DNA from: an uncultured Verrucomicrobiae bacterium | GTDB lineage: Bacteria > Verrucomicrobiota > Verrucomicrobiia > Palsa-1439 | DNA: 64,000 bases | Assembly (NCBI GenBank): GCA_963812605.1 | Contig: CAWEWF010000001.1 | Location: 448,001 to 512,000 of the forward strand | Direction: 5' to 3' | Shown here: in pieces, positions 1 through 64,000 of the stretch | Numbering within the stretch: the stretch's first letter is position 1 | How the letters are laid out: each line of letters opens with the position of its first letter | Program-made: the position numbers and the translations under genes | The notes under the pieces: model-generated | What the model was told of the DNA's origin: nothing | Databases searched by the model: none | Seen by the model: the letters and a program-made list of their open reading frames with translations, nothing else

Positions 1-1652
1 AACAGAAACGCACCGCCGAGAAAGAAAAAGTGCAGGTCGATGCGCCGCAGGCGCCCGCCCGAGCAGCCGAACACGCTGGCCAGGGAGATCGTCAGCAACG
101 CCACGAGGGCGATTCCGTATTGCCGTGGTAATTTCCGCCCTTCCAGATAGAGAAACGGCCAATCGTCGGTGGCCGGTTCCACAAGGCCGGCGCTCTGCGC
201 TTGTTGGACACCGAGATACTGGCGCAGGCCTGGCCCCGTGATGAAGGTATACCCCGGGGTCTGCTTAGTTTCGGACATCACGGGTGCCATCCCATACGCT
301 TCCGTCAGGATGGCATACATTCGCGCCTCCATGAACGGCGCGCCGAGCCCGTGCTCCACCACCACGAGGCCCTGATCCTTGAGGAGCTGCCGCACCTCGC
401 GGAAGCTTTCCACGGTAAAGACGAACGAGTCCAGTCGGACGGACGACATACTGGAGAAGAGGCGGTGTGAATCCAGCAGTCCAAACACGACCATGTCATA
501 ACGGTGGTGGGTCTTGTGGAAAAAGGACCGTGCGTCATCGACGTAGACGGTCACCCGCGGATCATCATACGGATGTTCCGGGTGACGCGTTCGGCCCAAC
601 TGGACGATCGCCGGATCGATCTCAACCGCATCCACGTGCTGGGCCCCGTGACGCAACGCCGCTGCCGTATCATTGCCCGTGCCCGCCCCGACAATCAGCA
701 CATCCCGATACGGGAAGTTGGGGATGCGGTAGGCCAGGTCGTAATGTTCCAGGTTGTGACGGAGAAATGGATAGCGGGCGACCGCCGTCGGCGAAAGATT
801 CAATGCCATCTGCAGGAAATCCTCGTCCACCGCGACGTGAAACCCGAATTCCGGGGGCAACACCTGCACCGTTTCCTGGTCAGTGCCGTTGTAGACTGAC
901 AACTGTCCCGTTGACCGCAGGATTGCCAACGGCGAGGCGGTGATCTTGTGATAGGGCGACCAAACGAACCCGCCGCCGGCCACGGTCACGTTGGTGATGG
1001 TGATCAATACGGCGACGAGGTTGGCGCACAGAAGCGCCTTTTCTCGTCGCACGAACCACAGCAAGGGTACCAGGGCCAAACCAAACCACCAGGCAGGGGC
1101 GAGTTGCAGGAATGACACAGCCGAGAACGCCACAACCCCCAGCACACTTCCGAGTATATTGAGAATGTAGCCGTTCAGCGGCGATCGTGTCGTCAGCAAG
1201 CCTACGCCGATCTTCTGCCCGAGGGGCACGAACGTGGCCGTGATCAGAAGAAAGAAGATGACGAGGGTAAACAGAAGCGGGACGGTCAGCAAGGACGCGC
1301 GATTGACGTCCGTGTAGAGGACGTCCTGCGTCAGGGTTTGCGTCTTGACGAAGAGATTGAACCCCAGGGCCACCACCACCAACAGCAATACCAGCAGCGG
1401 TTCGTACCGCACCAATTCGCGGCGCCACCGCGCCAGCATGGACCCAAGACCCAATCCCAAGAAGGAGGCGATCAGGACGAAATTCGTGAAGTAGGCGAGC
1501 ACGCGTTCATAGGAAGGCACCCAGCGGATGAACATGACTTCCATGAACAAGGCGAGGAAGCTGGCGATGAACAAGTCGGTCTTCCACCCTGGGATGTCCG
1601 CAGCGGCAGCCGGGAAAGAATCGTGCGTCGCGTGAATGGGGAGCGCTTCCAT
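1..1652 (-). CDS. Spermidine synthase-like membrane protein (TM region plus class I SAM-binding domain); runs off the left edge
   Basis: Manual translation from ATG 1652: MEALPIH...LFIASFLALFMEVMFIRW (TM-rich), later AVEIDPAIVQLGR and DDARSF...YDMVVFGLLDSH; absent from the ORF track because the stop lies outside the window. Confidence 0.75.
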   Translation of the reverse strand, partial: MEALPIHATHDSFPAAAADIPGWKTDLFIASFLALFMEVMFIRWVPSYERVLAYFTNFVLIASFLGLGLGSMLARWRRELVRYEPLLVLLLVVVALGFNLFVKTQTLTQDVLYTDVNRASLLTVPLLFTLVIFFLLITATFVPLGQKIGVGLLTTRSPLNGYILNILGSVLGVVAFSAVSFLQLAPAWWFGLALVPLLWFVRREKALLCANLVAVLITITNVTVAGGGFVWSPYHKITASPLAILRSTGQLSVYNGTDQETVQVLPPEFGFHVAVDEDFLQMALNLSPTAVARYPFLRHNLEHYDLAYRIPNFPYRDVLIVGAGTGNDTAAALRHGAQHVDAVEIDPAIVQLGRTRHPEHPYDDPRVTVYVDDARSFFHKTHHRYDMVVFGLLDSHRLFSSMSSVRLDSFVFTVESFREVRQLLKDQGLVVVEHGLGAPFMEARMYAILTEAYGMAPVMSETKQTPGYTFITGPGLRQYLGVQQAQSAGLVEPATDDWPFLYLEGRKLPRQYGIALVALLTISLASVFGCSGGRLRRIDLHFFFLGGAFL

Positions 1653-1815
1653 ATTTTATGCGAATGGGCGACACATTAATGTGGTGGGGCACCCGCGACA
1701 ACTCATTATCACATCATCCGAACAAGTTTTCGCGGGTGGACCCGATGCGAAGCGGCGGTTCACCCGCGGAAAAATTGCTTGCGTCACCTTTCGCGTCCGC
1801 CCATTCTAGCAGAGC

Positions 1816-2538
1816 ATGAAACGCGCCGACGGCCGCCGTCCCAATCAACTTCGCCCGGTAAAAATCCAGCCGCACTACGTCAAGCAGCCGGCGGGTTCCG
1901 CGCTCATCGAGATGGGCAACACGCGCGTGCTGTGTGCCGCCTCGGTCGAGGAAGGCGTGCCGCGCTGGATGCGCGAGCAAGGGGTGAAAGGCGGTTGGAT
2001 CACCGCCGAGTATTCGATGCTGCCCTACGCCACCGCGCCGCGCAAAGCGCGCGAGGTGACCCGCGGGCGTGTCGAGGGTCGCACGCAGGAAATCCAGCGG
2101 CTCGTGGGGCGCGCGTTGCGGTCGGTCACCGATATCGAGAAGCTGGGTGAGCGGACAATTTGGATTGATTGTGACGTGCTGCAAGCCGACGGGGGCACGC
2201 GCACGGCGGCGATTACGGGTGCGTACGTCGCGGTGATGCTCGCCATGCACAAGCTGGAAGGCGAAGGGGTGCTCAAAGAATGCCCCCTGAAATCCGGTGT
2301 GGCCGCCATCAGCGTCGGCATGCTTGACGGTGTGCCGCTGCTGGATTTGTGTTATGAGGAGGACTCGAAGGCGGCGGTGGACATGAATGTGGTGATGACG
2401 GACGAAGGCCATTTTGTGGAAGTCCAGGGAACAGGGGAGGACGCGCCGTTTACGCAACGGCAGATGACGACGATGCTCAAATTGGCCTGCGGGGGAATCG
2501 CCGACCTGCTGGCGATCCAGAAGAAAGTCTTGGACTAG
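1816..2538 (+). CDS. rph: Ribonuclease PH
   Basis: GWITAEYSMLP, GRTQEIQRLVGRALR, DCDVLQADGGTRTAAITG, FVEVQGTGE motifs. Confidence 0.97.
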   Translation: MKRADGRRPNQLRPVKIQPHYVKQPAGSALIEMGNTRVLCAASVEEGVPRWMREQGVKGGWITAEYSMLPYATAPRKAREVTRGRVEGRTQEIQRLVGRALRSVTDIEKLGERTIWIDCDVLQADGGTRTAAITGAYVAVMLAMHKLEGEGVLKECPLKSGVAAISVGMLDGVPLLDLCYEEDSKAAVDMNVVMTDEGHFVEVQGTGEDAPFTQRQMTTMLKLACGGIADLLAIQKKVLD

Positions 2539-2556
2539 TGATTACTTGGGAAAAGA

Positions 2557-2580
2557 GAACGGGCGAGACGCCTGTTCTAC
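2557..2580 (-). repeat. GTAG-type REP-like palindrome
   Basis: Minus strand GTAGAACAGGCGTCTCGCCCGTTC between convergent rph and trxA. Confidence 0.55.
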
Positions 2581-2924
2581 GGAAGGCCGAAAATCAGCCG
2601 TACGACGCCAGCTTCTTGTCCAGGTCCTTCTTGCCCGGTCATGCCCACCATCGTTTCCTTGACCTGGCCGCCCTGGAACAACAACAGCGTCGGGACGGCG
2701 CGAATACCAAAGCGGGTGGCAAGCTCCTGATTGTCGTCCACGTTGACCTTGGCGACCTTGATCTTGCCGAGCTTTTCCTGCGCGACTTCGTCGAGCATCG
2801 GCCCAATCATCTTGCACGGGCCGCACCAAGTCGCCCAAAAATCGACCAACACGGGTGTCGCGGCTTGGGTCACTTCCAAGTCAAAATTGGCTGTCGATAG
2901 AGTAACAATATGTTCGTTTGCCAT
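2577..2924 (-). CDS. trxA: Thioredoxin (probable +1 indel near the C-terminus)
   Basis: VDFWATWCGPC active site; removing one base near 2637 restores ...GMTGKKDLDKKLASYG*. Confidence 0.93.
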   Translation of the reverse strand: MANEHIVTLSTANFDLEVTQAATPVLVDFWATWCGPCKMIGPMLDEVAQEKLGKIKVAKVNVDDNQELATRFGIRAVPTLLLFQGGQVKETMVGMTGQEGPGQEAGVVRLIFGLP

Positions 2925-2988
2925 GGATATGCTCCAGCTTGTACCTGAGTCTTTGGATGCGCTACAAGCCTGTTTCGATTCGGTCGGT

Positions 2989-3459
2989 TTAACCGTAAAT
3001 CAGGAAGGCCAGGTAACCGGCGACCGCGAGCGATAACACCATGGCCACGAGGGCCAAAGCGCCGCCGCCTCCATCCGAGACGACGACTCTTCCCGGTGCG
3101 ACCGCGGGGGAAGCGGCGATGGGGGTGCCGGTGGTCACGGGCCCCGGATCTTTGGTCAATTTGACCGTGGGGCGCGGTGTTTCCGGCGCCGCCGGCTTGG
3201 CAGCCGTGACCTGGACCCGCGCGGTGTCTTTCTTGGGCTTGGGCGCTTCCGCGGGACGGCCCATGACGGAGGTTTCCTTCTTCGCCTCTTCTTCGGGAGA
3301 GCCCGAAGGGGGAGGCGGAGGCCGGTTCGACGGCGCGGGAGTCGGAGGGGTGATGCTGGGGGTCGCGCTGCGGCCGGTCAGGCCCGGGGGCAGATTGATG
3401 CGAACCGTATCTTTCTTCAACTCTTCTGCTGGTCTTTGTTCCGGTATCTCGTCAGCCAT
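2989..3459 (-). CDS. Pro-rich hypothetical protein with C-terminal TM anchor
   Basis: ATG 3459 preceded by GGAGG; repeated KK(D/E)T motifs; hydrophobic C-terminus. Confidence 0.75.
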   Translation of the reverse strand: MADEIPEQRPAEELKKDTVRINLPPGLTGRSATPSITPPTPAPSNRPPPPPSGSPEEEAKKETSVMGRPAEAPKPKKDTARVQVTAAKPAAPETPRPTVKLTKDPGPVTTGTPIAASPAVAPGRVVVSDGGGGALALVAMVLSLAVAGYLAFLIYG

Positions 3460-3546
3460 TGGGTCGTCCTCCGAGAATGCTGGACAAACATACGCGCCCG
3501 CCCGCAACCCTGTCAAATTGTTTCTCCCCGTCGGCCGGGGTTGTCT

Positions 3547-3575
3547 TTGACGCGTTGGCGGAGTTGGCCTAGCAT
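3547..3575 (+). promoter_or_regulatory. Sigma70-like promoter, probably leaderless, for the IDH-family gene
   Basis: TTGACG(3547)-17 nt-TAGCAT(3570)-6 nt-ATG(3582), no SD. Confidence 0.6.
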
Positions 3576-3581
3576 CGAGAC

Positions 3582-4059
3582 ATGACGCATACGGTGACTT
3601 TGATTCCGGGCGATGGCATCGGGCCGGAAATTGCCGCGGCGGTGCAGAAGGTTTTCGCGGCGGCGGGGGCGCCGGTGCAGTGGGACCTTCAGCCGCTGAA
3701 TGAAACCATCCTCAAGGAAACGAAAGGCGTGCCGACGGCGGCGGTGCTCGATTCGATCCGCGGCAATCGCGTTGCGTTAAAAGGCCCGCTCACGACGCCG
3801 ATCGGAGCTGGCTACACGAGCCTGAATTTGGTATTGCGCAAGACATTCGATTTGTATGCGAACGTACGGCCCGCAAAAACGCGTCCCGGCGTTCGGTCAC
3901 GTTACGAGAATGTCGACATCATCGTCGTCCGCGAGAATACCGAGGGCGAGTACTCGGGCCTGGAACACGAGGTGGTGCCGGGGGTGGTGGAATCGCTGAA
4001 GGTGATCACGCGCAAGGCGTCGGACCGCATCGCGCGCTATGCGTTCGAGTTGGCCCGTG
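3582..4059 (+). pseudogene. Isocitrate/isopropylmalate dehydrogenase family (NAD-IDH-like), 5' half only, truncated at a transposon end
   Basis: [53 protein letters not shown], then the reading runs into the TIR at 4068; no 3' half in the window. Confidence 0.85.
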
Positions 4060-4071
4060 GAGGCATTGGGG

Positions 4072-5028
4072 TCAACTCTGTACTCTGGACACATTTTCTT
4101 TGATCCGAGCGAGTTTCCGCCGCAGCGCCTGATCGTCCGCGCTGCGACGCTCCAACCGGCGCACTACCTGTCCGACACCGCTGCCATCCCGGTACCCCTG
4201 CTCGCGGGCGACCGTCACGCCGCGCTCGCCTCCCAGTTGGACCCGCGCCCAAATCTTGATCCGTTCATCCGTCTCCCGTTCCAACACCGCCGCCAGGCGC
4301 ACGCGACGCTCCGACTGTTGACGGCGGTGTAACCAAGCCGCCTCGTCCGCTGCCGGCTTGCGGGCCACGTGCGCTTGCACCTTGGCTAATAACCGTTCTC
4401 CGCCCAACACCAGGCCGCCGATCAGTTCGTCCCAGGGGCTCTTCACGTCCCCGTCAAACCATCGCGCGATACTCCGGTGATACTGACGACGGGCCGTCGA
4501 CGGTTCCGCGCCCCAATACCGCAACCACTGCTGGCACAACCACGCGGGCCGCTTGCGCTCCAGTCCCGCATAGACCCGATGGCTGCTCCAGCGATATGCC
4601 GCCAATGCCGCCGCCCGGTCCGCCGCGATCGGCTGGCCTTTCCGCCGTGGCCGCACCGGATTTAAATGGATGTATTCCACCAATCCCTGGGCATAGGTAT
4701 CGGCCTCCACCACCTGAGCTTTGAACCGTCCCTGGAACAGATGCCCGCTGCGCCGATGGCGGCGATTGAACCGCACCGTATATGTCACCTGCAACCACCC
4801 GACCGCCCGACTGAGGTTGGCCCGGGGCGTTTCCAATAGCAAGTGGTAGTGATTGTCCATCAGACAATAGGCGTGCAGGCTTACCCCGTAGCGTTCGACC
4901 GTCTCCGCCAACGTTTCCAGAAACCGACCCCGATCTCGACCGTCGCGATAGATGGCCTTGCGTTCGTTGCCACGCGCCATCACGTGGTACACCGCACCCG
5001 CGAACTCCACTCGAACAGGACGAGCCAT
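4072..5028 (-). CDS. IS200-like/RAYT-superfamily Y1 tyrosine transposase with C-terminal extension
   Basis: [21 protein letters not shown] (HUH), [16 protein letters not shown]; the stop codon lies inside the left TIR. Confidence 0.93.
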
Positions 5029-5035
5029 CCCACTG

Positions 5036-5065
5036 AGTCTACGTCCGACTGCGCTTCCCTGTCAA
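5036..5065 (-). promoter_or_regulatory. Transposase promoter just inside the right TIR, probably leaderless
   Basis: Minus strand TTGACA-18 nt-TAGACT-7 nt-ATG(5028). Confidence 0.6.
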
Positions 5066-5079
5066 TTGTCCAGTGTACA

Positions 5080-5140
5080 GAGTTGACCCCGAGTTGACCC
5101 CGACTCCCCCGACTCGACCCCGACTCCGACCCACGACTCC
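5080..5140 (+). repeat. Degenerating tandem copies of the element-end motif
   Basis: GAGTTGACCCC|GAGTTGACCCC|GACTCCCCC|GACTCGACCCC|GACTCCGACCC|ACGACTCC. Confidence 0.8.
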
Positions 5141-5164
5141 ACAGGTGCCCGACCCACGCGAAGA

Positions 5165-5502
5165 ACCCACCCCTTAATCCCCTCCAGGGAGGGGAATCCG
5201 CCTTCGCGAGACCGCTATGGTGGACAAGCACGCTGGATTATCGTAAAACGATATTTGTGCTGGACTTGTGGGCGGATACGGAATAAGATCGACGCGGTTC
5301 TTTCAAAAAACTGACGTGGATCTGTCGGCGTCATATTCGGCGCTTCACAGAAGCGCCGCTACATCAGAAGAGGGCGCTGAAAAACACCTGTTTCTGCGAA
5401 ACGAACCCCCCAGTTAACAGGTTGATGCGCAAGAGGAAGTAAAGGGACGCTCAGGAATTGGCACGCTGTAGCGAACGGCGGGTTGGGCCAGCCCGCCCTA
5501 CC
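5165..5502. repeat. Cluster of REP-like palindromes
   Basis: CCCACCCCTTAATCCCCTCCAGGGAGGGGA (~5166); CGGCGCTTCACAGAAGCGCCGCTACA (5338-5363); TGTTTCTGCGAAACGAACCC (5389-5408); GGCGGGTTGGGCCAGCCCGCCCTACC (5477-5502). Confidence 0.65.
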
Positions 5503-6785
5503 AGAATTGGTTCTACGCCTTTTTCGGGCAGCAGTGGAGGATGTCGTAGGGTTTGACGTTCCTTGGGGGTCGGGCCGGAGACGAGGTAAATGGCGTCGGT
5601 CAACTTTTCGACGCTGCGATGGTAATCCCAGCGGAGCATCGCGGTGTGCTGCACGACAAAGCGCGGATCGTCGTCGCGGAAACACGACACGCAACTCGGG
5701 TCGGGCAGGCCGACGAGGAATTCGTCCGTGCTGAGGTTGTGCGAGGTCGTGTTGTAGAAATCCTCGAAGAGGATGAAGGACGCGGCGAACGCGTGATCGA
5801 CATAGCTGATGGCTTGCGTCTGGCTTTCCTCGTTGCGCAGGCCGCGCGGCGCGACGGGCGTAATGCTGTAGAGATTGTCGAGGAGGTCTTCCATGATGTC
5901 GTCGAGCGAGTCATGCGACCAGTCCTTCAAGCGCTCCGAGTTCACCCCGTAGGTGAAGACCGAACCCTGGATGATCGCGCCGATGGCGATGCCGGGCCAG
6001 AGGGGCAACCGGTGCGAGGGCAGGTTGCGCGTGGGCGCGCGAAAAATTTTCGGGAACAACAGCGGCTTGATCTGCTTGTAGTTTTTCAGGTCGGGTACGT
6101 CGTCGCCGCAATAGTCGAGCAGGTTGATATGCGACTCGATCAAATCATCCATGCGGCTCGGTTCGAGCAGGTAATGATGATAGAGATGCTCGAGCAACAC
6201 CGTCTGCCCGTCCATGAGCGTCAACGCCAGGCCTTCGGGCGCGCGGGTCGCGAGTTGCGGACGCTGGTGTTTCAACAGGCTGAAGTAATAGTTGGTGAAA
6301 CTGGCCGTGTCGAGATGCGGTTCGTCGTGCAATTCCAGCGAGCTAATGATCTCTTCGAGGTCGTCATCGTCCACCCCGGCATCGTGGCTGCGGCAGCGAT
6401 AGAGACAGCGGACCTGGACGCGGCCGCGGCTGAAGATCCAGGCGCGGGTATGACCGAAATCGGCCAGGTGATCTTCGTCCTGCGGTTCGGTGCGGGTGTA
6501 AGTCATGTAGGCCAGTACGGAACCACTGCGGGAGCCGCGCTGAATGACCGGCTCCTCGATTTGTGGCCAGGAACGCTTCTCGCAGTCGAGGAGCGACTGC
6601 AGCGCGCGCTCCGGGCGCATTGCCTCGGGCGCGGGCTTTTCGAATTGGCAGGCTTCCACCTTCAGGTAGCCGCCGGTGGTCAGGCTGGCGAGGCTGACGT
6701 GCGGGGAGCCTTCATGGGTCAGCGGCAGCCACCCGTCGGGGTAACTGATCGTGTAATTCTTCTCAGGGTCACCGTACTCAGGCAT
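5451..6785 (-). CDS. Hypothetical protein, possibly DUF1444-like C-terminal region; true end probably near 5513 (indel)
   Basis: 444-aa ORF with GC-biased codon use; one-base correction near 5560 gives ...KDVKPYDILHCCPKKA*. Confidence 0.7.
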   Translation of the reverse strand: MPEYGDPEKNYTISYPDGWLPLTHEGSPHVSLASLTTGGYLKVEACQFEKPAPEAMRPERALQSLLDCEKRSWPQIEEPVIQRGSRSGSVLAYMTYTRTEPQDEDHLADFGHTRAWIFSRGRVQVRCLYRCRSHDAGVDDDDLEEIISSLELHDEPHLDTASFTNYYFSLLKHQRPQLATRAPEGLALTLMDGQTVLLEHLYHHYLLEPSRMDDLIESHINLLDYCGDDVPDLKNYKQIKPLLFPKIFRAPTRNLPSHRLPLWPGIAIGAIIQGSVFTYGVNSERLKDWSHDSLDDIMEDLLDNLYSITPVAPRGLRNEESQTQAISYVDHAFAASFILFEDFYNTTSHNLSTDEFLVGLPDPSCVSCFRDDDPRFVVQHTAMLRWDYHRSVEKLTDAIYLVSGPTPKERQTLRHPPLLPEKGVEPILVGRAGPTRRSLQRANS

Positions 6786-6975
6786 GACCAGAGTAAAGCA
6801 GCCACCTTGCCAAGCCCGCCGCGACCCCGGTCACTCGCAAAATTGGGCCTTTGGTAGGTGGGGGAAGGGCTGAGAGACAGAATTGAACGCCCTGGATCAC
6901 AGGCGTGGGAAGGGCTGCAAAGCATTGACAGCCATTCTCGTTTCAAGAGATAAAGCCTGCGTTTACGGAGCAGGT

Positions 6976-9108
6976 ATGGGTCAGCGCGCATTCATTTTTG
7001 TTATGGCCGGTCAATTATTTGTCGCCGGCCTCATGCAGGGGGCTGATGTTGCACCGACGAACGCGCCGGTAGTCCTGCCTCCCATCAAGGTCATTGGGCA
7101 CCCGGGATCCCTGACCTCCCCATCGCCTGAGAAGTCAGAAGAGCAGAAGCAGCAAATCCCCGGAGGATTTACTGTCGAGGGCAGCGACGAGATGCATCAA
7201 GGTCGCGCCTCGAATTTTGAAGATTTACTCCAAGGGGCGCCCGGTGTAACCCTGCAAAGTGAGAATGGAGTGGAGGTCTCCAAGATCTCCATTCGTGGTT
7301 CGGGAATCGACTCGGCAGACGAACCACTGGGTGTGGAATTCCTGTTGGACGGGATCAGCTTCCAGCAGGGCGACGGCGAGGTCATCCTGGAAGACTTTGA
7401 CGTTAATACCATCCAGTATGCGGAAATATATCGTGGGGCGAACGCCTTTCAATACGGCGCGTTGACGCTGGGGGGGGCGATCAACCTTGTTCCTTATACC
7501 GGTCACACGGCGCCCCCGTATGAGGTCAGGCTGGAGGCCGGCAGTTACGGCTTTCTGCTCGGCCAAGCGAGTGCGGCCGGCGTGGACGGACCGTTCGACT
7601 ATTACACATCGGTGATGGGCCGGTATCGGGACGGGTATCGCGATCACAGCCGTGAAAACACGGAGCTTTCATTCAGCGATTTCGGATACAAGATCGACGA
7701 CAACCTTGAAAACCGCTTTTACCTCACCGTGGACCATACGGACCGTAAACTACCCGGCGCCCTGACCAAGCAAGAGATGAACCAGGACCCCACGGCTGCC
7801 GACCCGGATGCGGTGGCCCAGGATTTTAGCAAAGCGTGGACCTATTTCCGGTTCGCTGACAAAATCAGTTACTCAAAAGACGGCCAGCAACTCGATGCGG
7901 GATTGTATTGGTGGCACCGGGAAATAGAGGAAAAAGGTTTTTTTGCCACCAATGACTTCCAACAGGGCATTCAAGATTTCAACGCGGACAACGTCGGCAT
8001 CAACGCGGATGCCATCAGTCACAAGGACCTGTTTGGACAGCGGAATCTCCTGACCATGGGGATGATTGCCGCCACGGAACGCGAAGCCGATCACAATTGG
8101 GCGAATGAAGGCGGCGACAAGGGACCGAGCATCGCCAGCGACGTGGAACTATCCGTCAACGCGGTACTGTACGCGCAGAACCAGCACTATTTGACCGAAA
8201 AATTTTCGGCGGTGACGGGGGTTCAATTGGCCTACGCCCTGCGCGATTTCACCGATCTCTTCAACCATACACTGAGTGGAAACGAGTCGCGGACACAGGA
8301 TTTTTACGGTGTCAACCCCAAGGCCGGCCTGATTTACGAGTTCAACGACAAAGACCAGGCGTTCCTTAACTTTAGCGGCAGTTGGCAGCCACCGTCTTTT
8401 GATAACATGGTCAATTTCGGCGACGGGCCCGGTGTCAGCCTCGAAGACACAGGGCTCGAACCGCAACGAGCGTGGACCGTAGAGACGGGCACGCGCGGCG
8501 AGCAGGGTCGTTTCGACTGGGACCTGGCTCTCTATTATTCGTGGGTCCATAACGAACTGCTCGACGTTTTCGATGCGCTGGGCAACGACCGCGGCGATGT
8601 GAATATCAACCATACCTATCACGAAGGCATTGAAGCCGGGTTGGGCATCGAGTTGCTCAAATCTATTTTCGCCAAGGAAAAGGACGGGAAGCCGGGCGAT
8701 CAGCTCAAGCTGGAACAAACCTATACCCTGAACGACTTTCATTTCCAGAACGATCCCGTCAACCATAACAATCGACTTGGCGGAATCCCGATTCATTTTT
8801 ACGAAGCGGATTTGCAGTATGAAATGCCGAATGGTTTTTACGTCGGGCCGAACGTGCAATGGAATATCACCGCTTATCCTGTTGACCAGGCGAACACGCT
8901 TAACGCCAGTCCCTATACATTGCTCGGGTTCAAGATGGGAGTCCAGCGAGCCAAGGGATTCTCGATTTTCTTCCAAGGGGTCAACCTGACCGACCAACGA
9001 TATGCCTCCTCGGTGGATCCCATAGCGAATGCAACGGGCTCGGCCCCGCAAGTGTTTCATCCGGGTGACGGACGCTCCTTCTACGGGGGTATTTCCTACG
9101 CGTGGTGA
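6976..9108 (+). CDS. TonB-dependent receptor
   Basis: Plug motifs (LLQGAPGV, ISIRGSG, EIYRGANAFQYG..LGGAINL), beta-barrel periodicity, terminal GRSFYGGISYAW; start uncertain (6883/6976/7003). Confidence 0.92.
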   Translation: MGQRAFIFVMAGQLFVAGLMQGADVAPTNAPVVLPPIKVIGHPGSLTSPSPEKSEEQKQQIPGGFTVEGSDEMHQGRASNFEDLLQGAPGVTLQSENGVEVSKISIRGSGIDSADEPLGVEFLLDGISFQQGDGEVILEDFDVNTIQYAEIYRGANAFQYGALTLGGAINLVPYTGHTAPPYEVRLEAGSYGFLLGQASAAGVDGPFDYYTSVMGRYRDGYRDHSRENTELSFSDFGYKIDDNLENRFYLTVDHTDRKLPGALTKQEMNQDPTAADPDAVAQDFSKAWTYFRFADKISYSKDGQQLDAGLYWWHREIEEKGFFATNDFQQGIQDFNADNVGINADAISHKDLFGQRNLLTMGMIAATEREADHNWANEGGDKGPSIASDVELSVNAVLYAQNQHYLTEKFSAVTGVQLAYALRDFTDLFNHTLSGNESRTQDFYGVNPKAGLIYEFNDKDQAFLNFSGSWQPPSFDNMVNFGDGPGVSLEDTGLEPQRAWTVETGTRGEQGRFDWDLALYYSWVHNELLDVFDALGNDRGDVNINHTYHEGIEAGLGIELLKSIFAKEKDGKPGDQLKLEQTYTLNDFHFQNDPVNHNNRLGGIPIHFYEADLQYEMPNGFYVGPNVQWNITAYPVDQANTLNASPYTLLGFKMGVQRAKGFSIFFQGVNLTDQRYASSVDPIANATGSAPQVFHPGDGRSFYGGISYAW

Positions 9109-9158
9109 AGGTTTTGAGGATTGATTCGGACGTTCCCTTTGCGTAGGCTGGCCGCATC

Positions 9159-9764
9159 ATGAGCAAGGTCATTCGCGGGAAAGCTTTCGTTGTGCGGGAC
9201 AATATCGACACCGATCAGATCATCCCGGCCCAGTATCTGAACCTCGTGCCCACGATTCCCGAGGAATACGAGAAACTCGGCAGCTTCGCGCTCTGCGGGC
9301 TGCCGAAAGACCAGTACCCGACCCGTTTCATTCCCGAAGGCCAGACCCGGTCGCCCTACACCATTGTCATCGGCGGGCGCAATTTCGGGTGCGGCAGTTC
9401 GCGCGAGCACGCGCCGATTGCGCTGGGGGCGGCGGGCTGCGAGGCGGTGGTGGCGGAAAGTTTTGCGCGCATTTTTTTCCGCAACAGCGTGGCGACGGGC
9501 GAGCTTTACCCGGTGGAAGCGACGGCGCGGATTTGCGAGACGGTGAAAACGGGCGACGAGGTGGAACTGGACCTGGATGGGAACACGTTGAAGATCCTCG
9601 GGACCTCGAAGGTCCTCGCGACCAAGCCGCTGGGCGAAGCGCGGCCGGTGATCGATGCGGGCGGGCTCTTCGATTTCGCGCGCAAGAGCGGGATGATCCA
9701 CGCACAGGGCAACCACTCGAAAGCGACCGAAGAGTTGGCCGCGAAAGAGCCGGCCGACGATTAA
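9159..9764 (+). CDS. leuD: 3-isopropylmalate dehydratase small subunit (LeuD/HacB type)
   Basis: DNIDTDQIIPA, GRNFGCGSSREHAP, AESFARIFFRN. Confidence 0.92.
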   Translation: MSKVIRGKAFVVRDNIDTDQIIPAQYLNLVPTIPEEYEKLGSFALCGLPKDQYPTRFIPEGQTRSPYTIVIGGRNFGCGSSREHAPIALGAAGCEAVVAESFARIFFRNSVATGELYPVEATARICETVKTGDEVELDLDGNTLKILGTSKVLATKPLGEARPVIDAGGLFDFARKSGMIHAQGNHSKATEELAAKEPADD

Positions 9765-9782
9765 GAGGAGACGCACGCCACC

Positions 9783-11591
9783 TTGCGCGGCCTTACCTTG
9801 CTTTTTCTGGGCGCCTTCCTGGCCGCCACCTCGTTGTTCGCGGCGGAAGTGAAGCTGAAGGACGGCACCGCCTATCACGATGTGAAAATCCTGGAACGTA
9901 CCGACCAGTACGTCCGGATCACCGTGCCGTACGGAGAGATGAAGCTGCCTCTCGGCAAGGTGGAAAGCATCGACGGCAAGGCGGTCGTGGAAACCGCGCC
10001 CACCAGCGACAAGGCCCAACTGGCCAATGCGATTCCGCCTCCGCCGCCCCCGTATGTACATCGTTGGACGATGGATATTTTTCTGCTGGGAATGTGGTTG
10101 GTGATGATGACATGGATCATGGCGCTGCTCTGGGTTCAGCACGATGCTCGCGGGATGCCTGAGGAAATCAGGCGCGCCAATGCCAATGTGCTGCTGGTGC
10201 CATTCCTCGGCTTCCTGAAGTACTTGTTCATGCGCCGCCGCCATCGTGGCAACGATGAGGCGCCAGCGCAGTCGCTGGAGGGGCGCGTAGCCGGGGTGGG
10301 GATCGATGAGGTCCCGAAAAAGCGCGGACTCTTCGGTGGTCGCACCAAGAACGCCAGCAACCGGGGGGCCCGAAAGCAGCGTGTCGGGATCGAGTTTCTT
10401 GACGTGGGTGGCCAGATGATCGACATCCGCCAGGATCTGCCGGAGATGACCGGTATCGAGGCAGCCCGTGAGGTGTTGGCGGATGCGATCACGGAACGCG
10501 CCAGTGACATTCACCTGGAACCGCAGGGAGACGGGTGCCGCGTGCGCTTTCGCGTCGATGGCACGCTGCAGGAACGGATGACGTTTACCAAAGTAGATGG
10601 AACGCGGGTGGTGGCGGCGCTCAAGACGCTGGCGCAGATCGACGTAGCGGAGAAGCGCAGGGCCCAGGATGGCCGATTTCGCGTCCGAGCCGGGACCGAC
10701 CTGGTTGATTTCCGCGCGGCCACCGCCAACGGTATTCACGGTGAGAAATTGGTGTTGCGCATCCTCGACCGGAGGAGCGGGGTATTGGGCCTGACGGAGC
10801 TGGGCATGCCCCCGGAAATGCTGGAGCGGTTCGATCGCGTCATTCATTCGCGCAATGGCATCATCCTGGCGACGGGTCCCACGGGGGCGGGCAAGACCTC
10901 GACGCTGTACGCGGCCTTGAGCCGGCTGGACCGGAATGCGCTGAATATCATGAGCATTGAGGATCCGGTGGAGTACGAACTGGAGGGCACGACACAGATT
11001 CCCGTGAATGTGAAGGCGGGAGTCACCTACGAGGCGGGGCTGCGCTCGATTCTGCGGCAGGATCCCAATGTGATTTTTGTGGGCGAGATGCGCGACACGG
11101 AGGCGGCCACGATCGCGATCCGCGCGGCGTTGACCGGGCACCTGGTGTTCAGTTCCCTGCATTCCAAGGACGCCGTCGGAACCGTTATTCGGTTGGAAGA
11201 GATGGGCGTGGAACGTTACCAGATTTCTTCGGCGCTGCTGATGGTCGTGGCCCAGCGGCTGGTGCGCGTGCTCTGCAAGAAATGCCGCAAGGCGTATGCC
11301 GCGACGGGGACTGAATTGAGCGAGATCGGCATCCAGGTGGAGCCGGGCCGCCGTCTTTATAGCGCGATTGGATGCGGAGCGTGTGATAATACCGGCTACC
11401 GGGGGCGAACCGGTATTTTCGAGTTGCTGGTGATGGACGAGGAACTGCGCAAGGCAGTGAACGACGGGGCGAACGAACAAGTTATGTCAGAGATCGCCTC
11501 GCGAAAGGGCCTGCGGTCCTATCGCGAGGATGGCCTCGACAAAATCCTTAACGGCATTACGTCGGTGGAAGATGTGATCCAGGCGAGTTGA
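9783..11591 (+). CDS. GspE/PilB-family secretion ATPase with N-terminal signal peptide, exported domain and TM segments
   Basis: ASDIHLEP, Walker A GPTGAGKTST, IEDPVEY, LRQDPNVIFVGEMRD, TGHLVFSSLH, CKKC..CGAC; N-terminus MRGLTLLFLGAFLAATSLFA. Confidence 0.9.
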   Translation: MRGLTLLFLGAFLAATSLFAAEVKLKDGTAYHDVKILERTDQYVRITVPYGEMKLPLGKVESIDGKAVVETAPTSDKAQLANAIPPPPPPYVHRWTMDIFLLGMWLVMMTWIMALLWVQHDARGMPEEIRRANANVLLVPFLGFLKYLFMRRRHRGNDEAPAQSLEGRVAGVGIDEVPKKRGLFGGRTKNASNRGARKQRVGIEFLDVGGQMIDIRQDLPEMTGIEAAREVLADAITERASDIHLEPQGDGCRVRFRVDGTLQERMTFTKVDGTRVVAALKTLAQIDVAEKRRAQDGRFRVRAGTDLVDFRAATANGIHGEKLVLRILDRRSGVLGLTELGMPPEMLERFDRVIHSRNGIILATGPTGAGKTSTLYAALSRLDRNALNIMSIEDPVEYELEGTTQIPVNVKAGVTYEAGLRSILRQDPNVIFVGEMRDTEAATIAIRAALTGHLVFSSLHSKDAVGTVIRLEEMGVERYQISSALLMVVAQRLVRVLCKKCRKAYAATGTELSEIGIQVEPGRRLYSAIGCGACDNTGYRGRTGIFELLVMDEELRKAVNDGANEQVMSEIASRKGLRSYREDGLDKILNGITSVEDVIQAS

Positions 11592-12160
11592 CCATGGTCG
11601 AAGTCATCCTGAGCATTCTGGCAATTGTGCTGATCCTGTCCCTGGCGTGGGGCGGGGCGTGGTTCGGCGTATTTTATGAACTGTCGAGTTCGTTATTGCT
11701 GTTTTTCGCGATGATGGTGGCCCTGCGCTATTGGTATGAGTTGGCGAGCTGGATCGAGTCGGTGATGCCGGGGGCGGGCAGCTACGGCGCGTTCGGCGCG
11801 TACTGGGCGCTGTTTTTGGTGGGGTGCGCGCCGCTGATTGTCGTGCTCAAACGGGTCACGGATGAGGTGGCGCCGCGTTACCCGAGAACCATCGATAAGA
11901 CGTTGGGCTTTGTCTTTGGTTTTATCTCCGCCGCGATCCTGGTTTGCTGCGTGATGACCAGTCTTTCCGTCGTGGTTCCAACCGTTTGGGAACCATATAA
12001 CCACGAGGCCTTGCTGTTGCCACTCGACCAATTCCCGATTGCGGTCTACGAGTACGTTGAGGAGCAGGTGCTCGGCATTCCGAAGACCGACCCGGGTCAT
12101 ACGCGGTTTCCAACATTCGAAAAGGCGGACGCAAACAAGTTCCAGGACTACTGGCAATAA
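11588..12160 (+). CDS. CvpA-like (colicin V production family) membrane protein
   Basis: About four TM helices, IDKTLGFVFGFISA motif; overlaps the ATPase stop. Confidence 0.7.
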   Translation: MTMVEVILSILAIVLILSLAWGGAWFGVFYELSSSLLLFFAMMVALRYWYELASWIESVMPGAGSYGAFGAYWALFLVGCAPLIVVLKRVTDEVAPRYPRTIDKTLGFVFGFISAAILVCCVMTSLSVVVPTVWEPYNHEALLLPLDQFPIAVYEYVEEQVLGIPKTDPGHTRFPTFEKADANKFQDYWQ

Positions 12161-12171
12161 GTCACGGGTCG

Positions 12172-13350
12172 CTAGGCTTTGGTCAACCGGGAAAGCAAAT
12201 AGACCGCCACGAGCCCGGCGACAACCAGCACCCACCATTTTTCCTTGATCCAGTCGATGATGCCACTGAGCACGGGGGGCGCATCGGCGGTAATGGGTGT
12301 CGAGGGCGTGGAAACAGTGGGGGCCGTGGAGACCGTCGCCGTTCCGCCCTCGTTAATTCTGATTTTGAACGCAGCCGCTTGCGCCTGCAACGCGGTCGCC
12401 CGCTGCTGCACCTCGACCAACAGGCGCTGGAGTTCCACCACGCGGCTTTGCGCGGAACTGAGGTCGTTTTGCGCCCGGTTGAGCGCGTTTTGATTCTGGA
12501 AAACCTGCTGGGAATTTCCCCCCATGGCATGATAGGTGGCGCCGCCATTCACTTCCTGTATCGAGCCGAGTGGTGGGGCGCTGTTGAGTGACTGCTTGAT
12601 GGACGCATTGGCCTGGGTGATGGCCTGCTGCGCCTGGGTGACGCGCTGTTGAGCGGAAGAAATGTCGTTGGGCAATTGCTGCAATTGGCGATTGAGGACA
12701 TCCAAAGATTGCTGGTAAGCGGAGGCCAACAGCACTTTTGCCTGCGAGACAAGACCCGTCTGTTCGGACATCGAGAGGATCGGCCGAAGTTGCTGGATGG
12801 CCAGTTCGGGATTGCCCCGCGCCAATGTCGCGCGGCCTTGTTGGAGCCATTGCGTGCCGCGTTCGAGGTCGATCTCGGCGGCGGGCACCCAGCGGCTATG
12901 GTACTTCGCCTTGCCGGCGTTGACGATGTCGCGCTCGGCGATCCATTGCGCGGCGCGCTCGATGATATTGGACGTATACGGCGAGTCGGGATGATCGGTA
13001 AGAAACTTCCGAAAACCGTTGTTGATGACCTGATCGTAGTACTCGGTCGTGTAACTGGTGGTCGGGTTGAGTTGATACTTTTGCAGGTTCTCGTAGTCGC
13101 GGTCGAGCTGCCGCTGGGCCTTTTCCTCGGGCGTCCAGCGGGTAATCCTGGCGACGTCCGACTTGCTGATGTGGCGGGTTTGGGTGATCGTCCCGCCGGC
13201 GAATTCCAGCAGGATCGCAACCGTCGAATCGTCCTCGGCCACGATCTCGCCCTCCAGTTCGGTGCCGTCCTTGAGCTTGACGGTGTCGGCCCGAGCGCAA
13301 AACGCGGCCAGCAGACCGGCGGCCAGTATCAACCAGCAACAAGTCCGCAT
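12172..13350 (-). CDS. Exported coiled-coil protein with C-terminal TM anchor
   Basis: Signal peptide then DTVKLKDGTELEGEIV; Q/A-rich coiled coil; WWVLVVAGLVAVYLL tail. Confidence 0.8.
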   Translation of the reverse strand: MRTCCWLILAAGLLAAFCARADTVKLKDGTELEGEIVAEDDSTVAILLEFAGGTITQTRHISKSDVARITRWTPEEKAQRQLDRDYENLQKYQLNPTTSYTTEYYDQVINNGFRKFLTDHPDSPYTSNIIERAAQWIAERDIVNAGKAKYHSRWVPAAEIDLERGTQWLQQGRATLARGNPELAIQQLRPILSMSEQTGLVSQAKVLLASAYQQSLDVLNRQLQQLPNDISSAQQRVTQAQQAITQANASIKQSLNSAPPLGSIQEVNGGATYHAMGGNSQQVFQNQNALNRAQNDLSSAQSRVVELQRLLVEVQQRATALQAQAAAFKIRINEGGTATVSTAPTVSTPSTPITADAPPVLSGIIDWIKEKWWVLVVAGLVAVYLLSRLTKA

Positions 13351-13357
13351 GGACGTT

Positions 13358-13705
13358 TTATCGAGCGCGGCGAATTTGGATCGAGACATACTGACTGCGC
13401 GGGAGGCTGAATTTTTTTACCTCGACGGTCACCACGTGGGCCATCTGGCGGGTGAGGATCGTCTCGGCGATTTCATGGGCGACCGCCTCGACCAATTTCC
13501 GCGGCCGTTTCGCGATCACCTTGCGGATCAGGTCGGCGACAATATCGTAGCGGGTCGTGGAGGCTTCGGCGTCCCGGCGTCCGGCTTCGGTGAGGTCGCG
13601 TTCCATTTCCACCGTAACGAGCAGGCGCTGGGCCTGCGCGCGCTCGGATTCCGTCACGCCGATGTGCGCGTCCACTTCGAGGTCCTTGATGACGATCTTA
13701 TCCAT
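13358..13705 (-). CDS. folB: Dihydroneopterin aldolase
   Basis: MDKIVIKDLEV..HIGV..ER..QRL, Y..V, LVEAVA, VEVKK. Confidence 0.88.
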   Translation of the reverse strand: MDKIVIKDLEVDAHIGVTESERAQAQRLLVTVEMERDLTEAGRRDAEASTTRYDIVADLIRKVIAKRPRKLVEAVAHEIAETILTRQMAHVVTVEVKKFSLPRSQYVSIQIRRAR

Positions 13706-14339
13706 GCAGCGCCTCCTGCTCGATGAGGAATTGTTGCAATTCGCCGAGATCCTCGCAAATCAGGTCGGGTCCCATCGCACGCAGCTTTTCCGCGGGATTG
13801 TACCCGGTCAGCACCGCGCAGGTGTGGATGCCGCCGGCCTGGCCGGCCTCGATGTCATGCTCCATATCGCCGACAAACATCGTCTCGGCGCGGTCGAGTT
13901 GGTTCTCGTCCAGGATGCGGTGGATCGTCAACGTCTTGTCGACAATGCCGATGTAGGGCCGGGTGATGAAGGGCCCGATGCCGAAACGGGCCATCTGCGT
14001 TTCGTAGGTGTGTGCGTCGACGGTGCTGGCAACATATACGCCGATGTGTCGCTCCCGGCAAAAGCGCAGGAACTCCCGCGTGTGCGGCAGGACGGTGATG
14101 TCGGCGTGGTGGTTCGGATACTCCGCGAGAAAAATCTGTTCCAATTTCGCCTGTGGCACGTGGGGGACGCGCGGCTCGTAGAATTTTCGGATCGGCAGAC
14201 AAAATTCCGCGCGGAACTGCGGTAGGGACAGCGGCGGCAAGCCGCAAAACTCCAGCACGTGGTTCGTGGTCTTCACCACCGGCAACAAATCGTCAACCAG
14301 CGTGCCCGACCAATCGAGAATGACGTTGCGAATGATCAC
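13698..14339 (-). CDS. HAD-superfamily hydrolase (phosphoglycolate phosphatase-like)
   Basis: ILDWSGTLVD, FVGDMEHDIEAG, VLTGYN. Confidence 0.88.
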   Translation of the reverse strand: MIIRNVILDWSGTLVDDLLPVVKTTNHVLEFCGLPPLSLPQFRAEFCLPIRKFYEPRVPHVPQAKLEQIFLAEYPNHHADITVLPHTREFLRFCRERHIGVYVASTVDAHTYETQMARFGIGPFITRPYIGIVDKTLTIHRILDENQLDRAETMFVGDMEHDIEAGQAGGIHTCAVLTGYNPAEKLRAMGPDLICEDLGELQQFLIEQEALHG

Positions 14340-14418
14340 CCCACAAGGGTATCACAAAGGCCCCAGACGGCGGATAGGAAAAGACAGGACTTCCATCGGC
14401 CGTCGCTTGCCCATCCGC

Positions 14419-14748
14419 CTACGGTTTACGGCGCGGGCCGGTTGCGCGCTGGGCGAGGCGCTCGGTTTTGCGTTTGCGCAGGCGGCGTTCGATTTTTCCC
14501 TCGACCACATCGAGCGCGCTGATGACATCGGCGCTGGATTCCTGCGCGCTGAGTTCGGCGCCCGGTATCTCGACGAGAACACGGACGATGTATTGACGCG
14601 GCGAAGCGTGCGCGCTGATTTTCCGCAGATTCACGCGCGCCCGCACCGCGCGCGGGGCGTATTGTTCGACGCGGCCGATTTTTTCATCGACGGCATTTTT
14701 GATGGCTTCAGTGAGAGTGACCCCGTCGGCTTGGACCAGAATATCCAT
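14419..14748 (-). CDS. hpf: Ribosome hibernation promoting factor (RaiA/HPF)
   Basis: LTEAIKNAVDEKIGRV ... ALDVVEGKIERRLRKRK. Confidence 0.85.
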   Translation of the reverse strand: MDILVQADGVTLTEAIKNAVDEKIGRVEQYAPRAVRARVNLRKISAHASPRQYIVRVLVEIPGAELSAQESSADVISALDVVEGKIERRLRKRKTERLAQRATGPRRKP

Positions 14749-14840
14749 TCCCTGTCTCCCTTGCTTGGTGGTTGAATTTACTTACTGGAAACTTATCACG
14801 GAACCCCCAATAGACAACCGAGAGGACGCAGATTAATTCA

Positions 14841-15890
14841 TCAGTAGGGACTTTGCGTGTCCTCCGCCGGCGGCACTTTGCCCTCGTAATGCCGGTGGAT
14901 GAAGAAAAAATAGCCAATGGTCAATATCAGCGCGAGGGGCCACCAGACGAGCGCGATGGCCAGCCCGTGTCCCGTGGCTGCGCCTTCATACGCGGTGAGT
15001 GAATCTTTTGTAGCCAGCGTGGAGCGAAGCATCACGGGAAAAACGCCGGCGGCTCCCGCGATCATCAGGCCCGCCAGGAACGCGCAGGAACCCCTGACGG
15101 CGCGTTTTTCCCGGTGGCTTCGCAAGCCGGTGAATACAGCCAACAAGCCGCCAAGGACGCAAGCCACACCGAGCCAGGCAAATGGCTGACGCAGCATCCC
15201 GGGAAACAAATCCGGTCGCACGTAGCATGACTCCGCGGTAATCACCACCAGCAAGACGAGAACGGTTTTCCAGAGCGGCCCGGCGAGCTGTTTGCTCCGG
15301 GTGTGAACGGGGCCGTCCGTCTTCAACACGAGGGCTGCGGCGCCGTGGGCGGCGAGCGTGATGAGGGTGAAGACTGCGACCGAAACCGTGTACCAGTCCA
15401 GGATCCCGACATGACCGTGCACGCCGAAATTGGTGAAGAAGGACAGGGTGAACCGACCGTGCGCATCGAGCGGGACCCCGCGTACGACGTTGCCCAGTGC
15501 GGCGCCGATGAGAATGGCGAGCAGGACATTGGCGGCCACGAAACAGAAATGCCACCCGGTTCGCCAGAGCGGATCGTCGATGTGGCCACTTACTTCATGG
15601 GACACGCCTCGCAGCACCAGCGACCAGAGCAGGAGGAAAAATGCCAGGTAGAACCCCGCGAAGGCGGACGCAAGGACTGAGGGAAAAGCGACGAAGAGCG
15701 TGCCGCCAAAAGCGACGAGCCACACTTCGTGCATGCTCCAGAGCGGACCAATCGCGCGGATGACCAACCTTCGTTCCGCGTCCGTTTTGCCGACGATGTA
15801 TTGCAACATTCCCGCGCCGATGGCGAAGCCGTCGAGAATGATAAACATGACGAGCATGAACGACAGGATGGCGTACCAGGTTTCAATCAT
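14841..15890 (-). CDS. cydB: Cytochrome bd ubiquinol oxidase subunit II
   Basis: ILDGFAIGAG, IGPLWSMHEVWLV..GG.LF.AFP; ATG 15890 overlaps the cydA end. Confidence 0.94.
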   Translation of the reverse strand: MIETWYAILSFMLVMFIILDGFAIGAGMLQYIVGKTDAERRLVIRAIGPLWSMHEVWLVAFGGTLFVAFPSVLASAFAGFYLAFFLLLWSLVLRGVSHEVSGHIDDPLWRTGWHFCFVAANVLLAILIGAALGNVVRGVPLDAHGRFTLSFFTNFGVHGHVGILDWYTVSVAVFTLITLAAHGAAALVLKTDGPVHTRSKQLAGPLWKTVLVLLVVITAESCYVRPDLFPGMLRQPFAWLGVACVLGGLLAVFTGLRSHREKRAVRGSCAFLAGLMIAGAAGVFPVMLRSTLATKDSLTAYEGAATGHGLAIALVWWPLALILTIGYFFFIHRHYEGKVPPAEDTQSPY

Positions 15891-17229
15891 GAGCCACTTC
15901 CCGGTTGCCGGTACTGTGCGGGCCATGGAGGATTTCGCGTCCGACCATAAACAGATAGAGCACCCCGAGCACGAAGTAGAGACCGACGAAACCAATGAGG
16001 GTGAACAACACATCGCCTCCGCTGACCACTTCGCTGGCCCCCTGCGTGGTGCGGAAAAGACCGTACACGAGCCACGGCTGGCGACCAAGTTCCGCTGTCA
16101 TCCAGCCCGCCGTGGTGGCGATGAACGGGAACGGGAACGCGAGCATCAGCAGCCAGAGCAAGGCGGGAGTTTTCTCCAGCCGTCCGCGCCAGAGTTGAAC
16201 GCAGGCGCAGGCCATCAGCGCGATGAAGATCGTGCCGAGGCCCACCATGATATGGAAGGCGTAATAGAGCAGTTCGATATTGGTCGGCCAGGTGTCTTCG
16301 GGAAATTCATCCAGGCCGCGGACGTTTGCGTGAAAACTGCCGTAGGCCAAATAGCTGAGCGCGCCGGGGAGGCGGATCGGATTGTCGAGCCGACGCTCCT
16401 TCACGTTCGGTTGGCCGATCATGTTGATCTCGGCCATGGGTCCGCTGTGGAAACGGCCTTCCATCGCGGCGAGGGCCACGGGTTGGTACTGCGCCACTTT
16501 CTTGGCGTGCCTGTCGCCGGTGGGAAACGCCACGAGCAGGGACGACAGCAGGCCGACGATGGCGCCGGTCCTGAGAAAGAGCGAGGCTTGTTCCGGATGC
16601 CGGCCGCGCAGGGCGTAGAGCGCGCCGACGGCAGCCACCACGAACGATCCAGTCACGACGGCGGCGGTTTGGTTGTGGAGGAAGACGATCAGCGCCCAGG
16701 GGTTGAGCAGATACGCCTGGAGATCCGCAAGCCGCAAGGTGCCGTCCGCCGCCAGCGCATAGCCGACGGGATGCTGCATGAAGGCATTCGTCACGAGGAT
16801 GAAATATCCGGAAAGCCAACTGCCGATGGCGACGCCCAGAACGGCGAGAAAATGATTGCGCGGGCCCAGCCGTTTCTCGCCCCAGACCATGGCCCCGACC
16901 ATCGCGCTCTCGAGGAAGAACGCGAACATCCCTTCCATGGCGAGCGTTTGGCCGATGACGTTGCCGGAGTAGCGGGAGAAATTCGCCCAGTTGGTGCCGA
17001 ACTGGAATTCCATCGGGATGCCCGTGACCACGCCGACGGTGAAATTGATGCCGAAGATGCGCGCCCAGAACCGCACGGCGTTTCCGTAGCGCTCGTCGCC
17101 GGTGCGGAGATGGCGCCACTTCCAGTAGACGAGGATCCACGCCAGGCCCATCGTGAGTTGCGGAAAAAGATAATGATAGGTGATGGTGAAGGCGAACTGC
17201 AGTCGATGCCAAAGCAGGGCGTCGTCCAT
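15883..17229 (-). CDS. cydA: Cytochrome bd ubiquinol oxidase subunit I
   Basis: RLQFAFTITYHYLFP, GVVTGIPMEFQFGTNW, QPVALAAMEG, AELGRQPWLVYG. Confidence 0.96.
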   Translation of the reverse strand: MDDALLWHRLQFAFTITYHYLFPQLTMGLAWILVYWKWRHLRTGDERYGNAVRFWARIFGINFTVGVVTGIPMEFQFGTNWANFSRYSGNVIGQTLAMEGMFAFFLESAMVGAMVWGEKRLGPRNHFLAVLGVAIGSWLSGYFILVTNAFMQHPVGYALAADGTLRLADLQAYLLNPWALIVFLHNQTAAVVTGSFVVAAVGALYALRGRHPEQASLFLRTGAIVGLLSSLLVAFPTGDRHAKKVAQYQPVALAAMEGRFHSGPMAEINMIGQPNVKERRLDNPIRLPGALSYLAYGSFHANVRGLDEFPEDTWPTNIELLYYAFHIMVGLGTIFIALMACACVQLWRGRLEKTPALLWLLMLAFPFPFIATTAGWMTAELGRQPWLVYGLFRTTQGASEVVSGGDVLFTLIGFVGLYFVLGVLYLFMVGREILHGPHSTGNREVAHD

Positions 17230-17532
17230 AAATATCTCGCCCTACCACAGCGGCGAGGACAAGTGATGAAACATGACGGTCAGCGCAAGTGGAAGGCGCG
17301 ACCGGATCGACAGGCTCATGTCGACGATGCTAATCCCCCGCGCGGGGTGAATGCCAGAAGTTCTTGCCGCTCCCGGCGGGAAATGCAATCTCGACGCGGG
17401 GTTTGGTGGTGGATTGATTTGGGCGCGTAAGCGTCGCCGCTCGCGCGATTTATCGGTGGGGGCATGTACGTGTGGCGAGACGCTGGTTATTGATTCGTTC
17501 CAGCCGTGGAACTGATGTGACTTCCCGGTCGA

Positions 17533-18531
17533 CTACACGTTACCGGGATAAACGTAATGCTCCGGCAGCGTGAAACGCTCGCCGTGCATGAGTCCTGAAA
17601 CGCGAACATCACGCCCCAACAAACTCTCGATCTGCGCGACTTGCTTTTCGACGAACTCGAAAGACAGGAACTCGCAACGCGGTAACAACTGCTGAAATGA
17701 CGGACGAATCAGTTGGTTAAACAGCTTTTGCCGACGGGCGCTGCTAGTCACTACATATAGATCAATCTGGTTATATGGCTGCGAAACGACCAAGTCATTC
17801 ATCCTGAGCAATCCGCTGTAGATCGTGGTTGACGATTCGACCTCAAACGCTTTGCGGACGACGTTTTTGTTAAGCCATAGCACGTCAATGTTCTGCACAA
17901 TGCGTCGTGTATTGTCGTCAAACCCAAAATTTGGCAGTCTCGGCACAGTGTAATCAACCAAAGACTCGTTCCGGTATAAACGATTGCGATCATTCGCCGG
18001 CACCCAAACGGAGCAGCCTTCTGCGTGCCCTAGTTTGGCCAAAGCTAACTGCATCTTCAGATGAACGCGTTCAGTCTGTTGGGGTTCACTCACCGTCTCT
18101 TCCGGCACCGGTTCGATTGGCCCCGGCTTTGGGAAGGCGTTCAAATATTTCGTGACGTCAAGTCTCGAATGATTCGCGGTTTTCAGGAAGAACTCACCAT
18201 CCCTCAAGTAAACATCCACCCGACGTGTGGGAACATCCTGTAGCACTTGGAAAATCAATTGGCGCGGCAAAACCAGCACCTTGTTGGCAGAACCGCAGAC
18301 AAGCAGAACGAAATCGCCATGCAAAGTTTTTGGGTAGGCGAAAGTCTCTTTAATCACCTCGCGCGGTATCGCGTAAAAGAACCGATTTCCTTTAAGCAAC
18401 TTTGAATAGTTTGTCGAGCAGGTCAGGGAGTTGCCGAATTTCAGGAGGCGAGCACGACCAACCCGGTCTTGCTTACCGTACCGGCTCTCCAACGTGCCGA
18501 GCACCTCATTTATGACGGCAGGCTCGTTCAT
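17533..18531 (-). CDS. Restriction-endonuclease-like (PD-(D/E)XK) protein
   Basis: C-terminal IDVLWL...AFEVESSTTIYSGLLRMNDL; AT-richer than flanks. Confidence 0.65.
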   Translation of the reverse strand: MNEPAVINEVLGTLESRYGKQDRVGRARLLKFGNSLTCSTNYSKLLKGNRFFYAIPREVIKETFAYPKTLHGDFVLLVCGSANKVLVLPRQLIFQVLQDVPTRRVDVYLRDGEFFLKTANHSRLDVTKYLNAFPKPGPIEPVPEETVSEPQQTERVHLKMQLALAKLGHAEGCSVWVPANDRNRLYRNESLVDYTVPRLPNFGFDDNTRRIVQNIDVLWLNKNVVRKAFEVESSTTIYSGLLRMNDLVVSQPYNQIDLYVVTSSARRQKLFNQLIRPSFQQLLPRCEFLSFEFVEKQVAQIESLLGRDVRVSGLMHGERFTLPEHYVYPGNV

Positions 18532-18839
18532 CAGCCCAACACCGCTGACGGTTCCACGGATTCTTCGACGATCTGCATTGCGGCATTAATGGCGGCCTGT
18601 TCGCGTCTGAATTTCCTCGTGTTCTTGATGTTGAACTCCAGTGGGTAATTGCCTTCCACAACGCTGGCCGTCGCTCCGCCAAAACCGTCTGCCTCGACGA
18701 CAACCAACTCCTCGCAACCGTCATCAAGTAATGCTTGGTAAAGCACAGCGTTGGGCGCGTTGATTTTCAGCTTGTCCCGCATGCGGTCGAGTCGCGATTG
18801 AAGCTGCTTCAGCCTGACGACACTATTGTTTGTTTTCAT
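18531..18839 (-). CDS. Hypothetical protein
   Basis: 102-aa ATG ORF; stop overlaps the start of the nuclease-like gene (TGATG). Confidence 0.65.
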   Translation of the reverse strand: MKTNNSVVRLKQLQSRLDRMRDKLKINAPNAVLYQALLDDGCEELVVVEADGFGGATASVVEGNYPLEFNIKNTRKFRREQAAINAAMQIVEESVEPSAVLG

Positions 18840-18887
18840 GGCTTTACGGCATCCTACAACATCTAGCGTGTTTTTGACTAGTAATCA

Positions 18888-19271
18888 GTGGCTAAGAGTT
18901 CATGTGCATATTTCGCAGCAGCGACCGGTAAGCGAACACTAAGTCGCGTTGTGCTCTCGGAGGTTTTTGCTCTCTACGACCTTAAACCGGGAAAAGACCG
19001 GTTCAATCTGGTGACGAGCAGGAAAATCTCCGCCACGATGGATCAATTGTTTAGCGCTTTTCGAAACAACCCCAACATACCCTCCGTCGATACGTTCCTC
19101 GCCGGCTTGAAAGGGAAGATCGAATCGGAATCCCAAATTTCGCTTCACCTTGACCGGCAATCTAGGACAGGCGCAGTGGACGTGAGGCCGCCGACAGCAT
19201 CCGGAAGAGTGCGGGAATCGGAGGCTGACGAAACTGATACGGGCCTGTTCGACCAAGATACGTCAGCCTGA
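18888..19271 (+). CDS. Hypothetical protein or fragment
   Basis: 127-aa ORF in AT-richer patch, no recognised motif. Confidence 0.4.
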   Translation: MAKSSCAYFAAATGKRTLSRVVLSEVFALYDLKPGKDRFNLVTSRKISATMDQLFSAFRNNPNIPSVDTFLAGLKGKIESESQISLHLDRQSRTGAVDVRPPTASGRVRESEADETDTGLFDQDTSA

Positions 19272-19315
19272 TCGGGTTTCGCTGTGTGGCATCTCCTCCT
19301 TCGCTAGTGCAACGG

Positions 19316-19832
19316 AGGACAAGCCCGTCCGACTATCGTAAATTGATAATTCTGCTGGACGCGGTGTGATCGGAGGGGTATGATCGGCGCGTGGATAATG
19401 AATTGGAGCGGAGTGATGGCGTGCGGGAGGCGAGCAGGACGGGTAAAGCTGCGACGAGTCGCAGCACTCCAAAGAGGAACGTTGATCCGAAAATAGAAGG
19501 ACACGGGCGGGAGCCTACTTCGCGAGGACGCTACGAAGGCCTGGCTGCCCGCGCCATTGCGCCGACGGCACGTATTCGGCGCGTCTCGTCGGACTCGGCT
19601 ACCGGCGAGGGGGAGGGGGTTGAAAATATGTGTTTCTGCGAAACGAACCCGATTTCTACGACGGGAGAAACAGGGGTTAAGTGGTTGTGGTGCAATCTGA
19701 TGTGTTATAGAATCGAGAACATTACAATCGGGTTCGTTTTTCTCGTTTTGAAGGTTGGACGCGGTTTTAGCGCGGCTTATTCGCGAAGCGCAGAACACCC
19801 TCACCTCAATCCTCTCCCCCAAGGGGAGAGGA
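19316..19832. repeat. Mosaic of REP-like palindromes and a 14-bp inverted-repeat element
   Basis: AAAGCTGCGACGAGTCGCAGCACTCCAAAG (19445-19474); AAACGAACCCGATT (19641) / AATCGGGTTCGTTT (19726); CCCTCACCTCAATCCTCTCCCCCAAGGGGAGAGG (~19798). Confidence 0.65.
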
Positions 19833-19944
19833 GGTTTACGCCGGAGGCGGCGGAGCGTTTTGACGAAGTCGATTGCCACCCGGGTAGCACGAGAGGTAGT
19901 GTGGGCGCTTATATGTTGGGTGCTTCCATCACCGGAGGAGAAAC

Positions 19945-21720
19945 ATGAAACTGCAGACATTGATAAAACTCGGCGTGGGATTATTGGCGGTCGTGGGGGC
20001 GTTGTTTCTTATGCTGGGGATTGTGGTTGCGGTGTGTGCACTCGGGGCGAAGCGGCCGGTTCCTTCAAAGGTGATCCTTGAAGCTGATTTTGAGAAGGGC
20101 CTGGTCGAGTACGTCCCCGACGATCCGGTGGCGAAGGTCGTGTCAGGCAAGGCGCCGACGGTCCTGGGCGTGGTCGAAGCGCTGGAGCGGGCGACGACGG
20201 ACGATCGCGTGGTCGGCTTGATCGCGCGCGTGGGCGAAGCGGGATTGTCAGCCGCGCAGATCCAGGAAATTCGCGACGCCATCATCGCGTTTCGCGCCAA
20301 GGGCAAACCGGCCATCGCCTATGCGGAGACTTTCGGCGAGGGCGGCAAAGGGAACGGCTCGTATTACCTCGCGACGGCGTTTGACGAGATTTGCCTGCAG
20401 CCGTCGGGCGACATCGGCCTGGCGGGATTGATGGCGGAGACCCCGTTTATCCGCGGGACGCTCGACAAACTCGGTTTCATTCCCCGCATGGACCATCGAT
20501 CCGAGTACAAGAATGCGATGAACGAGCTGACCGAGACGAAGTACACGGCGGCGCATCGCGAGGCGACGACGAAGTTGATCGAGTCGATATTTGGCCAGAT
20601 CGTCAAGGGCATCGCGGAGCGGCGCAAGATGTCTGAAAACGAAGTGCGGGCACTGATCGATCGCGGGCCATTCCTCGGCGAGGAAGCCTTGCAGGCAAAA
20701 CTCGTGGACAAACTTGCGTACCGCGATGACGCGTACGCGGAGATCAAGAAGAAGGCGGGCGAAGACGCGAAGTTTCTTTATCTTTCAAAATACGGCGAGC
20801 GCGCGAGCAGCCTGTACGACAAGGGGACGACGGTGGCCCTTATTTACGGGGTGGGCGGGGTGCTGCGTGGCAAGAGCGGTTACGATCCAGTTTTCCGGGA
20901 AGTGACGATGGGCGCGGACACGGTCGCGGCGGCGTTCCGCGCGGCGGTGGACGACAAGAAGGTGAAGGCGATTCTGTTTCGCATCGACAGCCCCGGCGGT
21001 TCGTATGTCGCTTCCGACACGATCTGGCGGGAGACGGTGCGCGCGCGGAAAGCCGGCAAGCCGGTGATCGTGTCGATGAGTTCGGTGGCGGGATCGGGCG
21101 GTTATTTCGTCGCGATGTCCGCGGACAAGATCGTGGCGGAGCCGGCGACGTTGACGGGTTCCATCGGCGTGTTTGCGGGGAAGATGTTGAGCACGAATTT
21201 CTGGGACAAGCTGGGCGTGTCGTGGGACGAAGTGCACACGAGTTCGAACGCCATGGTGTTCACGGGCCTGCAAGATTACACGCCCGAGCAATGGGCGCGG
21301 TTTGAGACATGGCTCGACTGCGTTTACGAGGATTTCACGACCAAGGTGGCGGAGGGCCGCAAGTTGCCGAAGGAGAAAGTGCTCGAAATCGCCAAGGGCC
21401 GTGTCTGGACGGGGGAAGACGCCAAGGCGCTCGGCTTGGTGGATGAACTCGGTGGGTTCCTGGTTGCGGTTCGTCTCGTGCGCGAAGCCGCGGGATTGCC
21501 GGTAGACGCGAAGATCCACCTGAAAGAATTTCCGTTGAAGAAGTCGCCGCTGGAAACGCTTCTCGGCGGAGGCCCCGACAACAGCCAGAAAGCCGGCGAG
21601 GCGACGCTGGCGCGCGCACTCGAAGTCATCCAGCCGTTGGCGCGTGTCGCCCGCGAGCTGGGGCTTGGCACCGCCGATTCCGATACCCTGCGGATGCCAG
21701 ATCCAGGTATGGAACCGTAA
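19945..21720 (+). CDS. sppA: Signal peptide peptidase SppA (67K type)
   Basis: SYYLATAFDEI, RIDSPGGS, VAGSGGYFVAM.ADKIVAEPATLTGSIGV, GRVWTGEDA; GGAG SD. Confidence 0.95.
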   Translation: MKLQTLIKLGVGLLAVVGALFLMLGIVVAVCALGAKRPVPSKVILEADFEKGLVEYVPDDPVAKVVSGKAPTVLGVVEALERATTDDRVVGLIARVGEAGLSAAQIQEIRDAIIAFRAKGKPAIAYAETFGEGGKGNGSYYLATAFDEICLQPSGDIGLAGLMAETPFIRGTLDKLGFIPRMDHRSEYKNAMNELTETKYTAAHREATTKLIESIFGQIVKGIAERRKMSENEVRALIDRGPFLGEEALQAKLVDKLAYRDDAYAEIKKKAGEDAKFLYLSKYGERASSLYDKGTTVALIYGVGGVLRGKSGYDPVFREVTMGADTVAAAFRAAVDDKKVKAILFRIDSPGGSYVASDTIWRETVRARKAGKPVIVSMSSVAGSGGYFVAMSADKIVAEPATLTGSIGVFAGKMLSTNFWDKLGVSWDEVHTSSNAMVFTGLQDYTPEQWARFETWLDCVYEDFTTKVAEGRKLPKEKVLEIAKGRVWTGEDAKALGLVDELGGFLVAVRLVREAAGLPVDAKIHLKEFPLKKSPLETLLGGGPDNSQKAGEATLARALEVIQPLARVARELGLGTADSDTLRMPDPGMEP

Positions 21721-21756
21721 CCGCAAATTCCGGCTCACGTGTACGGCTGCCGGATT

Positions 21757-24480
21757 TTAGAAATGCCCGACGACGCGATAGAATCGTTTGGTCTGACCGG
21801 CGATTGTTTTGTCGGTGACCGAAAGAGTGCCGCCGGTGCCGGGAAGGCCATTGGTCAGGACCGACCAGGTGCCGGTCTTCATGTCGCTGCGATAATCGAC
21901 TTCGTAAAGTTCGCTCGTCGTCGTGTTCGGCACGGTGGTGAAATTGATCACCGCGTTGTTGTTGGTCAATTTGAAGGAGGTAATGGCGGGCGTAAGCGCC
22001 TGGAAGACCCCTTGGGGCAGCATCGCAATCTCGCTGGGGCCCAGGACACGGTTGAAGAGCATGACATCGTCAATGACCCCATTGAACAACCCGATCTGGC
22101 TGGCGGCATTGGTGTTCATGATCATGTTTCCGCCCCAGTTGACGCTTCCCAGATAGACGCCGTTTGCATAGGCCATGATGGTGGATTTGTCGTAGACGAT
22201 CGCCACCTGGTACCAGTTGCCATTTTGGATGAGGCCACCGCCGAAGAATGCGTCCTTCCAACCGGCGGTGGTTTGTCCTTGCAGGTACAAGCCGTTGCTA
22301 TCGACGAGGAACCGGAAGCCACTCGCTAGGTAGTAGGATCGGATGGAGATAAAGGTGCCCGATCCCGCGGCGTTGCGCGGATAGAGCGACGCGACCACGG
22401 TAAAATTATTGGTGAAGTTGAGCGCGCTACTGGGCAGTATCACATCCGCAACCGTGCCGTCAAAACTCAGGGCGGAACCATTTTCTCCCGGAACCCATCC
22501 GTAAGGCGGGACGAAGCCTGTCAGCGTTCCATTGGCATGGCCGGCGGTGTCGGCGGCGTTCGTTCCCGTACCCTCGTCGAACTTCCAGTAATCAGCCAGG
22601 CCATCGAACAGATTTCCGACAACGTTGATCGTTATGGAAACCGGGACGCTCGTCGCCGGACCGTCGGTGGCCGTGAAGGTGACGGTGTAAGTTCCCACCT
22701 GGCTGTTGGAGGGTGTCCAGGAAAAGATGCCCGTGGTGGAATTGAACGATGCGCCGGCAGGCAGCGACGAAGCCGAGTAAGTCAACGGATAGTGATTGGA
22801 ATCTGTCGCCGAGACGGTGAACTGCAGCAAGTTTCCTTTCTGAACGGATTGGCTGCTGATGGGAGAGAATATGGGCGGAATATTCAGGTTCGGCGGCAAG
22901 GCGGCCAGGACACTGGCCAGGAGTCCGGAAGCGGTCAGGCTGCTCGACTGGAAGAGCACGGGCGTTTCCGTCAAGGCAGTTACCGAGGTGTTACTCCCGA
23001 AGATATCCGTCGCTGCGAGCGTGTTGTTGAGCAACGACACCGTTTGTCCTTCTACAGCCCAGGCGAGAACGAGGGAAGTGTTGTTGGTCCGCTGCCAGGC
23101 ATACAAGTACGCAATTTGTCCCGGGGTGCGATAGTCAACCAAGGTCGCGCCGTTCAACCAATAGCCCGTCATCAAGAAGGCCGACGTCTTGGGGTGTGGC
23201 CCGCGCATGCCGACATCCCAGCCATACAATTCGAAGTTCTGATCCGCCAGGTTCTCGCCGAGGGGCAGGACATGGGGAATGATGCAGTTGACACCCGACG
23301 CGTGGTACATCGCGGTAGTCTTGATGGCGCGGCACATCCCGCGATGCCAATCCAACGTGGTGGCAAATTCCAAGTCGATGTTGGTGCCGGTGTCAGTCCC
23401 CAGCGCGCTACGGCCAAAGAGGCCCAGTTCATCGACGTAAAGCGAGCTGAGGTTGGCAAACCTCCCAAAGGTCCAGACCAGATTGTCGTGGGTAATGGAG
23501 CGGACCCAGTTCGTGGCAAGATAGTCCACGTCGGGGGCGAAGGTGCCCCGGCCGTAATCATGCCACGACCAACCGTCGAACGTTGCCAAGGGATTGGTCG
23601 CCATCGACAAAGACTCCAACTGGAGCGGGCTCGACCAGGCGGGACCGATCACTTGAGGAGTGGGGTCGATGGCCCGGATCGCCTGCTGGGCTTGCGAGAA
23701 GAGCTGCAGGTAGAAAGTGACGAAACTGTCGAGGTTGGTCGTGTTGGGGAATTTATCGACGAATGGTTCGTTCCAGATCTCAATCGCCGCGAGCTTGCCC
23801 TTGTACCGCGTTGCCAGGGCCTGCACGTACGCGGTATGCTGCGAAATGATTTCATTGGGGCCGACCCACGAAGGAACGAAATCGCCGGAGACCGCAATGA
23901 TCTTGGAGTTGGTATTGGCGGCCACGGACAGGTCCGTGGAACTCCAATCCCACATATTTCGGTTCGTTTCCACGAGCGCCCAGACGCTTTGGATGACGCG
24001 CACCCAGGCTGTGCCCATTGACGCCATCCTTTGCGCACCGGCGGAGTCATCCGAATTCGCGCATTCGGATCCCAGGAAGGAAGAGCCCGTGTAATCATTG
24101 GGCAGGACAGCGAACTGGTTGCGGTCGCCGTTACATTCGACGAAATAATGCCCGAGAGGGAGATGCAACGTCGTGGGAGGGCCGAGGTACACGACCGTGT
24201 CATTCTCGGTCACCACCCGGATGGAAGAATTATTCGTGGTGCTAATCGTAATGGCGTCGGAGAGACGGAATAACCCCCAGCGGGTGCTCGGCGTTATGGA
24301 GATGATGATGTTGTTGGTGGCATACTGATCGAAGGGATAAATGAAGAGATTGGATACTGCCTGGGCATCCGCGGTTGCTGCGCGGAACCACGCGGCGACC
24401 GCCAAAACCATCAGCACTACAGGGAAACATCCCGCCCGGATCCGGAGCGGCTGCAAGAACAATCGGATTTTTAACGTCAT
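21757..24480 (-). CDS. Secreted modular clan GH-A glycoside hydrolase with putative Ig (He_PIG) and LamG domains and C-terminal FYRV-type motif
   Basis: AIEIWNEP, LYVDELG, LPAGASFNSTTGIFSWTP, YWKFDEGTGT, ...TKRFYRVVG; start uncertain (24552/24480). Confidence 0.8.
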   Translation of the reverse strand: MTLKIRLFLQPLRIRAGCFPVVLMVLAVAAWFRAATADAQAVSNLFIYPFDQYATNNIIISITPSTRWGLFRLSDAITISTTNNSSIRVVTENDTVVYLGPPTTLHLPLGHYFVECNGDRNQFAVLPNDYTGSSFLGSECANSDDSAGAQRMASMGTAWVRVIQSVWALVETNRNMWDWSSTDLSVAANTNSKIIAVSGDFVPSWVGPNEIISQHTAYVQALATRYKGKLAAIEIWNEPFVDKFPNTTNLDSFVTFYLQLFSQAQQAIRAIDPTPQVIGPAWSSPLQLESLSMATNPLATFDGWSWHDYGRGTFAPDVDYLATNWVRSITHDNLVWTFGRFANLSSLYVDELGLFGRSALGTDTGTNIDLEFATTLDWHRGMCRAIKTTAMYHASGVNCIIPHVLPLGENLADQNFELYGWDVGMRGPHPKTSAFLMTGYWLNGATLVDYRTPGQIAYLYAWQRTNNTSLVLAWAVEGQTVSLLNNTLAATDIFGSNTSVTALTETPVLFQSSSLTASGLLASVLAALPPNLNIPPIFSPISSQSVQKGNLLQFTVSATDSNHYPLTYSASSLPAGASFNSTTGIFSWTPSNSQVGTYTVTFTATDGPATSVPVSITINVVGNLFDGLADYWKFDEGTGTNAADTAGHANGTLTGFVPPYGWVPGENGSALSFDGTVADVILPSSALNFTNNFTVVASLYPRNAAGSGTFISIRSYYLASGFRFLVDSNGLYLQGQTTAGWKDAFFGGGLIQNGNWYQVAIVYDKSTIMAYANGVYLGSVNWGGNMIMNTNAASQIGLFNGVIDDVMLFNRVLGPSEIAMLPQGVFQALTPAITSFKLTNNNAVINFTTVPNTTTSELYEVDYRSDMKTGTWSVLTNGLPGTGGTLSVTDKTIAGQTKRFYRVVGHF

Positions 24481-24834
24481 CTCATACTGGCATGCGCACG
24501 TAGTTTTCTTTTGTGCGACGGGTACACTTACGGAATACAGGCAATGACCCACTGGCCAGCAGGAATTGACCTGTCAGTCATTCGGAAGACAACTGACTCT
24601 CGCGTGAACTTCTTAAGCTAGAATCTCCGTCCTTTTACAGCCTTACTACCCCCCCTCCTGAAGCGATCCCCATCGCCTCATCTCCATGCCAGTTTACACG
24701 CTCCACGGAGCGCGTCAATCATTCTTATTCTAAAACGCCTGCGGCGTTCGATCGCCTTCGCGCTACCCGCTCGTGACCGTGCGCGCAAATCGCGCTCGAC
24801 CCGCAACGCGGTTTCAAATACCTTGTCAGCGATA

Positions 24835-24879
24835 GTTTTGCTCCCGTAGCTCAGATGGATAGAGCGTCGGTTTCCTAAA
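24835..24879 (+). repeat. Left att site: 45-bp direct repeat containing the 5' half of tRNA-Arg
   Basis: GTTTTGCTCCCGTAGCTCAGATGGATAGAGCGTCGGTTTCCTAAA is identical to 29352-29396. Confidence 0.95.
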
Positions 24880-25575
24880 TCTCATCCTCGCTTTTGGTAA
24901 TTCCTGCCAAAACCCATGCAAACCCCTATAAAACAAGGCAATCGCGTTGGTTTCAACGCACACTAAATAGCAGTTCGCTTTTGCCAAAATCGCGTAAAAT
25001 AGCAGTCTTTTGTTTGCAGATGTTTGCAAAATTCCCTGCTTCGGTTCGTGCCCGCAGTATTACTAATCTTGACCGTACACCTTCCAGCTTGCCGTGGACG
25101 CACAACACCCGCCCGCCTCATTCCAACTGCCTAAAAACCCTCTGATTGACCCCTCATTGCAATTGGCGTGCTTCCGGTGGATTGCTGTCTCGGCCCCTTC
25201 TGACCGCTGATTCAACCCCCTCTTGTTCATCACTCCCGCTGTAGAATTGCAGCATGGACACGTTTATCGCCACGGAAATGACCCGCTATGGCGGTAGGTG
25301 AGGCCACAGACGCTAACAATGTCCGGGTGGTTAACTCGTGAGCGAATGGGTAGAGGCGTAATGACGAGCGCCCGAATGCCTTGAAAATCGCTACAAGTAA
25401 TAGAGGAACACGACTATGAACGAAAAACAGCCAGTCGAGCGCGGGTCAGTGGAAGTACATGATTCTGAATGGAATAGACGAAATGGGTGATTCCGGGCTG
25501 CTTGTAAGGGTATGCGTTCCCGCCACTTCACCGCCTGTATGTAATAAGGAAATTTCGCCATCGCCCTACTGATAG

Positions 25576-25767
25576 GTGCAAATGAAGAAGACTCAACAGC
25601 GTGTTAAAAAGGATTCGCGGCTCTTGTTTGGCGAGGCCATGTTGATGGTTCTCGCTGTGAGTGCGCTGTACGTGATTCTTTCAGGCCACTACGCCGCTGA
25701 CGCTCAAAAATGGGCCTACGGTGTGCTCGGCTCTGTTCTAACCGCCTCCATACGATTTCTCAAATAG
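25576..25767 (+). CDS. Small two-TM membrane protein
   Basis: 63-aa ORF, two hydrophobic segments flanking HYAADAQKWAYG. Confidence 0.55.
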   Translation: MQMKKTQQRVKKDSRLLFGEAMLMVLAVSALYVILSGHYAADAQKWAYGVLGSVLTASIRFLK

Positions 25768-25799
25768 TGGTAGGGGAGCATTTTGAAAGGAAAACTCGA

Positions 25800-25892
25800 A
25801 TGAAAACACATATCACTTTAACGCTGCTGATAGTCCTGCTTCTCGTGTTGCTGGCTTTTGCACGGACGGTCTTGATGATGCCGATGCACTAG
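25800..25892 (+). CDS. 30-aa hydrophobic peptide
   Basis: MKTHITLTLLIVLLLVLLAFARTVLMMPMH, with GAAAGG SD-like sequence 9 nt upstream. Confidence 0.45.
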   Translation: MKTHITLTLLIVLLLVLLAFARTVLMMPMH

Positions 25893-25935
25893 TCCAAACT
25901 GGTTGGCGGATTCAGGGACAGGAGCGCGAGTCACG

Positions 25936-26764
25936 ATGATTTTGTACAAATACGCCCACAAGCACGGCTTGGACATTTTGAAGAATTTGGAATTGAAGGT
26001 GTCCCGACCCGACGAATTCAACGACCCGTTTGAGTTTCTGCCGGTTCTTCCAGCGACCGTGCCTGCTCGGACAGTAGGAGAATCCTTAAAGACAAAAACA
26101 ATGCAGAACCGTATGTACGAAATGGCTAAAGCTCGTGGAATGCAAATTTCCCGTAAGGACTTTCGTGCTAGCCTGCGTCAGCATAGAGACAAACTCGTAT
26201 CACTTAAAAACGCAACACTTACGCAGAAAAATGCGGGACGAAATAATTGGAAGGTCACTGCGGAACAGTGGTGTTTTTTGTATGTCTGCTGTGCCGCACA
26301 GCATTTTGATGTGGTCACGTTACGGCGATTGTCATCATGGTCTTGTGATTGGTTTCGATATGGCGTTGGCTTCTCAAAAGTGGGCAGAAGACATTTTGAA
26401 AATAGAGTATGGCGATGAGAGGGCCAATCTGATTAAAATCATTGCGGGGAAGCATTGAATTCCGCAGATTTGGAGAAACTATTGTTAAGGTCAAGAGTGT
26501 GGTATGGAGCTACGAGCAGGAATAGCGGCTCCTATTCAAACTCGACACTTTATTGGCGAGAAGACTGAGAAGAATGATTCGGTGGGATTTTTTGCGAGAA
26601 TACCACCTGTGGCGATTCAAGAAGTGATTCTTGGATGTAGTTGCAGTACTGATACCGAGCGCGATGTGAGACAGGCTCTCACGGCTGACCATTTCAAACA
26701 CGTAGCACTGAAAAGAGCGGTCATAAACGACACCGATTTCAAACTGGATATAGTCACGGTCTGA
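25936..26764 (+). pseudogene. DUF2971-like protein disrupted by frameshifts and an in-frame TAG
   Basis: LYKY...FNDPFE, FCMS....ILMWSRYGD.HHGLVIGFD and KS..WSYEQE*RL fall in different frames, followed by IQEVILG. Confidence 0.7.
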
Positions 26765-27651
26765 TTCATCAGTCTTCCATTCCGATTAAACTTTTTATAA
26801 AAGTCAAAAGCTTCTTCTCGGTTAAGGAGTCTCTCCGCAGTCCCACGATTTCCAATAATGTGATAACTGTCATCGTGCGGCGGCCATATTCGCCTCTTCA
26901 ACTCTTGATTCGCTTGCTCAACGCTTCACGTAGCTTTTGTATTGTTTAGGCGTACGGCAAGAAACGCCATCAGGCCGGTCAAAACCAAATTTGCCCCATT
27001 GCCAAATATACCCTTACTCCTCCAACGGTTTTCAATTTGGGAAGATTCAGTTCATCGGCCACTCTTTTGACCGTTGCTGGCACGCATCCGCAAACTTTTG
27101 CCGCATCGCACGGCATGTAAAGCTTCATGTCTAATTCGTTCTGCATATATAAACCTCAATATCGGGAGGCAAAAAAATTCCGACTTCTGGCACCGTGCCT
27201 GCGAAACTTCTCCGACTCTATAGTGCTTTACAGCCGGTTTTCATCAGGGGGAAACTTTTTTAAGTGGCTGGATGAAGATTTTTCTAAAATAGAAGTACTT
27301 CTATTCGGACGAAGCACGACTCTCCTGAAACAATAGATGTTTATCTAAAGCGTTCATCAACTCGTTAAGGTGCTCGCTGCTGTCGTCTGGTTTTAAAATT
27401 AATCCATTTGAAACTGCCGACCATTCCTTCCGAAAGAAACTCAAATAAACTCATTTAAAGTCCGACGGGGTGTGGAGTTGCGAAAGAAAATCATGGAGAC
27501 GATGTTTATCTGTTTAGTTTGAGAAAAAATCTTCGAGTGCGCGGCGTTTCTTCATTGAGGCAAAATAGAAGTAGACATATAATGGTATCATGGTTAGGGG
27601 CCGAAATTCATTGAAAGTGAAATGCCGATTCAATCGAGAATTTGCTGATAG

Positions 27652-27999
27652 CCCCGACAGCGTTGGTTTCCCGCATTTATCCACGGGGCTGTAAAGCCGA
27701 CTCACAACCTCACTGATTCAGACCTCAAGCGATTAACAGTTGAGATTGCCAGTGAAGTCGCAAGGAAGCTCCGCGAGCAAAATGTTGAACCTCTCTCTGT
27801 TCCAAGACTTCGGATAGGGCCAGATGAAATCTGCAAGAGTCTTGGTATAAAACGGCGCACATTAACTGATTGGCAACGAAAACGGTTGATTCCGTTTGAA
27901 CGCATCGGGCCAAGCAAGGGCCGCTCTACACTTCTGTTCAATGTCGCGGATGTTGACAGAGCGCTAAAGCGTTGGCGAATTAGGTCAGTTGGCGAGTGA
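27652..27999 (+). CDS. Excisionase-like helix-turn-helix protein (no canonical start seen)
   Basis: Manual translation ...GPDEICKSLGIKRRTLTDWQRKRLIPFERIG...LLFNVADVDRALKRW; convergent with the integrase; missed by the ORF track. Confidence 0.7.
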   Translation, partial: PRQRWFPAFIHGAVKPTHNLTDSDLKRLTVEIASEVARKLREQNVEPLSVPRLRIGPDEICKSLGIKRRTLTDWQRKRLIPFERIGPSKGRSTLLFNVADVDRALKRWRIRSVGE

Positions 28000-28016
28000 G
28001 CAAAGGCGACGGGCCG

Positions 28017-29315
28017 TCAGCCTCGCTTTTTCTCACTAGCTTGTTTTTCTTTTGGGCGAAGCGCGTAAAACTTTTTGGCCTCTGCTTCTGTCGTTAGTCC
28101 CTTGTAGTGAGTCTTCAACATCGTGGTAGAAGTATGCCCGAGTAAGGCAGAGGTCGCGTGTTCGTCACGACTCAATGCGTAGTGATATGTTGCGGCAGTA
28201 TGCCTCATACCGTCGTTAATCCATTGAAACCCTAGCTCATTTCGCAATACCCGAAACCGCCGACGCCATACTGAAAGGCTTGGAGCGAGTTTTTCTGGTA
28301 GCTCCAGTCTGCCATTTCCACCTAACCACGCCCATACTGAATCTCCCAATGGTGTACCTCTGGGCAACTCAATAACACGCTTGCCGGTCTTTGTTACATC
28401 TGCATTCAAAGTGATGACAATACGGTTGCCATCAACGAAAAAATGTCTATTTCGTAAACGCCGAGATTCTTCTGGACGAATGCCTAACAATAATCCGAGT
28501 ACAGCGTAATTGAGGAGGCCGTGGTCAGAGAAAACTTCCAGAATTGTTTTCGATTGCTCAACGGAAAAAAATTGGATGTTGCCGCGAGTGACTCTAGGAC
28601 GACGTACGGCAAGGGGGTCAAGGGGTGTAGAATAGGCAAATTTGTTGGCAACGGCCCATCGGTAGAAACTGGATGCCTTGGCTAAATAATGTCTGCGAGT
28701 AATGGGGGCCAGTCCGTCCTTCTTCATTTCGGAATCCCACTGTTTGATATCCTCCACAGAGACTTCGTTGGCTAGCCGATTGCCGAAACGCTCTTTGATT
28801 GGATTGAGGCGGCTCCGCAAATCTCGTACCGTTGCTAGTCGGACACCGGCTACCGCCTGCTCTGCGATAAACTTTTCCACCAACTCCGTAAGGTTCTGAA
28901 AACGCGCCAAACTGAGGTGTTGTTTTATATAGAAGTTAGCCGCCGCCACCAGCGTCTCCGAGGGATAATCTTTGAGAATATCCAACGCTGCTGTCGCGTC
29001 GGCCCGTTGTTCTTGAGTCAGCATCCATAGCGATTCGCCTTCCTGCTTCTTTGCTCGTTCAAACAGTAGACGTTGGCTGATTGCTTCTTCCACGGTCTTA
29101 GCGGATTTCCACCTTTGCTTTCCGTTGCTGTCCCGACCTAGAGAGACAAGAAATGACTGTTGACCCTTGGTGTCTCGGGGGTAAACTCCCGGTGGTAATG
29201 ATGGCTTGCGTTTATTTTTGGCGGTTGCTGGTTGTTCGTGTTGGCTCATACAGGGTTTTCCGTAATTCGCCAAATATACGTTTGCAAAATGTTTACTGCA
29301 AGAAAAATATAACAT
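28017..29315 (-). CDS. Tyrosine recombinase / phage-type integrase
   Basis: GIRPEE (R), TKTG (K), DGMRHTAATY, LLGHTS, HYK (Y); adjacent to att; likely start ~29249. Confidence 0.93.
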   Translation of the reverse strand: MLYFSCSKHFANVYLANYGKPCMSQHEQPATAKNKRKPSLPPGVYPRDTKGQQSFLVSLGRDSNGKQRWKSAKTVEEAISQRLLFERAKKQEGESLWMLTQEQRADATAALDILKDYPSETLVAAANFYIKQHLSLARFQNLTELVEKFIAEQAVAGVRLATVRDLRSRLNPIKERFGNRLANEVSVEDIKQWDSEMKKDGLAPITRRHYLAKASSFYRWAVANKFAYSTPLDPLAVRRPRVTRGNIQFFSVEQSKTILEVFSDHGLLNYAVLGLLLGIRPEESRRLRNRHFFVDGNRIVITLNADVTKTGKRVIELPRGTPLGDSVWAWLGGNGRLELPEKLAPSLSVWRRRFRVLRNELGFQWINDGMRHTAATYHYALSRDEHATSALLGHTSTTMLKTHYKGLTTEAEAKKFYALRPKEKQASEKKRG

Positions 29316-29356
29316 ATGTCAAATGCGCTATTTTAACCACTAAACATTGATGTTTT

Positions 29357-29433
29357 GCTCCCGTAGCTCAGATGGATAGAGCGTCGGTTTCCTAAACCGC
29401 AGGTCGCCCGTTCGAATCGGGCCGGGAGCGCCA
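29357..29433 (+). tRNA. tRNA-Arg (anticodon CCT)
   Basis: GCTCCCG/CGGGAGC acceptor stem, AGCTCAGATGGATAGAGC D-arm, TTCCTAA loop, GTTCGAATC T-loop, encoded CCA. Confidence 0.96.
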
Positions 29434-29458
29434 CCTTGGGCTGTCGCATCGGTTCGCA

Positions 29459-30718
29459 TTAGTCAATTCTCACGGGTTGAAGTTGGGGGACAGCCAGGTG
29501 GAAAATCAGCCAGGCTGCGATATAGGCGCTGCCACAAATCAGCATGATGGAGCGGTACGTACCTTCGCCCTGCAGGATGTTGCTCACGAGCCAGAAGAAA
29601 GCCATCGACATGAATGAGGCCAGCATGCCGCCAAAACCGACGACCGATGCGACCGCCCGCTTCGGAAAGATATCGGAAATGACGGTGTACATCGTCGCCG
29701 ACCAACCTTGATGCGCGGCGGCGGCCAGCGCGAAGAAGCTCGTGGCCAGCCAGACGCTCTCGACACGGGTCGCGAAAATCACGGGCAAGGTGGCAACCGC
29801 ACAGAGTAGGGAAGCAGCCTTGCGCGCCTTGTTCACCGACCAGCCCTGACGCAGAAACCACGCGGACAAACCGCCACCGGCGATGCTGCCCAGACAAGTG
29901 ACCGAATAAACCACCACTAGTGGTAACCCGAATTGTTTCAAGTCCAGGTGAAACTGCTTGCTGAAAAAGTCCGGTAACCAAAACCCATAAAACCACCAGA
30001 CCGGCCCCACCAGCACACACGTACCGTAGTAAGCCCAAGCCTCACGATAACCAAGGAGTTTGACCCATGAAATGTTCTGCTCCGCTGTCTCCGCTGCGCC
30101 GCCGCGGATATGAGCCAGCTCGGCGGCTGTCACTCGTCGTGACATCTCCGGCGCGTCGTAAAAAATCCACCAGAAGATCAGCCACACAAACCCGGATAAG
30201 CCGAGCGCAATGAACGAGAATTGCCACCCGAAGGCCAGATACAGCCACGGCACGAATAGCGGGGCGAAGATGGCCCCGATGTTCGAGCCGGCGTTGAAGA
30301 TACCCGTGGCCACAGAGCGTTCTTTCGGCGGGAACCATTCGGCCACGGTCTTGATCGCCGTCGGAAAATTAGCCGACTCACCGAGGCCGAGCGCGAAACG
30401 CGCCGTACCGAAGCCGAATACCGACCGGGCCATCGCGTGTGCCATCGCCGCCAGACTCCAGAGCACCATGGAAAAGGCGTAGGCGCTTTTTGTCCCGACC
30501 CATTCAATGAACGGGCCGGACAGCGCTTGTCCGATGGCGTAAGAAGCCTGGAAAGCGATGGCAATCCGGCCGTAATCCGTTTCACTCCAATGCAAAGCCT
30601 GGGATAAGGCGGGTTTGAGCAAACCAAGAATCTGACGGTCCATGTAATTGACCACGCAGGCGAAGAAGAGCAGCGTGCAAATGACCCAACGATAGTTTCC
30701 GGGCGATCGCGGCATCAT
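29459..30718 (-). CDS. MFS hexuronate transporter (ExuT-like)
   Basis: NYRWVICTLLF...NYMDRQ, GESANFP.AIKTVAEWFP.KER, AAAAHQGWSA. Confidence 0.9.
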   Translation of the reverse strand: MMPRSPGNYRWVICTLLFFACVVNYMDRQILGLLKPALSQALHWSETDYGRIAIAFQASYAIGQALSGPFIEWVGTKSAYAFSMVLWSLAAMAHAMARSVFGFGTARFALGLGESANFPTAIKTVAEWFPPKERSVATGIFNAGSNIGAIFAPLFVPWLYLAFGWQFSFIALGLSGFVWLIFWWIFYDAPEMSRRVTAAELAHIRGGAAETAEQNISWVKLLGYREAWAYYGTCVLVGPVWWFYGFWLPDFFSKQFHLDLKQFGLPLVVVYSVTCLGSIAGGGLSAWFLRQGWSVNKARKAASLLCAVATLPVIFATRVESVWLATSFFALAAAAHQGWSATMYTVISDIFPKRAVASVVGFGGMLASFMSMAFFWLVSNILQGEGTYRSIMLICGSAYIAAWLIFHLAVPQLQPVRID

Positions 30719-32397
30719 TTCACTCGAAGAGCGTCGGCACTGCCTCCGTTGGCGAAAATGAAGTCTTTCGCCGCAGCCTTGAGGTCGGTATTCGTGATGG
30801 CGATATTGGAATTGGCGGCGCCTTCCACCTTCACCACCGCTTCGGCCCCGGTGGCATACGTCAGGTGATCAATCACGGCATTCCGCGTGTCGAATACGGT
30901 CAGCACGGGACCTTTGCGATTGGCAACGTCCACCTGGTCGAGGGTAATATTTTCCGCATCCATCCAGACCATGCCGGTTTCGGCAGCGAGTGAGACGTTG
31001 CGCAGGTGGATGCCGCGAATGGGCATTTCCGGCAATCCCTGCAATATCATGGCCGTCCGCGCCCCGCGACAAATCACGTCTTCGATATGGATGTCACGGA
31101 ATTGCGGCGTTTCCTCGGTCGCGGGCACGGGCTTCTGTTCGAGGTTGGTCGAATCGCCGTTGGCATCGAGCGGGGCCTGGCCGCCGTAATACATCGTGAA
31201 CCCGATGGCCTCGGCGGCAATGTCCGTCATCCGGACATTGCGGATGTAGATTTTCTCAACGATTCCTCCCCGCCCGCGCGTGCTCTTGAAACGCAGGCCA
31301 ATATCGGTGCCCATGAAAAGGCAATTATTGACGTAGATGTTGCGCACGCCCCCGGACATTTCGCTGCCGATGGTGACGCCCCCGTGGGCGTGATAGACAA
31401 CACAATTCTCAATCCAGACATTTTCCGTCGGAACCCCGATTCGTCGGCCGGCGGCGTCCTTGCCCGATTTTAGGCAGATGCCGTCGTCGCCCGCGTCAAA
31501 GCTGGAATTGCGCAGGTTCACATTGCGGCACGACTCCAAATCGAGCGCGTCGCTGTTTTGCGCCGACCACGCATTGTGTACCGTAATGTTGCGAATCGTG
31601 ACGTCCTGGCAAAGTCGGGGATTCAGGGTCCAATTTGGCGGGTTCTGGAAGGTGACGCCTTCCAACAGGACCCGGCGGCAATTGATGAGCGCCAGCATTT
31701 TCGGTCGGAGAGTTTGATGGGCCGGCTCGTAATCTTCCGGTTTGAATGACCGGGCCTTCTCCAACTGTCTCACGAGCTTTTCTCCCTCCATGGCTTCGCG
31801 GCTCGGCCACCAGGTATTGCCGCTCTCGTCGGTCACGCCCCCGGATTTGGTGAGCGCTTTCCATTGCAGTTCTGTGAATTTGCTTTTCTTTACCGGGCGC
31901 CAGGCGTCGCCCGCGCCGTCAATGATGCCGTGGCCGGTGATGGCAACATTCTCCAGGTTTTCGCCGGAGATCGGGGAAGTCGAAACGACCTCCTTCTCGC
32001 CCTTCACATCGAGGACGACGAGCGGGTACTGGTGATAGTCCGATGTGAATTGCAGGAGCGCACCGGCTTCCAGATGCAGATCGATACGACTCTGGAGCCG
32101 GATCGGCCCGCTCAGCCAAAGACCTGCCGGGACAACAAGTTTTCCGCCGCCCTGCCGCTGGAGTAACGCGATGGCCTTGGCAAACGCTTCCGTGTTGAGT
32201 GTTTTTCCGTCGCCAACCGCGCCGAAATCCGTGAGATGGGCAATGCGGTTGGGAATGGCCGGTTCTTTGATTCGGGGCAGCGGATCAGCGGCCGGTGTCG
32301 ACGTGGCGGCGGCGATCAACAGCCACACGATTATACTCCCGCGAGACGCGAATGAAATCCGGCACAAGCTGCCACGCAACAGCGATTGTCTTTTCAT
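30715..32397 (-). CDS. GH28 polygalacturonase
   Basis: DFGAVGDGKT, QNSDALD, GDDGICLKSG, HGGVTIGSE, RFKS. Confidence 0.93.
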   Translation of the reverse strand: MKRQSLLRGSLCRISFASRGSIIVWLLIAAATSTPAADPLPRIKEPAIPNRIAHLTDFGAVGDGKTLNTEAFAKAIALLQRQGGGKLVVPAGLWLSGPIRLQSRIDLHLEAGALLQFTSDYHQYPLVVLDVKGEKEVVSTSPISGENLENVAITGHGIIDGAGDAWRPVKKSKFTELQWKALTKSGGVTDESGNTWWPSREAMEGEKLVRQLEKARSFKPEDYEPAHQTLRPKMLALINCRRVLLEGVTFQNPPNWTLNPRLCQDVTIRNITVHNAWSAQNSDALDLESCRNVNLRNSSFDAGDDGICLKSGKDAAGRRIGVPTENVWIENCVVYHAHGGVTIGSEMSGGVRNIYVNNCLFMGTDIGLRFKSTRGRGGIVEKIYIRNVRMTDIAAEAIGFTMYYGGQAPLDANGDSTNLEQKPVPATEETPQFRDIHIEDVICRGARTAMILQGLPEMPIRGIHLRNVSLAAETGMVWMDAENITLDQVDVANRKGPVLTVFDTRNAVIDHLTYATGAEAVVKVEGAANSNIAITNTDLKAAAKDFIFANGGSADALRVK

Positions 32398-32444
32398 AAG
32401 CTCTACTGTCTAGTAAGCTACCGATTGCCGACAAGCAAGAAAGG

Positions 32445-33035
32445 ATGGTCATGATGGCTTTCACATTGCCGATTGGAGACAAGGCCCTCGATTTCAAGTT
32501 GCCCGCCACGGATGGGAAGACCTACCGGCTCGCGGATTTCGATGATGCCAAGGTGCTGGTGATTTTTTTTACCTGCAATCATTGTCCCTACGTCACGGGG
32601 TCGGACGAGGTGACCAGGCGGACAGCGGAGCAATTCGCTCCGCAGGGCGTCAGGTTTGTGGGGATCAATTCCAACAGTCAAAATACCTACGCGGAGGATG
32701 ACTTTCCGCACATGGTGGCGCGGATGAAGGAGAAGAAGTTTCCCTGGGTCTACCTGCGTGACGAATCGCAGGACGTCGCCCGCGCCTACGGGGCGTTGCG
32801 CACGCCGCACTTTTACGTGTTCGACCGGTCCCGAAAGCTCATCTACACCGGGCGGGGGGTTAACACGCCGCGCGACACGAGCAAGATGACCGTGAACGAT
32901 TTGGAGCGGGCGTTGCGGGAACACTTGGCCGGGCAGCCACTGAGCCAGCCCAAGACCAACCCGATTGGCTGCAACGTGAAATGGGACGGCAAGGACGCAC
33001 ACTGGATGCCGGCCGAAGCCTGCGACCTGGTCTAG
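32445..33035 (+). CDS. Thioredoxin-like AhpC/TSA family protein
   Basis: [29 protein letters not shown]. Confidence 0.9.
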
Positions 33036-33038
33036 ACG

Positions 33039-34043
33039 ATGCGAGTCTTGATCATCGGCGGGACGGGGCTGATCAGCCGGGGGATCGTCAAGCACCTGCT
33101 GGCGCGGGACGCCGAGGTCACCGTCTTCAATCGCGCGCAACGGGAGGATACCTTGCCCGCTGCTGTGAAGCGGCTGACCGGCGACCGCAACCAGTCCGCG
33201 GATTTCGAACGACAATTCGCCGCGACACATTTCGATGTGGTCATCGATATGGTCTGTTTCACACCCGAGCAGGCGGCCAGTGACGTGCGCGCCTTCCACG
33301 GCCGGTGCGAACAGTTTATCTTCTGTTCGACCGTTTGTACCTATGGCGTGAAAGCGCCGCCGCAGGTGCTGGTCGACGAGTCATTCCCGCAGGAACCGAT
33401 CAGCGGATACGGGCGCAACAAACTGGCCTGCGAACAAATCTTTCGTCACGCCCAGGACGAGGGACATTTTCAAGTGACGATCATTCGTCCCAGCAGCACT
33501 TACGGCGCCGGAGCACCGTTGATCGACAACCTGGAACCTGATGCCGTGGCGTGGGACCGCATCGAGCGCGGGCTACCCGTGCTCTGTGCCGGTGATGGGC
33601 TGGGACTGTGGCAATCCACGCATCGCGACGATTGCGGCAAGCTTTTCGCCTACGCGGCGCTCCAGCCGCGGACCTACGGCCAGGATTACAATGCCACGCG
33701 CGAGGAGGTTTTCACCTGGCGGGACTATTATCGCCAGGCGGCCGCCGCGCTCGGCAAGACGGCGCAGTTGGTGTTCCTGCCGGCCGACTGGATCGTTCGC
33801 CACGATCCATCACGCTTCGGTTTGCTCAACGAAATTAGCCGGTTTCACGGCGCGTACAACTCGGCCAAGGCCCGTCGCGACGTTCCCGAATTCGTTTGCG
33901 AGATTGACCTGACCTGTGGAGCGACCGAAACCTTCGCCGATCTCCGTCGCCGCGGCGCCTGGCGGGACAGCCGGGCGGATACGCTCTATCAATCGATGAT
34001 CGAGGAGGCGCTGGCGTTCGGCGTTGCGCCGGTTCCAGCCTGA
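33039..34043 (+). CDS. NAD-dependent epimerase/dehydratase family protein
   Basis: IIGGTGLIS, YGRNK. Confidence 0.88.
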   Translation: MRVLIIGGTGLISRGIVKHLLARDAEVTVFNRAQREDTLPAAVKRLTGDRNQSADFERQFAATHFDVVIDMVCFTPEQAASDVRAFHGRCEQFIFCSTVCTYGVKAPPQVLVDESFPQEPISGYGRNKLACEQIFRHAQDEGHFQVTIIRPSSTYGAGAPLIDNLEPDAVAWDRIERGLPVLCAGDGLGLWQSTHRDDCGKLFAYAALQPRTYGQDYNATREEVFTWRDYYRQAAAALGKTAQLVFLPADWIVRHDPSRFGLLNEISRFHGAYNSAKARRDVPEFVCEIDLTCGATETFADLRRRGAWRDSRADTLYQSMIEEALAFGVAPVPA

Positions 34044-34058
34044 ACACGATCCGGTTCT

Positions 34059-34847
34059 TTAACGGAGCAGGCTGGTGTACATCGGCCTGGCGTGAACAAC
34101 ACCGCCATTGAAGTAGAAGGTCTTTTCGTACGAGAATGTTTGGGCGGTACGGTCGTAGGTCAGGGTCCGCGGGCCATCCGTGTAATTCGGGTCATACACA
34201 TGGAAGGCAAATTGGTGGGAATCCGGCGGGTCGATTTCTTCATAAACCGTAACGGCATGATTGATGTTCACCTGCGGGAAATTATAGAGCCACACCACCA
34301 TCGGGTGGCCTTGATGCAACCAACCCTGGAGGCTCCCGCACAGCCGCGCCTGATGTTCGGGTGAAGGTTCGAACGGCATGGGGAATTTCCGCAGATGGAA
34401 ATAGGTGGTCCAACCGGCGCCCATGTTGGCGCGCAAAAGGCGGCCTTCGCGCTCGCTCAATTCGTGCAAGCTGGCAAAACCGGGAAAAACAACGCGTTGG
34501 TCGGCGCCTTCGCTGGGCCACCACGCCGCGCGGTCGCGCACGTCACGAATGCGTCGCGCCAGTTCCGCGGCAGTCACGGGCGAAGCTTGCGGCTCAAAGC
34601 GGGCGTGTTTCCAGAATTGCACCACACCCGCGGCCATGATGAAACAGCGGCGGGTATAGGCATGTTCGCGTTCCAGCGACTTCGCATCCGACGCCGGAAC
34701 GCTATTTTGAGAATTGAAAACCAATTCGTTGGCGTACGCAAAGGTGTCCTGTTGAAAGTTGAAGGGCCGGCCCGCGCCTGCGGTAGGTTGCACCGACGCG
34801 CAACCCATGGAAATCATCAACAGGCCGACTGCAATCAGAATTCGCAT
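34059..34847 (-). CDS. Putative lipoprotein, possibly papain-like fold
   Basis: Lipobox-like SMGC; RRCF, NHAV and YDPN motifs; overlaps the end of the HpnK-like gene. Confidence 0.65.
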   Translation of the reverse strand: MRILIAVGLLMISMGCASVQPTAGAGRPFNFQQDTFAYANELVFNSQNSVPASDAKSLEREHAYTRRCFIMAAGVVQFWKHARFEPQASPVTAAELARRIRDVRDRAAWWPSEGADQRVVFPGFASLHELSEREGRLLRANMGAGWTTYFHLRKFPMPFEPSPEHQARLCGSLQGWLHQGHPMVVWLYNFPQVNINHAVTVYEEIDPPDSHQFAFHVYDPNYTDGPRTLTYDRTAQTFSYEKTFYFNGGVVHARPMYTSLLR

Positions 34848-35557
34848 GTTTTCAACTCCAACAAGCACTGCACGTCGGCATCGTTCTCCACGGTGCGTGG
34901 ATGAAAAAAGAACTCGTGAAGTCCCGCCGGCAGTTGCCGTACCGCCGCCGCAACCTCACGTGACTGCATATGGAACGTGCGACCCAGACCCCAGATCGTA
35001 TCCGTGCGCCGATAGGGACAGTGCCGGCGGCGTGGCTCGACCCACAGCTTATCCATAACTCCAAAAACAATTGCGGCCGGGCTTGGGGAGAAGAACTGCG
35101 GTTTGCCCGAGCGAATCCAGCCCTCGAATCGCGACGGCAAGACATTCAACATTGCCTTGTACACAAATGGATGGGCGTGCAGATGATGGTGGGAGTTGAC
35201 GAAGGCACACGGCAGGCTGGTTGCGTGAAACAACTCCCATTGCGCTTTCACTTCGGCGCGCATCAAGCGCCGCGCGTTGGGGGACAGGCCGATGGCCCAG
35301 CCGGCTCCCCAATGCGATTCACCCCACGGCCAGGCGTTGCGGGTGATGGGTTTTGAGTCGCAGAGATGCAGATGCCAGCCGACCTGGAGGCCCGGATTGT
35401 CCCGAGCCAGCCGGACGGCATCCTCCGTGGCCGCCTGGCCCATCATCAGGCTGGCGCCCTGCAGGACCCCCTGACGATGGGCGCGGAGGATCGCCTGGTT
35501 GACCTCCGGGCTCATCCCAAAATCGTCCGCAATGAAAAACACTTCTCTGCCGTGCAT
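34835..35557 (-). CDS. ChbG/HpnK (YdjC) family deacetylase
   Basis: FIADDFGMS, ASLMM, VGWHLHL, NSHHHLH, EFFFHP. Confidence 0.88.
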   Translation of the reverse strand: MHGREVFFIADDFGMSPEVNQAILRAHRQGVLQGASLMMGQAATEDAVRLARDNPGLQVGWHLHLCDSKPITRNAWPWGESHWGAGWAIGLSPNARRLMRAEVKAQWELFHATSLPCAFVNSHHHLHAHPFVYKAMLNVLPSRFEGWIRSGKPQFFSPSPAAIVFGVMDKLWVEPRRRHCPYRRTDTIWGLGRTFHMQSREVAAAVRQLPAGLHEFFFHPRTVENDADVQCLLELKTCEF

Positions 35558-35579
35558 GTTTAACGTAGATTCTGCCGCA

Positions 35580-36572
35580 ATGTCTGGGTCGACGCAATTC
35601 CTGATCACCGGGGGCACCGGTTTTATTGGACGCCATGTAGTGCGTCGGCTTCTCGCCCGGGGTGCGAGAGTACGCGTCTTTTGCCGCACCCCGGAGAAGG
35701 CCCAACGGTTATTCGGTGACCGGGTTGAGATTGTGCGCGGGGACTTGCGGGATCGCGCCAGCGTTGCGGCGGCGATGCCGGGCTGCGACGCGGTCATTCA
35801 CCTGGGCGCGACGTTCCAGTTTGGGCGCAAGGTGCGGCGGATCCATGAGGAGACGAACGTATCGGGCACGAAATATTTATTGGAGGCCGGCGAGCGGATT
35901 GGTGTCCGGCGGTTCGTGCACGTGGGTTCCTGCGGCGTGCTGGAGGGCCGCCGGGAGTTGCTGACGGAGCGCGACTTTCCGCGCGCCGTGGGTGTCCGCG
36001 AGTCGTATCGGCGTTCCAAGTGGCTGGGCGAAGTGGCCGCGCTGGAAGCCGCGGGCCGCGGGTTGCCGGTGACGATTGCCAGCCCGACGAGTCCGCTCGG
36101 CGCCGGTGACGAGAAGCCAACGCCGACGGGGCGAATTGTTCGAGACTACTTGCGCGGACAGTTTCCCTTTGGCGCCCATGTGGGCTTGAACTTTGTCCAT
36201 GTAGAGGATCTCGCCGAGGGGGTCCTGGCGGTGGCGGAACGGGGCCGAACCGGTGAACGCTATCTACTCGGTCATCATAACGTGTGGCTCGATGAGTTTC
36301 TCCGGGTACTGGCGCGGATTACCAATCGTCCCGCCCCGCGGATTATCCTGCCGCAGGCGGCGATTACGCTGGCGGGCGTCGTCGGCGAGGCGACAGGCAG
36401 CGAACGGGTCTGTTGGGAAACCGCGGCGCACGCGCGCCGGCGGCAGTGGTTCGACTTCTCGAAAGCCGCCGCGGAATTGGGTTGGAGCCCGCGAGCGCCC
36501 CTGGATGCGATCGCTGGCGAGTCGGTCCAGTGGTTCCAGGCATGGCAGAATCAAGCGCGGGTCACGGGCTGA
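35580..36572 (+). CDS. HpnA-like NAD-dependent epimerase/reductase
   Basis: ITGGTGFIG, YRRSK, PLGAGDEKPTPTGRI, LNFVHVED, GERYLLG. Confidence 0.88.
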   Translation: MSGSTQFLITGGTGFIGRHVVRRLLARGARVRVFCRTPEKAQRLFGDRVEIVRGDLRDRASVAAAMPGCDAVIHLGATFQFGRKVRRIHEETNVSGTKYLLEAGERIGVRRFVHVGSCGVLEGRRELLTERDFPRAVGVRESYRRSKWLGEVAALEAAGRGLPVTIASPTSPLGAGDEKPTPTGRIVRDYLRGQFPFGAHVGLNFVHVEDLAEGVLAVAERGRTGERYLLGHHNVWLDEFLRVLARITNRPAPRIILPQAAITLAGVVGEATGSERVCWETAAHARRRQWFDFSKAAAELGWSPRAPLDAIAGESVQWFQAWQNQARVTG

Positions 36573-36581
36573 GGAAATCAA

Positions 36582-37757
36582 ATGTCGCAACATTTTGAAT
36601 GGTTGTTGGTCGGTTGGTCCCTGCTGGCTTTTTGCTGGTGGGGGATCACGCTCTGGCTTGTCGCTCGCGAGCGCCATCAACAGCGCTTGCAAACAACGAG
36701 GGTGGTTCAGGCCGTCCAGCAGAGGCCCCCGCTATCTATTTTCAAGCCCATCCCGTCGCTGCACGGTGGCCAGCCTGCGCCACAACTTGTCGCGGCTTTG
36801 GAATCATTCATCAGTCAGTTGACCGCGGATGCCGAGATGCTGCTGGGGATTGAGGAAGCCGAGGCGGCAGCCTGGGAGCCCGTCATCGGGAGGTGGCGAC
36901 GGATGTATCCCGGTGGACGGCTGAACGTCATCGTTGCCCCGCGGCCCGGGCAATTCCACAGCCCGAAAGTTTCCTGGTTTCACCACCTGGCGCGATACGC
37001 CGAGGGCGAGATTTGGCTGTGGAGCGATGCGGACATTGTCGCGCCGGCCGGATCGCTGGACGCGATGCGGCTGGAGTTTTCGGAGAGTGGCGCGGGAATG
37101 GTGACGTGTCCCTACGTGGTCCGTGACATCGGGCCGGCTTCCATGATGCTGGAGGCGTTGTTTGTAAACATGGAATTCTACCCGGGCGTGCTGTTTTGCC
37201 GGGAAATGGGTCCCGTGCAATTTGGGTTGGGGCCGGCGATGATGTTTTCGGCGGCGCGTTTTCGCGAACGCGCGCAGTGGGAGATATTGGGCGCGCGCAT
37301 GGCGGACGACAACGCGCTGGGCCGGGCAATGGCACCGGTGAAGGTCAGCGAAACCACGGTGGTGACTTTTGCGGCGGAATCGGATTGGCGGGACGCGATT
37401 GAGCACTACTTCCGCTGGCAAAAAACGGTACGCTGGTGTCAGCCCGCCGGTTTCGCGGGGTTGATCACGATCCAACCGATGTTGGGTTGGCTCGCGGCAG
37501 TGCTCCTGCATCCCGGCAGCCCGGTCGCCTGGCTGGGATTGGCGGCGACGGGGCAGGTCGAGGTGTTGACGGCGGCGACGTTGTTTTGGCTGATCGGCTG
37601 CGAACTGCGCTCGTGGTGGGTGGTCAGTTTGTGGAGCCTGTTGCTGCGGCCGTTGACGTGGGTTGCCTGCTGGATGCCGTGGCCGGTGGTGTTCCGTTCG
37701 CAGAAGCGGAAATGGTGGAGCTTGTATCATTCGGTGCCGCTGGAGGGCGAAACCTGA
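36582..37757 (+). CDS. HpnI/ceramide glucosyltransferase-like glycosyltransferase
   Basis: SIFKP, SPKV, WSDADI, MADDNALG, FRWQKTVR; N- and C-terminal TMs. Confidence 0.82.
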   Translation: MSQHFEWLLVGWSLLAFCWWGITLWLVARERHQQRLQTTRVVQAVQQRPPLSIFKPIPSLHGGQPAPQLVAALESFISQLTADAEMLLGIEEAEAAAWEPVIGRWRRMYPGGRLNVIVAPRPGQFHSPKVSWFHHLARYAEGEIWLWSDADIVAPAGSLDAMRLEFSESGAGMVTCPYVVRDIGPASMMLEALFVNMEFYPGVLFCREMGPVQFGLGPAMMFSAARFRERAQWEILGARMADDNALGRAMAPVKVSETTVVTFAAESDWRDAIEHYFRWQKTVRWCQPAGFAGLITIQPMLGWLAAVLLHPGSPVAWLGLAATGQVEVLTAATLFWLIGCELRSWWVVSLWSLLLRPLTWVACWMPWPVVFRSQKRKWWSLYHSVPLEGET

Positions 37758-37788
37758 AACGAGTGTTGCCATTGCGGCACGGGGCGAA

Positions 37789-38394
37789 ATGTCGTTGGTG
37801 ATCGCGCAACTGGCGGGGGTGGTGGTGTTTTGCATCGGGGTGCTGGCGCTGGGACTGTGGTTGCGGCGGCGCCCTTCGGCGAATGCGGCGCGGCGCACGA
37901 GCATGATCAGTCATATTTTATTTCACGCGGGATTATCGGTGCCAATGGTGTGGGGGCTTTTTTGGCCGAGCATTGGCCGGTTCGATGCGATCGTGGGGTT
38001 GACATCCCTGCCCCTGCCGGCGATGTGGGAAATCCTGGGCGGTTGCCTGCTGCTGGCGGGATTTTATTTGGCGGCGCTTTCCATGATTGTGTTGATGAAA
38101 TGGGGGCAAGGGTTGGCTTCATTTGTCCTGTCCCAACGCGTTGTCGAAATGAACTTGTACGAGCGGTTGCGCAATCCGATGGCGCTCGGGTGGTACCTCA
38201 TGTGCCTGGGCCTTGCCGGTTGCGCCTGCTCGACGTACCTGATGCTCTACTTGCTACTCGGCCACATTCCGGCCCACATTTTCTACCTGAAATTTTTTGA
38301 GGAGCGCGAATTGGAACTTCGTTTTGGTCAGAGCTACCTCGCCTATAAGCGGCGGGTTCCGTTCTTGATTCCCCGCTGGAGGCCCGCGTCATGA
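37789..38394 (+). CDS. Isoprenylcysteine/phospholipid methyltransferase-family membrane protein
   Basis: YERLRNPMALG, EERELELRFGQSYLAYKRRVPFLIP. Confidence 0.85.
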   Translation: MSLVIAQLAGVVVFCIGVLALGLWLRRRPSANAARRTSMISHILFHAGLSVPMVWGLFWPSIGRFDAIVGLTSLPLPAMWEILGGCLLLAGFYLAALSMIVLMKWGQGLASFVLSQRVVEMNLYERLRNPMALGWYLMCLGLAGCACSTYLMLYLLLGHIPAHIFYLKFFEERELELRFGQSYLAYKRRVPFLIPRWRPAS

Positions 38395-40625
38395 GCGAAC
38401 GCGTCGTGGTGACCGGTATTGGCGCCGTGACCCCGTTAGGCCTGGATTTTCCGGCAACCTGGCGGCGGTTGGTGTCGGGCGAACAAGCAGCCGCGCCTGT
38501 CACTCTGTTTGATGTTGCCGGCTGTCGCTGCAAACTCGCCGCGACGGCGCAATTGCCCGATCTTCCCAATCTCACTCCCAAAGAGCTGTCACGCCTCCCG
38601 CGGGCCAGCCGTCTCGCATTGCCCGCGGCGCAAGAAGCGCTGGCGAACGCTCGATTACTGAACGATCAAGGGCAATCGCGCCTGCCGCACCTGGCCCTTT
38701 CCGTCAGCACCACCGGCGGCGGCATGGCGCTGGGCGAACAGTTTCTGCGGGCCATGCTCACGCAACAACGGGTTGCGCGGCAGTTCTTCCCGGTTGCGCG
38801 TTATCAGGCGCAAAACCAGGCGCATGATCTCCATGAGTACCTCGGCTTTCGCGGGCCAATGACGATTGTCGCGAATGCCTGCGCCAGCGGCGCCAATGCG
38901 ATCGGCCACGGCGCGGATTTGATTCGTTCCGGTGTCGCGGATTGCGTTCTAGTGGGCGGCTTTGAAGCGTTGACCGAGTTGATCTTTGTCGGTTTCGATT
39001 GTTTGCAGGCCATGAGTCCCGAGCGCTGCCGGCCGTTTGACATGGCGCGCAATGGTTTGATGCTCGGCGAAGCGGCAGCGTTTGCGGTGCTGGAGTCGGA
39101 GTCGCACGCCCACGCGCGCGGCGCAAACATCCTGTGCGAACTGGCGGGTTATGGGCACGGAACCGATTTGCATCATTTGACGCAACCGCATCCCGGTGGA
39201 GTTGCCGCCGTGGCGGCAATGCGCCAGGCCATCGCCGAAGCCGGCGGCAACGCGTCCGACATCGTTTACATAAACGCACACGGCACCGGCACGCCGCTTA
39301 ACGACACGAGCGAAGGCGCGGCGTTTACGGCGGTGTTTGGCGAGGACGGCGCAATTCCTTCGCATCTGCGCATCAGTTCCACAAAAGCCGCGATTGGTCA
39401 TACCCTCGGCGCGGCGGGCAGTATTGAAGCCTTGTTTGCGATGGCGGCGTTGGAGTCGGGACAATTGCCGCCCAACCTGAATGTCCGGCAACCGGAGCCG
39501 GCAGTGGCCGCGAACCTTGTGACGACGGGAGAACAACAAGCCGGAATGGCGGCGACATTGACCGTGAATCTCGGGTTTGGCGGTTCGAACGCGGCGCTGG
39601 TTTTCAAGCGGTACGATCAAGGCACTCGCCGCCGAACGCATGGCGGCCCCCGATCACCGCAGGAACTGGCCATTTGCGGAATGGGCGCGGTGTTGCCAGC
39701 GGAAACGCCGCAACACATGAAGGGATTGCACACGGCGACGGGTGAGCACACGGTGCTTTGCGTGGACAGAACCCGGGAACCCCTGGCGGCCTTGCAGAAC
39801 GAATCGCGAGTGCGGCGGGCCGGTCCGATCACCCTCTATATGCTGGCTGCGGCGCAACAGGCGTTGGCCGCGAGTCCGTCGATCCCGCGTGACCGTCTGG
39901 GGATCGTCGCGACCTTCAATACGGGCGCGGTGGTCTCCACGCGACGGTTCTTTGATGGCGTCGTCAAGGCCGGGCAACGGTTTGCCAGTCCCAACGTGTT
40001 TCCCGAGACGGTCTTCAATTCACCAACCAGCCATGTAGCGGCAGTGCTCGGAGTGACTGGACCATGCTCTTCGCTTGTCGGGGACAACACGGCATGGGTC
40101 AATGGAATCAGTGTGGCGGCGACCTGGCTGGCGAACGGATTGGTGGAACACGCGCTGGTGATCGGCGCGGAGGAACTCGATCCCATCGCGGTTGACGCCT
40201 ACCAGCGCGCGGGTTGGCTCTCACCGCCGGTGCGGACGGGTTTTGTGCCGAGCGAAGGCGCCGGTGCGTTGCTTTTGGGGCGGCCGAAATCCGGAGAAGA
40301 ATTGCGTATCGCGCAATGGACGGAAGGTTTCACGTACCGCAGACGAGCTGATGCGTTGTCATCGGCGCGGGAATGCCTCGCGCAGTTTCCAGCGGACGTC
40401 CTGCGTTGTCGCAACGCGCCCCACAACTGGTTTCACCGCGTCGAAGAACAGTTGCCCGGTGGGAAACCGTTGCCATTGCCCTATCGCGGCGAGGCGTTTG
40501 TGGCGTCCGCCGCCTGGAGCACGATCGACGCGGCGGAAATAGCGCGGCGCGAGGGACGCAGGATTTTACTGCCCATCTGGGGCTTGAGCGGGCAATGTTC
40601 CGCTTTGCTTTTGGCCGACGGATGA
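38391..40625 (+). CDS. Fused beta-ketoacyl-ACP synthase plus degenerate second KS (chain-length-factor-like) domain
   Basis: Domain 1: NACASG, HGTGT, GHTLGAAG, NLGFGGSN; domain 2: SPNVFPETVFN...SLVGDNTAW lacks the catalytic Cys. Confidence 0.88.
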   Translation: MSERVVVTGIGAVTPLGLDFPATWRRLVSGEQAAAPVTLFDVAGCRCKLAATAQLPDLPNLTPKELSRLPRASRLALPAAQEALANARLLNDQGQSRLPHLALSVSTTGGGMALGEQFLRAMLTQQRVARQFFPVARYQAQNQAHDLHEYLGFRGPMTIVANACASGANAIGHGADLIRSGVADCVLVGGFEALTELIFVGFDCLQAMSPERCRPFDMARNGLMLGEAAAFAVLESESHAHARGANILCELAGYGHGTDLHHLTQPHPGGVAAVAAMRQAIAEAGGNASDIVYINAHGTGTPLNDTSEGAAFTAVFGEDGAIPSHLRISSTKAAIGHTLGAAGSIEALFAMAALESGQLPPNLNVRQPEPAVAANLVTTGEQQAGMAATLTVNLGFGGSNAALVFKRYDQGTRRRTHGGPRSPQELAICGMGAVLPAETPQHMKGLHTATGEHTVLCVDRTREPLAALQNESRVRRAGPITLYMLAAAQQALAASPSIPRDRLGIVATFNTGAVVSTRRFFDGVVKAGQRFASPNVFPETVFNSPTSHVAAVLGVTGPCSSLVGDNTAWVNGISVAATWLANGLVEHALVIGAEELDPIAVDAYQRAGWLSPPVRTGFVPSEGAGALLLGRPKSGEELRIAQWTEGFTYRRRADALSSARECLAQFPADVLRCRNAPHNWFHRVEEQLPGGKPLPLPYRGEAFVASAAWSTIDAAEIARREGRRILLPIWGLSGQCSALLLADG

Positions 40626-40653
40626 CCTAAGTAATTGATAGAGGATAGGGCAC

Positions 40654-40923
40654 ATGGCTGAAGTCTCACTGGATGAATTGAAGAAACTGGTCGTCGAGAA
40701 CTGCGTCCTGAAAATCAAACCCGAAGAAATCGGGGAGGGGACGCCGTTGTTCGGGCCGGGCAGCGTCGGGCTGGACTCGCTGGACGCGCTGCAATTGACG
40801 GTGGCCATCGAGCAGCAATATGGGATTGTGATCAACGACGCGCAAGTGGCGCGGCAGGCGTTGCAATCCCTCGGCGCACTGCGTCTGTGGTTGGCGCAAC
40901 AAGCCGGGCCCGGTGCCAAGTAA
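40654..40923 (+). CDS. Acyl carrier protein
   Basis: LFG...GLDSLDALQL, acidic, 89 aa. Confidence 0.93.
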   Translation: MAEVSLDELKKLVVENCVLKIKPEEIGEGTPLFGPGSVGLDSLDALQLTVAIEQQYGIVINDAQVARQALQSLGALRLWLAQQAGPGAK

Positions 40924-40935
40924 CCGTGAGCGTTT

Positions 40936-42192
40936 ATGAATGGTCCGTCTGTCTACGACACAATCATTATCGGCGGCGGCCCCGGTGGCAGCACGGCGGG
41001 CGCATTTCTGGCGAAGGCGGGGCAGCGGGTGCTGGTGCTGGAGCGCGAGGTTTTCCCGCGCTTTCACATCGGTGAATCGCTCCTGCCGTTTGGGAACGAC
41101 GTGCTCAAGGAAACCGGCGCGTGGCCGAAGGTGGAAACGGCCGGGTTTCAGCCGAAGTTCGGCGCGGAATTTTTTGTCGGCAACGGTTCGCGCTGGCAAC
41201 GGTTCTGGTTCGCGAACGGCTTGGTGCCGGGTTACGGGCAAACCTTCCAGGTCGAGCGCGCGAGGTTCGACCATGTCCTGCTCGATCATGCCAGCGCGTG
41301 CGGCTGCGAAGTGCGGCAGGGTTGCGCGGCGAAGGAAGTGGCGCGCGAAGGCGATGGCTGGCGCGTCACGCTGGCTGACGGCGAGGTACGCGGGCGCTGG
41401 TTAATCGACGCCAGCGGCCGAGATACCTTTGTCGGACGCACGCTGGGCCTGCCGAAAAACCCCGTCAATATCCCGAAACGCGTGGCTGTCTACGCGCATT
41501 TCAAGGACGCCTATCGCAATCCCGGCGATGCGGAAGGACATATCACGATCGTGCGGCTGGCGGATGGGTGGTTTTGGCTGATTCCGTTGGCGGGCGGCAA
41601 AACCTCGGTTGGCATGGTACGGATGCTTGACGACCTGAAGCAGTTCGGCGGCACGGTCGAGGAATGGTTCACGAAAACGATCGCGGAGAGCAGCGAGTTG
41701 TCGCGGCGCATGAAGGGCGCGCAGCAGATGGGAGAGTTTTACAAGACCTCTGACTACAGTTATCGCTACGCGCAACTGGCCGCGGACCGCGCGCTGTTAA
41801 TCGGCGACGCGGGCGGGTTCATCGACCCGATATTTTCTTCGGGTGTGCACATTGCCACCAAGTCGGGAAAATGGGCGACGGAGTTGATCTTGCGCGCCGA
41901 TGCCCGGGGGCGCGCGCTGACCGCAGGCGAACAACAGCGTTATACGCGGGAAATGCACCGGTTCATGGATATTTATCGCGACATGATCCTGATGTACTAC
42001 GACAACCGCGCCTTCGAGGTGTTCATGAACCCGCAGAACCGCTTCCGCATGGTCCAGACGGTGAACTCGATCCTCGCGGGCAACATGCGTCGTTCCTTCG
42101 ATGTATGGTGGCGGGTGAAGCTCTTTCGCCTGGTCTGTGCGATAAATCGCCGTGTGCGGATTGTGCCGCAACTGGATTACACCGAGACTTGA
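40936..42192 (+). CDS. FAD-dependent halogenase-like oxidoreductase
   Basis: GGGPGG, PRFHIGESL, QPKFG (candidate catalytic Lys), GWFWLIP (WxWxIP), GDAGGFIDPIFSSG. Confidence 0.87.
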   Translation: MNGPSVYDTIIIGGGPGGSTAGAFLAKAGQRVLVLEREVFPRFHIGESLLPFGNDVLKETGAWPKVETAGFQPKFGAEFFVGNGSRWQRFWFANGLVPGYGQTFQVERARFDHVLLDHASACGCEVRQGCAAKEVAREGDGWRVTLADGEVRGRWLIDASGRDTFVGRTLGLPKNPVNIPKRVAVYAHFKDAYRNPGDAEGHITIVRLADGWFWLIPLAGGKTSVGMVRMLDDLKQFGGTVEEWFTKTIAESSELSRRMKGAQQMGEFYKTSDYSYRYAQLAADRALLIGDAGGFIDPIFSSGVHIATKSGKWATELILRADARGRALTAGEQQRYTREMHRFMDIYRDMILMYYDNRAFEVFMNPQNRFRMVQTVNSILAGNMRRSFDVWWRVKLFRLVCAINRRVRIVPQLDYTET

Positions 42193-43097
42193 AACCGCAC
42201 TACTCGCAGACATTTTATCGCGCGTTTTGGTTCAGCCCCGGCGTTACGTTCGCCCGGCTCCTTGGCGTCAAGGGCGCGCGCGCCGTGGGTCGCATGCTGG
42301 CCGAGGCCTATCGGCTGACACATCCGCGGGCGCGGGCGGTCGTGCGCGAGAACCTGGCGCTGCTCTGCGGCCCACAATTGCGCGAACAAACCGTCCGCCG
42401 CACGTTTCGCAATTTTGGCGCGACGCTCGCGGATTATTTTCAACTGGGCGCGCGCGACAAACCGCATGCGCTGGCCCTGATCGAGTCGCGCCGCGGGTTC
42501 GAGCACATCCAGGGGGCGCTGGCCGACGGCAAAGGCGCGCTGCTGGTAACGGTGCACACGGGATTGTTTGAACTGGGCGGGGTATTGATGGAGGAATTTC
42601 GGCTGCCGCTGGTCGTGCTCTCGTTGCCGGAACCAAGCGCGGCGCTAAACCACTGGCGCGCCGCATATCGCCAGGGCTGGAGCGCGGAAACCCTGGAAGT
42701 CGGGACGGACCAATTCAGTTTTGTGGACATCTCGCGCCAACTCGCGCAGGGCAAATGCGTCGCGATGCTCATGGACCGACCGCACGGCAATGGCGACGTG
42801 GTGTTCGCGGATTTTCCCCATGGGCGGGTGCCGTTTTCGACGGGGCCCGTGTGGCTCAGCTTGTTGACGGGCGCGCCTTTGGTGGCGGTGAACATCCTGG
42901 CGACGGAATCGGGCGGCTACGCGCTGGAGGCGCTGCCGCCCCTGCGCTGGCAATGGCGCGGCCCCGACCGCGTCGCGACCGTTCGCGAGTACACGCTCGA
43001 ACTCGCCAACCATTTTCGTGAACCGTTATGCAATCATCCCGACCAATGGTATCAATTCACACCGCTGTCGCGGCTTTCCTCCTCGGCATCGGCCTGA
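42189..43097 (+). CDS. LpxL-like (lysophospholipid/lipid A) acyltransferase
   Basis: GKGALLVTVHTGLFELGG (Hx4E), MLMDR, HPDQWY; TTG start overlaps the halogenase stop. Confidence 0.85.
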   Translation: MKPHYSQTFYRAFWFSPGVTFARLLGVKGARAVGRMLAEAYRLTHPRARAVVRENLALLCGPQLREQTVRRTFRNFGATLADYFQLGARDKPHALALIESRRGFEHIQGALADGKGALLVTVHTGLFELGGVLMEEFRLPLVVLSLPEPSAALNHWRAAYRQGWSAETLEVGTDQFSFVDISRQLAQGKCVAMLMDRPHGNGDVVFADFPHGRVPFSTGPVWLSLLTGAPLVAVNILATESGGYALEALPPLRWQWRGPDRVATVREYTLELANHFREPLCNHPDQWYQFTPLSRLSSSASA

Positions 43098-43672
43098 CCG
43101 CGGCCCGCGCGGACACGAATGCCGAGGCGTTTATCGCGCACCAGGCGGCCACGCAAACGTTTGAAGCCGACCTGCGCCAGGTGTTTCACTGGAGTTTTCC
43201 GCGCAAGCACGTCGAGAGCCTCGGCCACATCAGCTACCAGGCCCCGGATTTTCTCGCGATTGTCCTGACCAATCCCGCGGCGGAACTGGTCCTCGTGCGT
43301 GGGGACGACCTCTATATCCAGCGCGACAAAAAGGCGCCGGCGAAGTACAAGTTGGAGGTGCACAACGGCAAACCGACGCAGAACGTGCAGTTTCTGTTGA
43401 GTTTTTTCCAGAACGGCTGCACGAATTTTGCCGGGCTTTTTGACGCCACTGTCACGCAGAGCAATGATAATCAAACGGTCATGCTCCGGCCCAAACACCC
43501 GGCGCTGATGTTGCCGCTGCGCTCCGTGGAGAATGTCATCGCGTGGCCGTCGTTCGACGTGCGCTCGATGCGGATCGGCTTGATACTGGATAGCTACATT
43601 ACCTACGAGTTTAAGAATCCGCGCCGCAATCAACCGCTCGCTGCTGCCGTCTTCGAGGTGCCGAAATCATGA
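43028..43672 (+). CDS. LolA-like outer-membrane lipoprotein carrier fold protein
   Basis: Signal peptide, TFEADLRQ, SLGHISYQAPD, YEFKNPRRNQPL...F. Confidence 0.72.
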   Translation: MQSSRPMVSIHTAVAAFLLGIGLTAARADTNAEAFIAHQAATQTFEADLRQVFHWSFPRKHVESLGHISYQAPDFLAIVLTNPAAELVLVRGDDLYIQRDKKAPAKYKLEVHNGKPTQNVQFLLSFFQNGCTNFAGLFDATVTQSNDNQTVMLRPKHPALMLPLRSVENVIAWPSFDVRSMRIGLILDSYITYEFKNPRRNQPLAAAVFEVPKS

Positions 43673-44076
43673 GCCTCACACCACACGGTCCCGGTTTTTC
43701 ATTTCTCGATTCGTTTGAAATCATCGAACCACGGAAGCGCGGTCGCGGCCGCAAATGGCTCGACCCGGCCGCGCCGTTTTTCGCCGATCATTTTCCCGGC
43801 AACCCGTTGATGCCCGGCGTGTTGCTCATCGAATGCGCTGCGCAGGCGGCCGGTGTGCTGTGGCGGCCATCGGGCGGGGCCTTTCTCGCTGCCGTGAGCC
43901 AGTTTCGCTTCCGCAAGCCGGTCTTGCCGGATCAAACGTTGGAAATTGAGGTAACACTGGAAAAGGAGATGGGCGCCTTCGCCGAATTCGACGCCGTCTT
44001 GCGCGTCGGCCCAACGGTGGTGACTCAAGGCAAGCTGACGCTGAGCCGAGGGCTATCTTTTACACCAACTGCTTGA
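43669..44076 (+). CDS. FabZ/FabA-like 3-hydroxyacyl-ACP dehydratase
   Basis: FFADHFPGNPLMPGVLLIECAAQ, FRKPVLP. Confidence 0.9.
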   Translation: MSLTPHGPGFSFLDSFEIIEPRKRGRGRKWLDPAAPFFADHFPGNPLMPGVLLIECAAQAAGVLWRPSGGAFLAAVSQFRFRKPVLPDQTLEIEVTLEKEMGAFAEFDAVLRVGPTVVTQGKLTLSRGLSFTPTA

Positions 44077-44542
44077 GTAAGGCATCCAATAGGCGATTAA
44101 GCGAGTCTTGTACTTCTAATGATTCTGGCAATGGGAGACATAAGAAAGTTCTTTTGTATCGTTCGAAACTAAAAATGTCGAGCTCCTGACCGTTCCATTC
44201 AAATTTCATTTTGTCAATCGGCTTGTGATAGAAGCTTACGTAAATGATAGGTTCATTCGGCTTATCGACCGTCCACCAGAAACCGCAGTCAATCACTGTT
44301 TCCTCGTTGCGAGGAGATCGCCCAGAGATTGTTGTTGCGATCCAATATCCGTCATTGCCACCGCCTCCAATACTGGGACGGCGCTCCTGGGGTACCTCGA
44401 CTAAAGGCGACCAATGTTTTTTAGCATCGACAGCTTTACGGAGCGCTTCCCACATTGCGCCTTCAAACGCAGCGACGGTGTTTTTTGCCTCGACGTACTG
44501 CCGCAGACCTTCCTGAAGGAATGGCCTCATTTCGTTTTGCAT
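44060..44542 (-). CDS. Hypothetical protein
   Basis: AT-richer ORF; TAATG coupling to the upstream nuclease-like gene. Confidence 0.6.
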   Translation of the reverse strand: MQNEMRPFLQEGLRQYVEAKNTVAAFEGAMWEALRKAVDAKKHWSPLVEVPQERRPSIGGGGNDGYWIATTISGRSPRNEETVIDCGFWWTVDKPNEPIIYVSFYHKPIDKMKFEWNGQELDIFSFERYKRTFLCLPLPESLEVQDSLNRLLDALLKQLV

Positions 44543-45450
44543 TATTTCTCTCCGTCCTGAACGGCCAAGATATCCAGCCAACTCAATGCCATTTGAAGTT
44601 GGCTCATAGTTGACCAAGTCACTTTCGGTTCCAATAAGCCCAAGAGTTTTTGTTCAATTGCTGCACAATACGTCCAACCCCAAACTTGCCACACCAATGA
44701 CTCCTGGCCTTCCCATAGGCAGCGGCGCAATCCCCGAACAATATCCCTCCACTCAATCAGGTTAATTTCGCAGTCATTTGAAGACGTGCTCGCGACGGCG
44801 TCCCAAGCCGACACCAATTCTTGTGTAAGGAGAATGAAGTGATGCCATTCTCCCTTGGGTCTCAATGCCTCAAGCTTTTTAGCGGTATCAAAAGTTTTGT
44901 CTAATTGCTCGTCCCAGATTTTTACCTCCATATCGGTAAATGCTCCTGATCTCCATTCTACCACGATGTCAGCTCGGCGCTTTCGATCTTCTGTAGGTTC
45001 CTCACGCCATATATCTTTCGGTGACGCAAACGATGCCGGATCGCAATGCATAGATGAGCCGAAGATAGTTTCTGCGAGAACACCAGTGGTTGATGCCTGA
45101 AGCAACCAACCAAGCCAATCAGACCAATCCTCCTCTCGAGATAGGCGGAGTGGGCGAAATTTTTCCATATCGAAAGATGACGGATCACCGCCCAAGGGTT
45201 GTAGTCTCTGTTCCCATCGACGCTTCGCGCAGTCGCAACGAGTTTTGGTTGGCTCGAGTGCGTCACGAGCCTTGTCTCGCATCGATGTAATCGAGTTCCA
45301 TCTTAGATTTCGTACTTGCCACACAGTGAAAGCTTTGAGGAAAGCCCAAGAGGGTAATGCGTTCGCCAGAGGAAGAGGTCGTGGCGCTTGGGAAATGTTT
45401 TTCTCCAGCATGGTACGCAGTGTAAGAACGGTGAGATTTTCCGTCAACAA
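44542..45450 (-). CDS. PD-(D/E)XK nuclease superfamily protein
   Basis: EEDWSDWLGWLL, REE...RRADIVV...MEVKI.DEQL; start uncertain. Confidence 0.72.
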   Translation of the reverse strand: MLTENLTVLTLRTMLEKNISQAPRPLPLANALPSWAFLKAFTVWQVRNLRWNSITSMRDKARDALEPTKTRCDCAKRRWEQRLQPLGGDPSSFDMEKFRPLRLSREEDWSDWLGWLLQASTTGVLAETIFGSSMHCDPASFASPKDIWREEPTEDRKRRADIVVEWRSGAFTDMEVKIWDEQLDKTFDTAKKLEALRPKGEWHHFILLTQELVSAWDAVASTSSNDCEINLIEWRDIVRGLRRCLWEGQESLVWQVWGWTYCAAIEQKLLGLLEPKVTWSTMSQLQMALSWLDILAVQDGEK

Positions 45451-45476
45451 CAGACAGTCGGCGGCTACGACACAAA

Positions 45477-45500
45477 CGCAGGCTAAAGCCCGCGGCTACA
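45477..45500 (-). repeat. GTAG-type REP-like palindrome
   Basis: Minus strand TGTAGCCGCGGGCTTTAGCCTGCG. Confidence 0.55.
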
Positions 45501-45575
45501 ACTTTGTCGAAATTGATTCGCGAAGTGAGAGGGTGAGCCTCTTACTTGAGAGGCTGACGGGGCACTAGCAGATTC

Positions 45576-45866
45576 TCATACGGGGACAAGGTCAATCTTA
45601 AGCTTTCGACCAACAACACGCGCTGCTTTGTCAAGGGTCTGGAGGGTCACGGAGGTGTTGCCCGCGTTCAGCAGGCGATCAACGGCGGCACGGCTCGTGT
45701 TCATTCTTTCAGCCATCGCACTCTTCGAAAGAGCCTGAGCTTCCATGAGCTTTTCGAGCTTGATGGCAATCGCCCGTTTGGCCGCATGGATTTCGACCTC
45801 TTCGTAAATTCCTTCCTTCTTCAGGAAGTCATCGAAATTGCTGCCTCGGTGTTTATTCTTTTTCAT
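45576..45866 (-). CDS. XRE-family HTH antitoxin (HigA-like)
   Basis: HRGSNFDDFL, SKSAMAERMNTSRAAVDRLL...SVTLQTL. Confidence 0.88.
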   Translation of the reverse strand: MKKNKHRGSNFDDFLKKEGIYEEVEIHAAKRAIAIKLEKLMEAQALSKSAMAERMNTSRAAVDRLLNAGNTSVTLQTLDKAARVVGRKLKIDLVPV

Positions 45867-46212
45867 AGCCCCTTACGTAAATTGCCCTGCGCTTTTTCGC
45901 TAGTTTGAGATCGTCATCCGGCGCTTTGCGCGCCTTCTTGATAAAGCCATGCAACAAGATAATTTCTTGCTCGTAAACCGTGAACAACGTCCGCGCGATC
46001 CGATTCTTTAGCGATGACCGCACTTCCCAGACTTGCTGCCCCAGATTGTCAACCAGTGGCTTCCCGATCGGCCAGCTATACTGAACGGTCTTAATATCTT
46101 CACCGATGATCTTTCGGTCTTCTTTTGGGAGATCTTTCAACCATTCACGGACCGGTTCGTTGCCCGCTTCCGTCCTAAAAAACACCACTTGAATCGGCTG
46201 ATCTCTTTCCAC
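45853..46212 (-). CDS. RelE/ParE (HigB/Gp49-like) toxin
   Basis: FFRTEAGNEPVREWL, WEVRSSL, ILLHGFIKK. Confidence 0.9.
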   Translation of the reverse strand: MERDQPIQVVFFRTEAGNEPVREWLKDLPKEDRKIIGEDIKTVQYSWPIGKPLVDNLGQQVWEVRSSLKNRIARTLFTVYEQEIILLHGFIKKARKAPDDDLKLAKKRRAIYVRGYEKE

Positions 46213-46221
46213 ATCTGCTGT

Positions 46222-46250
46222 AATGTATCAAAAATGATACACTCTGTCAA
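46222..46250 (-). promoter_or_regulatory. TA promoter with overlapping palindromic operator
   Basis: Minus strand TTGACA-17 nt-TACATT-9 nt-GTG; TGTATCA-AAAA-TGATACA palindrome at 46224-46241. Confidence 0.7.
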
Positions 46251-46260
46251 GGCGGACGAA

Positions 46261-47505
46261 TCAAATCACCGCGCTAAGCCGCTCTTTCAGTTCAGCGGTG
46301 TGAAGTTTGCCGCGGTCGGTTCTGGGGAGGGCGGGGGCGAGGAGCCAGGTTTTGGGGAGTTTCCACGTCGGGAGGGTCTTTAGTAATTCTTGTTCGATGT
46401 CGGCGCGGACACGACCAGTTTCGACGGCGGCGGCGAGGTAGTCGTTGCCGCGTTTGTCTTGCAGGACGGTGACCCAGGCGTCGTTGATGCCGCGTAGTTC
46501 GCGCAAGGCGCGTTCGATTTCGGCTGGGGCGACTTTTTTGCCGCCGAGATTGGCGACTTCGCCGCCGCGACCGAGCAGGCGTAGTTCGCCGTAGCGATTC
46601 CATTCGCCGAGATCGGGCAACGTGGCTTTGCCCGCCGGGCTGTTTACTGCGATGCGGCCATCGCGGCGAATCCTGACTTTTACGCCAGCCAGTGGCTTGC
46701 CGACACTGCGGCCGCTCAATGTCGCGGTGCCAATGCGGTCGTAGCAGATGCCGCCGGTTTCAGACGAACCGTAAAAATTGTGGATCTTAATGCCGAACCG
46801 CCGGTGGAATTGTTGCGCCACTTCCGCCGTTAATGGTGCGCCCGCGGAAATCACCAACCGCAAACTCGGCGGTTTGGTTGCGCCTTCCAATTGTGCCAGC
46901 GCGCGCAGGATCGCGGGAACGGTCGGCAAGACGGTGACTTCGTGCTCCTCGATCAAGCGCAGGATTTGGCGCGGGACGAACGCCTGCGCGCAAACGACCG
47001 CTATCCCCTGCAACAGCAAGGGCATGACCAGATTGCCCAGTCCGTAGGAATGGCCCAGCGGAATGATGGCGAGGTTGCGGTCGGCGGGGCGAAGGCCCAT
47101 GGTGCGGATGATGTGTTCGCCGTCCGCCCGCAGATTGGCGGCGGAGCAGAAAACACGCTTCAGATCGCCGGTCGTACCCGAGGTAAGCTTCACGCAGCAG
47201 ACCGGGGACTTCCGGCGCGGGCCGAGACGGCGAATGGTTTCGCGTTGTGTTTCCGGGGGCAACGAGATATCGAGTGGGACCGCGGCGGCGCCAATTTTCT
47301 GGATGGCAAGAAAGGTAGCTAGCCAGAGGGCGGTGTTCGGTTGACAGATGGGCACGTAGGGGCCGCGAAACATTGTAACCAGATGTTCGGCTTCCGCGGT
47401 GAGTTGGGCCGCGGACCACGCGCGGCCGGTGTCGGCGTCGATCACCACCGGTTTTTCAGCGCAGCGCGCGGCGGTGGCCTGCCACAATGCCCAGAGCGAG
47501 GTCAT
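46261..47505 (-). CDS. AMP-binding (class I adenylate-forming) enzyme
   Basis: LTSGTTGDLK, PLGHSYG, ISAGAPL, FYGSSETGG, LPRTDRGK. Confidence 0.9.
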   Translation of the reverse strand: MTSLWALWQATAARCAEKPVVIDADTGRAWSAAQLTAEAEHLVTMFRGPYVPICQPNTALWLATFLAIQKIGAAAVPLDISLPPETQRETIRRLGPRRKSPVCCVKLTSGTTGDLKRVFCSAANLRADGEHIIRTMGLRPADRNLAIIPLGHSYGLGNLVMPLLLQGIAVVCAQAFVPRQILRLIEEHEVTVLPTVPAILRALAQLEGATKPPSLRLVISAGAPLTAEVAQQFHRRFGIKIHNFYGSSETGGICYDRIGTATLSGRSVGKPLAGVKVRIRRDGRIAVNSPAGKATLPDLGEWNRYGELRLLGRGGEVANLGGKKVAPAEIERALRELRGINDAWVTVLQDKRGNDYLAAAVETGRVRADIEQELLKTLPTWKLPKTWLLAPALPRTDRGKLHTAELKERLSAVI

Positions 47506-48803
47506 ACGTCCTGGCGCAACTCGTATTTGTACCCGATTTTCCCGAAATAAATTCGCAAGAACGGCGCGGTGATAACGGTGCTAAAAATGGCCATAAGCAC
47601 GAGCATGGTAAACACATTCGGCGGGATGACGCCAAGATCGAAACCGACATTGATCACCACGAGTTCCATGAGGGCGCGGGTGTTCATCATGATACCGAGG
47701 CAACCCGCGTCCGACCAGGTCAGGCCGCAGAACCGCGCGGCCACCGAGCAACCGAAAAACTTGCCGAAAGTGGCCGTGCCGATGATGACCAGGCACCAGC
47801 CCCAGAGCGCGGGCGAGTCGAGACCGTTTACGTTGGTGCGCAGCCCGGTAAACGTGAAGAAGATGGGCAGGAAGAAGACCGAGACGAAATGTGACACGGT
47901 TTTTTTCCAGGCGGCGACGAATTCGGGTTGATCGTGCAGCAACATCCCGAGGATGAACCCGCCAAAAATGACGAAAATGCCGAGGGAGTAGGTGACCAGG
48001 CCGTAAACGAAAACCAAACCGATAATCATCGCCATGAGATCGTGGGAGAGAAACTCATTGGCGGGATGGAAGGCGTTCACCAGCTTCTTCAGCAAGGGCC
48101 TGACGATGAAAAGGCTGATCAGAAGGAATACGACCAGCAACCCGAGGTTGATGGCAAAGGTCTGCGAGGAGAACTCGGAAACCGTCAAGGCGCTGACGAC
48201 TGCCAGCAGGATCCAGCCGACGACGTCATTGATGGCAGCGGCGGTAATGGCGATCGCGCCGATGCGGGTCTTCGTAATTCCCAGTTCCATCATGATCCGA
48301 CCCAGAATCGGGATGGCAGTGATGGACATGGCCACGGCGACGAACAAGCGGTAGCCCAGCGGATTCACCGACGGCGCGAGTGTTGCATGCGACGAAGCGG
48401 CCACCAGCCAGCCGAGGACGAAGGGCAGGGCGATCCCCGCGGCGGACACGCCGAGCATGATGTTGCGATTCTGTTTTTCGCGGAGATGACTGAAGTCGAA
48501 CTCGAGTCCGATTTGGAACATCAGCAGCACCAAGCCGATCTGGCTGAGAATGATCAGGGGCACCGGTGAAGTTGATTTGAAAACGAGGTTGAACTGGTCC
48601 GGAAACAACCGTCCAAATAATGACGGTCCCAGAAGCAGGCCGCCGACGATTTCCCCGACCACGCGGGGCTGTCCCAGCAATCGCGCGGTTTTCGCGGCCA
48701 GGCGCGCGGCGGCGAGGATGAAGAGGAGTTGCACCAGGGTGAAAGAGACGAGCTTTTCCGTCTCGTGGATGGAAGGGGTCGCGGCGGCGAGGACCGGGGT
48801 CAT
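47502..48803 (-). CDS. Cation:proton antiporter (CPA2 family)
   Basis: GQPRVVGEIVGGLLLGPS, MSITAIPILGRI, INDVVGW, MNTRALMELVV. Confidence 0.92.
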   Translation of the reverse strand: MTPVLAAATPSIHETEKLVSFTLVQLLFILAAARLAAKTARLLGQPRVVGEIVGGLLLGPSLFGRLFPDQFNLVFKSTSPVPLIILSQIGLVLLMFQIGLEFDFSHLREKQNRNIMLGVSAAGIALPFVLGWLVAASSHATLAPSVNPLGYRLFVAVAMSITAIPILGRIMMELGITKTRIGAIAITAAAINDVVGWILLAVVSALTVSEFSSQTFAINLGLLVVFLLISLFIVRPLLKKLVNAFHPANEFLSHDLMAMIIGLVFVYGLVTYSLGIFVIFGGFILGMLLHDQPEFVAAWKKTVSHFVSVFFLPIFFTFTGLRTNVNGLDSPALWGWCLVIIGTATFGKFFGCSVAARFCGLTWSDAGCLGIMMNTRALMELVVINVGFDLGVIPPNVFTMLVLMAIFSTVITAPFLRIYFGKIGYKYELRQDV

Positions 48804-48804
48804 A

Positions 48805-49812
48805 TCAGGAAAGCACCGCGGAGGAAGCGCCGTTGCGCAAGTGTTCCGCGATACTGATACGGCTGGGCTGACAGCCCGCCTGTTCGATGGCTGACAGCAC
48901 GCGCTCTTCATCCATAATGATGCGGTCACGTTTGTAGATCGGGTAATCGGAGCGAACGTTGCGGGGGGTGAAATTGATCGTGGCGAGGTTGGCGCCTGCC
49001 TGGAAAGCGCGCACGTAGCCGTTTGCGGAAACCAATTTCATGGCGCTGACGGCCGGGATGAGCCAACGGGGCGCGGTCAATCGCATCCAGGCCAGACAAT
49101 TCAAGGTTTGCTCGATGCACCCATTTGGCGCATCGGAGAAAGGAGTTTGTCCCCCGGCGACAAACGGGCTCACGCTGCCGCCCGCCAGTGGCAGTGTGGT
49201 CAATAACTGCAACGATTGCGTGAGGTGCTCATCGGTTTGTCCCGGCAGTCCCACGATCAATCCCGACGACACCTTCCAGCCGGTGCCGGCGAGATAACGG
49301 ATGGCCTCGATGCGTTGGGCCAGTGTTCCCGGGGCTTCGATGAAACGGTAGTGCTGCGCATCGCCGGTTTCAATTTTCAACACATAGTAATCACCGCCGG
49401 CTTCACGGAGTTCGTCGTACTCGCGCGATGTCAGCGTGCCGAGACAAAGCGTGACGCCGAGGTCGGTGCGCCGGCGCAACTCGCGCACCAGCGGCAGCAC
49501 GACTTCGCGCACCGCCACGGGATCTTCACCCGCCTGGATGTCAATGTCCGTGATGGAAGCGGGCCGGTGATGGATGATCAGGTCGGCGAGTTGGTCCGCC
49601 GCGAGCCGGTAGCGCGCCAGGTCGCGGTTGTCGCGCCGCATCGCGCAGTAATGGCAATTCTGGCGGCAATAGTTCGACAACTCCACGACGCCACGCACAA
49701 ATACGCGGCGGCCAAACACCGTGTCCCGCGCGGCGGCGGCCCGCGCATGAAATGCCTGTTGCACGCCATTGCCGCCGCCCAACCAAAAAAAATCTTGCCT
49801 GGTCTCACCCAT
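48805..49812 (-). CDS. HydE/PylB/BioB-like radical SAM enzyme
   Basis: RGVVELSNYCRQNCHYC (CxxxCxxC), QAGED, GLIVGLPGQT, AGAN...NFTP...YPIY. Confidence 0.85.
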   Translation of the reverse strand: MGETRQDFFWLGGGNGVQQAFHARAAAARDTVFGRRVFVRGVVELSNYCRQNCHYCAMRRDNRDLARYRLAADQLADLIIHHRPASITDIDIQAGEDPVAVREVVLPLVRELRRRTDLGVTLCLGTLTSREYDELREAGGDYYVLKIETGDAQHYRFIEAPGTLAQRIEAIRYLAGTGWKVSSGLIVGLPGQTDEHLTQSLQLLTTLPLAGGSVSPFVAGGQTPFSDAPNGCIEQTLNCLAWMRLTAPRWLIPAVSAMKLVSANGYVRAFQAGANLATINFTPRNVRSDYPIYKRDRIIMDEERVLSAIEQAGCQPSRISIAEHLRNGASSAVLS

Positions 49813-49942
49813 TGCTGATGAGAGCATAATAATCGATTGAGGAACAAACTCAACCCCGACTTCCAAATAATGGCGGAATTAGTACGGGGCTGTGCGGCAA
49901 GCGCCGACGGACAGGAGGCGAGGCGAAGGAGGGTGGGCCGTG

Positions 49943-50371
49943 TTACACCCGGGCACTCAACACGCGCGTGGAGGGATCGCCCACGAGTTTGCGGATGATT
50001 GAGAGCGCCTCGTCGATGCGGAGGGGCTTGTGGACGAAAGCGTCGATCGGATACTGCTTCATGATTTGGCGAAGATGCATTTCTTCGGCGCCCGAGAAGA
50101 GAACAACCTTGATATTCGGGTTCAACTTTCGCAGATGTTGGACGGTCTGGCCGCCATCGAGCGTGGGCATGAAGTAATCCAGCAACACGAGGTCGGTGCA
50201 GTCCGGGTTGCGCGCGAATTTCTCCAGTGCCCGCATGGGGTTCGAAGCGACTTCGACCGTGTAGCCGTGACGCTGCAAGACGCCTCTGGCGAGCGCGGAG
50301 TTGACGCTGTCATCATCGATGATCAGAATGCGGATGTCGTTTTGCGTGGCTTCGTTAATTGGGTCACTCAT
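49943..50371 (-). CDS. Single-domain response regulator
   Basis: ILIIDDD, LVLLDYFMP, FVHKP. Confidence 0.9.
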   Translation of the reverse strand: MSDPINEATQNDIRILIIDDDSVNSALARGVLQRHGYTVEVASNPMRALEKFARNPDCTDLVLLDYFMPTLDGGQTVQHLRKLNPNIKVVLFSGAEEMHLRQIMKQYPIDAFVHKPLRIDEALSIIRKLVGDPSTRVLSARV

Positions 50372-50482
50372 CGGCGTTTACGATCCTTTCCGCTAAATCT
50401 TCGCCTATTTTGTAGCAGGCGGTATGCCATTCGATATCCTGCGCCGTAATGATAGCCAAGTACTTGCGAAAGTGGCCCCAGA

Positions 50483-50905
50483 ATGGAATGGGCCCTGCTT
50501 TATTCGTTGTCCGTAATGGTGGCGATCAAGACCAAGAGCCGTGGCAGAGTCCTCGCGATCGACGATGAACCCGAACTTCTCGAGATCGTGAAGGGCAGCC
50601 TGGAACCTTATGGGTTCGAAGTCCACACGGCAACCAGCGGCAAGGAGGGCGTGGAATTCTATGAGCAAAACTGGAAAAACATCGACCTGGTTCTGCTCGA
50701 TTTCCTAATGCCGGGAATGAGCGGGGATTTGGTCTTCGAATGCCTGAAGCGGAAGAACCCCGATGTCCGCACCCTGCTGCTTACCGGCTGTGAAGATTCC
50801 GTGGCCAAGAGGATGTTTGAAGAGGGCCTTTGGGGCTACGTGCACAAACCGTTTGTCTTGCAAGAATTCGTGCAGCAAATAGCCGAAGCTATCGAATCCG
50901 TCTGA
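50483..50905 (+). CDS. Single-domain response regulator
   Basis: VLAIDDE, LVLLDFLMP, YVHKPF; start uncertain. Confidence 0.9.
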   Translation: MEWALLYSLSVMVAIKTKSRGRVLAIDDEPELLEIVKGSLEPYGFEVHTATSGKEGVEFYEQNWKNIDLVLLDFLMPGMSGDLVFECLKRKNPDVRTLLLTGCEDSVAKRMFEEGLWGYVHKPFVLQEFVQQIAEAIESV

Positions 50906-50929
50906 GTCGGACAGGCGGCAGCAACGGGA

Positions 50930-51553
50930 TCAGTACCGCTGGGAATTTGAATTCGGTCCGGAAGGAGGCGGGTTTTCGGTGCTGGAGACGCTCCGTTGCC
51001 CGGCTTGCTGAATTCCCTTTTTGAAGACCGACTCCCCGCCGTCGCCATAGCCAGAGATGAATCCACGTTGAAAATCATCGCGCACCCAGGACGGCCCATT
51101 GACGATGTAGGCTTGCAGATACTCGACAAACCAATTCCACGTGACTGTTTTGTTCCTCAGTCCCTTGCCGGCGTCATGACCCAGCACCAGATAACTGCGC
51201 GTGTCATTTGCCGGATAAACGGGAGCCCGGTCATTGTACGAAACCGCCGGGCCAGAGTCATAATAATATTGTGGCGCATAATTATAGCCGTCGTAATAAT
51301 AGGTCGGCGGATAATCGTAGTAATAATAGTAGTAGGGTGAACCATAATACGGGTACCAAAACGGGAACGCGCCGACAAAAAAGAACCCAGGCCGACCGTG
51401 AAAATGATCGTGATCGAAGTGGCCGCCGCCCCAGTGACCAACTGAGCCCTGACCCGGACCGCCAAACCCGCCCATGCGGGCGTTTGCGGATGGCAGTACG
51501 ACCAAAAACGGTATGCCCAACAGCAAAATCAAGTTTCGAAAGAACCGTTTCAT
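50930..51553 (-). CDS. Secreted Gly/His- and Tyr-rich hypothetical protein
   Basis: Signal peptide, GGGHFDHDHFH, PYYYYYYDYPP. Confidence 0.75.
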   Translation of the reverse strand: MKRFFRNLILLLGIPFLVVLPSANARMGGFGGPGQGSVGHWGGGHFDHDHFHGRPGFFFVGAFPFWYPYYGSPYYYYYYDYPPTYYYDGYNYAPQYYYDSGPAVSYNDRAPVYPANDTRSYLVLGHDAGKGLRNKTVTWNWFVEYLQAYIVNGPSWVRDDFQRGFISGYGDGGESVFKKGIQQAGQRSVSSTENPPPSGPNSNSQRY

Positions 51554-51699
51554 ATCTGATCACCTTTCTGCAAGATTAGATGCTTCGGAACGGGCTTTGG
51601 TTCAATAGTTGCCGTCGATGAAGGGACTTGGTATCCGCGCACTTAGGTTGCTTTCGTGTGGAATTTGTACTATTACCTACCGTAGGAACAGGGAGCGAG

Positions 51700-52164
51700 A
51701 TGGCGACGATCACTTTGGACGTCAATGGACGGAAACAGCCGGTCGATGTCGCGACGGATACGCCACTGTTATGGGTGCTACGCGAGACGCTGGGGATGAC
51801 GGGAACGAAGTTCGGTTGCGGCCGCGGTTTGTGTGGATCATGCACGGTGCATATCGACGGCGAAGCGATCCGCTCGTGCGTGACGCCGGTTGAGTCCGTC
51901 GAGGGGAAAAAGATTACGACCATCGAGGGGTTGTCATCCGACCGAAGCCACCGGCTGCAACGCGCGTGGATTGCGGAAGAGGTCCCGCAATGCGGCTACT
52001 GCCAGAGCGGGCAGATCATGACCGCGGCGGCGCTGCTCACGCGGAAACCGCATCCCACGGACGACGACATCGACGCCACGATGACCAACCTCTGCCGCTG
52101 CGGCACCTATGTGCGGATTCGGCGCGCGATTCATCGGGCGGCGCAGGAGGGAGGCGGGAAGTGA
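51700..52164 (+). CDS. (2Fe-2S)-binding subunit, IorA/CoxS-like
   Basis: [33 protein letters not shown]. Confidence 0.95.
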
Positions 52165-54305
52165 ACACAACCGTTCCCGTCAATCGCCGCGATTTCATCA
52201 AGATTGTTTCCACGGCAGGCGGCGGGCTGCTCCTGGGCGTTTATTTACCGTCGCTGGCCCGCGTCTTCGCGGAGACGACGCCGAAATCCGGCGAGCTGTT
52301 CGCGCCCAACGCCTGGATTCGCATTACGCCTGACAACGTGATCACCATTCTCGTGGACAAATCCGAGATGGGACAGGGAGTGGAGACCTCGCTGCCGATG
52401 CTGGTGGCGGAGGAATTGGAAGTGAATCTGGCGAAGATCCGCACGGAATTCGCGCCGGCGGGGCCGGCGTACCAGAATCCTCGGATGGGTCAGCAGGGAA
52501 CCGGTGGCAGCAGCAGTGTGCATGCGTCCTTCGATCCGTTGCGCCGGGCCGGCGCCACTGCCCGCGAGATGTTGATCGCCGCCGCGGCACAACAGTGGGG
52601 GACCGATCCCCAATCGTGCCACGCGCGCGATGGATTCGTCATCAACGAACACACTGACAAGAAACTCAGTTATGGCGAGTTGGTTGAGACGGCGGCGAAA
52701 ATTCCCGTGCCGAAGAATGTCGCGCTGAAAGAGGCGAAGGATTGGACGTTGGTGGGCAAGCCTGCTCATCGCCTTGATACGCCACTTAAGGTGGACGGCA
52801 CGGCAGTCTTCGGCATCGATGTGAAAGTGCCCGACGCGCTCGTGGCGGTCGTGGCGCGCTGCCCGGTGTTTGGCGGGAAAGTGAAGAGCTTTGACGCGAC
52901 CGCGGCGAAAAAGATGGCGGGCGTGAAGAATGTTTTGCAGATCGGCAACGGCGTGGCGGTGGTGGCAGATGGATTTTGGGCGGCGAAGAAAGGCCGCGAC
53001 GCACTCAAGATCGAATGGGATGAGGGCGTCAACGCCAAACTCAGCAGCGCCAGCATCACGGAGAAACTGAAGGCGCTTGCGGAGAAGCCCGGCGCGGACG
53101 CGCGCAAGGAAGGCGATGCCGACAAGGCGCTGGACGGCGCGACCAAAAGGATTGAAGCGGTTTATGAAGTGCCGTTCCTCGCGCACGCGACGATGGAACC
53201 GATGAATTGCACGGCGCGCGTGCGCAAGGATGGCTGTGACGTCTGGGTCGGCACGCAAGGGCAGACGCTGGCGCAACGCACGGTGGTGGGGATCACCGGA
53301 CTCCCCGTCGAAGCGGTCAAGATCCATACAACGTATCTCGGCGGCGGTTTTGGACGGCGGTTTGCGGCGGATTTTGTGGCGGACGCGGTCGAAACTTCCA
53401 AGGCAATCGGCGCGCCCGTGAAAGTCATCTGGACCCGCGAGGAGGATATGCAGCATGACCTGTATCGGCCCGCGACGTATAACCGGCTGGCGGCGGCGCT
53501 GGACAAGGACGGTTTGCCCGTGGCGTGGACCCATCGGATTGTCGGGCCGTCCATCATGATGGGCGTGTTTCCGGGCGCGGTGAAAGATGGCATTGACCCG
53601 ACGGGTGTCGAGGGCGCGGCGAACCTGCCCTACGACATTGCGAATATCCATGTCGAGTACACGATTGCCGATTTGGGAGTGCCGGTGTGGTTCTGGCGTT
53701 CGGTGGGCAATTCGCAGAATTCGTTCATCACAGAAAGCTTTTTTGACGAACTTGCGGTGGCGGCGGGCAAGGACCCGTTTGAATTTCGCCGGGGGCTGCT
53801 GGAGAAATCGCCGCGACACAAGGCCGTGCTGGAATTGGCGGCGGCGAAAGCGGGTTGGGGGCAGCCGTTGCCGAAAGGCCGGGCGCGCGGCATCGCGGTG
53901 GCCGAATCCTTTGGCACTTTCGTGGCCGAAGTCGCGGAGGTGTCGCTCGATGAGGATGGCGGCGTGAAGGTGAACCGCGTGGTGTGCGCGGTGGATTGCG
54001 GCACGGTGGTCAATCCGGACACCGTCGCGGCGCAGATGGAAAGCGCCATCGTGTTCGGGCTGACGGCGGCGCTCAAAGGCGAGATCACGATTGAGAACGG
54101 GCGCGTCAAGCAGGGCAGCTTCGACAACTACGCGTTGTTGTCCATGGCCGAGACGCCCGTGATTGAGGTGCACATCGTGCCGAGCCGGGAAACCTGCGGC
54201 GGTATCGGCGAACCGGGCACGCCGCCGATTGCTCCCGCGGTCTGCAACGCCGTGTTCGCCTTGACGGGCAAACGCATCCGGCGATTGCCGATCAAAATTG
54301 CCTAG
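52161..54305 (+). CDS. Xanthine dehydrogenase family molybdopterin-binding subunit, IorB-like, Tat signal
   Basis: [39 protein letters not shown]. Confidence 0.94.
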
Positions 54306-55721
54306 GGAGCGAGCGGCAGGAAATCTTTCGTCATGGTGTTTCTCCAGGATCGGCTGACGGCCGTTTTGCTACCGCTCAAGTTCATGAGTACAACTTCTGC
54401 ACGGTTCGAGCTTCCCGAAGGATCGCCGGCCGGCACAGCCAGCGCGATTTCATTGGCGTTTCGCCAACTCGGGATGAGTTGGTCAGAGTTTTGGTTGTTG
54501 GTATAGACGTTGGCTTCCTGTAGCGGCACCAATTTTCCGGTGTCCAGGAACAAGATACTCACCTCCCCGGCATTGCCGGGGATTGCCACCTTCTTTTTGT
54601 CCGGGCTGAGCGCAAAGCGGTCGGCGCGGTTTGGCAAATGTTCGATGTCCGCCGGGAGGACGACTGATTCGACGGACTGGGTTGCACCGGCTGGGAGCGC
54701 GAACAATGTGAGTTGACCCGGCATATCGGCGGTGATGGCCGGCAGGTGAACGGGAGCCGCGGCGAATAAAATCCGTCCGTCCGGCAGGCAGGCCACGTGC
54801 GTGACATTTCCACTGAGCAGCACGCCGGCCAGGTCTTTGGCCGGAGGGAACTCGGCGAGTAGCTGGTCGTTCGTCCCACAAACTTGGTGGGTGGTGATGG
54901 TGCCGAGTTGCACGCTCTTGCTCAGGAACTCGGTACGGTACCGTAAATTTGGCGTAAACAAGGTTTTGGCCGTCGATCGACCAGTCGGCTTCGGTAGCGC
55001 CTTCGTCCACCAAGGTGGTTTGAGCATGGGGGGTTCGGGGGATGACATAGAGGGACGGGTGTTCCGGTGTATCCCCGGCAAACGCGATCACTTGTCCGTT
55101 CGGCGAGGCCGCCACCCAGAGAATCCCGAAGGGGAAACGGACCAGCAGTTGATCGGCAGGCGGTTCGGACGGCAGAACATTGCGGATGACGATCTCGTGG
55201 ATGTCGGGAGTGAGGTCATCGATCTTGGCTTTTTCATCCGCCGACATTGCTTCGAGGATCGGGGCGATGGCCTGTGGATTGGTTTGTCGGAGATAGAACG
55301 TCACCGACAGAACCGATGCGTGAATCGCCTCTGCCTGATCCCATTTCTTGTACGACACGGAGTCGGTGAAGTTGCTCCACGCGCCATGGTAATCCTGGAT
55401 GACTTTCACGAGGCGGTCGGCGGCTTCGGTCACGCGGTCAACGTTGTCGGTGCCCAGCAACTGTGCGTATTCATCCCAATTCTTCGGTTTGACGGCGCGG
55501 TCGACGATTACGTGATGCGAATCTGGAAGCCACGCGCGGGCGTCGGTCGCCGGGCCGAGGATGGCGCCGGAACTGTCCACCAGCCAGGTGCCATCAGCGC
55601 CCTGCACGAAAGCGTGCTGGCCGTCAGGCGCCCAATGGATGAACTCGTGCAGGTCGCAGCCGGCGGTCAACAGCAGGATACCGCTGAAGACACCGGCGAG
55701 GAAGCGACGGGAAAAGGTCAT
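54302..55721 (-). CDS. Lipoprotein with TolB-like repeats; split by a frameshift near 54932
   Basis: LTAGC lipobox; WAPDG, SPNG, WSIDG, SPDKKK repeats across two overlapping ORFs. Confidence 0.65.
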
Positions 55722-56176
55722 TGTACGTTCTCCTTTGAGTTGGCGGCGGCGGAAGCCAGAAGATAAATTCGCTGGTTGGACCAGAAGGGAAGCGATTCGA
55801 TCTTGTTCTTCACAAGAGCCGGTTGAATTTTCGCAATCGTTGGTGGACGGGCAACCACAACGTTTTCCCGAAGAGGGTTTGCGCGGATCACCAGCGCGGT
55901 GAGGCCCACGCCGATTACGAACGAAGCCGCCAAGGCGAACACCTGCTCGGCGCGATGTCGCCAGACAAGGCGATGAACCTGGTTGGGCATCTCGACAACG
56001 GGGGCGGGGCGACGCATTACTTCGGTGGCCAGGCGAACTGTCTCCTGCAATTCACGGGCCTGCGTTGCTGCGGCGGGATCGTTGGCGAGATAATCGGCCA
56101 ACAACACCTCGGCGTCGGGGTCGAGGCGTCCCAGCGCGCGGTCCATCAACAAGCGTTCCAAAATATCGGGCTTCAT
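55718..56176 (-). CDS. Putative anti-sigma factor
   Basis: Follows an ECF sigma; N-terminal ALGRLD...LADYL, single TM. Confidence 0.75.
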   Translation of the reverse strand: MKPDILERLLMDRALGRLDPDAEVLLADYLANDPAAATQARELQETVRLATEVMRRPAPVVEMPNQVHRLVWRHRAEQVFALAASFVIGVGLTALVIRANPLRENVVVARPPTIAKIQPALVKNKIESLPFWSNQRIYLLASAAANSKENVQ

Positions 56177-56664
56177 GATTTTGTTTCCTCCGGCTTTATC
56201 ATCGTGCCGCGCAACTGGCGCACGGCATTGTGCAACCGCGAGCGGACGGTCCCGATGGGGATGTCCAGCACGTGGGCGATTTCTTCGTAGGACAATTCCT
56301 GTTCGAGGCGCAGTTCCAGCGTGTCGCGCAATTCGGCGGGGAGATTGCGAATGGCCTCCCGCATGACGGCGAGGCGGTCGTCTTTGGCTTCCGGTGCGGA
56401 TTCGTACCAGAGCTGCGCGACGGCGGATGGATCACGCTGACGGCGGTAATGCCGCGCGAGCATGTGACGGGCGATGCCGAACAACCAGGCGCGCGGCATG
56501 GTCACCGCCGGCAGTTGATCTGTCTGGCGGACGACCTGCAGGAATGTTTCCTGCAAGAGGTCGCCGGCCGTCGCGGTATCGGGACAGCGCCGCGCGAGGT
56601 AGCTATACAGCTCGCCCGCATGCTGTCGATACAATTGCTCGATCAAACCTGGCTCGGATTGCAC
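56173..56664 (-). CDS. ECF RNA polymerase sigma factor
   Basis: DLLQETF, WLFGIARH, SYEEIA.VLDIPIGTVRSRL. Confidence 0.94.
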   Translation of the reverse strand: MQSEPGLIEQLYRQHAGELYSYLARRCPDTATAGDLLQETFLQVVRQTDQLPAVTMPRAWLFGIARHMLARHYRRQRDPSAVAQLWYESAPEAKDDRLAVMREAIRNLPAELRDTLELRLEQELSYEEIAHVLDIPIGTVRSRLHNAVRQLRGTMIKPEETKS

Positions 56665-56791
56665 GTTCGTAGGATTGTCTCCTGTATCCTAGTAGTTGCA
56701 AGTCGAACCGGAAAAGTTCACGGGCTTGCTTTTTGTTGCGGTGTGGCTCAGTTTCGGACTGGTAACTTTCATGGCAGAAGTGAGCAATATA

Positions 56792-57234
56792 ATGCAGTTG
56801 TCGAGAAGTGTTCTGATTACGCTTGCTGCAGGTTTTCTAGTATTGGCGGGTTGCCAGCGGAACGAAGAGGATCGTTATACTCACGCCGTTCCGGCGAGGA
56901 GCTAACTGCGAAGGCTTCCAAGCAGGATGGTCAAATTGACAGCTGGCTCGTGCGCAGCACCAATGGAATTCCGCTCCGCTGGGTTCGCGATGGGAATCAT
57001 GGCGGCAGACCGGATTCCTGGTCCTTCTTCAAAGACGGCAAGGCGTTCCTCGACGAGGTCGATTCCGACCATGATGGGAAAGTCGACACCATTTACCTTC
57101 ACGTGCTGAGTGAGGACAAGACTCGAGTCAGGGAATTCTCATTCACATTGGATGATCGCGAAAAGAATGTATTCACGGAGCGTGAAGATTCAGGCTGGCA
57201 AGAATTGCAGAAGCAAGAGAAGAAGGGCAAATAA
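56792..57234 (+). CDS. Putative lipoprotein, frameshifted near 56890
   Basis: LAGC lipobox in one frame; DGNHGGRPD / DSDHDGKVD repeats in the adjacent frame. Confidence 0.55.
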
Positions 57235-57281
57235 CTATTTGGAGCATTGGAGCCGAGGCTCGTAGGGTATTACGAAAGGCC

Positions 57282-57306
57282 GCCGCGTCGGGGCACGCGG
57301 CCTACA
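57282..57306 (-). repeat. GTAG-type REP-like palindrome
   Basis: Minus strand TGTAGGCCGCGTGCCCCGACGCGGC; another at 57935-57958 (GGTAGCGCGACCGTCCCGGTTGCG). Confidence 0.55.
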
Positions 57307-57337
57307 ACGGCCGGCCGAAGAAGGACGCAGTTGTCGG

Positions 57338-57812
57338 TCAGGGCTTACCGCCGCTGCTGAGTTGCTTTTCGTAGAAAATGCAGTCGAAGTCAGCGAGCTT
57401 GCCGCGGCGGACTTCCTTGAAGCCGTTTTTGGTGTAGAAATGCTGTGCGCCGACGAGGACGACGGCGGTATCCAGGTGCAACACGGAGTATCCCAGTTCT
57501 CGGGCTCGCTTTTCCAGGGCCGCGTAGATTGCCTGGCCGAATCCGTGTCTTTGAAAGTCGGCATGGACGCGCATCCGTTTGATCTCGGCTCGATCGGGGT
57601 CGGTTCGCCGCAGCGCGCCCATGGCGACGACGCGGTCTTGAAGCGTGCCGACAAGGAACTCGCCTCCGTTGTCCAAGTAGGACGGCTTCAATTTGATCCA
57701 GATCCGTATCCTATGCGCCGCCGATGTAGGCACCGGCGGCGAGCAGGGCCGTTTTGTGCAATTCGCAGACAGCATTGTGGTCGGACGGTTGATAGCGGCG
57801 AATTTGTAGCAT
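57338..57812 (-). pseudogene. GNAT acetyltransferase with in-frame TAG (57711-57713) and a frameshift
   Basis: MLQIRRYQPSD...GGA*DTDLDQIEAV, then YLDNGGEFLVG...AEIKRMRV..DFQRHGFG...FYTKNGF in another frame. Confidence 0.75.
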
Positions 57813-58111
57813 GATTGGGCCCTAGAACTGATCTCACAAATGGTGAGGGACAGGCTTCTGTGCCTGTCAAAATCCAACTACACAGGCAGGGAAGCCTTCG
57901 GGGTGCCACCGAACGTTTATGAAATGAAGACGGCCGCAACCGGGACGGTCGCGCTACCGGGGAATCGATTGATTGCGAAACACGTTTCGGTCGGCGTGCA
58001 GGGCTGATGTTTGGCGGGTTGCGGAGAGGCTAGCTGAATTTGCTTTTCGCGGCGGGGGTGACGCGTTACACTGCGTTCGACCTGACACGGCTGCGGTAGG
58101 CGAGAAGCAGC

Positions 58112-60064
58112 ATGAAAACGATCTTCGATCAGTCTGAGTGCCAGAATCTTAAGAACGCGCTCGGCAAGGAGTGGTTGGAAACCAACGGCCTTGGCGGGTT
58201 TGCTTCTTCCACGATCATCGGCGCCAATACGCGACGGCAGCACGGGCTGTTGATTGCGTCGCAGCGGCCGCCGGTGGAGCGGTACGTGTTGCTCGCGAAA
58301 TTCGAGGAGCGCGTGGCGACCGATGGACACGAATCCTCGATTTCCACGAACCTTTATCCCGGCACGATCTTCCCGCACGGTTTCAATATCCAGATGGAGT
58401 TTCGGCTGCGTCCGTGGCCCACTTTCCGGTACGCGGACCACGATTTTGAAATTGAGAAGAGCGTGCTTCTCGTGCAAGGGGAGAACACGGTGGTGGTCAG
58501 CTATCGCAACTTGCGATCGCGCGTGCCGATCGAGTTGAAGCTGCGGCCGCTGCTGGCGTTTCGCGATTACAATGCGCTCGCCGAGCGCGATGAGAAGGTC
58601 AACCGTGCGTTCGAGCGCAGTAACGGCACGATCTCCGTGCAGCCGTACGCCAATCTGCCGCGGCTGTACTTCTACACGAAGCCCGACGCGGTGGACGCGA
58701 AGGCGGATTGGTACCTTGATTTTACGTACCCGGTGGAGCAGGAGCGCGGCCTGGATTTCCAGGAGGACTTGTTTACGCCATTCGAGTTGTCGTATCGGCT
58801 GACCAAGGGGCAGACGATTTATCTCGTCGTTTCGACGGAGAAAAAGAACGCGGTCAATGCGGAAGACCTCGTCGCGGGCGAACGAGAGCGGCGCAAGGAG
58901 TTCGAGCGCGTGCACGACACGTGGCGGCAGCCGCTGATCATTGCGGCGAATTCGTTTGTGGCGCGGCGCGGGAAGGACAACCTGACGGTGATGGCCGGCT
59001 ACCCGTGGTTTACGGATTGGGGCCGCGACACGATGATTGCCCTGCCGGGACTGATGCTGACGTCCGAGCGGTTCGATATCGCGCGCAAGATTTTGCTCAC
59101 GTTCGCCCAATACTGCGACAAGGGAATGATCCCGAATGTTTTCCCCAACGCGGGCGAAGAGCCGCAGTACAACACGGTGGATGCATCGCTTTGGTTTGTG
59201 GTTTCCGGCTGGAAGTACTGGAAAGCGAGCGGGGATGACGAAGGCGCGAAGCAATTGCTGCCGGCATTGAGGGAGGTCGTCAAGTATTACAAGGAAGGCA
59301 CGCGTTTTGACATTCGCGCAGACGACGACGGCCTGATAACGGCGGGGACGCCCGGCACGCAGTTGACATGGATGGATGTGAAGGTGGACGGTTACGTGCC
59401 GACACCGCGCCACGGCAAACCGGTCGAGGTCAACGCGCTTTGGCTGAATGCGGTGCTCATGCTGGCGGAGATGGAGGAGAAACTGGGGCAGAACATTCAC
59501 GGCGCCGTGGTCCTCCGGAAACTCGCGGACCAGGTCGCGGGGAATTTCGTCAAGGCGTTCTGGTTCCGTGACGGCAATTACCTCTACGACGTGATCCAGG
59601 GAGATTTTCGTGATCCGAGCGTGCGGCCCAACCAAATCTTCGCCGTCAGCCTGCCGTACTCGCCGCTGGACAAGACGCAACAGAAGGCGGTGCTCGATAT
59701 CGTGACGGAGCAGTTGCTGACGCCTTACGGGTTGCGGACATTGACACCGAAGAGCGACAAGTATTGCCCGAAGTACACGGGCAACCAGTGGCAGCGCGAT
59801 TGCGCGTATCATCAGGGGACGGTTTGGCCGTGGCTCATCGGGCCGTATTGCGACGCGTACGCAAAGGTGAATGGCGCCGGCAAGACGCAACGCAAGGAAA
59901 TCGGCAGGATCATCCAACCATTGCTGGACCACATGCAGGAAGCGGGTTTGGGTTCTATCGCGGAAATTTTCGACGGCAGTGCGCCGCATCGGCCCGTCGG
60001 TTGTTTCGCGCAGGCGTGGAGCGTGAGCGAAGTGTTGCGCACCTACGACACCTATGTGCGATGA
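58112..60064 (+). CDS. Glycogen debranching enzyme (amylo-alpha-1,6-glucosidase)
   Basis: EWLETNGLGGFAS, AGYPWFTDWGRDTMI, YNTVDASLW, YHQGTVWPW, AQAWSV. Confidence 0.94.
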   Translation: MKTIFDQSECQNLKNALGKEWLETNGLGGFASSTIIGANTRRQHGLLIASQRPPVERYVLLAKFEERVATDGHESSISTNLYPGTIFPHGFNIQMEFRLRPWPTFRYADHDFEIEKSVLLVQGENTVVVSYRNLRSRVPIELKLRPLLAFRDYNALAERDEKVNRAFERSNGTISVQPYANLPRLYFYTKPDAVDAKADWYLDFTYPVEQERGLDFQEDLFTPFELSYRLTKGQTIYLVVSTEKKNAVNAEDLVAGERERRKEFERVHDTWRQPLIIAANSFVARRGKDNLTVMAGYPWFTDWGRDTMIALPGLMLTSERFDIARKILLTFAQYCDKGMIPNVFPNAGEEPQYNTVDASLWFVVSGWKYWKASGDDEGAKQLLPALREVVKYYKEGTRFDIRADDDGLITAGTPGTQLTWMDVKVDGYVPTPRHGKPVEVNALWLNAVLMLAEMEEKLGQNIHGAVVLRKLADQVAGNFVKAFWFRDGNYLYDVIQGDFRDPSVRPNQIFAVSLPYSPLDKTQQKAVLDIVTEQLLTPYGLRTLTPKSDKYCPKYTGNQWQRDCAYHQGTVWPWLIGPYCDAYAKVNGAGKTQRKEIGRIIQPLLDHMQEAGLGSIAEIFDGSAPHRPVGCFAQAWSVSEVLRTYDTYVR

Positions 60065-60076
60065 TCGTTGGCAATT

Positions 60077-60715
60077 ATGAAAATCTACGACATCAGCGTG
60101 TTGGTGTGCGAAGGGATGCCGACGTGGCCCGGCGATCCTGAATTGAAAATGAGCCTGGCCAGCAGCATTGCGCGGGGAGACGCGGCCAACGTCACGCACC
60201 TCGACATGGGAGCGCACACGGGAACGCATCTGGACGCGCCGTTTCATTTTGTTCCCGACGGCCCGGGCATTGAGCAGCTCCCTTTGGAAACTCTCCTGGG
60301 TCCGTGCCGGGTCTTCGATCTGACGGATGTCGACGGCAATATCACGGCGGCGGCGTTGGAAAAAGGCGATTGGCGGGGCGTGACGCGGGCGCTGTTCAAA
60401 ACGCGGAACTCGCGGCATTGGGCGAAGGACGAACATGAATTCGACAAAGAGTTTTGCGCACTGGCCGCGGACAGCGCGGGGTATTTGATCGAGAAGGGAG
60501 TGGAACTGGTGGGGGTCGATTATCTGTCGGTGGAAGCTTTCGGCAGCAAGAAGCATCCGGTCCATGAAATTTTGCTGGGGATGGGCGTAGTGATCGTTGA
60601 GAGCTTGAATTTGTCAGAAATTCCCGCCGGAGATTATGAATTGATTGCGCTGCCGGTGAAACTGAAAGGCGCGGATGGCGCGCCGGCGCGGGTGGTGTTA
60701 CGGACGTTGACGTGA
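60077..60715 (+). CDS. Cyclase family protein (kynurenine formamidase-like)
   Basis: HTGTHLDAP.H, GVDYLSV, ADGAPARVVL. Confidence 0.92.
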   Translation: MKIYDISVLVCEGMPTWPGDPELKMSLASSIARGDAANVTHLDMGAHTGTHLDAPFHFVPDGPGIEQLPLETLLGPCRVFDLTDVDGNITAAALEKGDWRGVTRALFKTRNSRHWAKDEHEFDKEFCALAADSAGYLIEKGVELVGVDYLSVEAFGSKKHPVHEILLGMGVVIVESLNLSEIPAGDYELIALPVKLKGADGAPARVVLRTLT

Positions 60716-61083
60716 TTTCTAACAACCCGACAGCAGCGCGAGGTTCTTCATCCCGGCGCCGCGCGGCGCTCAACGCGGTCGGAGCTCTCCTCCTGCTTCT
60801 GGGAATCGCCGGCGCCGGCGTTGTTTACACAATCGGACAAACCCATTCAGCGGGGCAGACAGCCGGCGGGGATGGCAGTTGTCAGGACGGCTCGCTGTCG
60901 CCCACGGACTCGAAGAGCTTTTCGCACGATGTGCAAATGAACAATGGAGTGGCCGGGGTCCTGGTGATGAAGTGGTGGGACCTACGCGACAAGTTGAAAC
61001 GCCCCGGATCGATGGCCATCATGATTGCCGCAGGTTCAGCGGTAGTGGCGTGCGGATGTTTCCTGGCGGCGAAGCGGGGGTGA
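60712..61083 (+). CDS. Hypothetical two-TM membrane protein
   Basis: GTG overlaps the cyclase stop; hydrophobic segments at both ends. Confidence 0.65.
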   Translation: MISNNPTAARGSSSRRRAALNAVGALLLLLGIAGAGVVYTIGQTHSAGQTAGGDGSCQDGSLSPTDSKSFSHDVQMNNGVAGVLVMKWWDLRDKLKRPGSMAIMIAAGSAVVACGCFLAAKRG

Positions 61084-61094
61084 ACAAGCTTGTT

Positions 61095-61747
61095 GGTAGG
61101 GACGGCTGTCACAGCCGTCCGCTGGCATGAATGAAACAATTTCGGACGGCTCGGAGAGCCGTCCCTACCGCGAATTTGCGTAGCCGGTAGAATGCGGATT
61201 TGCTACTGTCACACGTCATGACGCTCGCCAGGCGCAAGACGCTCCCTCATGCACTGCCGCCACACGTTGAACCTAACGACACCATTTTCTTCCTGACGAT
61301 CTGTTGTGAACCTCGCGGCAAGAATCATCTTTGCAATCCGCACAGTGCTTCTGCGCTCTTTGACGCCACCGCTATTTATCATGAGCGAGGTAAATGGTGG
61401 ATGTATTTTTTGCTTTTGATGCCGGATCATCTACACGCACTCGTCTCATTCCCGGGCGACAACACAATGCCGAAGGTGGTGGCCGCATGGAAGAGGCACG
61501 CGGCGCGTACTCAACGCATACTCTGGCAACGAGGATTCTTCGATCATCGGTTGCGCCATGACGAAAGCCTGCGCAACAAAGAAGATTACATTCGGCAAAA
61601 CCCGGTGCGGGCGGGATTGATCGGGCAAGGCGAGAGGTGGTTGTATGTATGGCAGCCATTGTCGCACGATTGATAAGAAACAGGCGTCCCGTGACTGTTC
61701 GATATAGTTCTGTTGATCAGCGGACGGCTCGGAGAGCCGTCCCTACC
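61095..61747. repeat. GTAG REPs flanking a RAYT gene (REPtron-like locus)
   Basis: GGTAGGGACGGCTGTCACAGCCGTCCG (61095-61121) is inverted relative to CGGACGGCTCGGAGAGCCGTCCCTACC (61143-61169), which recurs identically at 61721-61747. Confidence 0.88.
61218..61673 (+). CDS. REP-associated tyrosine transposase (RAYT/TnpA-REP)
   Basis: FFLTIC, LMPDHLH (HUH), WQRGFFDHRLR, YIRQNPVRAGL. Confidence 0.92.
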   Translation: MTLARRKTLPHALPPHVEPNDTIFFLTICCEPRGKNHLCNPHSASALFDATAIYHERGKWWMYFLLLMPDHLHALVSFPGDNTMPKVVAAWKRHAARTQRILWQRGFFDHRLRHDESLRNKEDYIRQNPVRAGLIGQGERWLYVWQPLSHD

Positions 61748-61838
61748 AACGGCAAAGAACCAACGGCATGAATTGAATTGAGATGTCCCTGGAGTTGGAG
61801 CTTGATTGTTGCCCGGCGTTTCTTAAGTATCTTTGGAC

Positions 61839-62621
61839 ATGCAACCCAACGTGACTTCTTTGGCGGGGAGATGCGGAATCGTTTTTGGAGTGGCCAGCAA
61901 GCGTTCGATCGCCTGGGCGATTGCGCAGGCGTGGCATGACGCCGGGGCGAAATTGGCGTTTACCTACCAGGGCGAGCGGCTGAAGGAAAACGTCGAGGAG
62001 TTGGTGTCCAGTTTTGGGGAGCGCACGCCGATGTATCCCTGTGATGTGACCAAGGATGAGGATCTCGCGCGGGTCTTCGAGCAAGTGGGGAAGGATTTCG
62101 GAAAACTCCATGTCTTGCTGCATTCGGTGGCTTACGCGCCCAAAGAAGCGCTGGAGGGCCAATTCCTCGATACCTCGCGCGAAGCTTTCCGGGTCGCCCA
62201 CGATGTCAGCGCCTATTCGTTGGTGGCAATGGCGCGGGGGGCGGCGCCGTTGATGACGGAGGGAGGGTCGATCCTGGCGATGACATATCACGGATCGGTC
62301 AAAGTGGTGCCGCACTATAATGTGATGGGGGTGGCGAAGGCTTCGCTGGAAGCTTCCGTTCGCTATCTGGCCTACGATTTGGGGCCGAGGAAAATCCGGG
62401 TGAACGCGATTAGCGCGGGCCCGGTCAATACGCTGGCCGCCCGCGGTATTTCGGGTTTCACGCAGATGCTCAAGCACCACGAAGAGCGTGCACCGCTCAA
62501 GAGAAACCTTGATCCCAAGGAACTGGGTGCTACAGGATTGTTTTTGGCAAGTGATATGTCCACGGCGACGACCGGGCAGGTCATTTACGTGGATTGTGGC
62601 TATGAAATCATGGGAATGTAG
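61839..62621 (+). CDS. fabI: Enoyl-ACP reductase
   Basis: GVASKRSIAWAIA, HDVSAYSL, YNVMGVAKASLE, NAISAGPV.TLAA. Confidence 0.96.
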   Translation: MQPNVTSLAGRCGIVFGVASKRSIAWAIAQAWHDAGAKLAFTYQGERLKENVEELVSSFGERTPMYPCDVTKDEDLARVFEQVGKDFGKLHVLLHSVAYAPKEALEGQFLDTSREAFRVAHDVSAYSLVAMARGAAPLMTEGGSILAMTYHGSVKVVPHYNVMGVAKASLEASVRYLAYDLGPRKIRVNAISAGPVNTLAARGISGFTQMLKHHEERAPLKRNLDPKELGATGLFLASDMSTATTGQVIYVDCGYEIMGM

Positions 62622-63024
62622 TGATTTGTTTTGATAATGGCCTCCAGGCCAGCCACATACGTATTTTTTCTTGATTTCCGGATCGCTTCAATCGCTGGTT
62701 TGTCTATCCGGCCCCGCGCCCAGGTAGCCTCTCGGCTGGTTACAGATTTTTGTGGCGGAGATTTTGCCCTTCGTAACATGTCCAGTTCGGAATTCCTGTC
62801 ATGTCAGTGGCAATTTGTAACACGGGTTACCATTGGGCGTTGCACCTTGACAAATAAGCTGCCGGGGCCTATGAACATGTTCACTTTACACTTTACCAGG
62901 CGTGATTTACGGCTTTCCTTTGGCTTGGAAGGTGCTTAATGTAAGTGCGGACGCCGCCGATATCGCGGTGTCTGGGGTCAAGGTGTTGGCCTGACAGGTT
63001 TACATGTCGGGAGTCGTACTGGAC

Positions 63025-64000
63025 ATGCCAAGAGCGAAGATACTCGTAGTTGACCAAGACATCTCCTGGACCCTTAGGTTGTCGGATCTCCTCATTCAGG
63101 ACGAATGTGAGATGTTTTCGGCGAACTCGGTCCAGGATGCCATGCTGCTTCTTGACGCTCGGAGCATCGACATTGTCATTGCTGAAATCAATATGTCGGG
63201 AACGGACGGCACAGCGTTTCTGGAGCAGATGCGCCAGGTTTTCCCGGAAACCACCGTTATCGTCCACACCGCCAAGGCATCAGTGGAACAGGCCGTTCGG
63301 GCCACCAAATTGGGAATCTTCGATTACCTCCAAAAATCGGAAGATCCCGCGGCACTCACAACGCTACGAGAACGTGTCGGGCAAGTGGTACGGGAAATTG
63401 GGACGCTCGTGCGAACCTCCGTGGTGGACCCCCGAACCCGGGGGCTGCTCGCCGCGCCGGTACAAGGCTTCTACGGGATCATCAGCCAGAACCCGCAGAT
63501 GCGCGACATTTTCGAGTTGATCCAAACCATCGCGGATTCCTACGCCAACGTGCTGATCCACGGAGAAACCGGAACCGGCAAGGAACTCGTGGCCCGCGCC
63601 ATTCATGAGGCGAGCGGCCGTCACGGGAAACCGTTCGTCACGCTCGATTGCACCGCGCTGGCGCGCGAGCTCTTGGAAAGCGAGTTGTTCGGCCACGAAA
63701 AGGGCGCTTTTACGGGCGCGGTGGATCGTCACGTTGGCCGCTTCGAGCGGGCCAATGCGGGAACACTTTTTCTGGACGAAGTCGCCACCATCAACCTCAA
63801 CGTGCAAGCCAAGCTGTTACGGGTCTTGCAGACGCGCACGTTCGAGCGCGTGGGCGGTTCCAAGTCGATCTCGGTGGATGTGCGCATCATTGCGGCAACG
63901 AATCGCCCGCTGGAAACGTGCGTGGCGGAAGGAATTTTTCGCGAAGACTTATATCATCGGCTCAATGTCGTGCAGATCGAGTTGCCACCGTTGCGCGAGC
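63025..64000 (+). CDS. Sigma-54-dependent (NtrC-family) activator with receiver-like domain; runs off the right edge
   Basis: Manual translation: MPRAKILVVDQD...DIVIAEINM...GETGTGKELVARAIH...ELFGHEKGAFTGA...LFLDE; alternative ATG at 63004. Confidence 0.92.
   Translation, partial: MPRAKILVVDQDISWTLRLSDLLIQDECEMFSANSVQDAMLLLDARSIDIVIAEINMSGTDGTAFLEQMRQVFPETTVIVHTAKASVEQAVRATKLGIFDYLQKSEDPAALTTLRERVGQVVREIGTLVRTSVVDPRTRGLLAAPVQGFYGIISQNPQMRDIFELIQTIADSYANVLIHGETGTGKELVARAIHEASGRHGKPFVTLDCTALARELLESELFGHEKGAFTGAVDRHVGRFERANAGTLFLDEVATINLNVQAKLLRVLQTRTFERVGGSKSISVDVRIIAATNRPLETCVAEGIFREDLYHRLNVVQIELPPLRE

Follow-up and report, generated by a model that had tools for sequence, protein, structure and literature searches.

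A TIRtron at the broken end of an isocitrate dehydrogenase gene in an uncultured Verrucomicrobiae bacterium

Results

Layout of the element

The window, a stretch of 64,000 nt from the assembly of an uncultured Verrucomicrobiae bacterium, contains a Y1 transposase gene enclosed by inverted repeats and, next to it, the 5′ part of an isocitrate dehydrogenase gene (idh). The features of the locus, with the strand where one applies, are as follows.

3582–4059, plus strand: idh 5′ fragment, NAD-type isocitrate dehydrogenase, codons 1–159 of 332 (Pfam Iso_dh, TIGR00175 and orthologues)
4047–4056, plus strand: native idh 10-mer GAGTTGGCCC, matching the repeat tip at 9/10 positions and oriented like the far (right) arm
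4062–4067: GGCATT, element sequence outside the core repeat, common to the solo copy C1:431203 and the end of the closest relative
4068–4091: inverted repeat arm on the gene-3′ side, 24 nt, including the stop codon at 4072–4074
4072–5028, minus strand: TIRYT gene, 318 aa (Pfam Y1_Tnp, E = 1.5e-15, 57.8 bits)
5036–5065, minus strand: element-internal promoter-like site, TTGACA-18 nt-TAGACT, 10 of 12 positions matching
5067–5090: inverted repeat arm on the gene-5′ side, 24 nt
5091–5140: tandem array outside the right arm, with an exact extra 11-nt tip copy (5091–5101) followed by degenerate copies

The two arms, which begin with GGGGTCA, were complementary at 23 of 24 positions (96%). The arrangement proposed by an earlier sequence-only reading of this DNA, namely a Y1 transposase between 24-bp terminal inverted repeats (TIRs) with its stop codon inside one repeat and its −35 box abutting the other, was confirmed, the −35 hexamer ending one base away from the right arm. 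A promoter scan found this single site, compared with a mean of 0.2 sites in 50 shuffles. As that reading had also stated, no target duplication was visible on the flanks of the element. There was no Rfam match in the region 3400–5800 at E values up to 0.1, and a terminator scan of 3900–5300 found none. Two nucleotides (4060–4061) lie between the end of the idh fragment at 4059 and GGCATT at 4062, and this element start is also the point from which a contig of metagenome run X2 aligns.

The encoded protein

The N-terminal part of the TIRYT protein contained the residues of an HUH/Y1 domain (H60-Y-H62 and Y119 followed by N123-P124) and then a W147-S-S149 motif, whereas the C-terminal domain was all-helical. 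H60, H62, Y119, N123, P124, W147, and S149 were invariant among 29 aligned relatives. The predicted model had a pLDDT of 92.6, with residues 226–314 all-helical, and its best match among solved folds was 4er8_A (TnpA_REP; E = 4.8e-6, TM-score of 0.72 normalised by the target's length), followed at ranks 2–27 by IS200/IS605-type HUH/Y1 folds. A Pfam search with the C-terminal 192 residues of the window protein alone gave no match to any family, helix-turn-helix (HTH) ones included, at E values up to 10; in the C-terminal region of the 29 aligned relatives, HTH_23 was found in 10, Bac_DnaA_C in 8, and HTH_28 in 7. No solved structure was matched at E values up to 1 with the single sequence as query, and a weak match to DnaA structures (E = 0.006) required the profile of the 29-relative alignment. 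The protein is, from its sequence and those of its aligned relatives, composed of a RAYT-like N-terminal HUH/Y1 domain, of the kind that cuts and rejoins single-stranded DNA, and a predicted helical HTH domain at the C-terminus. Of the NCBIfam models, REP_Tyr_transpos scored higher (59.7 bits) than that for IS200 (17.5 bits), each below its cut-off.

Terminal repeats and assignment to a class

One hundred relative loci were fetched, and 95 could be evaluated. Repeat pairs with a GGG[AT][CG][AG] tip were present at 73 of these 95, of which 69 were distinct, and they came from many phyla. The stop codon lay inside the downstream repeat at 54 of the 69 distinct loci, and the start codon followed the upstream repeat at a median distance of 31 nt. 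The outer module of the repeat, GGGGTCA followed by either G or A and next by GTCT, was kept family-wide, and the inner half varied between lineages. The tandem pattern seen at 5091–5140 was found in relatives as well. Folding of the arms, computed with RNA parameters only, was not better than that of shuffles: the window arm gave a z value of 0.86, and z fell below −2 at 0 of the 69 loci (median of 0.08).

The window's genome has a single full copy of the element, and paralogues there are only 39–55% identical. Two paralogues (54% and 39% amino acid identity) each have their own co-varying repeats bearing the same tip. Ten repeat sites in this genome were within 5 mismatches of the 24-mer, and the four repeat types had about 10, 22, 4, and 2 copies, that is, moderately abundant families. 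The window repeat tip GGGGTCAA matched GGGGWSAS at 7 of 8 positions, its last base being A rather than C or G, and the paralogue repeat GGGGTCAG matched at all 8; among relatives, the last position was occupied by G in 60% and by A in 35%.

These features were compared with those of known systems. The name TIRtron/TIRYT was introduced in 2013 by Di Nocera, De Gregorio, and Rocco (PMC3733652), in whose accessible text a RAYT-like tyrosine transposase gene is enclosed by long terminal repeats in inverted orientation that have no relation to REPs, copies of the repeat, solo or in clusters, make up families of moderate abundance, and the repeats, some but not all of which carry the GGGGWSAS motif, may overlap the 3′ end of the gene. 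The window element resembled this description in gene, repeats, and copy families. It differed in adjoining a truncated conserved gene and in the tandem tip duplications outside its ends, which are not among the features given in the accessible part of that paper. Quentin et al. (PMC6006769) in 2018 equated TIRYT with TnpA_REP subclass 2.1; in the available portion of that work, these genes occur in about 15% of surveyed strains, the C-terminal HTH families of the subclass are Bac_DnaA_C, HTH_23, and HTH_28, and class 2 Y1 genes occur in few copies, which share little identity within a genome. As far as the subclass is described there, the element shared with it a long Y1 protein, the Y---NP signature (Y119, N123, and P124), the serine motif W147-S148-S149 after the catalytic tyrosine, the absence of REP hairpins nearby, a low copy number, and diverged copies in the same genome, but differed in that HTH was detected only via aligned relatives, the window protein having no direct Pfam HTH match.

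Two other identities were rejected. E. coli TnpA_REP/RAYT (PDB 4er8), besides being the best structural match, is likewise encoded between inverted copies of its cognate repeat (the REPtron); however, RAYT repeats are GTAG-tagged hairpins in hundreds of copies, whereas those of the window are unfolded and number 2–22 copies per type, the E. coli protein has 165 residues and no HTH, and the NCBIfam REP_Tyr_transpos score of the window protein (59.7 bits) was below the cut-off of 80. Classical IS200/IS605 elements (IS608 and ISDra2) share the HUH/Y1 fold and presumably the single-strand cut-and-rejoin chemistry, but they have subterminal hairpins that lie on one strand in direct orientation, lack terminal inverted repeats, and use short tetra- or pentanucleotide targets. 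Here, as the earlier reading had pointed out, terminal inverted repeats take the place of subterminal hairpins; the arms do not form hairpins, and transpos_IS200 scored 17.5 bits against a cut-off of 55. We conclude that the element is a member of the already named, little-studied class TIRtron/TIRYT, which has been equated with TnpA_REP subclass 2.1. The earlier proposal of a poorly characterised mobile Y1 class was correct as to the poor characterisation, but the class is not new, having been named in 2013. No biochemical or mechanistic study of any TIRYT was found in the literature searched.

The idh fragment and its junction with the element

Pfam Iso_dh aligned idh residues 4–160 with profile positions 1–176 of 348, and the TIGR00175 alignment covered positions 3–160 of 334; beyond 4059 the idh frame runs into the element and reaches a stop at 4103. 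Intact 332-aa orthologues in two genomes of the same genus (loci L031 and L032) continue past the break, and homology with them stops at window positions 4057–4059. Compared with relatives, the 3′ half of idh and 0.8–1.6 kb of downstream DNA are missing at the locus. A search of the genome gave no Iso_dh match over profile positions 176–348 except at three paralogous loci; the assembly is 90% complete, so that absence of the 3′ half from the organism is unproven. Because idh is broken at codon 159 and its 3′ half and downstream DNA are lost, the locus is not a simple insertion. The sequence-only reading had assumed an insertion beside an intact idh, with the 10-mer at 4047–4056 in the last idh codons. 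This premise was wrong, since the gene is truncated and its flanks do not adjoin one another in relatives. The comparison with intact idh alleles that it had recommended showed the 10-mer to be native to both orthologues, where it lies in the middle of the gene.

The junctions were checked against contigs from four soil-metagenome runs of one study. The possibility that the idh/element junction is an assembly chimera draws on the finding that no contig of the four runs bridged 4057–4062, an uncovered part that is uninformative either way. In two relatives (G004 and G006), idh upstream and a 430-aa gene downstream form one syntenic neighbourhood that matches both flanks of the window; the right junction was bridged by contigs covering 5049–5289 (0 differences) and 5091–5241, which may come from the same sample as the window assembly; and the contig containing the window is 691 kb long. 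These observations argue strongly against a chimera, which we regard as extremely improbable.

In the X2 contig, the 9 letters preceding the element match were those of window positions 3937–3945, with 0.001 such agreements expected by chance. On these 9 letters, the same element boundary appears to be joined about 116 nt deeper in idh in a related population, and this second joint at 4062 hints that the end of the element may serve as an anchor for deletions. By eye, the idh sequence beside the X2 joint was a poor match to the repeat tip; therefore, boundary-anchored deletions need no tip mimic.

The 10-mer resembling the repeat tip

The 9/10 match between 4047–4056 and the element end, reported by the sequence-only reading, was reproduced. 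That reading had further suggested that the element might choose or recombine at host sites that base-pair with its repeat as a target-repeat hairpin, a model analogous to the way in which IS608 recognises its targets through DNA-DNA contacts. The 10-mer did pair with 4069–4078 in the minimum-energy DNA fold, which is in line with the suggestion, but the hairpin was weak (−7.9 kcal/mol, z = −1.07) and was equalled in 27 of 200 shuffles. The flanks of other insertions, in which the reading itself had placed the refutation of its model, were surveyed at 136 ends of 68 other distinct elements, up to 30–40 nt outside each end, for the tip 10-mer with at most 1 mismatch. The mimic in the hairpin-forming orientation occurred at 0 of the 136 ends, and control windows likewise gave 0 of about 130 each. 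It was also absent from all 15 independent ends on metagenome contigs. In such contigs, a search with the 24-nt repeat motif recovered 14 loci, and an exact 36-nt search gave no match. Together with the evidence that the locus is not a simple insertion, these results make target choice by pairing with the TIR highly improbable.

Short tandem tip copies in the direct orientation, in contrast, were enriched. They were found outside 8–13 of the 136 ends, whereas control windows placed 60 nt further out gave 3 and those at 120–300 nt gave 0; they were also found outside 6 of the 15 metagenome ends compared with 0 of 13–14 controls.

There were 328 10-mers within 1 mismatch of the tip in the 4.17-Mb genome, or 3.9e-5 per position and strand, which gives a chance of about 0.002 for a tip-like 10-mer in two 30-nt flanks in one orientation, before correction for the post-hoc choice of the feature. 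The 10-mer, which is native idh sequence, is most likely a coincidence; this reading is not secure, because the 10-mer ends 1–3 nt before idh homology stops and the chance for a pre-specified feature is about 0.002. These two values, and the right-arm orientation of the mimic, would suit an alternative in which the break was made by the chemistry of the enzyme itself. The idh 10-mer, with the G that follows, would have been taken as a right end and cut just after it, and its 3′ end joined to the true left boundary (GGCATT/GGGG) as in a Y1 end-to-end joint, so that the 3′ half of idh and the DNA up to a resident element would have been deleted in one step. Such use of a pseudo-end would account for truncation and mimic by a single event, and the possible second joint, which involves this boundary and a point about 116 nt further into idh, would fit with it. 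It is, however, a single case recognised post hoc; the X2 joint adjoins sequence that resembles the tip poorly, repeat symmetry places the natural boundary about 6 nt beyond the tip rather than 1–3 nt, and neither relative with an intact idh carries an element downstream of it. We therefore consider the use of a pseudo-end rather unlikely.

Signs of mobility

Elements occupied different loci in different genomes, and the closest relative of the window element (78% nucleotide identity) was at a different locus in G006. Genomes of relatives had up to 10 matches each, many of them ended by contig edges, and G001 contained four 772-nt segments that were about 99% identical. The enriched tip duplications and the X2 contig are further signs of activity. 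Comparison of the elements of G006, G013, G003, and G001 with G000 yielded no clean empty site, so an insertion event was not directly demonstrated. The flanks of the G006 element mapped to contig C14 of G000, where they were split by a 2.8-kb non-homologous stretch; the elements of G013, G003, and G001 mapped to C4:75902–75962 of G000 with extra DNA on both sides, and the G003 locus had an additional 162-bp flanking duplication. With the counterpart sites interrupted or carrying extra DNA, the precise target could not be read.

The single full copy and the diverged paralogues also fit a domesticated, rarely mobile gene. An immobile TIRYT gene might have resided for a long time in a variable intergenic region, a host deletion of unrelated origin having cut idh, with the mimic arising by coincidence. 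The low copy number and low within-genome identity reported for class 2 in the available part of PMC6006769 are seen here as well, and G004 and G006 are unlike each other downstream of idh. Against such a history, one end of the deletion is the element boundary, which the second joint may share, relatives contain many copies, some of them nearly identical, and the closest relative lies elsewhere in its genome. We judge it rather unlikely.

Discussion

The reading that we favour, and consider probable, is that 4062–5090, with the tip array to about 5140, is a TIRtron with its own promoter, that idh was lost by an insertion and deletion associated with the element or by a deletion anchored at its boundary, and that the 10-mer reflects no general target rule. 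The loss of the idh 3′ half together with 0.8–1.6 kb of DNA points to one or the other of these two kinds of event. At the locus, the gene-3′ end of the element is fused to idh codon 159.

All steps of the mechanism that follows, among them where and on which strand the DNA is nicked and what the HTH domain does, are inferred. The HTH domain may bind the conserved outer repeat module, and the lineage-specific inner half would set the ends of one paralogue apart from those of another. The Y1 domain would act on a single strand, nicking and rejoining it a few bases beyond the GGGG tip, and either strand might be usable because the two element ends are symmetric. Such activity would be expected to relocate the whole element on rare occasions, to scatter solo tips, to produce short tandem duplications of the tip, and to cause rearrangements anchored at the boundary.

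No novel mode of target choice is evident at this locus. What it offers is a natural example of a conserved gene whose destruction coincides with a TIRtron boundary. To this the comparison set adds an outer repeat module that is conserved family-wide, a stop codon that falls within the repeat (54/69), and recurrent tandem tip duplication; these supply defined substrates for the binding and cleavage assays requested by the authors of the 2013 paper. If the pseudo-end interpretation were true, the idh joint, the second joint, and the tip duplications would be the first natural footprints of TIRYT cut and rejoin sites, and TIRtrons would actively erode neighbouring genes.

The element and its class

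The window lies within a 4.17-Mb genome of 15 contigs (G000:C1:448001-512000), whose nearest public relatives are metagenome-assembled genomes of Verrucomicrobiia. The inverted repeat described by the sequence-only reading was present next to idh, and the other details of that description, a stop codon inside one arm (the left), a -35 box at the other and a host copy of the element end, were also recovered, as follows.

Features of the element and its borders (window positions)
4047-4056: tip-like 10-mer GAGTTGGCCC, 9/10 match to the arm tip
4068-4091 and 5067-5090: inverted repeat arms, 24 nt, 96% complementary
4072..5028, minus strand: TIRYT ORF, the sole ORF between the arms, 318 aa; Pfam Y1_Tnp, E 1.5e-15
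5065..5036, minus strand: promoter-like site TTGACA-18 nt-TAGACT, starting one base from the right arm
5091-5101: exact extra 11-nt tip, followed by degenerate copies to ~5140 (tandem array beyond the right arm)

A scan of 3900-5300 returned this promoter-like site and no other; shuffled sequence gave 0.2 on average. Elsewhere in the window, a weak Y1_Tnp match (E 0.0011) occurred at 61353-61592 on the plus strand within a 160-aa open frame, reaching 24.2 bits when same-frame neighbours were counted in.

In Di Nocera et al. (2013, PMC3733652), TIRtron is the name for RAYT-like genes with long flanking inverted repeats and TIRYT that of the protein; some of the repeats share a GGGGWSAS motif, some overlap the 3' end of the gene, and their families are moderately abundant, with copies that stand alone, in pairs or in clusters. 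Quentin et al. (2018, PMC6006769) equate most TIRYTs with TnpA_REP subclass 2.1, found in 14.9% of strains and described there as long proteins whose C-terminal domains resemble Bac_DnaA_C, HTH_23 or HTH_28, without REP hairpins nearby and in few copies that are diverged within a genome. The class is already known, and the window contributes a new member. No mechanistic study of TIRYTs was found in the literature searched, where the term is rare.

Among NCBIfam models, the element protein was nearest to the REP-associated tyrosine transposases at 59.7 bits (cut-off 80), and its IS200 score was far lower at 17.5 bits (cut-off 55). Across an alignment of the window protein and 28 relatives, residues that were invariant or nearly so included H60 and H62 of the HUH motif, the W-S-S motif at 147-149, and catalytic Y119 together with N123 and P124 of the Y---NP signature. 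The profile of this alignment retrieved E. coli TnpA_REP (4er8; E 0.0034), and its positions 191-298 retrieved DnaA chains (E 0.006). Y1_Tnp matched 29/29 of the aligned proteins, HTH_23 10, Bac_DnaA_C 8, and HTH_28 7; Pfam gave no match in the C-terminal half of the window protein itself. The AlphaFold model had high confidence (pLDDT 92.6) and was entirely helical in its C-terminal part; among solved structures it matched TnpA_REP best (4er8_A, E 4.8e-6), with the ISDra2 and IS608 transposases next in rank.

Repeat architecture in relatives

We fetched 100 loci encoding relatives and evaluated 95 after dropping 5 with flanks that were too short. Repeat pairs tipped by GGG[AT][CG][AG] were found in 73/95, representing 69 distinct loci once four fetched twice were removed. 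Their hosts span Verrucomicrobia, Desulfobacterota, Nitrospirota, Proteobacteria, candidate-phyla bacteria and others. The tip consensus was four A/T-rich bases, GGGGTCA, G or A, and GTCT; the inner half varied between elements, yet co-varied across both arms of each. The stop codon fell within the downstream repeat at 54/69 distinct loci, and at 26 of those 54 it was a TGA no more than 5 nt from the tip (TGACCCC position), while the upstream repeat ended a median of 31 nt before the start codon. The arms did not fold beyond shuffles (median z 0.08, 0/69 below -2).

Two paralogues in the window's genome (54% and 39% aa identity) carried repeats of their own in which the tip was the same. The four repeat types of this genome had about 10, 22, 4, and 2 occurrences, many of them solo ends keeping 10-48 nt of interior sequence. 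The repeat of the paralogue on contig C9, GGGGTCAGGTCTCAACATCAGACAA, had about 22 sites within 4 mismatches, some of which paired ~1-1.4 kb apart with their tips facing each other, end-out relative to the DNA between. An Aminicenantes locus (L076) carried a head-to-head repeat doublet on each side of its TIRYT gene (2362-2421 and 3437-3496); such doublets could form long, REPIN-like hairpins.

Truncation of idh

The idh frame covered only the first half of its family profiles (positions 1-176/348 and 3-160/334). The sequence-only reading was largely correct in what it observed and wrong in its framing, idh being truncated. Orthologues occurred in 2/17 same-genus genomes searched (G004 and G006), 92% identical across the 159 residues, and both were intact 332-aa ORFs containing the tip-like 10-mer, which is native idh sequence. 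DNA homology to both stopped at window 4057-4059, where the orthologues go on from codon 160 and the window enters the element. Synteny did not resume before 5239 (G006) or 5514 (G004), so that 1,366 or 2,120 nt of the relatives, respectively, were replaced by 1,181 or 1,456 nt in the window. As the flanks are not contiguous in these relatives, the locus did not arise by simple insertion, nor would a target duplication be expected; the placement of the two flanks in a single syntenic neighbourhood counts against a chimeric join. The missing 3' half of idh was not found anywhere else in the assembly, which is 90% complete.

To the right of the element, intergenic 5150-5510 was a mosaic of small dispersed repeats, with genome matches, the query's own place included, of 6 (5150-5210), 14 (5325-5372), 52 (5366-5420), and 7 (5468-5508), and many more across the genus; no Rfam family was found for them. 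A 741-aa ORF at 6883-9108, a putative outer-membrane receptor by eye, lay within ~2.2 kb that G004 and G006 lack in regions otherwise syntenic. An Iso_dh gene of NADP type beyond the window (G000:C14:165511-167424) was in at least 3 pieces in different reading frames, and a second copy of its last ~45 codons followed after ~700 nt; either the gene is a pseudogene or assembly indels broke it up.

Proposed target rule and tip duplications

The sequence-only reading had proposed that the element picks or recombines at host sites complementary to its own repeat. We searched for the terminal 10-mer, tolerating a single mismatch, within 30-40 nt beyond each end of 68 other distinct elements, and at 15 further distinct ends of the window element's own repeat type from 14 metagenome contigs. 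The inverted, hairpin-forming 10-mer occurred at 0/136 ends (0 of 129-131 in controls 60-300 nt further out) and at 0/15 metagenome ends, so the rule failed its own flank test. The window hairpin was unexceptional (-7.9 kcal/mol, z -1.07; 27/200 shuffles fold equally well). Together, these results indicated that the class is not characterised by base-pairing of its repeats with the target. Considered in isolation, the match in the window has a chance of ~0.002 in the pre-specified test at the genome rate, and the 10-mer ends 1-3 nt before the idh break; for these two reasons we retain, as an improbable reading, that the idh 10-mer is a pseudo-end.

Direct-orientation copies of the tip were found just outside 8/136 ends within 30 nt and 13/136 within 40 nt, whereas control windows shifted outward by 60 nt had 3, and those shifted by 120-300 nt had none. 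Likewise, GGGGTCA lay within 40 nt beyond 6/15 metagenome ends and 0 of 13-14 in controls. By inspection, these were tandem duplications of 4-15 nt of tip plus 4-9 flanking bases, and the array at the window's right end was of the same kind. They may stem from slippage, from re-insertion beside leftover tips, or from successive rounds of nicking and rejoining at the tip.

Signs of activity and a possible second idh joint

Relatives had as many as 10 element matches per genome, many ending at contig ends; in one, G001, four 772-nt segments were ~99% identical. The closest relative of the element (G006; 78% nt identity over 1,030 nt) occupied a different locus.

At locus L123 (G003:C34), a TIRtron and ~1.3 kb of other DNA lay between a 162-bp direct duplication (1233-1394 and 3723-3884; 94% identical) that derives from a neighbouring gene's 3' end. 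Genome G013 also carries a TIRtron in this intergenic region, differently positioned and oppositely oriented, and the window's genome has only ~12 bp there. Locus L120 (G001:C25) contained a 5.8-kb inverted duplication (1-5775 and 5906-11687; 97.5% identical) with pieces of the TIRYT gene.

Contigs from 2/4 soil-metagenome runs bridged the right junction, spanning 5049-5289 without a difference in one case and 5091-5241 in the other, and none from the four runs bridged the left. A 674-nt contig of one run (X2) matched the element over 4062-4726, where it showed 4 differences, and the 9 letters preceding the match equalled window 3937-3945, inside idh (chance expectation 0.001). Judged by these 9 letters, a related population may join the same element boundary ~116 nt deeper in idh. 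Such a second joint, if real, would be what deletions anchored at an active element end are expected to leave. What retains interest is the damage to idh anchored at the element boundary, together with the possible pseudo-end and the signature of tip duplication.
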